NCBI GenBank assembly: GCA_964016885.1
Contig: OZ024741.1
Span: 271,064,001-271,128,000 of the forward strand
Direction: 5' to 3'
DNA from: Eledone cirrhosa
Lineage: Eukaryota
Length of the DNA stretch: 64,000 bases
Below are positions 1-64,000 of the stretch, one piece after another (within the stretch, counting starts at the first letter, position 1; each line of letters begins with the position of its first letter). Position numbers and translations under genes: made by a program. The notes under the pieces were generated by a model. The model had not been told where the DNA came from. It made no database searches and saw only the letters and a list, made by a program, of their open reading frames with translations.

Positions 1-1815
1 CCACCCAACCACCCACCCAACCACCCAACCACCCAACCATCCAACCAACCATCCAACCAACCAACCACACACCCACCCAACCACCCACCCACCCACCCAC
101 CCAACCAACCAACCACCCACCCACACAACCACCCAACCACCCACCCACCCACCCAACCACCCAACCAATCACCCAACCACCCAACCACCCAACCATCCAA
201 CCAACCATCCAACCAACCAACCACCCACCCACCCAACCACCCACCCACCCACCCAACCACCCAACCACCCAACCACCAAACCAACCACCCAACCACCCAA
301 CCACCCAACCACCCAACCACCCAACCATCCAACCAACCACCCACCCAACCAACCACCCAACCACCCACCCAACCAACAACCCAACCAACCAACCACCCAA
401 CCACCCAACCACCCAACCAACCACCCAACAAACCAACCATCCAACCACCAAACCAACTAAGCAACCAACCATCCAACCAACCACCCAACCAACCAACCAC
501 ACAACCAACCACCCAACCAATCAACCAACCAACCATTCAAGCAACCAACCATCCAACCAACCACCCACTAACCTACCCACCCAACCAACCACCCAACCAC
601 CCACCCAACCTACAACCCAACCAACCAACCAACCACCCAACCAACCAACCAACCACCCAACCAACTACCCAATCAACCACCCACCCAGCCACCCAACCAC
701 CCAACCACCCACCCACCCACCCAACCACCCACCCAGCCACCCAACCATCCAACCAACCACCCAACCACCCAACCACCCACCCAACCACCCAACCACCCAA
801 CCACCCACCCAGCCACCCAACCACCCAACCACCCAACCAATCACCCAACCACCCACCCAGCCACCCAACCACCCAACCACCCAACCAACCACCCAACCAA
901 CCACCCAACCAACCAACCACCCGCCCACCCAACCACCCATCAACCAATCACCCAACCACCCAACCACCCAACCAACCACCCAACCAACCAACCAACCACC
1001 CAACCAACCACCCAACCACCCAACCACCCACCCACCCACCCAACCACCCAACCAACCACCCAACCACCCAAACACCCAACCATCCAACCAACCATCCAAC
1101 CAACCAACCACCCACCCACACAACCACCCACCCACCACCCAACCACCCACCCACCCACCCAACCACCCAACCAACCACCCAACCACCCAACCACCCAACC
1201 ATCCAACCAACCACCCAACCAACCAACCACCCACCCACCCAACCACCCACCCACCCACCCAACCACCCAACCACCCAACCACCCAACCATCCAACCAACC
1301 ACCCAACCAACCACCCACCCACCCACCCAACCAACCACCCAACCACCCAACCACCCAACCAACCAACCACCCACCCACCCAACCACCCACCCACCCACCC
1401 AACCACCCAACCACCCAACCACCCAACCATCCAACCAACCACCCAACCAACCACCCACCCACCCACCCACCCACCCAACCAACCAACCACCCAACCACCC
1501 AACCACCCAACCACCCAACCACCCAACCAACCACCCAACCACCCAACCACCCACCCAACCAACCACCCAACCACCCAACCACCCACCCAACCAACCACCC
1601 AACCACCCAACCACCCAATTATCCAACCAACCACCCAACCACCCAACCAACCAACCACCCACCCACCCAACCACCCAACCAACCACCCAACCACCCAACC
1701 ATCCAACCAACCATCCAACCAACCAACCACCCAACCACCCAACCACCCAACCATCCAACCAACCACACAACCAACCACCCAACCACCCAACCAACCACCG
1801 AACCACCCAACCACC

Positions 1816-1847
<32 letters not shown>

Positions 1848-1970
1848 CAACCAACCAACCACCCAACCAACCACCCAACCACCCACCCAACCAACCACCC
1901 AACCACCCAACCACCCAACCATCCAACCAACCAACCAACCACCCAACCAACCACCCAACCAACCACCCAA

Positions 1971-2002
<32 letters not shown>

Positions 2003-2158
2003 CCACCCAACCACCCAACCACCCAACCATCCAACCAACCAACCAACCACCCAACCAACCACCCAACCACCCACCCAACCAACCACCCAACCACCCACCC
2101 AACCAACCACCCAACCACCCAACCAACCAACCAACCAACCACCCAACCAACCACCCAA

Positions 2159-2190
<32 letters not shown>

Positions 2191-2226
2191 CCACCCAACC
2201 ACCCAACCACCCAACCATCCAACCAG
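1..2226. repeat. Compound tetranucleotide satellite (CCAA/CCAC/CCAT)n
   Basis: Continuous mixture of CCAA, CCAC and occasional CCAT units; the W/G/V/L-rich ORFs are artefacts. Confidence 0.97.
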
Positions 2227-2413
2227 CCTCTGCAACACTATCCTGTCATTCTAAACAGTTAATGACGCAGAAAGAACTTCAGATATCGCGAGATTTAATT
2301 AAAATGAAACTCCTCCCCCGCCATAACACCGCCACCTCCCCCTAGAAAGGCACCCCTCCCCTTCTCCTCTCCCGTCTACCAGAGATATACATAAGCATTG
2401 TCGGCGTCAATGT

Positions 2414-2953
2414 CTTGTTGTTGCTGTTGTTGTATCATGGTGATGGTTTTGGTGGCGGCGGGCGGCGGTGGTAGTGGTGGTGGTGGTGGCGGCGGTGGTA
2501 GTGTTGCTGATGGTGGTTTTGGCGGCGGCGGTGGTAGTGGTGGTGGTGGTGGTGGTGGTGGTGGTGGTGGTGGTGGTGGTTATGTGGTGGTGATGGTGGT
2601 GGTAGTTATGATGGTCGTGATGGTATTGGTGATGGTGTTAGTCATGGTGATTGTGATGGTGGTGATTGGTGGTGGTAGTGGTGGGGGTGTTGGTGATGGT
2701 AATGGTAATGATGATGGTGATGGTGATGGTGTAAGTGATGGTGTAAGTGATGGTGGTGGTGATGGTGATGATGCTGTTGTTCGTAAGAGTGATGGTGCTG
2801 GTGATGATGATGTTGGTAATGGTGATGGTGATGGTGATAGTGATGATGATGGTAATGATGACGGTGATGATGATGATGGTGAGGGTGAGGGTGGTGATGG
2901 TAACAGTTGTGAGAACAGTGACAATGATAATGGTGCTGCTGGTGATGATGATG
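2414..2953. repeat. Degenerate trinucleotide repeat (GGT/GAT/GGC)n
   Basis: Runs of GGT, GAT and GGC. Confidence 0.9.
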
Positions 2954-3018
2954 GCTTTTCAACTGTGACCTGACATCAAAGGATGTTCGAACGAAACCTA
3001 GACGAAATAAAGATAACG

Positions 3019-3052
<34 letters not shown>

Positions 3053-3080
3053 GTATGTATATATATGTATATATATGTAG

Positions 3081-3141
<61 letters not shown>

Positions 3142-3175
3142 GTATATATATGTATATATATATATATAAATGTAT

Positions 3176-3517
<342 letters not shown>

Positions 3518-3618
3518 CGTGTATACACATATACACACACACACATATATATAGATAGATATATATGTAAAAGGTAAACAGAAATAACAAAGCAAACGAC
3601 ACTGTAGAAGGAAGAAAT

Positions 3619-3673
<55 letters not shown>

Positions 3674-3944
3674 TTCGTATATAAATATATATACTTCGTA
3701 TATATATATATATCTCCTCCACCCATCTTATCGCTGTCCTATCACCGATATCACCACCACCACCACCACCACTGTTCGTTTATCTAATTCTAAGAGGAAA
3801 TAAAATGGTAATTATTTCTTAATTAGGGACATACACATATACACACACATATTTACATAGATACACACATACATAGATACATACATAGATACAATCATAC
3901 ATCCATACATACATCCATACATACATAGATAGATACATACATAC

Positions 3945-3975
<31 letters not shown>

Positions 3976-3986
3976 TGTATGTATAT

Positions 3987-4073
<87 letters not shown>

Positions 4074-4075
<2 letters not shown>

Positions 4076-4560
4076 AGGTTTTTGATATTAAATCGTGTGT
4101 CGAAACAAATACTGTTATACTTGGGGAGGGTCATATTGTTGTAATATTTGGTGGATTGGCAGTATCGGTAGAGGGTCGGACGCCATGCTTTTGACATATA
4201 GAGTTACGGCCCTTGCCATTCTGAGTTCAAATCCCGCCGAGGTTAACTTTGCCTTTTATCCTTACGGGGTCGATAAAATAAAGTACCAGTAATGTACTGG
4301 GTAATTGCTGGCCTTGTGCCAAAAGTAGAAACAATATTGCCAGAAATAATAACAGAACACACTCACTGTTTGGTTGGTTTTCGCTCTTGTATCTTTTGTA
4401 TCTCCATAGTTAATTTATTTGGCAATCAATGTTTATCATTGATTGACCAGCGGTATATATTTTAGTCTAACAAAGTTCTTTCGTTGCACATCTGCAACAT
4501 CATCAATGGTACTATTATGTTCCCTCCTATTGTATTGTAATGTCTACGCCATTTTTATTG
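4074..4560 (-). mobile_element. PLE pLTR fragment, family F, interrupted by a SINE
   Basis: Matches 52853-53150 and 50001-50230; SINE inserted at about 4150-4336. Confidence 0.7.
4150..4336 (+). mobile_element. tRNA-derived SINE
   Basis: A-box-like TGGCAGTATCGGTAG, B-box GTTCAAATCCC, conserved GGGGTCGATAAAATAAAGTACCAG core; more than 10 copies in the window. Confidence 0.85.
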
Positions 4561-5280
4561 GCAATAATCGGTAGAGCGTCGGACAACATGCTTTGTAGCA
4601 TAGAGTTACGTACCTTTACATTCTGAGTTCAAATCCCACCGAGGTCAGCTTTGACTTTCATTCTGACAGGGTCGATAAAATAAAGTACCAGTAACATACT
4701 GGGATCGATTTAATTGACTTTTCCCTCCCCGAAAATTGTTCGCCTTGTGCCTAAATTAGAAACTATTATGCTTAGCAGCATAGAGTTACGGCCCTTTATG
4801 ATCTGGGTTCAAATCCTGCCGCGGTTAACTTTGCCTTTCATTCTTACGGGGTCGATAAAATAAAGTACCAGTAATGTACTGGAGTCGATTTAATCGATTT
4901 TCCCCTCCCCCAAAATTGTTGTCTTTGTGCCTAAAATAGAAACAGTATCGGTAGAGGTTCGGACGGCCTGCTTTGCGGCATAGAGTTATGTCTCTTTACG
5001 GTCTGAGTTCAAATCCCGCCGGGGTTAACTTTGCTTTTTCTCCTTACGGGGTCGATAAAATAAAGTACCAGTAATACACTGGGGTAATTGCTGGCCTTGT
5101 GCCAAAAGTAGAAACAATAATCATTAATAGTAGTATCAAACAATTGAGGTGATGTCCCTTTACATTCTGAGTTTAAATCCCTTTACCTTTCATCTTTACA
5201 GGGTTGATTAAGTACCAGTAATACACTCGGGTAGATGTAATCGACCCCCCCTCCGCTTGTGCTTCAATAAAAAACCATTA
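4557..5280 (+). mobile_element. Head-to-tail cluster of about four tRNA-SINE copies
   Basis: Repeated GTTCAAATCC...GTCGATAAAATAAAGTACCAGTAA...TTGTGCC..AGAAAC units near 4557, 4770, 4945 and 5150. Confidence 0.85.
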
Positions 5281-5362
5281 ACAACAACAACTGTAGTAAT
5301 GTCTCCCCCCCTTACTGTAGCAACAGTTAAAGCAAACATTATTGTTTATTGTTATTCTTGTG

Positions 5363-5395
<33 letters not shown>

Positions 5396-5725
5396 GGTGG
5401 TGGTGGTGGTGGTGGTGGTGGTGGTGGTGGTAGTAGTAGTAGTAGTGGTGGTGGTGGTGGTAGTAGTAGTAATAGTAGTAGCAGTAGTAGTAGTTGTAGT
5501 ATCTTTCAAAGTGTTAGAGAAAATAAGGCATACACACAGAGTACCCCCCCCCCCATATATATATATACAGAGAGAGAAATGGGGATGGAGGGAGGTGGAG
5601 GGGGAGAGGGAGCGAGCGAAAATTAAAAGGTTAACGTTGGTCTCAGTTTACCATCCTCTTATCTATCTTTCCACCCATCTATCCGACCACCTAACCAGCC
5701 AACCAGCCATCCATCCATCTATCTA

Positions 5726-5778
<53 letters not shown>

Positions 5779-5819
5779 ATCTATCTATCTATCTGTCTGT
5801 CTGTCTATCTATCTATCTA

Positions 5820-6183
5820 AGTATTACTTTAGAAGGAGAATCAGGGGGGAGAGAGAGGCACTGCACCCCAGTAAATTTACTGAAAGGTGGGTGATTGAAG
5901 CAAAAATGGCCCGAGTGATTGTGCCTTCTCTGTTTATAAGCCTGTAGGTTGAGGAAGAGAGCAAAAGGAAGAAAGGAGCACTTGCACAACACGCTCCTGG
6001 AGTTGAGGGTTGTTTTATCGACGGGGTATTAAACAACCCATTTGTGGCGCCTCCCCCCTATTGGGGATTTCGATTGTTGTAATTGTTTGTTTTTATATTT
6101 TTTACACGACTGTATGTAAAATCCCCGGCATGTCTTTGTATTGTCCCCTTTTCTTGTTGCGCCCTTGTGGCTAATAAAGAAAT
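5820..6183 (+). mobile_element. 5'-truncated Tx1/L1 3' end in (CTAT)n
   Basis: Nearly identical to 45347-45710; (CTAT)n on both sides. Confidence 0.9.
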
Positions 6184-6251
6184 CTATCTATCTATCTATC
6201 TATCTATCTGTCTATCTATCTATCTATCCGTCTGTCTGTCTATCTATCTAT

Positions 6252-6432
6252 CCACGGGGGTGTAAAACAACCCTGCAGTAACGTTCCCCCTATTGGGGAT
6301 TTCAATTGTTATTTTATTATATATAGTTTATTGTTATTTATTAATGTTAAAGTTATATGATTTTTATGTAAAACCCCCGCCGTCACGTCTTGTAATGTCC
6401 CATTTTTGTACGCCCTTGTGGCAAATAAAGAA

Positions 6433-6434
<2 letters not shown>
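6252..6434 (+). mobile_element. Short Tx1/L1 3'-UTR fragment of another subfamily in (CTAT)n
   Basis: Ends GCCCTTGTGGCAAATAAAGAAAT(CTAT)n; overlaps in sequence with the 54470-54505 copy. Confidence 0.8.
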
Positions 6435-6489
<55 letters not shown>

Positions 6490-6627
6490 ACCAGCCATAC
6501 AACCATCCATCCATTATCCGATAACCTACCCAGCCAGCCAACCATCCAGCCAGTCATCCACCCTTAATGCTTACCCCAATTAATCTCCTACTGTTAAACA
6601 GACCCACCCTTACCTATTACATCTCCA

Positions 6628-6848
6628 CCTACGACGATGACAACGACGACGACGACGACCACCACCACCACGACGACCACCACCACCATCACTACGACCA
6701 CGTCGACGACGACGACGACGACGACCACCACCACCACTACCACCACTACAGACATCACCACCATCACCACTACCACCCCAACCACTACGATCACGACCAC
6801 AGACATCACCACGACGACCACCAACACCACCACCACCACCGCCGCCGT
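6628..6848. repeat. (ACG/ACC)n trinucleotide repeat
   Basis: Runs of GAC and CAC. Confidence 0.9.
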
Positions 6849-7513
6849 GGCTAAACAAATTACCATTTAATGTGCTTGTTTATTCTGGGTTAGAAAGGTG
6901 GGGCGGGGCGTGGGGGATAGAAGAGGGGCGTTGATAGACTGAAGGATTCATAGATAGAAAGATAAATGTATACATATACATATACACGTACATACATACA
7001 TATATATATATTGATATCTATCTCTCTACATCATCTTTCTATCCCACCCCTTCATTTTCTCCCTCTCCCTCTCCCACTCTCTAAACACACACACACACAC
7101 ATATACATATTCAAATTAAGGGTCGCACAGAACAAAGACAATAAAATAACAACGAAAAGATTCCTCAGTCAACCTCTGGAAATCACTGCGGTTTCGGTTT
7201 TGAAGGTTAATACCTTTCATTCCAGTACACATTGAGACATAACAAAACAGGTAGTGACAAGTTATGTCTTTAGGCAAGTTACACAAATATTGAAGAAACA
7301 ATATTCCAAGTACGTTAACTGACAAAGAAGGGAGAGAACGGTGCATGAGGACTTAGACAAAGGAGGAAACTATAGAAAGGAGAGAAATAGAAAAACAGAA
7401 GAGAATAATAAGGAATGCAGTACAACGTGTAGACAAGCGTAGAAAAGATAAGAAGGGGGAATAGGGGAAGACAGATTGGGCGATGCGATGTCTATTATAT
7501 GATAGTTATATAC

Positions 7514-7602
<89 letters not shown>

Positions 7603-7639
7603 AATATCCACGGTAAGTTGTGGGGGTCTAGTCTGCATG

Positions 7640-8070
7640 AAGAAACTCAATGTAATCAATATGTTGAAAATGTTGTAGGTTAAAATAAATCCCGGAAAAC
7701 AATAAAACATCAGAAGGATGTTATTTTAATATATATAAGGCTCGTTGGGGAAGTAAATTTTCCTGTCCGCTGGCTTCTAGAAGTCTCATATATTTTTATG
7801 TGAGCTGATAGAGGGCAGTTTAAGGATTTACAGAAACCCAAGAAGCTAGATTTACCATCTTTCTAGCGGGTCCGGGTATGCTTTTTACATTCATTTGATT
7901 TATTGATTTTTTGATATTTTTTTCTGAATGTCCCGAATCTTCCAGATCGCAATCTTTCGGTCGTACGGTTGATTATAGACTTGTTCTATGTGTGACGGTA
8001 TTTTAACGATAGTTATAGCTCTGATTTATCTGAATTATTGAGCCCTCTGCCGCTCATATCGAATTTTGTT
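7640..8070 (+). pseudogene. Highly degraded PLE GIY-YIG C-terminal remnant
   Basis: Broken frames giving NIYKA, FYV..(L)IEGQFK and SELLSP, reminiscent of the Naiad endonuclease. Confidence 0.35.
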
Positions 8071-8112
8071 TATCGTGAACTCGTGCGCCGATTTTTCGAT
8101 ACTCGATTATTC

Positions 8113-8185
<73 letters not shown>

Positions 8186-8189
8186 TATA

Positions 8190-8252
8190 ACAGATTAAAG
8201 TTTAAGCTTTCACCCTTAACGGGATCTTCTGAAACTAACAAAGTCAATCTGT
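8190..8252 (-). ncRNA. Type-I hammerhead motif, family B, with minimal palindromic stem III
   Basis: acagattga..agttt-CAGAAGA-tcccgttaagggt-GAAA-gc-TT-aaact-ttaatctgt. Confidence 0.65.
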
Positions 8253-9174
8253 AAACGCAGAAGTGGATATTTCAAAAAACGTTGCAACCGGAGGAAGACA
8301 GGAAGACGATACTTTGGTTCGTGGTAACATTCCCTGGCAAAGAACGGGAAGAACGAATATAATACGTCATTAATAGGAGCGGTGAAAAACAATTACGCGC
8401 AAAGACAGAACCACGTTTATGGTATAAAAGAAGTCGTAGACTAATGTTCTCTTATGTGGTTCATAGAGACGTTCTCTGGCAATGAACGGGAAAAAAACGA
8501 AGATAATACGTCATATGTGGAACGTGGAGAACAATTGCACGCAAAGACAAAACCACGTAAATGGTATAGCTGAAGTCGTAGACTAAAATTCTAACTAGGG
8601 AACCGAATGAATCTCCGCTTCAGAGTAATAAAGTAAATAAAATACAATACAGAGGTAATAGAAAATAAATAAATGCATACACGCATGCAAATACGTACAT
8701 ACACAAGCATACGCGAAAACACCTGCCATAGGTATACAAAACCACGCACATATAAATATGTGTGTGTGTGCGTGTATACAAATAAATAAATAATTAAATA
8801 AACGTATATAAATAAATAAATACGTATATAACAAACGCACACACATACCTACATGTAAATACACAAATGTTCGGAGACGTACGTCAACCAAAACATGAAG
8901 TACACATATACACCCACCCTACATACGTACGAACCTGCAAACTCACACAGACGCAAACTCCTGTATATACATAACCAAACCATATGTACCAGAATATATT
9001 AAAAAAATATTATACGCCATAACATATACAATCAAATATACGTACGAAAAAGTATACGTACCTTCACAAAACATACAGGTAATATATACTTACCTATGCA
9101 AATAAGTAATGGTATAAACAAAACATATACTTAACTACCACATCAAGACGTAAAATATCCACGTATAGATCGTA

Positions 9175-11299
9175 CTATCCGTTAGGGTATAACGTGGGGC
9201 TGTAATACAGGAAAGTGTTGTGCAATTTATGTTTACAAGCCGAAATTGCCTCAGATTTTTTGTTTAAGATGTGGTCTGTGGCGTAGAGTATTTCCAGGGC
9301 CTCAGCGGCGCAGAGGTCACATGGTCTTTTATTTCCGTTATACGATCTAGCCCTAGCTAGGATCTCCCAGTGTAACTTAAATTTGGGTGTGGTTGTCTTT
9401 TAGACTCCAGATATCAGCTGAAAGTGACGCCATATTCCTTCTTAGAGGGTAACGAAAAGAATGGGTATGCATGTAAAGACGCTGCTTGAATCTATTGGCG
9501 GTTAACCCTATGTAGGCCCTACGGGACGTGGGTGTTTCAACCTTACATTTGTAGACAATGTTACTAGAGAGGCATTTCCCGGATAGGGGGCAATCAACCC
9601 GATTCCTACAATTACAGTTAGTACTAACTACAGGGTTGCACGTGTTCCTACGGCTAGGTAGTTTAGCTAAATTTGAAGCTGTGATGTTATGTGCAAGGTT
9701 AGGAGTCGTAGAGTAAGAAATTTTAATAGTATTTCTATTAAAATGTTTACTATATTTATGTGTAGGGGGAAAATGCTTCGTAATAAGGGGAAGAAAGATC
9801 TTAGCTAATGGTGTGGCCACCTCAATATTATATGGTGGGTTATACCAACAAATGCGACGGGATCTATTTCTTCTAGGTCTATTTTCGTACTCTGTATATG
9901 CTACCTCATCGACAAATCCACTCCGAGCAAGAGCTTCATTGTAATAAGTGGAATGGTCGTTGAAAATATGCTCGTTAGTAGATAGACGGGAAAGCCTCAA
10001 TGAAACGTTTCTTACCAGGTTCTTGGTTATGCTGGCAGGATGGTTGGAATGCTTACTTATGTAATTAAGCGTATCATTCGGCTTTCTATACGGGTAATAC
10101 AACCCATCCGATAAATTGAGGGTAACGTCGAGGTAATTAACGACCGAGAGATTGGCCTCAACCTGTATAGAGAGGCCTTTAAAGAAGGCTGTGAGTTCTT
10201 TTCTGCACCTGTCGCAAGCACGAGATCCGCACTTAGTTATGGTAAAAAAACCATCATCACGGTACAAACCACCGCCCGCGTTGGGGAATTCGTCCTTGAT
10301 AGAGAAAAGAAGGAAAAGGCCGATAAGATCAGTAACCTCCGCAGAATCGCTGGCGCCCATACTCATGTCGAATGGGGTACTATTGGATTTTTTAATCCAA
10401 ATAGAGTCGTCGAAATTAATCACCGACTTTCGGGCATTGAGGATGACATCAACTTCGAAATCCTTAACCACTGTGAGTGTTTTAGCGAAATTGATAGCTC
10501 TAAGAAGAAGTGGTAAAGTGATGGAGGAGTAGTAATTGTTGATGTCGAATTGGATAAAACGGCAATGTTCCTTGTTGCATATGCCGTTGAACCAATCAAT
10601 CACCGCGAAATAATTGTTCCACAGTGCAAGAGGGGCCAAACCTCTAATTTCAGGTATAATTCTATCAAGAATCCTTTTACTAAGTCTACCTAAATCGGAC
10701 TTCGTAGGGTTAATAAGCCGAATAGAGGGGTTGTTCGGAAAATTGGATTTGTGATCCTTCAGGGAAAAGTGGGGAGAAATAGGGTCCAGAGGTTCGGTTC
10801 GGTCCAGGATGTTGAGATCAGATGTGATTTTAAACCCAGCATCGTTGATTTCATTGATGACGCATCGATTAGTTTTACGGTAATCCTTAGTTACAGCATT
10901 ATGTAGTAGTTGATGGTAAGTACTGCGTTCCACTTGATATAGGTTGCCAGTTTTGTCGGAATGGACGAGCACGGCATTAGAATCCTTAATAGAACGAATT
11001 CTATTCTTCAGGTCCTGCTGGAAGGAATTGCTCCTATTCCGAAATTTGATACTCCGCATGAGTTCCAAGACGTCATTTTCGAAGGGTAGCAATGCTGGGT
11101 TACACGGGGGGTTATTATAGGTTTTAAACCCAAATTCATCCTGTTTGTTGTCTGCTTTTCGCGGATTATCGAAATAGAAGGCACGCCAACGCAACCTTTT
11201 AATGAACGCGTCTGTTTTCTGTATCAGAAGTTTTAGGTATGTTTTCCTGCTTGGTACGGGTATGTTCTTTGTAGAAATATTCAGATGTTGTTTCTGCAT
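9175..11299 (-). pseudogene. PLE reverse transcriptase / GIY-YIG endonuclease ORF with one frameshift near 9385
   Basis: STKNIP..KRLRWRAF N-terminus; FIQFDI..YYSSI; MGASDSAEVTDL; GLYRDDG; NYLDVTL; CNCR..CPL..C; IVYKC..YIG. After the shift it reads WEILARARSY..CDLC..E..LNKKSE..CKH to a TAG at 9175-9177. Confidence 0.92.
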
Positions 11300-11541
11300 G
11301 ATGAATATAAGTCAATAGAGTGCTCAACCGAGGGAGCCAAATAGTAATAATAATAAATTTGAAGACTAAAATCCAAAGGGAGCTCGATAAGGATAAATAT
11401 ATATCAAATATATAAGAACCAAATGACGTATTATATTCGTTTTTTCCCGTTCTTTGCCAGGGAACGTCTCCACGAACCAAAGTATCGTCTTCCTGTCTTA
11501 TTCCGGTTGCAACGTTTTTTGAAATATCCACTTCTGCGTTT

Positions 11542-11617
11542 ACAGGTTGACTTTGTTAGTTTCAGAAGACCCCGTTAAGGGTGAAAGCAGCGATTCTTTG
11601 CTTAAACTTTAATCTGT
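11542..11617 (+). ncRNA. Type-I hammerhead motif, family B
   Basis: Distal stem I acaggttga/ttaatctgt; proximal stem I agttt/aaact; core CAGAAGA; stem II ccc/ggg; GAAA; stem III agca/tgct; CUU site. Confidence 0.7.
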
Positions 11618-11712
11618 TATTTTAATAAATATTTGGTCTACGGTTCTTATATATTTGATATATATTTATCCTTATCGAGCCCTCTTTGGATTTTAGTCTT
11701 CAAATTTTTGTT

Positions 11713-11845
11713 CAGAATTAGCCGTCGAAACGGCTTGAGCTCAGCCGTCGGGGTCCTACTCGTTCCTATTACCCACTCTACTACCGTAAGTATTGAGTAC
11801 TTTGGTGAGTAATGGTCCACCTGGTTCCTTACCACATTTCCTTCG

Positions 11846-11848
<3 letters not shown>
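11713..11848 (+). mobile_element. PLE pLTR fragment, family C, carrying the 3' half of a hammerhead
   Basis: GAAA-cggct..agccg-TC then ACTCTAC..GTATTGAGTAC; ends in (TA)n. Confidence 0.65.
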
Positions 11849-11892
<44 letters not shown>

Positions 11893-12639
11893 CGAAACAT
11901 AAGTCAATTGCATTAACTCATAATCCTTTATTTACTGCTATATATATTTTGATGATAGCCATTGTATTGCTATGACCTCACCAGGCAGTTAGTAAGTTCT
12001 TAGATATGCTAGCTCTGGGTTTTTGGTGTTGATGGTTTTAGAGCCTTGGGATATATATATATATGGTAGTTATCTAACAGCTTTCCCCCTCTCCACGCAA
12101 CTCTTTGAATTTCCAATACAGCCTGTATGTTTTTTTGTGCTACATAGCTTGGGTTGGGTAGCAGAGAGAGGACTAACTAGTGTTGCTCTTTGTCCTGCTT
12201 TGTTTCACCACATTTTCAGGTAACTGAACCAGACAGACTTATAGCCCCAAATGACCAAACCAGTATTTACTAGTCCCGTACTTATAAGACCAGGAGTGAG
12301 ATCTTAAGAAGGGAAGATTTCCATGTCAGTCTGAGGTGGGTCCTTCTTAAGTTTTCTCCAGAAACATGGCGTATATCTTACAAAACAACGCCAAGTTGCA
12401 ACACATACAACATCCATAGAAAAATAAAACAATACCCACCACAAACTCTTCCATTAAATCATCTCACGTTTTACTAATATAAAATTAAAGAAACTAAAAT
12501 TAATATTAAGAATTAGAAATTAATTTAAAACAACCGCAGACATTCTGGTAGAGAGGCGACAGACTTCTTCAGGTTGCAGCTTTCACAAACATCTGGTTTC
12601 TCTGACGAATGTGGCGACCATATATATATATACATATAT

Positions 12640-12798
12640 ATGGTAAGGAACCAGGTGGACCAAAACGCACCAAAGTACTCAATACTTAGGGTAGTAGAGT
12701 GGGTAATAGGAACGAGTAGGACCGCTAATTCTGGACTCAGTCCAGAATTAGCCGTCGAAACGGCTTGAGCTCAGCCGTCGGGGTCCTACTCGTTCCTA
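12640..12798. mobile_element. Fold-back pLTR fragment, family C, in (TA)n
   Basis: Inverted arms around GCTAATTCTGGACT-C-AGTCCAGAATTAGC. Confidence 0.7.
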
Positions 12799-12938
12799 TA
12801 TATATATATATATATATAATTAAAGAAAGAAGAGTAACATGGTTGGCTGTACAATAAGGGCTTTATTCGCAGTGCTGACAATTGTTTCGTTGATCTGGAC
12901 TACCTCTAAGTGGATTACCTATAACGATAACTTGTTAT

Positions 12939-13038
<100 letters not shown>

Positions 13039-13070
13039 AACATATATTATATATATCATATATATATATT

Positions 13071-13104
<34 letters not shown>

Positions 13105-13339
13105 CGCGTACGTATACATATACATTATACATATATGTTTATATATATATATATATATGAATTCATATAACTGCTCTGTAAATCATCTGATGTTTTTACA
13201 TTGAGCTACTTAACTTACTGGTAATAAGGTAGTAATACATTACTGCCTACCACTATTTAGGGTTTGTATAAAAATATATATAACTGCAAAAGGTTTTTGT
13301 ATTTACATAACCATAAATAGTATAATTAATACTAATTAA

Positions 13340-13392
<53 letters not shown>

Positions 13393-13686
13393 CATATATA
13401 CACACACATACACACACGCAGATATATACGAAGAGGGAAATAAATAGAAAGAGATTGAGAGTGAGAGAGTGAGAGAAAGAGAGGGAGAGAAAGAGAGAGA
13501 GAGAAAGAGAGAGAGTGGGGTGGTGAGGGAGAAATGCAATATTTCCTACAAATATATAAAAAGACAAGATTTTTATTTGTTTTAAATATTTTATTTCAAA
13601 AACTTGTATGAAACACAACAGAGTGGTGAGTAGTGGTGGTGGGAGTTGTGATATGAAGTGGGAGGAGACAAGAAACAAGTCTTGTA

Positions 13687-13790
<104 letters not shown>

Positions 13791-13829
13791 TGTGTGTGTG
13801 TAGGAATAATTGGCACCAGTAGTTGATTA

Positions 13830-14240
13830 TACGAGGGCAATCCCAAAAGTAAGGTCTCCAAAGCGATGGGGACGCAGAGAAACTGTTCGTACGGCTGTTG
13901 GCAACACTGTTGTGATTGGTGCTTCCTTCACTCCCAAACAAGCATGCGCGCGCTTCGGTGGTATGCTCAATCTTCGCTTGGCAGCCGTTGAGAATGGAGC
14001 TCCCGTTGAACGCTACCGCCAAGTGCGAAGTTCGCGCAGTTATTCGGTTTTTGAAGCAAAAGGTGTTGAACCGATTGAAATTCATCGCCAATTGACGGGA
14101 GTGTACGGACAGTCGTTCATGGATGGATGTCAAAAACGTTCGCAAGTGGTGTAGAGAGTTTACAGCCGGTCGTACTGGAATTCTCGACGAACAAAGGAGC
14201 GGGAGACTGTCAATTTCCGACGAGACAGTCGCAATTTTTC
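13830..14240 (+). mobile_element. Mariner DNA transposon 5' fragment (TIR and transposase N-terminus, frameshifted)
   Basis: TA-CGAGGG start; MELPLNATAKCEVRAVIRF..KGVEPIEIHRQL..VYG..NVRKWCREF..GRT..DEQRSGR (mariner HTH). Confidence 0.85.
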
Positions 14241-14378
14241 CGTTAAAATCCTGTGGATGGTGCTTCGAGAAATCTCAGGAACCAAAATGCAAAGAGCATC
14301 CAGAGTGATCCGCCGATCTTTACGCATGTTTTCCTCAACCTTTGCGACTGTCTATATATCAATAATAAAACCATATTT

Positions 14379-14437
14379 ATTTTATTATATATATTTCAAG
14401 GGTACCAAAATTTTGGTACGCACTCATCAGATAAAAT
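14379..14437 (-). ncRNA. Type-I hammerhead motif, family G, in a pLTR fragment (about 14365-14530)
   Basis: attttat-CTGATGA-gtgcgtaccaaaattttggtaccctt-GAAA-tatata-TA-ataaaat; the base of stem II is imperfect. Confidence 0.65.
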
Positions 14438-14526
14438 ACAAAAGTTGTTTTACAGATAGTGACATATTCAAAACTAGAACTTTACGTTTTGAGTTCTGTT
14501 TGAATAGTCAAATTAAATAACTCATT

Positions 14527-14684
<158 letters not shown>

Positions 14685-14895
14685 GTGTGTGTGTGTGTGT
14701 AGATATATATTCTTTTATTCTTTTACCTGTTTCAGCCATCCGGCTGAGGCCATGCTGGGGCACCGCCCGTATATATATATACACACACACACACACATAT
14801 ATATAAATATATATACATACATATATATATACACACATATATAAATATATATATACACACAAACACACGTACACACACACGTACACACACATACA

Positions 14896-15007
<112 letters not shown>

Positions 15008-15444
15008 GCAGAAATGGGCTGTGTTCAAACCTAGAGAGGAGATGGGCTCCGACAAGCAGGTGTCGAAAAAAAAGATGCCGAAGAAACGCCGTTTGTCACT
15101 ACGGTGTCCCACGACTCCACAAGAAGTTAAAGGTTCATACATTCACAGGAGTGTTCTACTAAGACTGTTAATGTTGAAATATGGGAAACGTACTCAACAC
15201 CATTAGAAATATTTATTATATTTAACCAAGGGCAGTTGTATCCAAGGCTGGCGTTGTATATTGTTTTAGCTCGAAACATTAGAACACAAGAGAAAGACAA
15301 TACTTAGATGGGGTTTTAAAAGGGACTGGAGAACATTACATATCTTATGTCTTCCACAGAAATGTAGAATGTAGGAGCTAATGTATGTGTGGAAATATGG
15401 TACACACGTACACACACACATATATACATGCACACACACATATA

Positions 15445-15500
<56 letters not shown>

Positions 15501-15532
15501 CGTACGCACACACATATACACGCACATATATA

Positions 15533-15577
<45 letters not shown>

Positions 15578-15611
15578 GTATATGTATATATATATAACGC
15601 CCAAGAACTTA

Positions 15612-15776
15612 GTAGAGGGTCGGACGCCATGGTTTCCAGTATAGAGTAACATCCCTTTACGATCTGAGTTCAAATCCCGCCAAGATTAACTTTGCCTTTC
15701 ATCCTTACGGGGTCGATAAAATAAAGTACCAGTAATGTACTGGGTATTTGATGGCCTTGTGCCAAAAGTAGAAACA

Positions 15777-15778
<2 letters not shown>
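15612..15778 (+). mobile_element. tRNA-derived SINE
   Basis: Same family as 4150-4336. Confidence 0.85.
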
Positions 15779-15807
<29 letters not shown>

Positions 15808-15809
15808 CA

Positions 15810-15840
<31 letters not shown>

Positions 15841-15859
15841 GTACATATTTATATATATA

Positions 15860-15898
<39 letters not shown>

Positions 15899-16171
15899 AT
15901 ATATGTAAATATATGTATATATATATGTATGTATATATATATGTATATATGTATGTATGTATAATATATATATATGTATATATATATATATATGTACATA
16001 TATATATATGTACATATATATATTTATATGTATATGTACATACATGTATATATATTTATATGTATATGTACATATATATATACATAAATATACATATATA
16101 TATATATATACACACATATATATATAGAGAGAGATAAATATATATCAAATATATAAGAACCGTAGACCAAA

Positions 16172-16255
<84 letters not shown>

Positions 16256-16267
16256 AATATACATATA

Positions 16268-16301
<34 letters not shown>

Positions 16302-16611
16302 CACACACATATATATATATATATATATACACATATCGTAGGTACGCGTGTAACGATAGTTACAAGCGGTTCACCAGTCAGAGCACACAATGCATTTCTA
16401 AAGGTCCGTCACTTGTAGGGTTTATAGGTTTATACTTCTGTGTAGCTAAGAGCTAAGGGCAGCTGTAACTTGCAGAGTGTAAATATAAGTAGGCAGGTAA
16501 ATATAAGTAGGCAGAAATATAAGTAGTCTCAAGATTACTTCATATATAAACTTTATTCACATATGACAATTGTTTCACAAGCAGGCTGTTCCGTATCTTA
16601 CCACACCTTTG

Positions 16612-16647
<36 letters not shown>

Positions 16648-16649
<2 letters not shown>

Positions 16650-16995
16650 CTAGGAATTGATCAACATATATATAAATAAATATAAACATGAAAAATCACA
16701 GGAGATAATTTTTACGAAGTGTAAACATGGATCGCTTGATATTGTTCTTCCTTGTTGATAATCCAATAATATCCACTTTCCGTGACTTACCATCTGATTA
16801 ATTGGTGAAATATATTTCTTTAATGAAATATATACAGGGAAGATTAATCATTAAAAGGTATATATTTTTGAAGTTCTAGTTAACTTTATTTATTTGTTAC
16901 CTACTAGCCATGCGTGGTTACACGCTTGTAAAAATTATCTCCTGTTATTTTTCATGTTTATATTTATTTATATATATGTTGATCAATTCCTAGTT
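16648..16995. repeat. About 80-bp inverted repeat (fold-back or MITE-like) next to (TA)n
   Basis: AACTAGGAATTGATCAAC...GTGTAA at 16648-16724 is the reverse complement of 16918-16996. Confidence 0.8.
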
Positions 16996-17116
16996 ATTAA
17001 AATGCTCGTACTTACAAAGTCCTAGAGCTTATTTTCCGGGCGATATGGCGCATTCCGTTAAGGATTGACACCCATAATTTCGATTCTGATTGAATTCTTT
17101 TAATCTATCTTAATTT

Positions 17117-17158
<42 letters not shown>

Positions 17159-17162
17159 TAGA

Positions 17163-17502
17163 TAAACGATCATTTACATGGAGCTAAGTTTAAAATGTAA
17201 CTTTGAAAAAATAACAGATAAATGTCACAGACTATCCTCTGTGAGGAACAGTCAGATGAAATTTACCTCGTCTTTCCTCTTAGTCCGTAGAAATTAACTA
17301 GACAAATAATCAATTAAACGGAGCTAAGTCTAAAATGCAAGTTTGAAGAAAAAATGTATATAAACTTTACCAAAGTTCTTCCAGTCCCGACTATCGATAG
17401 TTTCGCTCGTACTTGGTGGATATGTCCAATCCTGGTATTATCCATGAGGCTTGGAGCTTCAGTAGGACTAACATTTCTAAAGTGATCGCCGCCAGTAACG
17501 AA
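17163..17502 (-). mobile_element. PLE-type repeat, family E, with a degenerate long-stem-II hammerhead
   Basis: Reverse complement of 55240-55600; gagc-GAAA-ctatcgatag-TC-gggact; internal ~140-bp subrepeats; (TA)n on both sides. Confidence 0.65.
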
Positions 17503-17904
17503 TATATATATATATATATATATTGTATATGTACATGTACATATCGTATTTATATATATGCGAGAAAGTGAAGAACTGTTGACATCCGTCGGTTCCGACG
17601 ACGTGTGTTCCAGTTGTTTGACCAACGGAACAGCCTGCTTGTGAAATTAACATACCTGTGATTGACTATTGCACAAACACGTGTATCCAAAACGTAGTTC
17701 TCAGGAAGATTCTGTGTGACAAGGTACAATTTATTGTTTTCAAGCTAAGTAGACTGGAGTAACGTGAAATAAGATGTTTTGCTCAACACGACATGACTAA
17801 CACAGTTCATTGAGTAAAGATGTACCATCGTTGGGGAGGAAATATAACCACAGCAACAACAATAACAAAAGAAAACAAACAAAAATATTTTCTCTAACCA
17901 CGTC

Positions 17905-18305
17905 ATGAAGATCTCGTTCAGTGAGGCCAGTGTCCCTTGCCAACAGAGTCCTGATGGTTACGTTTGGACGTCCTACTCAGTGGTTTGTATCTGAAGCCCA
18001 GAGCGGACTACCCGATCTCTCATAGCAACATGAAGACCAGTGAGGCCAGTATATCTCGTCAACAGAGTTTTGATGGTTATGTTTGAACGTCCTACTCGGT
18101 ACTTTGCATCTAATGACCAGAGAAGCAGTTTTCCTGCATGTTCATGATGGCAGGAAACATGACCAGCAGGAGCCAAGCGACGCGATCGAACTTTCGATGA
18201 ATCGATGAAACATGTGGCAGCCACTATAAAGAACTTTGTTAGTAGTGTGACTTTGCCATGAAATGTTGAACACCACATGTAACATCTTGGTGTAGGAACC
18301 CTCAA
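17905..18305 (-). pseudogene. RTE/RTE-X-like LINE C-terminal fragment with a duplicated 3' piece
   Basis: LEGSYTKMLHVVFNISWQSHTTNKVLY..RRLA.AGHVS..KLLLW..VGR..TGL..AMRDR. Confidence 0.75.
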
Positions 18306-19690
18306 GTCTCATTGAGTGGGCAACACTGAGAGACCAGGATTGTAAAGGGTTTAAATTTACTTTTAAATTTGAATCACCAATTGAAATATGCACAGCCCAA
18401 CGCAAATGACCATAACGATGATAGTCGATCACTATAAACAATAGCTGAGAGAATTGGATAGAGCTTGCGATGAGGAATCGAATCCCACATCTTTTGGTAA
18501 AGAGCCACTAATTATTAATTATATTTATTTAGAAGATTTTAAGTCTTTAGTTAGAAATATAAATAAAGAGGCTGATTTAAGAAGTTTTTAAAAGTCAGCT
18601 GTTGAATATTTTTTTTGTTTTACCACAGGATTTACTACAGAAATTTGCCATTTAATCTACCACATAGGTGGCAAATTGCCAGAATCGGTAGAGTGTCGGA
18701 GTAAATACTTCAGTATTTTTTCCGACTCGCTGTGCTCTGATTTCAAATTCTGCTGAGGTCAACTTTGCCCTGTCTTTGATCCTTTTGGGGTCGATAAATA
18801 AAGTAACAGCCAAAGAGTAGGACAAAATGCCTTACGGTGTCTGATTAGTTCTGGGTGTGTTCAGAGTTCAAATTCCGCCCCCTTTTGCCAGGAGTTGCAA
18901 CCGGAAGGTAGTAACAGTGGCAGAAAGACCGAAGAAAACCATATTTCCTTGATCTGATCTAATGATCAGCTTCTTTCTTCTGCCTGGAGTTGTGACTGAC
19001 AGATTGTATCAACAATAGAAAGACCAATGGAAAGATTGTTTCCTTGGTCCGATCATCAGATCAGTTCCATACCTTTCTTCTTTACTCATAGTCCAGTGGT
19101 AAATTCGTTGACAATTTGTTACATATAACAAAGGGTGTTACTCACCAGGATAGTTTATCCGAATTTCTTTTTAAAATATAGTGATTGGTCGAGCTTAGTT
19201 AATCATTTTTTTAGGAATACGGTTGGGGAGAAGTTGAATGGTTGAACACCGCTTGTCTTAAAACGTGTGTTATCTGGGAATTGTTGTCATATTGAAAATT
19301 GGAGTTGGTTAGGTTGTAGGCAGTTCGTTGTCATCTGGGATTTAGGGGACGGGCGGGAGTTGATGTTAAATAGTTACTTCGTTGAATACACGTGTGAGTG
19401 GCGACAGCAATCCTCCAGCCCTTTGTCCATTTTATAAAAGTCTACTTCTTAGAACAAAGATCATTGTTTAAAACTGTTCCCCTTCCTAACCCTAACCACA
19501 TGGCCCTATCATACAAAGTTATTTGTTTCAAAGATTTTATATCATTTAAAAATCCTTCCACATGATTTTATATCAGAACCTTCGTTATGTTTTGTTCCAA
19601 ACACCAACTTAATAGTGATAAAGTTAGTTATTTTATTTTACTTAATTTTTCCAAATCCTTGATTATTTTCAAAATTATTTGAAAATCTTT

Positions 19691-20403
19691 GGCAGTGTCT
19701 TTCATTAGAAATATGGTAATGAAAGGGTTAAACCACATAGGCAGTGTCTTTCATTAGAAATATGGCAATGAAAGGGTTAAACAACATAAGCAGTCTCTTT
19801 CATTAGAAATATGGCAATGAAAGGGTTAAACCACATAGACAGTGTCTTTCATTAGAAATATGGCAATGAAAGGGTTAAACCACATAGACAGTGTCTTTCA
19901 TTAGAAATATGGCAATGAAAGGGTTAAACAACATAGGCTGTGTCTTTCATTAGAAATATGGCAATGAAATGGTTACACCGCATAGACAGTGTCTTTTATT
20001 AGAAATATGGTAATGAAAGCGTTAAACGACATAGGCAGCGTCTTTCATTAGAAATATGGTAATGAAAGGGTTAAACCACATAGGCAGTGTCTTTCATTAG
20101 AAATATGGTAATGAAAGGGTTAAACCACATAGACAGTGTCTTTTATTAGAAATATGGCAACGAACGGGTTAAATAACATAGGCAGTGTCTTTCATTAGAA
20201 ATATGGTAATGAAAGTGTTAAAAAATATAAACAGTGTCTTTCATTAGAAATATGGCAATGAAAGGGTTAAACAACATAGGCAGTGTCTTTCATTAGAAAT
20301 ATGGTAATGAAAGGGTTAAACAACATAGACAGTGTCTTTCATTAGAAATATGGTAATGAAAGGGTTAAACAACATAGACAGTGTCTTTCATTAGAAATAT
20401 GGT
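19691..20403. repeat. 49-bp minisatellite, about 14.5 copies
   Basis: Unit GGCAGTGTCTTTCATTAGAAATATGGTAATGAAAGGGTTAAACCACATA. Confidence 0.95.
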
Positions 20404-20906
20404 ATGCGAAAGGCTAAAAAAATGTTTATTAACATGGCTATTTACATGTTGCCGATTCTATCGCTTACCTTGCAAAACACAAGGAACGGTGGCAAATATT
20501 TTAACTGTGGCCCCCGAGTTATCAAAGCACACCTGTACCTTTTCGTTTTACGATTTACACCAGACGAAGACAAAAATACCATTTTTGTTGTTGTTTTTGG
20601 TGCTGGAGGATGGAGGCTGATTATTTTTCAGTGAAACTCGTGAAAACAATATTTTTCTCATTTATTTTGCATCTCTTTCTGGACTCGGAGAGTGTGACTG
20701 AGGTAAGGCGACACACATTTCTAATATTGCTTTTGTTTGGGGAAGTTTTGACAGAGATTTTGTTTTTCTTTTCTTTGTTTTTCAGCAGTGGGGGTTGCCT
20801 GCTAGTTCTGGCTTGGAGGAATGCTTCAGACCATCCTGTGTTTTACCATCTAGACCTCCGACTACTCTTCCGTTGAAGGTGAAAGGCCACGTCTACAATA
20901 ATAATA

Positions 20907-20963
<57 letters not shown>

Positions 20964-21132
20964 GTTTCGTTATTGGCCACATGGGCTAATATGAAGAAAA
21001 ACATTACAGACGGCACAGGACGATACAAAGTGGGTTTTGGCCGTGTAAAAAGGTTATAAAAGACAGAAACGTGTAAAATAAATTAAAATTCAAACAACAA
21101 AAATTCTCCAATAAGGGGGAAGCTTCCAGCAA

Positions 21133-21465
21133 TTTTGGGGTAGGAGAAAGTCAATTAAATCGACCCCAATGTGTTACGGGTGCTTTATTTATCGACCCCG
21201 TAAGAATGAAAGGCAAGGCTAAACTCGGCGGGATTTGAACTCAGGACGTAAAGGGCCATAACTCTATGCTACAATGCATGGTGTCTGACGCTCTACCGAT
21301 ACTGCCAATCCACCAGACTAATAATAATTGTTTCTACTTTTGGCACAAGGCCAGCAATTACCCAGTGTATTACTTGTACTTTATTTTATCGACCCCGTAA
21401 GGATGAAAGGCAAAGTAAACCTCGGCGGGATTTGAACTCAGAATGGCAAGGGCCGTAACTCCAGA
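21133..21465 (-). mobile_element. Two tandem tRNA-SINE copies
   Basis: Reverse complement of the 4150-family SINE at about 21133-21320 and 21328-21465. Confidence 0.85.
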
Positions 21466-21480
21466 CTAATAATAATAAGT

Positions 21481-22002
21481 GACGTACAGCCTGAAACAAT
21501 TGACCATATAATATCAGGATATCCTACACTAGCATCAACTGAATATAAGATTAGTCATGATAGGGTGGGGCAATAGATCCACTGGATAATATGCAAAAAA
21601 TACAATGCAGAACATGCAGAAAACTGGTATCAACACAAACCACAACCAGTAACTGAGACTGAAGGAGCAATAATATTTTAGGACTTTACCATTCATACAG
21701 ATCACACTATTAATGGAATTGATATTATTATTAAAGATTTAAAAAACAACACTTGCTTTCTCATTAACACGGTTGTACCACCATATAGAAACGTGTCAAC
21801 AAAAAAAGTATCAGAAACTTGTTAATTATAAAGATCTTGAAATTGAGATAAACAGAATGTGGCACCTTAAAAGCCAAACTACTCCAGTAGTGATAGGAGC
21901 TCTAGGTGTCATAAAGAAAGGCGTTCAAAATTTTCTAGAAAACATACCTGGTACACCATCTATGAAATCCAAAAGATAGTTCTAACATGTACCGCCCACA
22001 TC
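21481..22002 (+). pseudogene. R4/Dong-like RLE non-LTR retrotransposon, C-terminal fragment
   Basis: ETIDHIISG.P.LA.TEYK..HD.V..IHW.ICKKY..WY.HKP..V.E..DF.I.TD..DIII..KYKDLEIEI.RMW..PVVIGALG; stops and frameshifts; preceded by (TAA)n. Confidence 0.85.
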
Positions 22003-22082
22003 GTAAATTTTAGTCTTTGTAATAAATGTCAACACACAATCTTTTCTGTTTAAATTTTAGAGCAAATTTAATTAATATTTAA

Positions 22083-22251
22083 TTGTTTCTACTTTTGGCA
22101 CAAGACCAGCAATTATCCCAGTACATTACTGGTACTTTATTTAATCGACCCCATAAGGATGAAAGGCAAAGTTAACCTCGACGGGATTTGAACTCAGACA
22201 GTAAAGGGGCGTAACTCTATGCTGCAAAGCATGGCGTCCCACTCTCTACCA
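22083..22251 (-). mobile_element. tRNA-derived SINE
   Basis: Reverse complement of the 4150-family SINE. Confidence 0.85.
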
Positions 22252-22289
22252 TTCAAATATCTTTATTGAAAAATCAATTCGAATCTTTT

Positions 22290-22710
22290 ATACTCCTTAA
22301 TACTTCTTTTTATCTCCTCCTGCTCCTACCTTTTTATCTCCTCCTACTCCTACCCTTTTATCTCCTCCTACCTTTTTATATCCTCCTACTCCTACCTTTT
22401 TATCACGTCATACTCCTACCTTTTTATCTCCTCCTACTCCTACCCTTTTAACTCCTCCTACTCCTACCCTTTTATCTCCTCCTACTCCTACCCTTTTATC
22501 TCCTCCTACCTTTTTATATCCTCCTACTCCTACCTTTTTATCACGTCATACTCCTACCTTTTTATATCCTCCTACTCCTACATTTTTATCTCCTCCTACT
22601 CCTACCTTTTTATATCCTCCTACTCCTACATTTTTATCTCCTCCTATTCCTACCCTTTTATCTCCTCCTACTCCTACCTTTTTATCTCCCCCTACTTCAA
22701 CCTTTTTATA
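22290..22710. repeat. About 24-bp pyrimidine-rich minisatellite
   Basis: Repeats of CTCCTCCTACTCCTACCTTTTTAT with shorter 18-bp variants. Confidence 0.9.
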
Positions 22711-22859
22711 TTTTCACTTGTTTAGACTCTCTTTCTTCCTTTCTCTCCAGCTCTTCGTTCAATACATGGTTATATCTTAACCCGACCTTTTACTATACAT
22801 ATAGTATTCAGCTGTTTACAGCTACCCTTCGTGCTGATAATCCTACAATTTTATGAAAA

Positions 22860-22913
<54 letters not shown>

Positions 22914-22916
<3 letters not shown>

Positions 22917-24263
22917 GTTATACATTAATATATATGATAAACACAAAACGTGTTAGCTATCAATGAAATAAACTAATTAAAGTGAATACAATTCGTCTGT
23001 CTCGATATAAGTCAATAAAGACAAGCTTATATTGGCATGTATAACATGTATTTAACTGCTCGGAAATGCCTCTTTCTTGGAGCTGATTAATTGTAAACGA
23101 CTGAGAGTTTAATCTCAAAATATAATATAGTATATTGCTCCTTAACTGTAGAGCTGATCTTTAATCCCGTATAAACGGCTGTTATTTCTAGCACCGGGAA
23201 TGCGGGACGGCTAGCTTGGCTGGCTACACACACGTGTAGTCAGACCTGCAAAATTTTTGATGGTGAAATGTACTAATTTTACTGGATTCCTGTTGATAAG
23301 CACAGAAGATTTGGATATTTCACTTTTTATTTCAATTCCATTTCGATTCTCTTTATTTTTCAATTCATGTACCATCGTTGCGAAACATATTTAGGTTTCG
23401 AAGTTCAAATTCATCTACGGAGCGGGTTTGGATTTTGAAATTTAGATTTGTCCAGGAATCATGGCTTTTGCCAATATAAGCTTGTCTTTATTGACTTATA
23501 TCGAAACAGACAAATTGTATTCACTTTAATTAGTTTATTTCATTGATAGCTAACTTTGTCTGTTGCAATGCAAACACGTTTTGTGTTTATCATATATATT
23601 AATGTATAACATGTATTTAACTGCTCGGAAATGCCTCTTTCTTGGAGCTGATTAATTGTAAACGACTGAGAGTTTAATCTCAAAATATAATATAGTATAT
23701 TGCTCCTTAACTGTAGAGCTGATCTTTAATCCCGTATAAACGGCTGTTATTTCTAGCACCGGGAATGCGGGACGGCTAGCTTGGCTGGCTACACACACGT
23801 GTAGTCAGACCTGCAAAATTTTTGATGGTGAAATGTACTAATTTTACTGGATTCCTGTTGATAAGCACAGAAGATTTGGATATTTCACTTTTTATTTCAA
23901 TTCCATTTCGATTCTCTTTATTTTTCAATTCATGTACCATCGTTGCGAAACATATTTAGGTTTCGAAGTTCAAATTCATCTACGGAGCGGGTTTGGATTT
24001 TGAAATTTAGATTTGTCCAGGAATCATGGCTTTTGCCAATATAAGCTTGTCTTTATTGACTTATATCGAAACAGACAAATTGTATTCACTTTAATTAGTT
24101 TATTTCATTGATAGCTAACTTTGTCTGTTGCAATGCAAACACGTTTTGTGTTTATCATATATATTAATGTATAACATGTATTTAACTGCTCGGAAATGCC
24201 TCTTTCTTGGAGCTGATTAATTGTAAACGACTGAGAGTTTAATCTCAAAATATAATATAGTAT
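22914..24263 (+). repeat. 565-bp tandem repeat (about 2.2 copies) with an inverted head, inside (TA)n
   Basis: ATAACATGTATTTAACTGCTCGG recurs at 23041, 23606 and 24171; 22914-23037 is the reverse complement of about 23470-23613. Confidence 0.92.
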
Positions 24264-25065
24264 ATATATATATATATATATCTGTTAGACACGCAGTGAC
24301 TAACAACAGAATGTTTTAAGTCTGCGTGTCTGACATGATGACATACATGCGTAGCTTGTGAATACAAATTTCAAGGGATATCGCTGGCCGTGGTGATGTC
24401 TCCCAAATATATTTTGTAATGTATCGTCTTATTGGCTAATTTCATCGTCTTATTGGCTAATCAACCAACGAGAGTAATTGTTGCTCAAAAGCATCCGCCA
24501 ATTTGTTTGCACGTTTATTTATCGTTTCGCTTTCGAATCTTCCTCCAGTATTTCGTCGTTTTATCATCAAAATATTTTTCTCGTTTTGGTAAGTTATATT
24601 GTTAATTTATATATGATTTTTTAAATTTATATTAACTATTAAAAGTCTGAAAATATTGTTATACATCTTACAATAATATTTATAAGATCATTTATAAAAT
24701 AACAATTATATAATCTAATTACATTATAACGATAATTTATTATTAATATATATCAGGTTTAACTAGAGTTATTACAAGCGTTGCCTTAAAAAGATATTAA
24801 ACTGACCTGAAAAATGTGCAAACTCAAAAGAGCCACAGAATGTTATAATAAACCTTCAAAGGTGTGGGACTAGAGTTGTTGCTCAAAAATATTGTAATCA
24901 TTATCTATCGTACACTCTGTGGCATCCTTTTATAAAAAAGAGACTCATAACGAACTCAAGATGACACGATAATTATTTAAGTGAATTTATAATATAGAAT
25001 TCGGTTTAAGTGCATTTCGTATTAATCATTACTAAACATCTAATATGAAATATTGAACATTAGCT

Positions 25066-25198
25066 ACCTCCCTACTCACCACCATAGGCGTTGAGCTGGC
25101 CAGTCGCAGGTGTGAACCCCGCGAGTTAGAGTGGCTTTTCCAAAGCGTCTCCCTTGCCGTCCTCCGTGGGAACGCCTTCTCCACCCTGTCCGCCGGGG
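25066..25198 (+). pseudogene. CRE-like RLE retrotransposon, extreme C-terminus
   Basis: TIGVELASRRCEPRELEWLFQSVSLAVLRGNAFST resembles the LFQR.S.A..RGNA motif; followed by (GT)n. Confidence 0.65.
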
Positions 25199-25319
25199 TT
25201 GTGTGTGTGTGTGGTGGTGGGGGAGGGGGCCCATAGCGTAACATTCCATATTTAGGTATCCACATAAATGTTATTACATCATCAACGACGATAATACCAT
25301 ACTAAATTATTTACTGACT

Positions 25320-26432
25320 TTAATTAATAGAGTTTTGACAGTTAATTATATAAAAAATTTCCTCCATACACAAATGACAGATTCTTGAGAAAGCCACATT
25401 TCGGTATGCAGGTGCTTTCGAAATCGTTCCCCAAGATATTGAATAGTCTATATTGTTGACCTTTAAATTCCAAATTAGATGTGAAAGTGAAGTGGAAGAT
25501 ATTTTATCGGACCTATTAAATGTATGTTTGTGGTTGTACCAGCGTTCTTTGAATTTTGTAGAAATGGCACCTTTATAGTTAAATATTTTGTCTCTAGTTT
25601 TTACTGTGCATTTATAAATTAAGTTTTTGTCTAGGCAATTGTTTTGTAAAGGGCAGTTTGATTCAATTCTACAGTTACATTTTCTGGAGTTGTTGTTACT
25701 AGGAACGGTACTATTATTATGAATATTGTTATTAGAAATATTATTATTGCTAGCTTGGTTTGTTTGGTTAGGGTTTAAATATAAGTTTCTATTATTAATT
25801 CTATTTATATTTTGTGCTATGTTCATAGTAGTAGAGTAAGATAGTTTTATAGTGTGTCTGTTAAAAATAGAGTGGTATCTGTGGGCTTTAGGAAAACACT
25901 TAACCAGTGCTTTGAAAAATAGTTTTGCTACAGGTGTTTTAACGCCTAATGAGAATGGGGGAGAGTACCAAATAATATTTCTAGTTCTAGTTTTTTTGTT
26001 TGGTTTACTATTTAAGTTGAATTGGTTATTGTAATTATAGTGAATTCTTGGATGATTTATCATGTTATTGTTGTCTAAGTATTTAATTTTATTCGAGTAT
26101 CATGCTCTATGTAAAGCCTCATTGTAATATTCTCCTTATCATCAAAAATATATTTATTAGCAGAGAAGCGTGAAATCCGTTGTTGGACGCTATTGACAAT
26201 AGTGTTTTTAATATTTCTAGGATGATTAGAATTGGAACTTACGTAATATAGATTTTCATTAATTTTATGGAATGGATAATAAAGACCTGAGCTAAGGTAT
26301 AATAAAATAAATATGGTTTTATAAATATAGTTTCCATTTATTAATATCATTGATATTATACTCCAGAAAATTGTCGACTGCTTCGAATCAGTTATAAATA
26401 TATATATTTGTTGAATTACCAACAAATTAAAT
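25320..26432 (-). mobile_element. 5'-truncated Naiad-type PLE (RT thumb, linker, GIY-YIG) with an inverted family G pLTR at the 5' junction
   Basis: YYPFHK.N..L.YV..SNHP; RNIIWYSPPFS; IKLSYS; CNCR..CPL..C; LIYKC; FKERW.NH; CHLC.EE. 26297-26432 matches 63250-63382. Confidence 0.88.
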
Positions 26433-26442
26433 ATCCCTTTTG

Positions 26443-26534
<92 letters not shown>

Positions 26535-26541
<7 letters not shown>

Positions 26542-27115
26542 TATGTACACGTACATACATATATATGTACAGACGTACAGTAGTATGTATATATATATAC
26601 ATACATGCACACATATATATATATGTAAGTATGGATTCACCGAATATTTATTATAATGCTCGGTGTGTTTGTAAAAAAACATCCCGTATTAAGCCGTAGC
26701 GTCTAGCAACCATCATTGCTCGTTTGTTCAACACTGACAAAGGAACGCTGTACTAGTTTCAAGCTTATTAGCTATCGTCAGCAACGTATACCTTCCTGCC
26801 AGATTGTTGAACGTATATACTTACCTCATGCATATTAACGGCTGAGTAGCCCAATTTGCATATCGAGTGGGTTAATCGGCCGGGTGCACCGAAAACGATA
26901 AACGGAAAAAATGAACAGTGTTGAACAAACGAGCAACGATGGTTGCTAGACGCTACGGTTTAATACGGGATGTTTGTTTACAAACACACCGAGCATTATA
27001 ATAAATGTTCTGTGAATCCATACGTACATATATATATATGTGCATGTATGTATATATATATATACATACTACTGTACGTCTGTATATATATATGTATGTA
27101 CGTGTACATACTTAT
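26535..27115. repeat. About 200-bp inverted arms with a ~180-bp spacer
   Basis: 26535-26735 is the reverse complement of 26918-27115; adjacent to (TA)n. Confidence 0.85.
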
Positions 27116-27177
27116 ATTTAAGTAACAGCCGTACTAAGAGTGGGAAATGAAATTTCGTTTCATTTTTTCCGTTTATT

Positions 27178-27211
<34 letters not shown>

Positions 27212-27265
27212 TATATAGAAGTGGTTACACAACAGTTAGTTCACCACAACAGTTAGTTCACTATA

Positions 27266-27323
27266 ACCATGCCCATTCCGAGATGAGGATCCGCTAAGGT
27301 GAAACAATTGTTCTCGGTATGGT
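27266..27323 (+). ncRNA. Type-I hammerhead motif, family H, with a C3A change, in a fold-back insert (27217-27415)
   Basis: ccgag-ATGAGGA-tccgctaaggt-GAAA-caattg-TT-ctcgg; extra pairing accat/atggt; inverted arms 27216-27245 / 27320-27350. Confidence 0.65.
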
Positions 27324-27411
27324 GAACTAACTGTTGTGTAACCACTTCTACCTAACTCGTCTCATGGACTGAGTGCTCTACCACTACGGATATTACCTTC
27401 CAGTGTTCCAC

Positions 27412-27448
<37 letters not shown>

Positions 27449-27450
<2 letters not shown>

Positions 27451-27606
27451 AAAAGAGTCAGGACCCCGATAGCTGAGCTCCGGGCGTTTCGACAGCTAGA
27501 TCCATCGGGATCCTGACTTTTTTCCTATTACCCACTCTACTACCCAAAGTATCGAGTACTCTGGTGCGTTATGTTCCACCTCGTGTCTTACCATACTTTC
27601 TTTGTT
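27449..27606. mobile_element. Fold-back pLTR fragment related to family C
   Basis: AGGAAAAGAGTCAGGA / TCCTGACTTTTTCCT arms; ACTCTAC..GTATCGAGTAC. Confidence 0.65.
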
Positions 27607-27697
27607 ATATATATAAGTTTATCCCACGTTGAATCGGGGGTAACCACAGTAAGTAAGGCACTCAATACAAAGTAGAGTATGAATATTTAATGTAGAA

Positions 27698-27750
27698 AGG
27701 CTTCTACAGGACTAGAACTGTTTCATTCTGGAGAAATCATCAGGAAGCCT
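27698..27750 (-). ncRNA. Intact type-I hammerhead ribozyme motif, family A
   Basis: aggcttc-CTGATGA-tttctccagaat-GAAA-cag-ttctagtc-ctg-TA-gaagcct: 7-bp stem I, canonical core, GUA site. Confidence 0.82.
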
Positions 27751-27869
27751 GATGATTTCTCCGGAATGAAACAGTTCCACACACACACACACACACACAT
27801 ACACACACACAAACATACACACACACACGCACACGCACACACACACACACACACACACACGAGCGCGCG

Positions 27870-27913
<44 letters not shown>

Positions 27914-28999
27914 CACACACACACATGCACCAAACACCCACATAAATGTTTGGTTAATTTTTCTAATGTTTCTTTTCGTTTCGTCAGTTTTTGTATATTT
28001 TCTTTTGCGTCTGTTGTGTTTCGTTTCGTCAAGTTTTGTTTTGACTTTCTTTCTATCTTTCTTCCCTCTTCTAATCTCTCTGGTTAATCAAGGGTCACAC
28101 ATCATTTGACAGAAACTCTACTTTCCCGTATCACTTCTATTATATTGATGTGGTTGTTGTTGTTGTTGCTGTTGCTGTGATTTCTTTTGTTTTGTGTTGT
28201 GTGTGTATGTGCGTATGTATGTGAGAGTATGTATGTGTGCATATGCGTGTGTATGTGTAGGTGTATGGGTGGGTATATGTGTATGTGAGAGTATGTGTGT
28301 GTGTATGTGTATGTGTTTGTGTATGTGCGAGTATGTGTGTGTATGTGTTTGTATGTGTATGTGTGGGTGTGTGTATGTGTGTGTATATGTGCGTATGTCT
28401 GTGTGTATGTGCGTACATGTGTGTATGTGAGTATGTGTGTGTGTGTGAGTATATGTGTGCATGTCTGTGTGTGTATGTGCGTGTATGTGTGTGCGTGTGT
28501 ATTATTTTTGGCGGTCGGGGAGCTGTTATAGTCGTTGGTGGTAACAGCAGTGATGGTGGTGGTGATGGTGTTGGTGATTATGGTAGTGGTGGTGATGGTG
28601 GTGGTGGTGGTGATGGGGATGATGATAGTGATGGTAGTGGTGGTAGTGGTGGTCATGGGGTGGGGATGATGATAGTGATGGTAGTGGTGGTGATGGTGGT
28701 GGTGGTGGGGATGGTGGTAGTGATGCTGGTGGTGTTGTAGTTGGTGACGGTGGTTTTGGTGATGGTGGTGATGGTGGTGATCGTAGTGATGGTAGTGGTG
28801 GTAGGTAGGCATCTCAATGAAAGGACAAGATATATTAATAACTTAATTATCCACTAGAGAAATATTGAACTATATTAAACTTAAACGAAAATCATATTTT
28901 GGGGATGATACAAGTCGAATCGGCTAAAAAAAGATCAATTTTAACCATGGTTTCTGAAACTCAACATACAACATCAGGAATTCGAAGACATTGGAATAA

Positions 29000-29066
<67 letters not shown>

Positions 29067-30199
29067 AGGAGGTTATAGTTCACTTGAAGCATTGTGTAAT
29101 GAGGTATAAGCGTTAGAATATGTGTAATAAGGCCAAGACAATGCAGGTATGGACATAGAAAAAAGAATGCAATAGTGAAAGATATTGATGTGAATTCGTC
29201 TTTCACCTTGAATTTATTTAAATGTCCTTAATTTTCGAGATAATATCTCTTCTTCGGAGGGAAGTAAAGGTCTCAAACCAGCGTCTTTAAATCTCTAATG
29301 AAGCCATGCTCAGCATATTTTCATTCGGATTAAAGCAATATAATATTTTATCTAAAATAACCTTTCTATAGTGAACTATAGTAAACCACCACCACGACGT
29401 CACATTTTGTATTTGAGTGTGTATATGTCTGTGAGTGTGTGTCTGTTTGCGAGTTCGTTTCATACGATAGGCCTCAGAGAATTAAACACATACACACATC
29501 TAAACATTCATATAGCCTTAGTAAGTTGCATACGCATTCTCTTCACACACAGACAATTAATCACACACACATCTACACATACAGATACATATGTGATGAT
29601 AGACAGGTGTGCGTGAATGTATGTCTGTGTGTGTCTGTCTTAGTATATGTATGTGAGTGTATGTCAGAGTGTGTGTGAGTGTATGTGAGAGTGTATGTGT
29701 GATCATTTTTATTTTCCTTTGAATTAAAACAATAGAAAACAACACAACGACGTCACATGTAGTATGTGGATATGTAATGTCTGTGAGTGTGTGCGCGCGC
29801 GTTCATTAGGTACGTTATTAAATACACACATATCTACACATACATACAAATGTAACGACTGTAAAAAAAAACGAGGTGAAATCTATGCCTGTGTCTGCGT
29901 GAATGCATGTCTGTGTGAATGTATGTCTGTGTGTGTCTGTTTTAGTATATGTATGTGAGAGTGTATGTGTGTGACTGTGTAGCAACAATTTATTTATTTG
30001 GATACCAACAACAAATGACACAATGAATATTGTTTACCCTACGGTGCTTCAAGATTGACAGATTTTCATTTCCAAATTCTATTATCATTACAATTTTGAT
30101 ATTTAAAAAAAATAAAATCTAGACATTTTGAAATAATTATGAGAACAAAAAAACATATCTTCATATTTATTGTTTACTAATCTGAATAAGAACAGCAGT

Positions 30200-30229
30200 A
30201 ACCTGTGCAACGCCGGGTAATTCAGCTAG
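30200..30229 (+). mobile_element. Helitron 3' terminus
   Basis: Imperfect GC hairpin ACCTGTGCAACGCCGGGT, then a short spacer and CTAG followed by T; 5' end not located. Confidence 0.65.
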
Positions 30230-30919
30230 TATGTATATACATGTACACGAATACTATATGTATACATGTGTGTATGTGAAGAGCTGGCGATTTGATTATT
30301 AGTGAACACCATAACCCCACAATCACCACCACCACCACCATCAACCAACCACCACCAACAACACAACAACAACCCACTACTATCCTCCATCACCACGACC
30401 AGTGACTGTATATAAATGAATAAATAAAGATAGCCTGCCCCAGTTACATTGGTGCTGCCATCTAGCGGCAATAAAGATTATAATGTTAGAATGGAGTATT
30501 TATGTGGTGGTAGTGGTGGTAGTGGTGGTGGTGATGGTTATGGTGGTGATGGTGGTAGTGGTGGTGGTTGTAGTGGTGGTGATGCTGTTGGTAGTGGTGA
30601 TGGTGGTATGATGGTGGTGGTTGTGGTGGTGGCTGTGGTGGTGGTTGTGGTGGTGGTGGTGGTGGTAATGGTGGTGGTAATGTTGGTAGTGGCGATGGTG
30701 GTAGTGGTGGTAAAGGTGGTAGTGGTGGTAGTGGTGATGGTTGTAGTGGTGGTGGTGCTGTTGGTAGTGGTGATGGTGGTATGATGGCAGTGGTGGTAGT
30801 GATGATGTTGATGATGGTACTGATGGTGATGGTGGTAGTGCTGGTGGTGGTGGTGGTGGTAGTGGTGGTAATAGTTCTGATGATATATATCAACTACATA
30901 TTTTATCGACTTCTATGTG

Positions 30920-31100
30920 TCGACCTGCTATGTTATGAGACATAAACACAGAGTAAACACACACAGATATGACGGGCTTCTGATATTACCATGACAGACA
31001 AGCTTTTACATAGTTACTCCTCTACCAAATGTCACCCACAAGGTATTGGTTAACCGAAGGCACTTGCCCAAGGCGCCACGCAGCGGGACTAAAACCAAAC
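30920..31100 (-). mobile_element. Second SINE family (tRNA-type), degenerate
   Basis: Reverse complement ..GTCCCGCTGCGTGGCGCCTTGGGCAAGTG..TTTGGTAGA..GAAGCCCGTC, similar to 58310-58470. Confidence 0.65.
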
Positions 31101-31129
31101 GACCTACTTCAGTGGAACTTCATTCACGT

Positions 31130-31590
31130 GTAGAGTCTACTGCGCAGGCTTCCATGAGAGGACGAGTGCTTCAGTTTATGCAGCACTGATTTTCATTCCA
31201 GCCATGAAGCACTCGACATCAGGGCAACAAGAAGCTAACCACAGATCCCATACTCCCGTAGAAACCTCCAAGGAATGCGGTAATATGTCTTTTCGAGGTT
31301 TACAAAACAAGAATATACTTCTTGGCAATACTCCCACGATTTCTCGAAGACCTATCACAGTGTAAATACTTGGTCGGCTGTTCTGCGTCCGAGGCGAAAA
31401 GAAACACTATTCATCAGCTAGCTTGGACTCGACAATCTCTCGGCATCTCTTTGCCGGACAATTAGCATATACTTTACCGGGGAGGCTTGACAAGGAGATT
31501 CCTCTGTAATTGGAACAATATCTCTTGTTTCCATTTTGGAAAATCAGGATTATCATTCGCGATGCCAATGCTTAGATACCGTTCCGGAGA
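31130..31590 (-). pseudogene. RTE-clade LINE reverse transcriptase fragment
   Basis: [57 protein letters not shown]. Confidence 0.8.
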
Positions 31591-31625
31591 TCCAGGCCAC
31601 CTTCTCATACACACACACACACACA

Positions 31626-31739
<114 letters not shown>

Positions 31740-31829
31740 CTCTCTCTCTCTCTTTATATATATATATGCGTAAGTATCTATATGCATCATCCATCCATAA
31801 ATCTATCTATCTATGAATCAATATGTATT

Positions 31830-31900
<71 letters not shown>

Positions 31901-31997
31901 GTCTGTCTATCTATCTATCAATTTATCTATCATCTATCTATCTATTTCTCTTCCCCCGCCCCCACTCTCTCTCTCTATATATAAATACCCCCTCCCC

Positions 31998-32031
<34 letters not shown>

Positions 32032-32665
32032 GCGCCAACAAATATACAACAATTCTGTGTGTTTAGGGATCTCTTTAAACCCCAATAAGTTCAGTATGTA
32101 TGTTGTGATTATTATTTCCCTGATAAGAGTAGAAACGCCTGCGGTTATCTCCCCTACTAACCTATATAAAAAAAAAAATAAGCCACCAACATTAACATTA
32201 ACATACATAGCCCATTGTTTTACGGACAGAAGAAGCAATATTTGGTTACTTCACTGGACTTGTAGCAAGTTTTGTGGATCACACATAGTTACATACGCAC
32301 ACACACGCCCATATATATACATACATACATGTAAACATACATACATACACATATATAAACATATACAAATACATACATGCACATACTTACATATATGTAT
32401 ACACACACATATATATATATACATACATACACATTTATAAACATATACAAATACATATAAACATACAGACATACACATACTTACATATATGTACACACAC
32501 ACAACACACATATATACATACACATATATAAACATATACATACATATACATGCATACATACTTATATGCATACTTACATACATACTTACATATATACACA
32601 TATATAAACATACAAATACATATATACATACACATATATATATACATACTTACATATATATGTGG

Positions 32666-32741
<76 letters not shown>

Positions 32742-33069
32742 ATTTGCACAGTGACACTTCTAGACATATTTCAGACATCTTAGACCTCATTAACCAAGAA
32801 TAATCTTAGAATCTTAAATGACATCTATCTGAGAAAGATATCTATCTATCTATCTATCTATCTATCTTGATAGAGTAAGACACGCTTCGCATCGGCTCCG
32901 CTATTCCATCGGGATTTACCCTTACTATTGTAAGTACCGGATAAATTTTTTAGTGCAACACATTTGGAACACTAACCCCTGTTATTTAGGGAAACATTTT
33001 TGCATTTACCCCCTTTTTAGGGGGTAAAATAAATATCTATTTTTGCCGAAAAATTTCTTTCTTGGCAGC

Positions 33070-34904
33070 ATGGCGGAAAAGATGGCAGACATGTCTGCCA
33101 TTAGCTCTGCCACGCCCCCCAAGTCTGAAGAACAAAAAATAATTACAACAAAATTAGACATTGAAACAAACAAACAAAATGAAAAAACAAATGTTAAGGA
33201 AAATGAGCAAACAGAAAACAAACAAACAGAAAATAATACAAATAACGACAGGGCAACTTTCGCCCAGAAAACAAAACAATCCATTACATACACACCAATT
33301 GACCTAACTGCCGCCAGAGAAAAACTGGCCGAAGCAAAGAAACACATTGTTTTGGGGGAGAACGGAATGTTTTCCATTAACTCCCCCCCAGAATTCAAGA
33401 AAGCCAGAGCAGAAAACACAGTTCTCTACAGAACTATACTGAACCAGACAAGAAAGCCAGCACAGCCCAGCCAAATGGAAATAGAGTTAGTCCTAAAAGA
33501 CTATATGAAGAATATTCTCTTCATACGAAAGGACCGACTCTATGGCAGCATTTCGGTCCTAACAAGAGACAAAGAAACGGCGGAGAAGCTTTCCCTAAGC
33601 CCACTCTCGTCGACAACATATAGCTTCTATCCCTCCTACATGGGTAGAAGAACACAGAGAGTAAAAGTAAAAACAATGCTGCCCACAATGGACTTCTGGT
33701 GGGCTATTGCTGGCTTCATTGATATGGGCGAAGACACAATGCAGTCAATGGGGAAGGCAACTGGAGATGCGTTCCTGGGAATGGGCCTCGACATACTAGT
33801 CCAAATGAGGCCCGAAAGAATAGCACAAATCCCGGATCGCATCTGGCTGGATGACCTTACCCCAATAGACATAATTGTAGAGGGGAGAAGACCAGCATGC
33901 TATTTATGCATGGAAAGGGGACACGTTAAGGCTAACTGCCCGAAACGTATCCCCCAAAAAGGACTATTGCCCACACCCACCACAAACAGTACACCAACAC
34001 CACCCACCTCTAAAAATACACTAATACCACACACAGCAAACAAAATACAGACACCACCAACCACAAACACAACACAAACATCACCACCACCAGCACCAAA
34101 CACAAGCACGACACAAAAATCACCACCACCAACCACAACACAAACATCACCACCACCATCACCAACCACAAGCACGACACAAACATTACCACCACCACCA
34201 CAAAACCCATTCCAAACAAGTAATAAAAAAAACAGTAACAAATCTACCCCTCCCGCAAAAAAAAAACAACCACACAACACGTCCCTCCCACCTAGCGCTG
34301 AAGAGTTTCCCCCAACTTCTGAAGAAGAAGGAGGAGAAGCCTTCAGACAAGTTAAAAGAAAAAAAAGAAAACACACACCCAGCACACCACAAATAACCCA
34401 CACACAAACACCAACTCCAATCAAAAACACCCCACCCTCAACAAACAAAAATAAATCTGCGCCTCCCCTCTCCGAAACATTGACAGCATCACAAAAAAAG
34501 ACGTTGCAATACACATATATAAATAAAGAAAACAAAAAACTGGTTAAATTAATAAACAATAACCCTATGGTGCAGACCGAAGGGCCAAACTTTATCTCAA
34601 CAGAGAACTTCACCCATTTAAAAATGATAAAGGTCCCTCTGGACCTTTATCGTTCCTTAAAAGAACAATTTAGACGGGACGTGAGCCCCCCCCCTGTTTA
34701 AAACCGTTGAATCGCGTCCTCTTGAAAGATTTCCCCATAACCGCCCCTCTCCCTGACACAACTCCAAATACCCCAACCCCACCACACACGTGTACCCCCA
34801 CACCACCACAAAACATCCCTCCACCCAACACACCTGATGCCATGGAAATTACGCAACCCGGAGAGGTAAGTGCTTTTCTTTCTTCACTTTCAACACCAAA
34901 ATAG
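33070..34904 (+). CDS. Tx1 ORF1, gag-like zinc-knuckle protein; frameshift in the C run at about 34690
   Basis: CYLCMERGHVKANC; Pro/Thr-rich tail; KRKKRK. Copy 2 shows the frame continues PPC.KP.NRVLLK. Confidence 0.85.
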
Positions 34905-37900
34905 ATCAATTGAGAGTTGGCTGTTTGAACGCGCGTGGCCTGGGCTCAGCTTGGAAGCAAGCAAAGCTTCTAAGTGACCTCAGGTCACAAAGTATAGATG
35001 TGATGGTTGTTTGCGAGAGTCGGATCAGCAGCGTGAGACAGCTGGCGCCCGCCTTCGATGACTTTGAGATGCACGCATCTCTCTGTCAACCCGGAGGCGG
35101 GGGGGGGGGAGTTGCCGTACTGCTGGATAAACGTCTGACTCTCGACGTACAGATTGTTCACTCGGACCCGGGGGGTCGATTACTGGTGCTGGACGTCGGA
35201 GGCGGTGAAGGCGGGGCTTTCAGACTGGTCGGTCTTTATGCTCCCTTCGGGGCGGAAAGAGCCGACTTCTTCCAGCGTCTGGAGACTTTTCTAGGAACGT
35301 CGCGTTCCCTGCTTTTAGTGGGGGACTGGAATGGAATCCTAGATGCGCGTTGGGACTATGCAGGGGCATGTCTCGATAGAGGGGGGTGTAGCAGCCTCAA
35401 GGGGTTACTCGATCGATTCGACCTGGTCGATAGATTTCGACTAGATTGTCCAACTGCGCCAACCTGGACCTGGGCAAACCGCAGTGGACAATCTAGATCG
35501 TACCTAGATAGGTTTTTGGTTAGGAGTAAGGATAGGGACGTATTTAGTTGTCCAGAACTGATCATGGTTGGCTATTCAGATCACAAATTAGTGACCTGCG
35601 TGGTCAACCTTGATAGAACGCATAGACAGGGTCCCGGTTACTGGAAGATGAACTTGTCCTTACCGACAAAGAAAGATTACAGAAACCGGATTAGTAGCTT
35701 AGTTAAGATGCGGTTGACGGGAGCGATCGTCAACAGTAGGTGGTGGATATCTCTAAAGAGAGAGATTAGAGTAAGTTCGATAGGTTACAGTAAGGAACTA
35801 GCGGCGAATAGAAATAGGAGGGAAAGGGAGTTAACAGATAAACTAGAAGAGGCGATTAGGAGCGGAGACGTAGCCAGAGTGTTAGCGACGAGAACGGCAT
35901 TGAGCCAGTTCTTTGACGCGAAGCACGAAGGCTGCGTTATCCGAAGTAAAATACGTGCTTTAGGAAACGAGGGGACCAAAGCTGTTAGCTGGGCCCGCGT
36001 GACAGAAGCCAAGAGTGGGATTAAATCCACCATTCGGTCTTTGCGAGACCAGGATGGACGGGTGATCCTTGAACCTGAGCGAATGTGCGAGACCTTTCAA
36101 AGGCACTTTGCTCGACTGTTCGGAGGTGGCGGGGGGCCGGACGGGGATGTGGACTTCGGTCCATACCTCGACGGTCTACCGCGTCTTTCGAGCGGCGAAG
36201 CGGAGTGCTGCGAAAGGCCAATCACAGCCACTGAAATCGGGGAAGCGCTCAGCCAATGCAGCAGACGCAAATCCCCGGGTCTCGATGGTCTACCATACGA
36301 ACTTTATTTAGCTATGCCGGTCTTGTTCTCCGAACTCCTCGAGGCTGTCTATTGCAACTGGCAACAGAACGGGAGAATTCCCTGTTCTGTGACCAAGGGC
36401 GTGGTCACGCTAGTGAGGAAGGACGAGAGCAAGGGGGACGACTTAAGTAACTTTAGGCCCATAACTCTGCTGAATGCAGAGTTACAGATTTTGGCCAAGG
36501 TGTTGGCGAAGAGGTTGGCGCTTGTGGTGGGTGGTTTGGTGGGAGACGCGCAGACATGCGCTATCCCGTCCAGGTCCATTCACGACAACCTCCACCTCAT
36601 GCGATACATCATAGAGAGGGTTGGCTACGAACCCGGCTTTGGTGGGGCCCTGATCAACTTGGATCAATCTAAGGCGTTCGATAGGGTCGACCATGGTTAC
36701 CTGGATGCGGTGCTAGCGGCGGCGGGCTTCGGACCCGTTTTCAGGGGCTGGATTTCTGCCATGCACAGTGGCAACATCTACTCTAGGATTAAAGTAAACG
36801 GCTACCTCTCGGAGCCGTTTCAAATCACCCGATCCATCAGACAGGGGTGTCCCCTCTCCTCCCTTCTGTACGTATAGACTCTCGAGCCACTGCTGCGGAA
36901 GTTGGAGTTGCTGCGGGGCATACCCCTGGAACCGGGATTGCACAAAGCGGTCTCGGCCTATGCCGACGACGTAACAGTAATGGTGGCGGACACCTCGGAA
37001 ATCGGGGCGATCGCCACCCTACTGGAGGAATACGAAAGGCTGACGGGGGCTAAGCTGAACCAGGACAAGTCAGTCGCTTTGCAACTCGGAACGTGGAGGG
37101 GCAAACCGATGCCGTTAGACGGTGTCGTCGGGCGGTGGACGGAGGGCCCGGTGAAGCTGCTCGGGGTCTGGTTCGGACCGGACCTCCAGGTGGAGAAGAA
37201 TTGGGGCGAGGTGACGAGCAGGGTGTTTGCGCTGACCCAGAAGTGGGCCAAGTGCAAACTATCACTGAAAGGTCGGGCGGAGGTGACGAACGCTTACATA
37301 GCGTCCGTCATCTACTACCGCCTGACCGTCGTGCCTTGCCCCAAGGAAAAGCTCACCATCATGGAACGCATGCTCTTCCAGTTCCTCTGGAAGAAGCGGC
37401 CTCCCATGGTGAGGAGATCCATCTGCTGCCAGCACCCTTCGAAAGGAGGGCTGGGTATGCCGTGGCTGTTGATGCGTAGGCACGCATTGAGGCTACGGCA
37501 TCTACAGGTATTCCTCAACGGTCAGCCGGTGTGGGCCCCGTTTGTGAGGCGAGCCTTCCCGCAGCTCGTCTCGCTCACCGAACTGCAATCCTGGGTGAAG
37601 CAAAGACCGAGAAAACTGGGCAACTGGCACACTGAGTGTGCCCAGGCGCTCACGGCTATCTGGCAAGCGGACCCGACTGTCAGTGGAGAATCCACCTCGA
37701 CATTCTATAGAGGGTTGGTGGCTAGCAGGGGCGACGACACCCTTGGAGAGTCGCTAGGCATGGAGGAGGACGAACTGGCCAGCCTGTTCGGTAGAACTTT
37801 CGGCCCGGGACCCATGGACAACTTCCAGAGGTCCCTAGCCTGGCAGTGTTACCGGGGGGGCTCTGCCCGTTCGAGAAAAGCTCTACAGACACGGGCGCCC

Positions 37901-38342
37901 GGGCAGGGATCCCGCGAAAAAGATCTGTCCCAGATGCGTGCGCGACGAGGAAACCGTTGCGCATGCACTGGTACACTGCCCGGGCGTTGCCGATCTGTGG
38001 GGCTACGTCGAACGACTGCTGTCGCGTGTGGCGCCGATTCGATTAACCGCCGAGTCTGTGGTGAACATCAAGCCACCTCCTCCCTTCAGAAATGAAGCAG
38101 AGGCGGTCTTTCTGTGCGTAATAGCCATGATGAAAGAGGTTGTGTGGTGGACGCGCCTGAAAGGTCTGAGGTCGGGTGACTTTCTCTCCGGCCATCACCT
38201 GGTTTACTTCTTCCGATACCACTTCGGAAGAAGAATCAGGATGGAGAGAGAAGTGCTTGGTCCCAGACAGTTTTATGAAAGGTGGGTGAAAGAAGCGAGA
38301 ATGGCCCGTGTAAATGGGCCTTCTCTCTACATTGTTCTGTAG
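34901..38342 (+). pseudogene. Tx1 ORF2 (APE endonuclease, reverse transcriptase, C-terminal zinc finger)
   Basis: CLNARGL, GDWN, SYLDRF, SDH, PGLDG, FRPITLLN, DQSKAFD, RQGCPLS, AYADD, CPRC..ETVAHALVHC; premature TAG at 36875; frameshift in the G run at about 37855; ATA where copy 2 has ATG. Confidence 0.93.
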
Positions 38343-38598
38343 GTGAAGAAGTGAAGAGGAAAGGGGGAGCGCCTCCTCTCTGGGCTTCCCCCGCGAAAAG
38401 AGTTGCACACTTTTCGGGGGTATGTGCAATCCCCAACACGCCCCCTCCCTTTTGAGGACTTTTTATTGTTATATTATTATTGTTATTCCTTTTTTCTTTA
38501 CTCGATTTATGTAAACTCCCCCACTGTGTAAATGTCCCCTTCTTTTGTGCCCTCGTGGCAAATAAATAGAAATTTATCTATCTATCTATCTATCTATC

Positions 38599-41500
38599 GT
38601 TGATAGTGGACGTCTTTCACATCGGCTCTTCGATTTTGGATCACTACTTTGTTATTTGTGAGTGTGTTATTTGAATTTTGTTATTATTGTTTACTCTAAC
38701 CCCTCGTTTGGGACTGTAGACGTAGGGTAAATATATTTTCGCCCCTTTTGGGGTGAAAATCTTTAATTTAAAATGTTTATTGATATCGTTAAAAACGAGG
38801 AAGCCATATTGCAAGCTAACGCCACGCCCACAAAAAAAAGCGAGAAAGAGGGAACAACAATTGAAACTGTTGAACTACCCTCCTCTCGAATGGAAAAAAC
38901 ACTGTTAATTTGAGTGAAAACCCAAATTTTGAAAAAGATAAAAGGGAAAAAAATACCACAAAAAATGGGATTAATAAAACCAACAACATTGCAACAACAA
39001 ACAACAATAAACGAAGGAAAACAACAAAGATAGCAACATTTCTTTTGCCCAAACGGTAAAAAAAACGATCGAATACAAATCCATAGACATTACTAACGCT
39101 AAAGAAAACTTACTAAATGCCAGAAAATACGTATCTTTTGGGGAGGATGGTTCTTTTACGATCAACTCCCCAGAAGAAGTTCGTCAACAGGCATATAGGA
39201 ATACTATAACTTTCAGGACTATATCCAACGCAACAAGAAAACCAGCTCAATTGACAGAAAGTCAAATTGAGCTGGTTCTGAAAGACATTAAAAAAGACAT
39301 ACTCTTTATGCCAGCATTATGGTCCGAATGAAGGACCAAATGCTGGCTCGAAAATGCTCGGTGGCACCTATAGTGTCACCACAATACACCTTCTTCCCCA
39401 CATATAAAGGAAGAAGAACACAAAGACTAAGAATGTGGAGCTCAACGCCAGAAGTAGACATCTGGTCCGTCCTGACAGGATTCGCGGACCTAGAAAAGAA
39501 CATTCTAGTATCAGCAGGTGAGTCCACAAGTGGACTATTCGGGGGGAAAAGTCTGGAGGTTCTCATACAGATGAGTCCAGAGAGAATCGCCGGAATACCC
39601 GACCGAGTACTACTGGATGGTCGAACCTTTATTAATATTACGGTGGAAGGCAGGAGGCCCTCATGTTACCACTGAGCTGGCAGAGGTCACCTGAGGACTG
39701 CCTGCCCTCTACTAACAACAAAAAAACCACAGCTTCAAACACCACAACAACAACAAAAACAACCAGCACCACCACCACAAAAACAACAAAATACACCACC
39801 ATCACCACCACCACCACAGCGACAACAAAAACCAACAACACCACCTCCAGCACCACCACCACAACAACAACAAAAACTTAGAGCACGAAACAAATCACAG
39901 TCACACCCACCTACCCCACACAGAAAACAATCAAAAATACACACACCAACACAACACTACCACAAAATATCCCTCTACCCCGGAACACGGACGAAAACCT
40001 CCTTACATCGGAGCATAGCGAAGATGAAGGAGAGCCGTTCCGACCAGTAAAAAGGAAAAAAAGGAAACATACCACTAACAGAAACCAAACAAACACAGAA
40101 GAAACCAACACAACACAAAGCACCTCTCCCCATTACACAACACTAACAGCGTCACAGAAAAAAACATTACAGTACACTTACATCAACAAACAAAACAAAA
40201 AACTGCTCAATATAATAAACAGCAACCCTTCAGTTTGCACCGAAGGGCCAAATTTTAAGACAGTGGATGACTCTCCACACCTCAAAATGATAAAAGTCCC
40301 CATGAACCTTTATCAAACTTTAAAAAACGTTTATAAAGAGGACGTGGGGCCCCCCTGTAACAAACCGTTTAACCGCGTCCTCTTAAAAGGTTACCCACCC
40401 CCTCCACAGACACCCACACAACTCCAAATACCCCAACCCCACCACACACTAATAACCCCCCACCCCCACCAACCCCTCCACCACCCCCATGGAAACTGAA
40501 CAGCCCGGACCCCGGGACGCAGAGAGGTAAGTGCCTCTTTCTTTACCACCAACATGGCTATGTTAAGAGTAGGTTGTCTAAATGCGCGTGGCTTGGGCTC
40601 ACCTTGGAAGCAAGCTAAACTTCTAAATGACCTCAGGTCACGAGGTATAAATGTGATGGTTATTTGCGAGGCCCGGATCAGCAGCGTGCAACAACTAGCC
40701 CCCACCTTTGATGACTTTGAGATGCACGCATCTCTCTGTCAGCCCGGAGGTGGGGGTGGGGTTGTCGTTCTGCTGCAAAAACATCTGGGCCTCGCTACAC
40801 AGACGGTACACTTGGACCCGGAGGGTCGACTAGTGGTTCTGGACCTTGGCAGTGGTGAAGGCGAAGCTTTTAGGCTGGTCGCCGTTTACGCTCCCTTTGG
40901 GGCAATGCGGTCGGACTTCTTCCATCGTCTGGAGACTTTTCTAGGGACGTCCCGCTCCTTGCTTTTAGTGGGGGACTGGAATGGTATGCACGTTGGGACT
41001 ATGTAGGGGCATGTCCCGATAGAGGGGGGTGTAACAACCTCAAGGAGTTAATCGGCCGATTTGACCTGGCCGATAGATATCGATTAGATTTTCCGACTGT
41101 GCCAACCTGGACTTGGACAAACCATATCGGTCAATCAAGATCGTACCTAGATAGGTTCTTAGTTAGAATTAAGGATATGGACTTTTTAAGTTGTCCAGAA
41201 ATGCTCATGGTGGGCTATTCAGACCACAAGTTAGTGACCTGCGTAGTCCACCTTGATAGAACGCATAGGCAGGGACCCGGTTACTGGAAGCTCAACTTGT
41301 CCTTACCGGAAAGTAGAGCTTACAGGGACCGGATTAGAACCTTAGTTAAGGAGCGGTTGACGGGCGCCATCGTCAACAGCAGGTAGTGGGGCTCTCTGAA
41401 AAGAGAGATTAGAGTAGTTTCAATAGGAGTTAGTAAGGAGTTAGCCTCAGATAGAAATAGGAAGGAAAGGGAGTTGGTAGTTAATGTTGAAGAGGCAACG

Positions 41501-44191
41501 TGGCCAGTGTGCAAGCGTCGAGAACGGCCTTGAGCCAGTTCTTCTACGCGAAACACGAAGGCTGCGTTGTCCGAAGCAAAATACGTGCTCTGGGAAACGA
41601 GGGGACCAAAGCTGTTAGCTGGGCCCGCGTGAGAGAAGCCAAAAGTGGGATTAGTTTGCAAGACCAGGATGGACGGGTGATCATTGAACCTAAGCAAATG
41701 TGCGAGGCCTTTCAAAGACACTTTGCCCGATTGTTCGGGAGGGGCGGGGGCCGGTTGGAGATGCGGATTTCGGTCCATACCTCGACGGCCTGCCCCGTCT
41801 TTCAGAAAAGGAGGCGAGGTCCTGTGACGGGCCGATCTCAGCTGCTGAAATAGGGGACGTGCTGAGCCTATCCGGCAAACGCAAATCTCCAGGGCTCGAT
41901 GGTCTGCCCTACGAACTATATATTAATATGCCGGACTTGTTCCCCGATCTCCTCGAGGCGGTCTACTGCAACTGGCAACAGAACGGGAGAATTTCCTGTT
42001 CTGTGACCAAGGGCGTAGTCCCACTAGTGAGGAAGGACGAGAACAAGGGGGATGACATTAGTAATTTTAGGCCCATAACTCTGCTAAATGCAGAGTTAAA
42101 GATTTTGGCCAAGGTGTCAGCGAAGAGGTTGGCGCTTGTCGTGGGGGGGGGGGGCTTGGGGGGAGATGCGCAGGCATGCGCTATCCCGTCCAGGTCCATC
42201 CACGACAACCTCCACCTCATGCGATGCATCATAGAGAGGGTTGGGAACGAACCCGGCTTTGGTGGGCCCCTGATAAATTTAGATCAGTCTAAAGCTTTCG
42301 ATAGGGTGGACCATGGTTACTTGGATGCGGTGCTAGCGGCGGCTGGTTTCGGACCCGTTTTCAGGGGCTGGATCACTGCCATGCATAGCAGCCGCATCTG
42401 CTCTAGAGTCAAGGTGAACGGCTACCTCTCGGAGCCGTTCGAAATCACCTGCTCCATCCGACAGGGGTGCCCTCTCTCCTCCCTTCTGTATGTATTGGCT
42501 CTCGAGCCACTACTGCGGAAGTTGGAGTTGTTGCAGGGCATCCCTTTGGAACCGGGATTGCGCAAAGCGGTGTCGGCCTACGCCGATGACGTAACAGTAA
42601 CGGTGTCCACCACCGCGGAAATCGAGGCAATCGGCACCTTACTGGAGGAGTACGAAAGGTTGACAGAGGCTAAGCTGAACCGAGACAAGTCAGTCGCTTT
42701 GCAACTCGGCGAGTGGAGGGGCAAACCGATGTCGTCCGACGGTATCGTCGGACGGTGGACGGAGGGCCCGGTGAAGTTGCTTGGGGTCTGGTTCGGACCG
42801 GACCTCCAGGTGGAGAAGAAATGGGGTGAGGTGACGAATAGGGTGCTTGCACTGACCCAGAAGTGGGCCGAGTGCAAACTATCCCTGAAAGGTCGGGCGG
42901 AGGTGGCGAACGCTTACATAGCGTCCGTCATCTATTACCGCTTGACTGTCGTGCCTTGCTCGGGTGAGATCCTCGCCAAAATGGAGCGCGCTCTCTTTCA
43001 CTTCCTTTGGTCTGCCCTGGTGAGGAGATCCATCTGCTGTCAACACCCTTTGAAAGGAGGGCTGGGGATGCCGTGGCTAAAAATGCGTAAACACGCATTG
43101 AGGCTACGGCACCTCCAGGTATTCCTCACCGGTCAACCGGTGTGGGCCCCGTTTGTGAGGCGAGCCTTCCCGAGGCTCGTCTCGCTCACCGAGCTGCAGT
43201 CCTGGGTGAAGCAAAGACCGAGAAAACTGGGCGACTGGCACACCGAGTGTGCCCAGGCGCTCACGGCTCTCTGGCAGGCGGACCCGGCTATCGGTGGAGA
43301 CTCCACCTCGTCATTCTATAGAGGGCTGGTGGTTAGCAGGTGCGACGACGCCCTCGGAGAAACCCTAGGCATGGAGGAGGACGAACTGGCCAGCCTATTC
43401 GGTAGGACTTTCGGCCCGGGACCTATGGACAACTTCCAGAAGTCCTTGGCCTGGCAGTGCTACCGAGGGGCTCTGCCCGTTCGGGATAAGCTCTACAGAC
43501 ACGGGCTCCCGGGTAGGGACCCCTCGAAAAAGATTTGTCCCAGATGCGTGCGCGACGAGGAAACCGTTGCGCATGCATTGGTACACTACTCGGGCGTTAC
43601 CGATCTGTGGGGCTATGTCGAACAACTGCTGTCACGGGTGGGACCAATTAGGTTGACCACCGAGTCCATTATAACGATCAAGCCGCCCCCCCCCCTTCAA
43701 AAATGAAGGAGAGGCGGTCTTCCTCTGTGTAATAGCGATGGTAAAAGAGGTTGTATGGTGGACGCGTCTAAAAGGGCTGAGGTCGGACACCTTTCTTTCC
43801 CGCCAACAACTGGTCCTTTTCTTCCGATACCATTTCGGAAGAAGGATCAGGATGGAGAGAGAGGTGCCCACCCCAGACAGTTTTATGAAAGGTGGGTGAA
43901 AGTTGCGAGAATGGCCCGTGTGAATGGGCCTTCTCTCTATATCAGCCTGTAGGTGGAAAAGGATGAAGGAAGAAGGGAGCACCCTCTCTTTGTGCTCCCG
44001 TAGAGAAGTGTCGCACATTTTTTTTTTCGGGGGTGTGTGTGACCCCAAAACGATCCCTCCCTATTGAGGACCTTTTTGTTTTAATTTTATTTGTTATTAC
44101 ATTTTTTTTACTCGATTTATATGTAAACCCCCCCCCCCCCCCATGTATATGTCCCTCTCTTTTGTGCCCTCGTGGCAAATAAATAGAAATT
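38599..44191 (+). mobile_element. Full-length L1/Tx1 retrotransposon, copy 2 (diverged subfamily, several frameshifts)
   Basis: ORF1 remnants at about 38770-40530 (FPTYKGRRTQR, VEGRRPSCY); ORF2 40554-43952; (CTAT)n at both ends. Confidence 0.92.
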
Positions 44192-44199
44192 TATCTATC

Positions 44200-45710
44200 G
44201 GTCTGTCGGTTTGCAACTCGGTACGTGGAGAGGCAAACCGATGACATCCGACAGCATCGTTGGACGCTGGACGGACGGACCGGTGAAATTGCTCGGGGTC
44301 TGGTTCGGTCCAGACCTCCAGGTGGAGAAAAACTGGAACGAGGTCACGGCCAAGGTGTTTGTACTCACTCAGAAGTGAGCAGAGTGCAAACTGTCCTTGA
44401 AAGGTCGAGCGGAGGTGGCGAACACTTTCATAGCGTCCGTCATCTACTACCGCTTGACTGTCGTGCCTTGTCCCCGTGAACACCTCGCCAAGATAGAACG
44501 CATGCTCTTCCAGTTTCTGTGGAAGAAGCAGGCTCCGTTGGTGAGGAGATCCGTCTGCTGTCAGCACCCTTCCGACGGAGGGCTGGGAATGCCGTGGTTG
44601 ATGATGCGCAAACATGCGCTGAGGCTGCGGCATCTCCAGGTATTCCTCACCGACCCCCAACCGGTGTGGGCACCGTTTGTGAGACAGGCTTTCCCACAGC
44701 TCGTCTCGCTGACGGAGCTGCAGTCCTGGGTGAAGAAAAGACCGAAAACGATGGGCGCCTGGCACATTGAATGCGCTCAGGCGCTCACAGTCCTCTGGCA
44801 AGCGGGCGCAGCAATCAGTGGAGACTCCACTTCGACATTCTATAGAGGGATTGTACGTTACAAGGGCGACGACGTGCTCGGAGAGACTCTGGGCGTCGAA
44901 GACGATGAGCTCACCAGTCTGTTGGTAGAACTTTCCGCCCGGGACCTATGGACAACTTCCAGAGGTCCCTGGCCTGGCAGTGCTACCGAGGAGCTCTACC
45001 GGTTCGTGACAAGATCTACAGGCACGGACGCCCTGGCAGGGATCCTTCCAAGAGGACGTGTCCAAGATGTGCGCAGGACATTGAAACAGTTCTGCACGCA
45101 ATTGTACACTGCCCGGGCGTAAGCGACCTGTGGAACTATGCAGAACAACTGCTGTCGCGTATGGGACAAATCCAGTTGACTGCCGAGTCCATAGTAAGGA
45201 TCAAACCGCCAGACTCTTTCAAAAACGAAAGAGAGGCGGTTTTCCTCTGTACGGTGGCTATGGTGAAAGAAGTTATATGGTGGACGAGGTTGAGAGGATT
45301 GAGGACAGATGCCTTTCTCTCCGGACAACAATTGATTCCCTTCTTTAAGTATCACTTTAGAAGGAGAATCAGGGGGGAGAGAGAGGCACTGCACCCCAGT
45401 AAATTTACTGAAAGGTGGGTGAATGAAGCGAAAATGGCCCGAGTGATTGGGCCTTCTCTGTTTATAAGCCTGTAGGTTGAGGAAGAGAGCAAAAGGAAGA
45501 AAGTAGCACTTGCACAACACGCTCCTCGAGTTGAGGGTTGTTTTATCGACGGGGTATTAAACAACCCATTTGTGGCGCCTCCCCCCTATTGGGGATTTCG
45601 ATTGTTGAAATTGTTTGTTTTTATATTTTTTACACGACTGTATGTAAAATCCCCGGCATGTCTTTGTATTGTCCCCTTTCTTGTTGCGCCCTTGTGGCTA
45701 ATAAAGAAAT
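44200..45710 (+). mobile_element. 5'-truncated L1/Tx1 retrotransposon, copy 3 (third subfamily)
   Basis: Begins inside the RT C-terminus (LQLGTWRGKPM) right after TATCTATC; ends AATAAAGAAAT-CTATCTATC. Confidence 0.92.
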
Positions 45711-46192
45711 CTATCTATCCGTCTGTCGGGCTGTCTGCATGTCTCACAACCAAACCGCCACCACCACCACCACCACCACCAACATCACCACCACCACCAC
45801 CACAACCGCCGCCTCCACGACTACGACCACCACCACAACCGTCGCCGCCGCCGCCACCACCGCCACCACCACCAAAAACCGACGCCACCACCACTACGAC
45901 CACCACCAACCCCGCCGCCACGACTACGACCACCACCACAACCGTCGCCGCCGCAGCCACCACCACCACCACCACCACCACCACCATGCTAACGGATAAT
46001 TAATCAGTTTTAATTGCCGATGTATTTTTGGGGTTTAACTGATAAACCTTGAATGTCAAAAATGACGGAAGGGTCAGAGGTTAGCATGAAGGTGGAGAGG
46101 GAGAGAGGGAGAGAGAAGAAGGGGGAGAGAAGGAGAGAGAGAGAGAGGGGGAGGAAGGAAGAGAGGGTGACATATATAGACAGACGCAGTGA

Positions 46193-46903
<711 letters not shown>

Positions 46904-47261
46904 TCCTCCTTCCCCCCTCCCCACCATACAGTGGTTACGTCTTTCACACGATCTCTCGCCCAAGCTATCTTATCATTGACATCACTATATTCCCTCACTT
47001 TAGTTCCCGTCTTGGCATCTACATCTCCCTCTCACACACTACCTCTCTCTCTCTCTCTATCACTCTGTCACTCTCTCTCTTTCTCACTCTCCCCCTCTCT
47101 CTCTGTCTCCTCTCTCTCCACTCTGTCTATGAGGCGGTTTGTATGTATGTGTATTACATTAAATATATACATACATACATACATACACACATATACACAT
47201 ACATATACACATATAATATATATATATATATATGTGTTTTGTGTGTGTATATATATATATA

Positions 47262-47425
47262 GTAATAATAATTGTGAAGACTAAAATCCAAAGAGGGCTC
47301 GATAAGGATAAATATACATCAAATATCTAGAGCAAATATTTATTAAAATAACATATTAACAGGGTCTTCAGAAGATGCCGTTAAGGGTGAAAGCAGCGAT
47401 TCTTTGCTTAAACTTTAATCTGTTA

Positions 47426-47432
<7 letters not shown>
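47262..47432. mobile_element. Family B pLTR fold-back fragment in (TA)n; similar pieces at 16131-16172, 52668-52835, 59950-60108 and 61588-61700
   Basis: GAAGACTAAAATCCAAAGAGGGCTCGATAAGG (minus sense) joined to CAGAAGAT.CCGTTAAGGGTGAAAGC (plus sense). Confidence 0.8.
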
Positions 47433-47482
<50 letters not shown>

Positions 47483-47499
47483 GGTGTGGGATGCGTCGG

Positions 47500-48660
47500 T
47501 AAGCGGTAGGCCGTTTGAGCACTGGATGCTTTTACAGAGCAGAGTATGATATCACATAAGAAACGGAGAATAAGATTTATTAGACATATTACAATCGTTT
47601 CTCTGGCGACCAGCTCGAGGCACGATCGAGGTAATGATCAAACCAGACTCTGAAATCGCAAGATCCTCGGATCCTCGGATATGTCTCGATTCTACGAAGC
47701 AGAGTTTCCAATATATATATATATATGTGGTCAAGGAAGCGTTCTTTAAACAGGCTTTCCCGCATACCCATATATGTCCTGACTTCTTGTTGGTTCTGTC
47801 GGCTGGATGTAACTTCGGTGTCGTAGACGACTGCAGATGTGTTACACTGTTGCTGTAGAGGGCATGACTCTGGTTTTCTACAAGAGCATCCGGGTGAGGG
47901 AGCACTCTTGGAGTTGTTGGTGATGTGGGCTTTCAAATTTTTAACGCAGGGATATCCAAGTTTTACCCGTGCCTGTTATTCCCTTTACGGAAATGCTTGT
48001 CTAAGAGTGCTAAAATGTTTTTTTACCTACATTAGTTCTAACTCTTTGTGAGAAAGGTGGGAAGAATCAAATTATTTTTAATTTTTCTTTTTCTTTCTAC
48101 TATTAGTGTGATTCTGTTTTCAGAGAATCCGCTGTTGGCTAAAGCAGTGTTATAGTAAGGTCCTCTGTCAAAGATGGCCTTGTTAGAGGAAATATTTGAG
48201 ATCCTAGTGCTGATGTTTTTGACGAAATTAAAAAAAAAACGTTAGGAGTATGTATATATATGTCAATTTTTCACCGAGCTTGTGGAAAGGCCTGTATTTC
48301 TGTATGCGAAGATCTATGTTGAGGTTTATGTAATTTACTAGTTAGATTGGTGGCTACAGCAATCTTTAGTCTCAACTCGTTAAATGTGTCTATCAGGTTT
48401 TTCCTAAATCGGTCTAGGTCGTAACCGCTTTTATGGCCCATTAGGGTCAGACCGTCGTCGCGGTACAAACCCATGTGGAAGTCCGGGAATTTGACTCGCA
48501 ACGTATCTAACATAAATAGACCAACCAAAATTGCATATATCAGCACTATCGAATGATCGCATTTTGATATCGAATAGTTCTGAGGTAGTTAATCTTTTTA
48601 CCCAGGCTACTCTGTTATTGAAAGGCGGGGTTTTCTTGCGTTAAATTATGATCTGCCTGT
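47500..48660 (-). pseudogene. Degraded Naiad-type PLE (RT and GIY-YIG)
   Basis: MGLYRDDGL; LKAHIT; CSCRKPESCPL..C..AVVY..YMG..FKER. Confidence 0.82.
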
Positions 48661-48888
48661 CCAAGACCTTGACAGAGGTCTATGTATTTTTCGACTATTT
48701 ACAAATAGATAAATAATTATATTTAATCTGCTGGAGGTAAATGGCAGTTCAGAGTTTAACTCAATCGGTAAATTTCCAATCACAATAGTTTTACAATATC
48801 ACAGAGCATATATATAAAATGAATAAAAACATCTGGATTAAATTATACTAAATTATTTAAACTATTTAATTTAATCCTGGTTATTTTA

Positions 48889-48946
<58 letters not shown>

Positions 48947-49373
48947 TATGTGTGTGTGTATGTGTGTGTGTGTGTATGTGTGCGTGCGCGTATGTGTGTA
49001 TGTGTCTGTGTGTATGTGTGTGTGTAATGTTAAAGTTTCTGTAGAAGAGGTAAAGGAAAAAGAGTGCTCTATGTTAAAACATGCTACCTAAGGTTTCTAA
49101 GCCCACTCTGGCACAGAGATGCTATATCTGCTAGTGTTGCTTATATTACCAATAAATGGATCGTTGTGAAAATTAGAGAAAAGCTTTTATCATATTGATA
49201 TTTCATACTTTTAAAAAAGGCCTTGCTAATGTGGTTTCATGCGGTAGAGGACGTTAAGAGTGAAGTAAACATTTTTCCCGGCAAGTACGGGAGACAACTC
49301 CAGGCGTGCATGAAATGCGTAAATGACTTGATAAGGATTTGAACTCTGAGCAAAGAGAGCTGAAACAAAGGTA

Positions 49374-49525
49374 GATGGCGTTGATGATGAAAACGCCGAC
49401 AATGATGATGATGATGATGATGATGGTGATGTTGATGATAATGATGATGATGATGATGATGGTGATACTGATGATAATGATGATGATGATGATGATGATG
49501 CTGATATTGGTGATAATGACGACGA
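49374..49525. repeat. (GAT)n repeat
   Basis: Direct reading. Confidence 0.9.
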
Positions 49526-49841
49526 TATCGACAACCACGCCGATGCAGAAAGATGACGTTGGCACCGGTAAGCGATCGATAAACTTCCGGTATGATAAGC
49601 TTCCGGTGTTTACAGCCTCGTGACATCCCGGGAATTTCACGAATCTTATCAGAAATAATAAAATAAAATATGTTTTACATACAGCTGCTTTGTATCGTTT
49701 GTTTGTCGTTGTTTACCTTTAAATCATGTATGTATATATATACATACACACACACACACATATATTTTTATATATTTATACACATATATATATAGTACAT
49801 ATATATAATATATATATATAATATATATATATATGTGTGTG

Positions 49842-49903
<62 letters not shown>

Positions 49904-49958
49904 GAATACAAGCCGAAATCGCAAGGCGTCGGGATCGGGATTTTACCTTCCTTTATCA

Positions 49959-50000
<42 letters not shown>

Positions 50001-50005
<5 letters not shown>

Positions 50006-50585
50006 ATACTTGGGGAGGGTCATATTTGTGTAACATTGTCAGAATTAATAACAGAACACACTCAATGTTTGGTTGGTTTTCGCTTCTGTGTCTTTTATAT
50101 CGGTTAATTTAATTTATTCGGTCCTCAATGTTGCCATTGACTGACCAACGGTCAAAAATACAGATACAATATAGACACAAACACATATATATAGTCTATC
50201 AAAGTTCTTTCGTTGCACATCTGCAACATCGTCATTTATTTAGTCTGTTTATATATTTATTAAATAAATATATAAACAGACTAAATAAAGATGGCGTAGA
50301 AAATACAATGCAACGGGAGGAAACAATAGCACCACTGACGATGTTGCAGATGTGCAACGAAAGAACTTTGATAGACTATATATATGTGTTTGTGTCTATA
50401 TTCTATCTGTATTTTTGACCGTTGGTCAGTCAATGGCAACATTGAGGACCGAATAAATTAAATTAACCGATATAAAAGAAAACCAACCAAACATTGAGTG
50501 TGTTCTGTTATTAATTCTGACAATGTTACACAAATATGACCCTCCCCAAGTATAACAATATTTGTTGCGACACACGATTTCATAT

Positions 50586-50590
<5 letters not shown>
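50001..50590. mobile_element. Family F pLTR fold-back insertion in (TA)n
   Basis: 50001-50233 is the reverse complement of about 50337-50560; CTGACGA-t-gttgca-gatg-tgcaac-GAAA at 50335. Confidence 0.8.
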
Positions 50591-50631
<41 letters not shown>

Positions 50632-50650
50632 CACACGATTTCATATAAAA

Positions 50651-50767
<117 letters not shown>

Positions 50768-50874
50768 GTTGGGAGTTACCAGTCTAGACGAGTAAGATAA
50801 CTGGGAAAGTAGAGTGGAGGTATTGTCAGAGTTAATGCTCAACGACTGAACTCTTTATAATATATCTATCTATC

Positions 50875-51272
50875 TAGGGCGAGTAAAATTTCCGAGATCC
50901 ATGGACGAGTTTTCTCCAGCGGTCTTTATCCCTCATTATCGTTGCCATGTCCTGCGTCTCCAACAGACCAGTGTCTGTCCTTAGGGCATTAACATATGTT
51001 AACCTCGGTCTTCCTTTTCCAGTGTGTGTCCATGCAGGGGCTCCCACAGGAGCACTGAGTGCAGTGTCAACTCTGCATTCGGTGAGCATGTCCGGCTAAC
51101 CCCAGTCTCCTCTGTGTCACTTTTGAGCTGACTTTTGGGATGCTCCCATACAGCTCTGAGTTCTTCATCTTCAGTGTATACTGATTAATGTTCAGAGCCA
51201 TACTCAGCATTCTCGTGTAGCACCCATCCACCATCTGAATGAGTTTCTTGGTCAGTGTCCAAGTCTCAGACA
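50875..51272 (-). pseudogene. RTE/RTE-X-like LINE 3' fragment
   Basis: SETWTLTKKL..VDGCYTRML.MALNI..LYG..RRLGLAGHAHR..GRPRLTY..DTGL..DRWR; ends at (GATA)n. Confidence 0.8.
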
Positions 51273-51624
51273 TATATATATATATATATATATGTATATT
51301 TTCTGGGGCGGTGGAAGCATTTCTGAATTGAGGGCGCGGGTGGGGAAATTAAGACAATTTAGTTGTAGTTTTGCACTCTAAAATGGTCAGAAAACTTCGA
51401 TATGCGATAAACATAACATGTACATAAGTTGTAGCGCATATCCAAATAGATGTGTGGGTTGGTATTTGGGGATAAAATATAATTATTGGAGGGGTTATGT
51501 CCCCTCCCCACCCAGTTTCACTGCCACTGTATATATGTCCTTTAAAAAAATTATGCTCTGTGCCATTTCCTAAGGAGTTAATCGAGCTTCTTTGCATTTG
51601 GTATTAGACCCAATTTATTCATTT

Positions 51625-51669
<45 letters not shown>

Positions 51670-51733
51670 TTATTATGGCTATTGGTGAGCTTTGTTACTC
51701 TAAAGTTTTACCTGCTCACTCACAGGACCACCA

Positions 51734-51786
51734 GTCTTGTCTGATGATCCTGTGAGTACGCAGGTGAGACTTCAGAGTAACAAGTC
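51734..51786 (+). ncRNA. Type-I hammerhead motif, family D, in a fold-back insert; second copy at 60310-60450
   Basis: cttgt-CTGATGA-tcctgtgagtacgcaggt-GAGA-cttcagag-TA-acaag; the 60373-60400 arm preserves GAAA. Confidence 0.68.
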
Positions 51787-52291
51787 TTAACCACAATAAA
51801 TGAACATTTAAACTCTACTTCGGTATTGAGTTTTTATTCTTACGTCCGTCAATAATTCACGTACTCTCAGGTCTTGAATAATCGTTACCACGAGCCGCTT
51901 ATTAATTCGTCAGATTTTTTCACCGCTCCCCAATTTATATTCTAACCCCATCCCCACCCGCTTATTAAATTTTGTTAATCTATTTCCGTCGAAATGTTAT
52001 TGATTCATATCGATATAGAAGCGGGAGAATCTAATAATAATTTTATTTTACATTAAAAAATGCATTATATATGACAAAAGAATAACATTACAAGAAATTC
52101 CATATTTACGAACGTACACTATACAATTACTGATTTGCACCCCCCCCCCCCCCCCATTACTGCCACTCCTCCTATTATTTGGGACTCTAGCGTGCCACCA
52201 AAGATGTGTGTTTTGGTAGTTTGGGGAGAAAAATACAGTTATTGTGGAGGCCATTGGGCCTCTATTCCTCCAGCTCCACCGCCCCTGTTTA

Positions 52292-52372
<81 letters not shown>

Positions 52373-52499
52373 TTTATATATATATATTTATATATATATA
52401 TTTATATATATATTTAAAAGTATAGGAAAAACAATCGACTAAGCATGAAGTTGAAGCTGGATGAGAAAAATTTAATTAGTGTCCAACCTCTACTTCATG

Positions 52500-52555
<56 letters not shown>

Positions 52556-52852
52556 TATAAGTATGTAGAGTGGGAAAGAGTGGGAAATGAAATTTCGTTT
52601 CATTTTTTCCGTTTATATATAATTAATTATACACAATTAAAATTCGTCACGCTTATATATATATATACTAATAATAATAAATGTGAAGACTAAACTCCAA
52701 AGAACGACTCGATAAGGATAAATATATATCAAATATATAAGAACTCTAGAGCAAATATTTATTAAAATAACAGATTAAAGTTTAAGCAAAGAATCACTGC
52801 TTTCACCCTTAATGGCATCTTCTGAAAACATTAATATATATATATATATATA

Positions 52853-53990
52853 GGGGATGGTCATATTTGTGTAATAATATTGCCAGAATTAATAACAGAA
52901 CACACTCACTGTTTGGTTGGTTTTCGCTTCTGTGTCTTTTATATCGGTTAATTTAATTTATTCGGTCCTTAATGTTACCATTGACTGACCAATGGTCAAA
53001 AATACAGATACAATATAGACACAAACACATATATATAGTCTAACAAAGTTCTTTCGTTGCACATCTGCAACATCGTCAGTGGTGCTATTATGTTTCCTCC
53101 CGTTGTATTGTATGCCTACGCCATATTTATTTAGTCTGTTTATTTATTTATTTATTTGTCTTCTCTGCGCATGCGTTTGCGTGTGTGTATAGTGTTTTGT
53201 TTGATGTGTGTTCGTGTTTGGGTGACTGTGTATTGGTTATTGTATTCTACCTTAGTTTACTAGTGTGTGTTTATATGTGTTTTTTGTTATTGTGCTTGTG
53301 TATGTATTTATTTATTTATTTATACTTCTCTTAGGTCAGTGTTGTTTGTTTGGGTGTTGTTGTTATTCCATTCATTTTTTCTGTTTAGCCTTGGCCTTCT
53401 AAGTTCTATTTCGCTGGCTTCTCTGATTTGCCTATCTGCTGGGTCATTTCTATGTTTAGATATTATTCTAATTTCTATGTTGTCTATGTTACCGTCGTGT
53501 TGTTGGCATGTTCGTATAGTACTGAACCGTTTTTTCGTCCTTTTAGTTCTCCCCAGTGTTGGTCTATCCTTTCACCTATGCTACGAGCTGTCTCGCCTAT
53601 GTATGTTGTTGTCATGTTTCTGAAAGTACCTTCTGTACATCTTATGCTATAGACTACGTTTCTAGTTTTACTGTAATAGGCATACAATACAACGGGAGGA
53701 AACATAATAGCACCACTGACGATGTTGCAGATGTGCAACGAAAGAACTTTGTTAGACTATATATATGTGTTTGTGTCTATATTGTGTCTGTATTTTTGAC
53801 CGTTGGTCAGTCAATGGTAACATTGAGGACCGAATAAATTAAATTAACCGATATAAAAGACACAGAAGCGAAAACCAACCAAACAGTGAGTGTGTTCTGT
53901 TATTAATTCTGGCAATATTATTACACAAATATGACCCTCCCCAAGTATAACAATATTTGTTTCGACACACGATTTCATATAAAAAACCTC
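52853..53990 (-). mobile_element. 5'-truncated PLE: GIY-YIG, 3' UTR and pLTR (family F), with an inverted pLTR at the 5' junction
   Basis: NVVYSIRC..TYIGETARSIGERIDQH..SVLYEH..RQIREA.EI..RPRLNRKNEW at 53370-53670; 52853-53118 is inverted at 53677-53945. Confidence 0.88.
53707..53760 (+). ncRNA. Minimal hammerhead motif, family F
   Basis: ca-CTGACGA-t-gttgcagatgtgcaac-GAAA-gaac-TT-tg; strong stem II, weak stems I and III. Confidence 0.55.
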
Positions 53991-54076
53991 GCAAAACTAT
54001 ATATATATATATATATATAATGCATACACACATACACACACACACATATATATACATATATATATTATGCATACGT

Positions 54077-54259
<183 letters not shown>

Positions 54260-54469
54260 GTGGTAGAGGTGCCATACGGCGTCTCTAACGCATTTTAAAA
54301 CCTGACGGAATCCATCACTCTCCAAGCCTGAATACACTAGATTTCTTCCAGAGAAGGATAGAGAGTGAGAGAGGAAGTGAGAAAGAGATATAGTGGAAGA
54401 ATTTAGCCCAGTACTTGATCTCAATGTATTAAAGGCAAAGTTGACCACGGTGGGATTTGTAGTCAGAGA

Positions 54470-54870
54470 GGGGAACGTTACTGCGAGGTTGTTTTACACC
54501 CCGTAGATAGAACAACCAGGAGGACGTTTTATAAGTGTTCCTGTCTTCACTCGTTTGTCTTCTTCAACCTACAGAGAAGGCCCATTCACTCGGGCCATTT
54601 TCGCCCAATCACCCACCTTTCAGCGAATTTATTGGGGTGCAGCACCTCTCTCTCTACTCTCACCTTCCTTCTGAAGTGGTATTTAAAGAAGGGGATGAGT
54701 TGTTGTCCAGAGCGAAACGTGTTTGCCCTCAGTCATTTCAGTCTCGTCCACTATATCACTTCTTTCGCTATAGCCACCAGACAAAGGAAAACTGCCTCTC
54801 CTTCGGTGTTAAATAAAGGCGGCGGGGTAATCCTCACGGTGGACTCGGCTGACAACTGGATTCGTCCCAC
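54470..54870 (-). mobile_element. Tx1 ORF2 C-terminus and partial 3' UTR
   Basis: VGRIQLSAESTVRITPPP..EAVFLCLVA; its 5' junction abuts (GATA)n. Confidence 0.85.
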
Positions 54871-55239
54871 ATAGATAGAGAAATAGATAGACATACATAC
54901 GTATAGATAGATAGATCGACAGATAGATGGATCGGCAGATAGATCGATAAACAAATAGATAAATAGGTATATGCTCTGCTTTGATTGATTAATAATTATT
55001 TGCTTAATTAATTTTTTCATAGAGCCACACCGTGGAAAGTAGCCACACTCATATATGTATCTGTGACTAGATCTAAATATATACATATATATCCTTATGA
55101 ATTTATTCTATACTCCCGTCCGGTTGAGTAAACCTTAGGCGGTAACTAACTGCTCCTTCTAGCAGCCAACCTACCTGCCATCCGGCCTACCCTTCACACC
55201 CTTCTACTTTGACCGTTAGCCACGTGATGAATCTTACCC

Positions 55240-55671
55240 ATTTTGAATTCATTTCTAACGGCGATCACGGTAGAAACTTTAGTCCTAACTGAGGGAGTCT
55301 CTTAAGAAGCTCGGAGCCTCATGGATAATACCAGGATTGGACATATCCACCAAGTACGAGCGAAACTATCGATAGTCGGGACTGGAAGAACTTTGGTAAA
55401 GTTTATATGCATTTTTTCTTCAAACTTGCATTTTAGACTTAGCTCCGTTTAATTGATTATTTGTCTAGTTAATTTCTACAGACTAAGAGGAAAGACGAGG
55501 TAAATTGTATCTGACTTTTCCTCACAGAGGAAAGTCTGTGACATTTATCTGTTATTTCTTCAAAGTTGCATTTTAAACTTAGCTCCGTGTAAATGATTAT
55601 TTATCTGGTTGATTTCTACGGACTAAGGAGAAGAAAAATTGGATATATTTTGTCTGACTGTTCTTCAAACT

Positions 55672-55675
<4 letters not shown>
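55240..55675 (+). mobile_element. Family E PLE-type repeat
   Basis: Reverse complement of 17163-17500; GAAA-ctatcgatag-TC; ends in (TA)n. Confidence 0.7.
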
Positions 55676-55762
<87 letters not shown>

Positions 55763-55789
55763 CCAGCTACCTAGATACTAGATATATAG

Positions 55790-55846
<57 letters not shown>

Positions 55847-56060
55847 TGTAGGTAGATAAACAAAGCAACCGGTTCAATGCCATAATGGAATGGAATTTGA
55901 AATATAAAAGTGGAGTAGAGTGGTTATAAAAACAGTAGGGTCAGTAAGTAGGGTGGCAGAGAGTATGGGAGCGAGACAGGAGGGGATAGATAGATAGATA
56001 GATGAATAGATGGATAGATGGATAGATGGATAGATAAATAGATAGATGGATAGATAGATA

Positions 56061-57140
56061 TATTTCTTTATTTGCCACAAGGGCGCACAAGAAAAGGGGA
56101 CAATACAAAGACACATGCCGGGGATTTTACATACAGTCGTGTAAAAAGGTTTTAACATGAAAGATAGATATATTTCTTTATTTGACACAAGGACGCACAA
56201 GAAAAGGGGACAGTACAAAGACATGCCGGGGATTTTACATACAGTCGTGTAAAAATATTGAAACAATTATAACAATCGAAATCCCCAATAGGGGGGAGGC
56301 GCCACAAATGGGTTGTTTAATACCCCGTCGATAGAACAACCCTCAACTTCAGGAGCGTGTTGTGCAAGTGCTCCTTTCTTCCTTTTGCTCTCTTCTTTAA
56401 CCTACAGGCTTATAAACAGAGAAAGCTCAATCACTCGGGCCATTTTTGCTACATTCACCCACCTTTCAGTAAATTTACTGGGGTGCAGTGCCTCTCTCTC
56501 CACTCTGATTCTCCTTCTAAAGTGATACTTAAAGAAGGGAATAAATTGTTGTCCGGAGAGAAAGGCATCTGTCCTCAGTCCTCTCAATCTCGTCCACCAT
56601 ATAACCTCTTTCACCATAGCCACTGTACAGAGGAAAACCGCCTCTCTTTCGTTTTTGAAAGAGGTTGGCGGTTTGATCCTTACTATGGACTCAGCAGTCA
56701 ACTGGATTTGTCCCATATGCGACAGAAGTTGTTCTGTATAGTTCCACAGGCGGTTTCAATGTGCAAGGCGTGCAAGGCGGTTTCAATGTCCTGCTCGCAT
56801 CTTGGACACGTCCTCTTGGAAGGATCCCTGCCGAAGCGTCCGTGCCTGTAGATCTTATCTCGAACGGGGAGAGCTCCTCGGTAGCACTGCCACGCCAGGG
56901 ACCTCTGGAAGTTGTCCATAGGTCCCGGGCGGAAAGTCCTACCAAACAGACTGGCGAGCTCGTCGTCTTCGACGCCCAGAGTCTCCCCGAGCACGTCGTC
57001 GCACTTGTAAAGTACTAATCCTCTATAGAATGTCGAAGTGGAGTCTCCACTGATTGCCGTGCCCGCTTGACAGAGGACTGTGAGCGCCTGAGCGCAACAA
57101 TGTGCCCATCTTCTTTGGTCTTCGCTTGACCCAGGACTGG
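56061..57140 (-). mobile_element. 5'-truncated Tx1 (copy-3 subfamily) with a repeated 3' tip
   Basis: MDNFQRSLAWQCYRG..CPRC..WWTRLRG; the last ~90 nt occur twice (56061-56150 and 56171-56255), each followed by CTAT units. Confidence 0.9.
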
Positions 57141-57321
57141 CGAAGACCGAAGAAGATAGAGAAAGAGAGAGAGGGGGGGGAGAATCAGAGAGAGGGAGAG
57201 AGAAGCAGAGAAAGAGAGGGAGAGAGAGGGGGTGAGAGTGTGGAGGAGGCGATATGACTGTCGTTGCCATGAGATTCCATCGGTATATATTTCGTCTTCA
57301 CAAATGCATTGCCTGGTAACA

Positions 57322-57570
57322 GTAGCAACAACAACAATGGCAACAACAACAACAACAGCGCCAACAATAACAACAACACCAACAACAACGACGATGACGC
57401 CAACGATAGTAGCAACAACAACATCGACATCAACGACAACAAAGGCAACAACAACGACAACAACAGTGCCAACAACAAGAGTTCCAACACCAAGAAGAGT
57501 GCCAACAACAACAGCAATGACAACAACAACAACAACAACAATGATCACAACAACAACAATAACGACAACA
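57322..57570. repeat. (AAC)n-rich repeat
   Basis: Direct reading. Confidence 0.9.
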
Positions 57571-58109
57571 GTTGATGTAGTTAGAAATAGTCTTAACGTT
57601 TGGAGCACCTGTCCTTCATCGGAAGATAGAAAAAGAGAAAATTGTGGATGTTTAATGGAAAAAAGAAAAATGAGACAGATAAGAATAAAAAAGAAAACGA
57701 AGAGGGTAAGCATATTTTTTGTTGTTAGTCAGCCATCTTGAAAAAGTAAAAAAAGAATTGTCGCACTTGCCTGACCTTATTTGGTTTAACACTACACCAT
57801 TTAACAATGTTTGCCCCGCCTATATACTGTTACAATTAAATAAAGATTTAATATCACCCACTTAAAATGTGTTAACACTTTAAAAAATTACTACATAATT
57901 AAGTTGTTCTCTAAAGTCTGTCTCGAGCCCGGAGACCCATCAGGCGGGTGTTTATCCAGGTTTGGTGGCGTGACCCGACTGAGAGTACAAGACTTCCCGC
58001 AAGTCAGTCCACCAGTCCACCGCTGGGTTAAAGTCTGTCTCAAGCTAGGAGGCTTTGGACAGGACAGGGCAGGACGCCAGTCCACCACAGAGTTAAACCC
58101 CTAACTATT

Positions 58110-58660
58110 GCTAGCACTCAGTTTTAGCTGACTATACAGGAGCAACATGAAATGAAATGTTTTACTCAAGAACACAACACACAACCCAGTCTAGGAATCG
58201 AACCCATGACATTATGATCGTATTCCACACCACTAGGTAAGTCTAATACCCTTACCATTAGGCCACGCACCTAAGTTGCTTGTTAATATTTCACCACTGT
58301 GGACCCACCATGTCTGAGTGCTTAAGAAGTTTGCTTTGCTATGGTTAGGTACCAGGTTTGATCCCACAGGATAACATCTTGGGCAAATGTCATTTACTAT
58401 AAACTAAGGTTGACTCATGTCTTGGGAATAAAATTTGGTAGACAGAAACTGTGAAGAAGCCCGTCGGGTGAACTAGTGTATCTGTAATTCAAAAAGGTCA
58501 GCCTTGTCAAACATTGTGTGACGCTGAATCTCCCTGAAAAGTACGTGAAGGGTACACGTGAAAGTGGAATGCTCAGCCACTTACACGTTAATTTCATGGG
58601 CTGATGATTCAGTTGATCAAACACCTGGAATACTCATCGTCGAAACCAACGGAGGTCCAT
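58110..58660. mobile_element. Degenerate SINE remnants (minus at about 58110-58270, plus at about 58310-58660)
   Basis: GGAATCGAACC B-box reverse complement; GGTTTGATCCC..TTGGGCAA..TTTGGTAGACAGAAACTG; the tail matches 17580-17720 in reverse. Confidence 0.55.
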
Positions 58661-59346
58661 TATCGTCATCGTGTTTAGCCCTAGATGACCCCTAATTGAA
58701 CACACCTATGACCAAAGACTGCCCACACATGACCATCCAATGTTTTCCTATATTAATGGCAGAGATGTTGGCCTGTGTGTCCTTCCTTTTCTGTAGACAT
58801 TAGATTGTGATTTGGTAACGATTTCTAGCAAATCTTTTCAGTGTGTGTTAGTTTGTGTGTATGTTAGTTAGTGCGTGTGAGTGTCTGTGTGAGTTAGTGC
58901 GTGTATATGTGTGTGTGTGTGTTAGTGTTTGTGTGTGTTAATGTGTGTGTGTTAGTGCGTATGTGTGTGTGTGTTAGTGTTTGTGTGTGTTAGTGTGTGT
59001 GTGTGTTAGTGCATATGTTAGTTTGTGTGTGTGTGTGTGTATGTGTTAATGTTTGTGTGTGTGTGTTAGTGCGTGTGTGTGTTAGTGCGTGTGTATGTTA
59101 GTGCGTGTGTGTGTCTGTGTATGTGTGTATGTGTGTATGTATGTACGTGTGTGTATGTGTGTGTGTGTTAGTGTTTATGTGTGTGTGTATGCTTGTATGT
59201 ATGTGTTTGTATGTGTGTGCGGTGAGTGTACAACACAGGTCCATAGATTATATACCACTTCCGTATCATGAAATGCCACGCCCATACACCCCCTCCCTAT
59301 ATACCATTCACACCCTCACCTGCACCTCCATCACCTTTTCTCCTAT

Positions 59347-59438
<92 letters not shown>

Positions 59439-59477
59439 ACGTATGAAGCGGAATTTTCGGTTTTTGAAGTATTGAGA

Positions 59478-59550
<73 letters not shown>

Positions 59551-59761
59551 CGTGTGTGTGTGTGTGTGTGTAAGTATAAAGAAAGTGGTATGAAGCCCAA
59601 ATACCGGCTAGCCAGTATCTGGAGGATATGGGGTTCATATCCTCATACCAGCCAATGGCAACTTCTTTTGCCGTCTTTCAAGGGTGTTCACCATATTTTA
59701 AAGCATTTCTGTGCTTCAGCTCTTTCTTTATACTTATATACCAATTTATTTATTTATTCAT

Positions 59762-59800
<39 letters not shown>

Positions 59801-59918
59801 TTCAATTTAAACGTCCGTATAGAGCTAGTAAGCCATGATAGACTAGGAGAAGTATCGAGTACAGTTGGTAATTTAAAAAGTAATTAAAATGTTTTATAAA
59901 AGGGGGGAAAATAAAATT

Positions 59919-59949
<31 letters not shown>

Positions 59950-60203
59950 GTAAATAATAATAAATTTGAAGACTAGAATCCAAAGAGGGCTCTATAAGGA
60001 TAAATATATATCAAATATATAAGGACCCTAGAGCAGATATTTCAGAAGATCCCGATAAGGGTGAAAGCAGCGATTCTTTGCTTAAACATTAATCTGTTAT
60101 TTTAATTAATATATATATATATATTTGAAAAAAAAGGAAAAGAATGACTTCACTTGTAGTTCTAAACACATTGATTTAATTTTATAATATAATATTATGA
60201 GTT

Positions 60204-60292
<89 letters not shown>

Positions 60293-60448
60293 ATGTGGTT
60301 GACAGCTGGGAGAAAAGAGTACTCAATACCGAAGTAGAGTTTTATGTATTCATTTTATTAATGCTAAATAGTGAGTCTTGTTACTCTGGAGTTTCACCTG
60401 TTTGATGACCCTGTGAACAACAGGCTAATCTCCAGAGTAACAAGACTC

Positions 60449-60590
<142 letters not shown>

Positions 60591-60730
60591 CACACACATA
60601 CATATGTGTATATAAATATATATATATACATGTATAGAGTGGTAAAAACCAGGTAAGCCATAACCAGAGTACTCGATACTTTTCATATTTTCATATGTAT
60701 ATGTATATATATATGCGTATATATATATGC

Positions 60731-60797
<67 letters not shown>

Positions 60798-60818
60798 TAT
60801 ATATATATATATATATAA

Positions 60819-61117
<299 letters not shown>

Positions 61118-61193
61118 CATGTGACAATTCTTAGCCATTTTAAATTCGTTTCTGGCGGGGATCATTTAAGAAAAATCTTTGTCCAATTGAGTT

Positions 61194-61278
61194 TGTTTCC
61201 TGATGAATTCTAAACTCGTTGGTTTTTCCATGATCGGATATTTCCAAAAAGCGAATGAAACCCCCGGGGGTAGAAACA
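61194..61278 (+). ncRNA. Intact type-I hammerhead motif with extended stem II and palindromic stem III (family E')
   Basis: tgtttc-CTGATGA-attc(42 nt)gaat-GAAA-cccccggggg-TA-gaaaca. Confidence 0.8.
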
Positions 61279-61711
61279 TGATTTTGGTATGTTTATGTAC
61301 ATTTTTTCTTCTAACTTTGATTTTGTACCTAATTGTGTATGGTTAGCTATATGTCTAGTCAATTTCTACGGGCTATTAGAAATACTGGATAAATCTTCTG
61401 TGGCTGTGGATCGCGGATTATAATAGCTATCATTTATTTATCTATTGTTTCTTCATAGGTACATTTTAAACTTATAGCCTCGTTTAATTGATTTTTTATG
61501 TGGTTGATTATGCTGATTGGGAGAAGAAATACTGTATATATTTTATCAAATGATTCTATGGACTTACTTTCTTATATATATATATATAGTAACAATAATA
61601 ATAAATTTGAAGACTAAAATCCAAAGGTTAGTTTCAGAAGATCCCGTTAAGGGTGAAAGCAGTGATTCTTTGCTTAAACTTTAATCTGTTATTTTAATAA
61701 AAAAAAAAAAA

Positions 61712-61751
<40 letters not shown>

Positions 61752-61754
<3 letters not shown>

Positions 61755-61937
61755 CGAAGGAAATGTGGTAAGGAACCAGGTGGACCATAACGCACCAAAG
61801 TACTCAATACTTGAGGTAGTAGAGTGGGTAATAGGAACCAGTAAGACCCCGACAGCTGAGCTCAAGCCGTTTCGACGGCTAATTCTGGAATTAGCCGTCG
61901 AAACGGCTTGAGCTCAGCTGTCGGGGTCTTACTGGTT

Positions 61938-61940
<3 letters not shown>
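61752..61940. mobile_element. Family C fold-back pLTR in (TA)n
   Basis: Perfect arms 61831-61885 / 61888-61942. Confidence 0.8.
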
Positions 61941-61984
<44 letters not shown>

Positions 61985-62001
61985 ATATATATATGTATAT
62001 A

Positions 62002-62077
<76 letters not shown>

Positions 62078-62444
62078 TATGTGTGTGCCTGTGTATTATA
62101 TATATATATACTTTGATAACTTTGATAGATTTCAGCCAGTATAGGCCCAGGAGAGATGGTCATGACTGGATCTTGTAACATTTTTGTTCCGTGTGTGAAC
62201 ATAAGTAAATAACATAATATATCAGCTCTCATACCAGATTGGGAACTCTTTTACTTTTTACTATCACATTCACGGATGTTTTACTACACACACATACACA
62301 CACACGTACGCACACATACACATATCATACACATACACATACACACACAGGCACACACACATACACACATGTAGTTGAACAAATAAAACAAAACAGAGGG
62401 ATGCAAAAATACAAAAATATTATTTGGATCATGATTAGGAAGAA

Positions 62445-62494
<50 letters not shown>

Positions 62495-62605
62495 GTGTGT
62501 GTATTTCTTCCTAATCATGATACTAATAATATTTTTGTATTTTTGCATCCATCTGTTTTGTTTTATTTGTTCAACTACATATACAGGTGTGTATGTGTGT
62601 GTGTC

Positions 62606-62636
<31 letters not shown>

Positions 62637-62789
62637 ATATGTGTGCGTATATATATATATACTGTATCTGAATATATATATATATATATATATATATTTA
62701 CTGGGAGTGTATTATATATATATATACATATATCTGATATCTATCTAAATATATATATGATATCTATCTATCTATATATATATTTATAC

Positions 62790-63390
62790 GATATATTAAC
62801 AAATGGAAACTATATTTATAAAACCATATTTATTTCATTATACATATTTCAAGGACACCAAGTTAAATTATGGTGTGCTTTCATCAGATAAAATATAATC
62901 TAGATCAGTTTTATAAATAAATATTGACATACCCTTAAAGAATGCGACCATCCGGGACCTTCCAACAGAAATGGTCGCATTATTTAAGGGTATGTCGGTG
63001 GATTGGCAGTATCGGTAGAGGGTCGGACGCCATGCTTTGACGTATAGAGTTACGGCCCTTGCCATTCTGAGTTCAAATCCCGCCGTGGTTAACTTTGCCT
63101 TTCATCCTTACGGGGTCGATAAAATAAAGTACCAGTAATGTACTGGATAATTGATGGCCTTGTGCCAAATGTAGAAACCATTATTTAAGGGTATGTCAAT
63201 ATTTATTTATAAAACTGATAAATAAATTAACTTGGTGTCCTTGAAATATGTATAATGAAATAAATATGGTTTTATAAATATAGTTTCCATTTGATAATAT
63301 CGTATTTTTACTCCAATAATTTGTTGAGTGCTTTATATCAGTTATAAAAATATTTGCTTGTTGAATCCCAACAATTTAAATAGAACTTCT
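62790..63390. mobile_element. Family G fold-back pLTR (hammerhead at 62832-62894, minus) with a SINE (62997-63180) between the arms
   Basis: 62793-62939 is inverted at 63185-63300; minus strand attttat-CTGATGA-aagcacacca..tggtgtcctt-GAAA-tatgta-TA-atgaaat. Confidence 0.78.
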
Positions 63391-63415
63391 ACATATATAT
63401 TTATATATATATACG

Positions 63416-63500
<85 letters not shown>

Positions 63501-63577
63501 TTATATGTATATATGTATATATATGTTATATATATGTATATATATATATATATGTATATATGTATATATATGTTATA

Positions 63578-63638
<61 letters not shown>

Positions 63639-63698
63639 TGTTTCTGTATATATATATATATATAGATACAGTATATATATATATATATATATACTGTA

Positions 63699-63757
<59 letters not shown>

Positions 63758-63760
<3 letters not shown>

Positions 63761-63949
63761 AACCAGTAAGACCCCGACAGCTGAGCTCAAGCCGTTTCGA
63801 CGGCTAATTCTGGACCAGAATTAGCCGTCGAAACGGCTTGAGCTCAGCTGTCGGGGTCTTACTGGTTCCTATTACCCACTCTACTACCTCAAGTATTGAG
63901 TACTTTGGTGCGTTATGGTCCACCTGGTTCCTTACCACATTTCCTTCGT
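63758..63949. mobile_element. Family C fold-back pLTR in (TA)n
   Basis: Perfect palindrome centred at about 63814; nearly identical to 61752-61940 in the opposite orientation. Confidence 0.8.
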
Positions 63950-64000
63950 TATATATATATATATATATATATATACAGATACATATATATATATATACAG

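Follow-up and report, generated by a model that had tools for sequence, protein, structure and literature searches.

A probably Tx1-like retrotransposon family stacked head to tail at (CTAT)n microsatellites

Several retrotransposon families of the L1/Tx1 group are known to occupy simple repeats. According to the text of PMC4494074, Kibi targets (TC)n, Koshi targets (TTC)n and crocodilian Tx1 families target (TTCC)n or (TTTC)n, and the same text describes tandem SINEU-3 insertions around a target-site duplication (TSD); the word "GATA" occurs 0 times in it, although figure labels and supplements, which lie outside that text, could list such a target. Tx1L of Xenopus targets a DNA transposon, and its isolated EN, which has an 11-residue loop, is sequence-specific in vitro according to the accessible part of PMC1950540. 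R1 arrays and related dimers, as described in the accessible part of 10.1101/158386, consist of head-to-tail non-LTR copies with a TSD between them, distinct 5' truncations and later unequal exchange. In SART1Bm and R1Bm, RNA ends that match the target improve accurate priming (PMC7265360, accessible part), and among cephalopods Octopus vulgaris has 13 recently active L1-Tx1 families (PMC13282606, accessible part). Microsatellite-targeting Tx1-like elements and tandem arrays formed by double insertion are already known; what is new here is the (CTAT/GATA)n target, which joins the targets of Tx1-like elements. We found no (GATA)n-targeted non-LTR family in the literature searched, which included few subscription papers and neither Repbase nor the target labels in Fig. 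3 of PMC4494074.

The family described here resembles Kibi, Koshi and the crocodilian families of PMC4494074 (as far as its text describes them) in consisting of L1/Tx1-group APE-RT elements in a simple repeat, but its flanks are (CTAT)n rather than the pure pyrimidine (TC)n or (TTC)n, with a TC-rich 5' flank at only one copy (D1). Like Tx1L, it carries an APE and has a specific target, and it is likely of the Tx1 type as well; the target of Tx1L is a DNA transposon, not a microsatellite. With the R1 arrays and dimers it shares the head-to-tail non-LTR copies, the TSD between them and the distinct 5' truncations, and unequal exchange recurs in a sister family considered below. R1, however, has one fixed rDNA target, whereas this family uses a microsatellite and the sister arrays use 8 unrelated spacers under one near-identical enzyme.

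The window—the whole 64-kb stretch of DNA analysed—is simple-repeat-rich animal DNA, putatively of a cephalopod to judge by a SINE-like repeat, in which three APE-RT non-LTR elements (E1, E2 and E3) stand head to tail in the same orientation at 32867-45710 (+), with 5 further copies elsewhere. The evidence from the window comprises 8 copies at 4 loci in this single 64-kb stretch, arranged as follows:

5773-5820 (+), CTAT/CTGT tract upstream of copy A
5818-6183 (+), copy A, 5'-truncated, 97% identical to E3
6248-6434 (+), copy B, 3' UTR only, of a subfamily other than that of copy A
32839-32866 (+), (TATC)7 putative target tract upstream of E1, with non-element DNA before the tract
32867-38574 (+), E1, full length, least decayed, 5' start TTGATAG, 3' end hairpin-AATAAA-TAGAAATT
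38575-38598 (+), spacer between E1 and E2, (TATC)6
38599-44191 (+), E2, full length, with multiple stops and frameshifts in ORF1 and ORF2
44192-44199 (+), spacer between E2 and E3, TATCTATC, which runs on into GGTCTGTCGG and belongs to the E3 TSD
about 44201-45710 (+), E3, 5'-truncated within the RT, a third subfamily
45711-45719 (+), tract after E3, CTATCTATC
54869-54470 (-), copy C, without its 3' end, its truncated 5' end preceded by a CTAT tract
57139-56172 (-), copy D1, 90% identical to E3, 3' end at CTAT, TC-rich 5' flank without a CTAT dimer (an exception)
56147-56062 (-), copy D2, last 86 nt only

Copy B begins 69 nt beyond the end of copy A, and D2 may be either a short insertion or a local duplication of the D1 end. 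No tRNA genes were found in the window. An initial annotation of this DNA had described three subfamilies in tandem with only (CTAT)n between them; the tandem arrangement and the E1/E2 spacer stand as described, but the E2/E3 spacer runs on as part of a TSD.

The coding content of E1, and the shared 3' end as it stands in E3, are as follows:

33070-34701 (+), E1 ORF1, open, with one CCHC knuckle and a Thr/Pro-rich C-terminal half, 27% identical to the sister ORF1 over 246 aa
34904-38342 (+), E1 ORF2, encoding APE, RT and zf-RVT, interrupted by a single stop at 36875-36877 and a single frameshift near 37855
45688-45710 (+), 3'-terminal hairpin GCC-CT(T/C)GT-GGC plus AATAAA in E3, a form present at 6/7 intact ends, with one substitution in D1

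The ORF2 domains match Pfam Exo_endo_phos (E=2e-12), RVT_1 (E=1.5e-23) and zf-RVT (E=1e-5), and a family profile search scored L1 ORF2p at E=5e-113 vs. R2 at E=5e-39. Within the E1 APE domain (~34904-35650) the N, E, Y, D-x-N, D and H positions align with the L1-EN catalytic residues; the domain is uninterrupted, so the "repaired" APE envisaged by the initial annotation needs no repair. The window family can be classed on sequence grounds as an L1-group APE-RT non-LTR retrotransposon, and the original assignment to the L1/Tx1 group is borne out by the Pfam domains, the profile search and the RT trees.

Placement within that group relied on trees built from subsets of ~356 proteins, one with 84 of 87 picked rows (3 being too short) and one with 29 rows, neither including a vertebrate L1 row. 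In the quick 84-row tree the window clade and the named fish Tx1 proteins split together from the rest (SH-aLRT 96). In the careful 29-row tree E1, E2 and P0034 group together, with a set of unnamed proteins at 40-46% identity as their sister clade (support 100/100), and both the window clade and fish Tx1 belong to 24 rows (96/94) that separate from the plant L1-type rows, without being supported sisters. The window ORF2 is ~32% identical to a fish Tx1-type ORF2, and the family stands apart as a separate clade with a long stem and a shorter APE loop. ORF1 proteins of the Tx1 clade combine RRM-type and CCHC modules, in place of the coiled-coil type of L1. E1 ORF1 has the CCHC knuckle, albeit as a weak zf-CCHC match (Pfam E=0.017, below the curated cut-off), and its Atlas look-alikes, a lead only, are zf-CCHC, RRM and ZCCHC3 RBD at 0.90-0.93. 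Taken as a whole, the family is likely Tx1-like by these comparisons. Closeness to Kibi and Koshi, which the initial annotation had brought up for comparison, found no support in the 29-row tree, where the window clade and the named fish Tx1 proteins are separate and no row is labelled Kibi or Koshi. Q76IM5_TETNG, which we take to come from the same deposit series as Kibi and Koshi, was placed in the fish clade, apart from the window family, in that tree.

Junctions between elements and flanking DNA are concentrated at CTAT repeats. All seven intact 3' ends read AATAAA(G/TAG)AAAT and have at least 2 CTAT units at most 3 nt away, without poly(A), for which the random-junction chance is 0.45%; the initial annotation had reported the same, with two coordinates (56061 and 56171) 1 nt off. 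On the 5' side, at least 2 CTAT units lie within 10 nt of the junction in 6/8 copies, the exceptions being D1 (57139; TC-rich flank, one CTAT unit ~15 nt off) and D2 (56147; 14-nt filler). In this one window, 7/7 3' flanks and 6/8 5' flanks are thus at the repeat, where PMC4494074 takes >20% of flanks to define a target, and CTAT is always on the element sense strand. When only 5' junctions without an upstream copy are counted (E1, A, C and D1), CTAT is present at 3/4 (P ~1e-6 at a background of 0.7%), and at 2/3 in the truncated subset (P ~1.5e-4). The earlier statement that truncated 5' junctions are preceded by CTAT holds for the copies at 5820 and 54870, which have no copy upstream, but left D1 and D2, which lack it, unlisted, and two more of the junctions it invoked (6252 and 44200) have no power to separate target from tail because each directly follows another copy's 3' end.

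A comparison with the commoner (TA)n, which the initial annotation had proposed and which was run within the window, also singles out CTAT: (TA)n covers 4610 non-element bases vs. 589 for (AGAT)n, making it 8x commoner, and (TA)4 stands beside 10.5% of random junctions, yet beside 0/16 of the junctions printed. As a further control, a CTAT/ATAG dimer was found within 30 nt of either end in 0/34 matches to 4 unrelated repeat families. The longest perfect tract (17 units at 31830-31897), 1 kb from E1, carries no insertion, and the 8 copies at 4 loci are not significantly more clustered than CTAT availability allows (P 0.19-0.33, with tract weights set by hand). The association with CTAT is confirmed and not due to chance, and (CTAT)n is very probably a preferred target of the window family.

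More direct evidence comes from the duplications flanking the insertions, which for E3 are as follows:

44192-44209 (+), left copy of the E3 TSD, with the final 9 nt doubling as microhomology to ORF2
45712-45729 (+), right copy of the E3 TSD, 17/18 identical to the left copy

The 9-mer GTCTGTCGG occurs in the window only at 44201 and 45721, and the last 9 nt of the TSD are shared with ORF2 at the point of truncation; a 70% relative carries identical residues there. For copy A, the 23 nt before 5817, CTGT interruptions included, recur before copy B. A TSD is thus recognisable by non-periodic bases in 2/8 copies (E3 and A), which argues that CTAT is a target and not only a tail, and does so better than the junction list from which the initial annotation drew the same conclusion; its claim that insertions regenerate their own target is likewise upheld. 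The TSDs begin in CTAT. No TSD is readable at C, D1 or D2, and E2 has one of 9 bp at most; lengths are uneven across the window, and the insertion order within the array is not recoverable from the TSDs. Copy A is truncated at a TAA microhomology and copy B at an internal TCTATC that is present in copy C. All the signs of target-primed reverse transcription (TPRT)—a fixed 3' end, variable 5' truncation and a TSD—are present, and the TSDs and microhomologies are what target-primed insertion leaves when microhomology helps to join the 5' end. AAAT is followed by a lineage-specific base (T in E1/E2, A in D1/D2, C in E3/A/B), which means that the template extends at least into the first repeat unit.

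A sister clade offers a comparison in which the target is different. Of the 52 loci that one scan of genome contigs returned, 40 match at 38-44% and come from 15 contigs of a single MAG, titled Arenicella sp. (CAXXMW01); the sister family is defined as loci L001-L039 plus L041, while L040 and L042-L052 are distant (25-40%) and, except for the end of L040, contribute no junctions. The sister data come from the array contigs of that genome alone, not from solitary copies. ORF2 is 42-44% identical to that of the window family at the aa level, and ORF1 is homologous. The elements are mostly intact, 6.4-6.8 kb long, with two ORFs, and form head-to-tail arrays with AT-microsatellite flanks; the contigs are therefore animal DNA mis-binned into a bacterial MAG. 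Sister and window families share a terminal hairpin before AATAAA, the lack of poly(A), and head-to-tail arrays with TSD spacers, but the sister elements are mostly intact, in long arrays, and have a CTAT dimer at 0/46 junctions across the 15 contigs.

All 46 sister junctions begin directly after AATAAA, and each array has its own spacer, with 8 spacers unrelated to one another (mean pairwise identity 0.24), although identity among the APE domains of nine arrays is 90-100%. The spacer also precedes the first array element in 2/2 loci with visible host flank (L022 and L029) and precedes 2 distinct 5'-truncated starts (element positions 3309 and 953), and the sister spacer is therefore a reused TSD of 16-19 bp; the L022 spacer also occurs within a duplicated host unit, there with its native continuation. 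Array neighbours are mostly 95-100% identical, with lower values on contig 16 (88%), in the ORF1 region on contig 17 (76%) and in the 5' part on contig 14 (65-67%), and the two contig 17 neighbours share one spacer. Unequal crossover is visible as an identical truncated unit occurring twice on contig 8 and as an alternating dimer on contig 14, and it accounts for a large part of the length of the sister arrays. Array building is thus clade-wide and, given 8 unrelated spacers under near-identical APEs, target regeneration and array building are independent of the microsatellite. For the GATA-repeat-specific APE element proposed by the initial annotation, the CTAT target and its regeneration survive, but the APE is no more than a candidate reader of (GATA)n, given these unrelated spacers: the sister family calls an endonuclease-only explanation into question, and specificity via the APE is unproven.

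The model that we prefer, with confidence and doubt in about equal measure, is that the end of a read-through RNA pairs with the nicked target, and it would cover both families. The Tx1-like family would integrate by TPRT into (CTAT)n, with the APE nicking the (ATAG)n strand. RNA reading past AATAAA into the flanking TSD would carry CUAU repeats at its 3' end, and these would pair with the nicked strand, selecting which nicks are extended. The other strand would be cut ~16-25 nt downstream, and repair would duplicate the site, leaving two usable targets per insertion. The carried-over TSD would be unique DNA in the sister clade, matching only its own array and yielding long single-locus arrays, and microsatellite in the window family, permitting both spread to many tracts and stacking. 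The APE would probably contribute a nicking preference, with RNA-target pairing a necessary part of specificity, and "target" and "tail" probably do not exclude each other.

Truncated copies A and C in CTAT without an upstream element count for (CTAT)n-targeting TPRT, the unrelated sister spacers under a near-identical APE count for RNA pairing, and RNA-end priming in SART1Bm and R1Bm (PMC7265360, accessible part) is a precedent for it, although those R1-clade elements have a target-specific endonuclease that annealing refines, whereas annealing is proposed here as a heritable source of specificity. Counting against pairing are the D1 and D2 5' junctions without CTAT, the uneven window TSD lengths, the large share of unequal crossover in sister array length, and the specific nicking by Tx1L-EN alone in vitro (PMC1950540, accessible part). 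So does the APE hairpin loop, which has 9 residues in E1, E2 and P0113 and 11-12 in most sister and fish proteins (P0047 also has 9), as an APE-based specificity change predicts.

An alternative that we lean against is direct recognition of (GATA)n by the APE, in line with what has been proposed for Kibi and Koshi, with TSDs regenerating the target and double insertion giving arrays. It fits the window junctions and TSDs equally well, E1, E2 and P0113 have a family-specific 9-residue loop that ends in SRSYLDR, the endonuclease is said to be the main setter of target choice (PMC4494074, text), and double insertion at preferred sites accounts for tandems (10.1101/158386, accessible part). The sister arrays, with near-identical APEs on unrelated spacers, are left unexplained by it; E1 and E2 differ from each other at the loop tip, and no element occupies the longest perfect tract, though as a single tract this is weak evidence. 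Self-insertion at a resident copy's 3' end, with CTAT an element-made tail and the microsatellite incidental, we consider quite improbable. The 46/46 sister junctions right after AATAAA would fit it, as would the E3 TSD, which begins at the E2 end with only two TATC units left there, and the divergent sister neighbours with a common spacer; on contig 17 especially, the shared spacer is explained no less well by recognition of the resident 3' end than by RNA pairing. A, C and E1, however, sit in CTAT without an upstream element, window clustering stays within CTAT availability, and copy B lies away from the end of copy A.

It is barely credible that a single element was duplicated in tandem and then decayed neutrally, with CTAT present by chance in a microsatellite-rich genome. 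In favour of this are the many simple repeats of the window, the unequal crossover in sister arrays and the possibility that D2 is a local duplication, but this account is already contradicted by identities, junction data and dN/dS. Between neighbours dN/dS lies far below 1 (E1/E2 0.26 over 961 codons, E1/E3 0.19, E2/E3 0.18; E3/A gives 0.85, on 42 codons only), the TSDs and a CTAT background of only 0.45-0.7% also stand against it, and E3 is closer at the nucleotide level to A (97%) and D1 (90%) than to its neighbours E1 and E2 (76% overall). E1 and E2 are 86% identical in ORF2 and 60% in ORF1. From the dN/dS values of 0.18-0.26 and the affinities of E3, the array represents, by sequence, three independent active lineages and not a decayed duplication, which agrees with the original view that different subfamilies inserted independently.

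A stronger form of the preferred RNA-pairing model, which we offer tentatively and regard as unlikely, is that specificity is inherited via RNA and not protein, a read-through transcript carrying the TSD of its own locus and priming only where that sequence recurs. If true, one enzyme could give rise to locus-private satellite-like arrays (from a unique TSD) or a genome-wide "GATA-specific" family (from a founder in (CTAT)n), and the target could be reprogrammed via 16-20 nt at the RNA 3' end. The sister pair, with arbitrary 16-19 bp sites under a near-constant APE on one side and a microsatellite on the other, is a natural experiment on the origin of target specificity that makes the endonuclease-vs.-RNA question directly testable, and the arrays show a route from LINEs to satellite-like arrays.

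We also examined RNA structure at both element ends. E1 and E2 start with TTGATAG, an inverted copy of CTATC, but a fold-back between target and 5' end was rejected (mean z -0.53 to -0.65 at 13 sister junctions vs. -0.18 in controls, sd 1.24; E1 -0.78, E2 -0.42), and 5' UTR folds gave z of -0.13 to 0.82. No Rfam match to a 5' ribozyme or known RNA reached gathering level in 32700-46000 (12 weak chance matches) or at 9 related loci, and the idea of an snRNA or SL target within the spacer of the sister family found no support. At the 3' end, a two-sided change was seen in 1/18 hairpin pairs across 6 window ends, and 97.6% of cells pair across 9 sister ends, a value equalled by 112/500 shuffles; the hairpins are plausible, not proven, structures. 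The sister 3' end has two hairpins before AATAAA, with an extra terminal one relative to the window family, and its first hairpin carries the same 5-nt loop as the window terminal hairpin, with the middle pair flipped.

At their 5' termini, the two full-length Tx1-like elements, E1 (32867-32905) and E2 (38600-38635), have nothing in common beyond a short motif beginning TTGATAG. This start mirrors the target, being CTATC in inverted complement, and it doubles as a WGATAR box. Between the further copies D1 and D2 of the same family, the gap carries a 14-nt filler (window 56148-56161) that has no other occurrence in the window, and a filler of comparable length is also present at D1's own 5' junction. 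Among perfect CTAT tracts, the longest, with 17 units (window 31801-31945), is element-free, though it lies 1 kb from E1.

Directly 5' of ORF2, we observed a splice-donor-like motif, AG/GTAAGT, in E1 (window ~34864), E2 (~40525) and an element of the sister family (L006 ~5981). Similar motifs were also found in the 5' UTRs (near 32929 in E1) and, in the sister element, downstream of the ORF2 stop. These donor-like motifs could function in splicing an ORF2 message, or could serve to suppress use of AATAAA.

The window additionally contains the following repeats and open frames:

1-2225, (CCAC/CCAA)n array of 2.2 kb with extreme strand skew
19691-20404, minisatellite with a 49-bp unit, 14.6 copies
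22306-22711, minisatellite with a 24-bp unit, 17 copies
4150-4335, 11555-11707, 3303-3474 and 11713-11850, four short dispersed repeats, abundant
9377-11311, minus strand, putatively Penelope-like open frame
25320-26099, minus strand, putatively Penelope-like open frame

The four dispersed repeats, several of which terminate in (TA)n or TATTA-type runs, served solely as controls. Both open frames look Penelope-like by eye, each reading as an RT followed by a GIY-YIG-type end; a Pfam search of the two frames returned no corresponding family.

Animal retrotransposon arrays of the sister family occur on at least 15 contigs (CAXXMW01; loci L001-L039 and L041; ~567 kb when the listed lengths are summed) of a GTDB bacterial MAG, within which these contigs are host contamination. 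The CAXXMW01 LINE arrays are satellite-like, with copy numbers of up to ten or more. In L022, a duplicated host unit of ~450 bp (2420-3210) lies immediately 5' of the array, and its second copy is the site holding the element.

What the first reader, a model, noticed from the sequence alone, without database searches (positions are those of the whole stretch)
34861..38345. Tx1 ORF2 is framed as one spliceosomal intron (conserved AG|GTAAGT ... CTGTAG|GT)
Seen: between ORF1 and ORF2, both diverged full-length copies share an identical 13-mer GAGAGGTAAGTGC (GT at 34866 and 40527) in otherwise poorly alignable sequence; it is a consensus U1 donor. At the other end, all six copies that include the ORF2 end (5946, 38342, 43952, 45475, 54570 minus, 56403 minus) finish with a pyrimidine-rich tract plus CTGTAG|GT. 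Here the stop codon TAG doubles as a candidate acceptor, and a purine-rich GAA/GAG enhancer-like stretch follows. Inference: splicing would remove the whole ~3.4-kb APE-RT region and give an ORF1-only subgenomic mRNA that keeps the 3' end. That could set ORF1p:ORF2p stoichiometry or act as a host-controlled on/off switch. I know of no description of this in a Tx1 family. Caveats: indels make the spliced reading frame differ between copies, and copy 2 has a competing CAG 7 nt upstream.
Basis: partly seen in the sequence, partly recalled or inferred. Interest (0 to 1): 0.85.

Follow-up and report, generated by a model that had tools for sequence, protein, structure and literature searches.

The report
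LINE RNA zips shut its ORF2
In this abundant, recently active jumping-gene family the two ends of the reverse-transcriptase gene are complementary and are predicted to pair, folding the whole 3.4-kb gene out as one loop and burying a conserved splice-donor signal; this likely protects the uncut RNA and limits enzyme production, while actual splicing-out of the gene has not been seen.

Summary
The donor AG|GTRRGT at the ORF1 end is kept in 13 lineages of this LINE (ORF2 DNA down to 68% identical) and in three ORF1 reading phases, so it is probably a real U1 site. The 'acceptor', its pyrimidine tract and the purine-rich 'enhancer' are mostly one arm of a long-range duplex: ORF1 end, spacer and ORF2 start pair with ORF2 end and 3'UTR (predicted -67 to -82 kcal/mol, best window of the element in 13 of 13 lineages, with compensatory changes). 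One young lineage keeps the donor but has no AG at the ORF2 stop. No spliced genomic copy was found (0 of 379 in the window's subfamily; 0 of 56 candidate hits elsewhere). No RNA data were available. Splicing remains possible: the would-be spliced frame stops within 3 codons in 9 of 12 lineages. Best reading: a fold-back that loops ORF2 out, buries both splice-like sites and brings the 3' end near the ORF1 stop. This scan noted the donor and the pairing before on other copies in this genome; I retested both.

The parts
32868..38572 (+). Full-length LINE, copy 1 (subfamily I), with (TATC)n on both sides
   Evidence: ends approximate to a few bases
33070..34904 (+). ORF1 (611 aa in intact L069; CCHC knuckle seen by eye). 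In this copy it stops early at 34699-34701 after a 9-C run at 34686-34694
   Evidence: no Pfam hit, no homolog
34863..34871 (+). U1-type donor GAG|GTAAGT (GT at 34866), phase 0 of ORF1 in this subfamily
34852..34923 (+). 5' arm of the predicted long-range duplex (ORF1 end, donor, pyrimidine stretch, ORF2 start)
   Evidence: -72.8 kcal/mol, 57 pairs
34901..38342 (+). ORF2 (endonuclease, RT, zf-RVT). ATA stands at the position of the ATG of other lineages and overlaps the ORF1 stop TAG (34902-34904). This copy has a stop at 36875-36877 and a frameshift near 37855
38316..38407 (+). 3' arm of the predicted duplex (ORF2 end, stop, purine-rich start of the 3'UTR)
38340..38342 (+). ORF2 stop TAG = candidate acceptor; lies inside the duplex opposite the ORF2 start
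38561..38566 (+). AATAAA near the element's 3' end, 221 nt after the ORF2 stop
40507..40576 (+). Copy 2 (J-like lineage): 5' arm with donor at 40527 (phase 2; its TAA is the ORF1 stop of that lineage) and ORF2 ATG at 40554
   Evidence: -66.6 kcal/mol
43926..44013 (+). Copy 2: 3' arm with ORF2 stop at 43950-43952
44201..45727 (+). 5'-truncated copy of lineage W directly behind copy 2
5826..6208 (+). 5'-truncated W-type 3' end
56159..57139 (-). 5'-truncated W-type 3' end
54570..54804 (-). Degraded 3' end with a short deletion before the ORF2 stop

Best explanation
This Tx1-type LINE keeps complementary arms around the start and the stop of ORF2 that are predicted to pair into a 45-60-pair duplex, which would loop out the whole 3.4-kb ORF2, bury a conserved U1-type donor together with the ORF1 stop, the ORF2 start and the acceptor-like ORF2 stop, and likely keeps the RNA unspliced and stable. 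Shown: the arms, their lineage-specific co-variation, the conserved donor, and the absence of spliced genomic copies. Inferred steps: (1) U1 binds the donor while ORF2 is being transcribed and guards the nascent RNA against early 3' end formation; (2) when the 3'UTR emerges the duplex closes, covers the acceptor-like site and, in several lineages, the donor itself; (3) in the cytoplasm the fold-back puts the 3' end about 0.2-0.27 kb instead of 3.6-3.7 kb from the ORF1 stop, which would shield a two-gene RNA from nonsense-mediated decay; (4) the buried ORF2 start is reached only by ribosomes that have just finished ORF1, keeping ORF2 protein scarce. The pairing itself I put at about 0.9; this functional package at 0.45.
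For: Duplex -66.9 to -82.2 kcal/mol in 11 of 11 lineages, z -4.5 to -8.7 against 100 dinucleotide shuffles, and the best of 215-217 windows of each element always covers the ORF2 stop; same for two more lineages (-69.6, -71.3; best of 161 and 162 windows). Own-lineage arms rank first or second in 14 of 19 rows of a cross matrix. Register fixed: ORF2 start opposite ORF2 stop; C-G changes to A-T in lineage K although both sides alter amino acids, G-C to A-T in X; a 4-base insertion is mirrored on both arms in E. Donor paired with 3'UTR in A, B, L, W, X, Y. With the first 8 intron bases left free for U1 the duplex still holds -33 to -55 kcal/mol over the acceptor. Lineage X is young (copies 99% alike), has a perfect donor and the duplex but TAA at the ORF2 stop. 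Subfamily I has ATA in place of ATG, overlapping the ORF1 stop, in 99 of 100 listed copies, which fits termination-reinitiation (PMC5972666, passages). Engineered fold-backs of 26 nt suppress decay (PMC2689704, passages); U1 blocks early termination in the EVD element (PMC5580714, section 8).
Against: No RNA, probing or reporter data; the duplex is a computed two-strand fold without competing local structure or proteins. Own-lineage arms rank only 3rd to 15th in 5 of 19 rows (C, D, J, W, copy 2). Poly(A) hexamers in the 650 nt before the donor are present in 8 of 11 lineages only and ORF1 is A-rich anyway, so the U1-guard step has no direct support. The model does not explain why the would-be spliced frame stops within 3 codons in 9 of 12 lineages. 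Six distant full-length relatives from metagenomes show no duplex, so other two-ORF LINEs manage without it. Whether the RNA is polyadenylated at the AATAAA is untested.
Confidence: 0.45

Rival explanations
1. One reading: a fraction of transcripts is spliced from the donor to the AG of the ORF2 stop before the arms pair, giving an ORF1-only mRNA whose stop is rebuilt in the last exon; zipped transcripts stay full-length.
For: Donor kept in three ORF1 phases: 2 in A, D, G, J, K, L, W, X; 1 in E, Y, Z; 0 in I, T (tree). Spliced frame stops within 3 codons in 9 of 12 lineages with an AG against 5 of 24 other frames (Fisher p 0.003). In Z the second stop varies between TGA and TAA. TAG at the ORF2 stop in 12 of 13 lineages; tract 62-81% pyrimidine; about 240-nt last exon ending in AATAAA. 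Precedent: EVD subgenomic gag RNA (PMC5580714).
Against: Lineages are related; by hand about 4 matches in 8 independent events, p about 0.06. G, J and W would read on for 28-79 codons; X has no AG, and its next AG|GT gives a 71-codon extension. My prediction that W has a phase-1 donor failed. The acceptor lies inside the helix, 25-47 positions from the donor, so the fold hides rather than joins the sites. No spliced copy: 0 of 379, gap probe 0 against 387 in the control, 0 of 56 hits in other lineages; this is weak evidence because an ORF2-less RNA needs ORF2 protein in trans.
Confidence: 0.35
2. The donor is a by-product: Arg codon plus ORF1 stop plus bases held by the duplex spell AG|GTRRGT; no U1 role, and only the duplex matters.
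For: The variants GTAAGT, GTAGGT and GTGAGT are exactly TAA, TAG and TGA in phase-2 lineages; AGG changes to CGG (still Arg) in L132, L137, L141; +1, +5 and +6 are paired in most lineages; a similar AG|GTGGGT arises from codons near the ORF2 end in 7 of 11.
Against: In E, Y, Z, I and T the TAR is out of frame with ORF1 yet the 8-mer stays; its pairing partner and register differ between lineages while it does not; 7 of 8 columns invariant against 0 of 22 neighbours and 18% of four-fold sites.
Confidence: 0.15
3. A 40-60-nt mini-intron from the donor to an AG in the fifth codon of ORF2 fuses ORF1 to ORF2.
For: In phase-2 lineages an AG there is in frame, and it is CAG in X; a pyrimidine stretch follows the donor.
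Against: The site is AAG in A, D, G, J, K, L, absent in W, and out of frame in E, Y, Z, I, T (read by eye); the pyrimidine stretch is the pairing arm; most lineages keep an ATG.
Confidence: 0.03

Closest known systems
Tx1-clade non-LTR retrotransposons that target microsatellites (Kibi, Koshi, crocodilian Tx1; PMC4494074, passages seen)
   Same: Two ORFs, endonuclease-RT-zinc-finger ORF2, insertion into a microsatellite ((TATC)n on both sides in 6 of 6 fetched full-length subfamily I loci plus the window copy).
Arabidopsis Ty1/Copia EVD shGAG splicing (PMC5580714; abstract and section 8 read)
   Same: A conserved U1 site at the end of the structural gene; U1 both enables a short RNA and blocks early termination of the full-length RNA.
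   Different: LTR element, short intron plus early termination, shown by RNA data; here a LINE, a 3.5-kb putative intron, a long-range duplex, and no RNA evidence.
Human L1 splicing and SpIREs (PMC5860796, passages seen)
   Same: Splice sites kept in a LINE RNA; spliced RNAs can be reinserted (131 of 6,609 full-length copies).
   Different: Those splices lie in the 5'UTR or ORF1 and are dead ends; none frames ORF2; here 0 of 379 copies are spliced.
Engineered poly(A) fold-back that suppresses nonsense-mediated decay (PMC2689704, passages seen)
   Same: A duplex just downstream of an early stop codon pairs with sequence near the 3' end.
   Different: Artificial 26-nt insert directly before the poly(A) signal; here natural, 45-60 pairs, about 150-200 nt before the signal, and overlapping start, stop and splice-like sites.
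SART1 and L1 termination-reinitiation of ORF2 (PMC5972666, PMC10275272, passages seen)
   Same: ORF2 start close to or overlapping the ORF1 stop; RNA structure downstream of the stop matters in SART1.
   Different: The SART1 structure is described as lying downstream of the stop-restart site, not as a pairing with the 3'UTR 3.4 kb away.

Membership tests
Tx1 clade (L1 group) non-LTR retrotransposon | ORF2 with N-terminal AP-like endonuclease, RT and C-terminal zinc finger | tested here: met
   PF03372, PF00078, PF13966; homologs share them
Tx1 clade (L1 group) non-LTR retrotransposon | Separate upstream ORF1 with zinc knuckle | tested here: met
   611-aa ORF1 with a CCHC motif seen by eye; no Pfam hit
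Tx1 clade (L1 group) non-LTR retrotransposon | Target-sequence preference | tested here: met
   (TATC)n 5' and 3' of subfamily I copies; other lineages sit in other repeats
Tx1 clade (L1 group) non-LTR retrotransposon | RT groups with named Tx1, Kibi, Koshi, Keno in a tree | not testable with these tools
U2-type spliceosomal intron spanning ORF2 | Consensus 5' splice site, conserved | tested here: met
   AG|GTRRGT in 11 of 11 lineages plus T; one degraded copy in Z
U2-type spliceosomal intron spanning ORF2 | Conserved 3' splice site (pyrimidine tract, YAG) independent of other constraints | tested here: inconclusive
   TAG in 12 of 13 lineages, absent in X; same bases are the stop codon and a pairing arm
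U2-type spliceosomal intron spanning ORF2 | Branch point 18-40 nt upstream of the AG | tested here: inconclusive
   no clear consensus site by eye in the 40 nt printed; not scored
U2-type spliceosomal intron spanning ORF2 | Precisely spliced genomic retrocopies | tested here: not met
   lineages K, E, T, Y, Z not covered for their own junctions
U2-type spliceosomal intron spanning ORF2 | Junction reads in RNA | not testable with these tools
Conserved long-range RNA duplex | Stability above shuffles and above all other windows; compensatory changes | tested here: met
Conserved long-range RNA duplex | Formation in cells | not testable with these tools
   needs probing or cross-linking

The most novel reading that the evidence does not exclude
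A LINE with a two-state switch that removes ORF2 either physically or covalently: if the arms pair first, the RNA stays full-length with ORF2 looped out, both splice sites hidden and the 3' end beside the ORF1 stop; if the spliceosome wins, the 3.5-kb ORF2 intron is cut and a stop-rebuilt ORF1-only mRNA supplies bulk ORF1 protein. This would be a retrovirus-like spliced/unspliced balance in a non-LTR element, set by a 3.4-kb RNA zipper whose 3'UTR arm mimics the U1 5' end.
Probability: 0.3. Interest if true: 0.85.

Novelty: new variant of a known kind. Interest (0 to 1): 0.62.

Why it matters
How two-gene LINE RNAs make much ORF1 and little ORF2 protein, and how they survive with a stop codon 3.7 kb from their 3' end, are open questions. 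This family offers a natural, co-evolving structure that puts the ORF1 stop, ORF2 start, ORF2 stop and a U1 site in one helix, with 13 lineages as ready-made compensatory mutants. It makes fold-back protection from decay, gated reinitiation and regulated ORF2 splicing directly testable, in a large young family (4,145 copies match the endonuclease start) of a genome whose closest named relative in the protein search is an octopod.

Tried and rejected
RNA evidence: none could be obtained, so junction reads are untested. Spliced retrocopies: none (subfamily I 0 of 379, two of the 379 not inspected; four acceptor-side hits were point mutants; 56 hits elsewhere were 53 point or short-deletion mutants, 2 inversions, 1 patch). 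L177 looked like a donor joined to foreign DNA but is a 24-26-nt match inside another LINE's 3' end with matching bases on both sides: not a splice. Prediction that 3'UTRs starting GT-TGA go with phase-1 donors: failed for W, held for Z (two degraded copies), and T turned out phase 0 with a matching stop. Other conserved acceptors inside ORF2: 79 conserved AG columns, the two best (near ORF2 positions 414 and 2809) have tracts no richer than the stop site and were not followed. No conserved acceptor in the 3'UTR by eye. Read-through of the 3'UTR as a coding extension in G/J: lengths vary from 35 to 79 codons between copies, rejected. Poly(A) hexamers: no conserved position. ORF1 homolog search: nothing. 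Distant metagenome relatives (8 of 33 loci examined, 6 with an ORF2 stop): no duplex, no donor within 80 nt of the ORF2 start; one has a donor-like site at its ORF1 stop.
Full report
Observation. The 13-mer occurs at 34861 and 40522 only, and CTGTAG|GT at six places, as stated; all six are ORF2 3' ends. The window lies in G000, a 3.0-Gb assembly. Copy 1 is a full-length two-ORF LINE: ORF2 carries endonuclease, RT and zf-RVT domains, and (TATC)n flanks both ends in the window and in 6 of 6 other full-length copies of its subfamily that I fetched. The closest named protein is from Argonauta hians (61% over residues 700-1146), so the host is probably an octopod; this is inference. A repeat annotation of Octopus vulgaris lists recently active L1-Tx1 families and does not mention splicing or ORF1 (PMC13282606, passages).

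Sampling. A degenerate motif for the endonuclease start matched 4,145 places. I fetched 40 loci around it and 120 more for further lineages, and used one representative for each of 13 lineages (my letters A, D, G, J, K, L, I, W, E, X, Y, T, Z; I is copy 1's, J is closest to copy 2). ORF2 DNA identity among the 11 in the tree falls to 68%; T and Z were added later and are not in the tree.

The donor. AG|GTRRGT is present in 11 of 11 lineages; 7 of its 8 columns are invariant against 0 of 22 flanking columns and 34 of 185 four-fold sites in ORF2. It sits in phase 2 (Arg then the ORF1 stop) in A, D, G, J, K, L, W, X, in phase 1 in E, Y, Z and in phase 0 in I, T, which needs several shifts on the tree. 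Against it: in phase-2 lineages its three variants are the three stop codons, three copies have CG|GT with Arg kept, and several of its bases are paired. The phase-0 call for I rests on two intact copies and on motif conservation; a C-run upstream is out of frame in 27 of the 30 copies most like the window. The Z call rests on two degraded copies. I put selection for U1 binding at about 0.75-0.8.

The duplex. Earlier notes of this scan mentioned a pairing; I tested it. The stretch from donor -20 to ORF2 start +25 pairs with ORF2 stop -25 to +75 at -66.9 to -82.2 kcal/mol in 11 of 11 lineages, z -4.5 to -8.7 against 100 dinucleotide shuffles of the 3' arm, and the best of 215-217 windows along each element always covers the stop; the next best lies at -45 to -62. 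T and Z agree, as do both window copies (-72.8 and -66.6). In a 19 by 19 matrix the own arm ranks first or second in 14 rows and 3rd to 15th in five. The register is fixed, ORF2 start opposite ORF2 stop; 7 of the 13 core positions tabulated are paired in at least 10 of 11 lineages, one (the base three before the start against the A of the stop) in none, and the outer ones in 3 to 9. K changes C-G to A-T with an amino-acid change on both sides, X changes G-C to A-T, E mirrors a 4-base insertion on both arms. The CTG before the stop, the GT after it, the pyrimidine tract and the purine-rich 'enhancer' all lie in this helix, and so do GAGAGG and GTGC of the 13-mer. In A, B, L, W, X and Y the donor itself is paired with a 3'UTR stretch that resembles the U1 5' end (the U1 sequence is recalled).

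The acceptor. TAG ends ORF2 in 12 of 13 lineages, with a 62-81% pyrimidine tract, but X, a young lineage, ends in TAA and keeps a perfect donor and the duplex. For splicing: the would-be spliced frame stops within 3 codons in 9 of 12 lineages against 5 of 24 other frames (p 0.003, not independent; by hand about 4 of 8 independent events, p about 0.06). Against: G, J and W read on 28-79 codons; my prediction for W failed, held for Z and was met differently in T. With the first 8 intron bases left free for U1 the duplex still covers the acceptor at -33 to -55 kcal/mol, so the fold hides the site rather than presenting it.

Spliced copies. Of 379 subfamily I copies with the 21 bases before the donor, 360 go on with GTAAG, 17 with GTAGG, none with GT plus C, G or T; two were not inspected. 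From the other side 4 hits were point mutants. A gapped probe for ORF2-less copies found 0; its control found 387. In lineages A-D, G, J, K, L, W and X all 56 hits were read: none joins the 3'UTR. The own junctions of K, E, T, Y and Z were not covered. Human L1 has about 2% spliced copies (PMC5860796, passages), but those keep ORF2; an ORF2-less RNA needs the enzyme in trans, so the zero is weak evidence. No RNA data were available.

Range. Of 33 metagenome loci I examined 8; the 6 with an ORF2 stop (26-30% identical to the query) show no duplex (-12 to -29 kcal/mol, rank 75 or worse) and none of the 8 has a donor within 80 nt of the ORF2 start; L199 has GG|GTGAGT at its ORF1 stop. The architecture looks restricted to this clade so far.

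Mechanism. Shown: complementary co-varying arms, a conserved donor, ORF1 stop 3.6-3.7 kb but ORF2 stop only 191-267 nt from the first 3' AATAAA, and an ATA in place of the ORF2 ATG overlapping the ORF1 stop in subfamily I (99 of 100 listed). Inferred: U1 guards the nascent RNA as in EVD (PMC5580714, abstract and section 8); the closing duplex hides both sites; the fold-back shields the ORF1 stop from decay as engineered fold-backs do (PMC2689704, passages), and 17-48 kcal/mol of duplex would remain 15 nt past the ORF1 stop in the 11 lineages where this could be computed; ORF2 is made by reinitiation, which tolerates near-cognate starts (PMC5972666, passages; PMC10275272, passages). Odds: this package 0.45, functional ORF1-only splicing 0.35 (compatible with the duplex as a brake), donor as by-product 0.15, mini-intron fusion 0.03.

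Known or new. It works like a Tx1-type microsatellite-targeting LINE (PMC4494074, passages); membership by tree is untested. Nine library searches (listings and abstract starts only) showed no paper on an ORF2-spanning intron or an ORF2-closing duplex in a LINE. Subscription journals, repeat databases and all supplements were not seen, and repeat-database entries may bear on novelty. Verdict: a real, unusual RNA architecture; the intron reading is half right and unproven. New variant of a known kind, interest 0.62.

Noticed in passing
window 34901-34904; 99 of 100 listed subfamily I copies: A young subfamily with about 380 near-identical full-length copies has no ORF2 ATG: ATA stands in its place and overlaps the ORF1 stop (ATAG), while ORF2 is open for 1,166 codons in L070. 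Suggests near-cognate reinitiation or a -1 shift.
   Followed up: partly
window 34686-34694: A C-run late in ORF1 varies from 6 to 13 among copies and decides whether ORF1 reaches the donor; many copies also have frameshifts at G/C runs in ORF2 (slippage or assembly error).
   Followed up: partly
L160 and L180, at the donor: Two lineage X copies have an inversion whose breakpoint lies exactly at the donor, at the edge of the predicted duplex.
   Followed up: no
L177:370-394 (L224:1477-1502): A 24-26-nt match to the lineage X ORF1 end sits inside the 5'-truncated end of an unrelated LINE (RTE-like by eye), with matching bases on both sides: likely template switching between families.
   Followed up: yes
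L199:1920-1935: A distant L1-like element from a metagenome (26% identity) has GG|GTGAGT followed by the ORF1 stop, the same phase-1 layout as lineages E and Y, without the duplex.
   Followed up: no
window 32868-45727; G000 C1 4.236-4.260 Mb and others: Elements of different lineages form head-to-tail arrays at about 5.7-kb spacing, each inserted in the microsatellite tail of the previous one; lineages A/B sit in a longer tandem repeat, X ends in (TTA)n.
   Followed up: partly
L161, L162, L166, L169, L188, L190, L085: Older lineages share the third donor variant GTGAGT.
   Followed up: no
window 33010-33024 and 38743-38756; 38400-38430: A short C-run/T-run/G-run hairpin in the 5'UTR and a stem in the 3'UTR after the duplex arm recur in several lineages; possible promoter or 3' recognition structures.
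   Followed up: no
P0003-P0034: Full-length ORF2 relatives at 35-44% identity occur in unnamed ENA and JGI assemblies; their DNA was not retrieved, so donor and duplex are untested at this intermediate distance.
   Followed up: no
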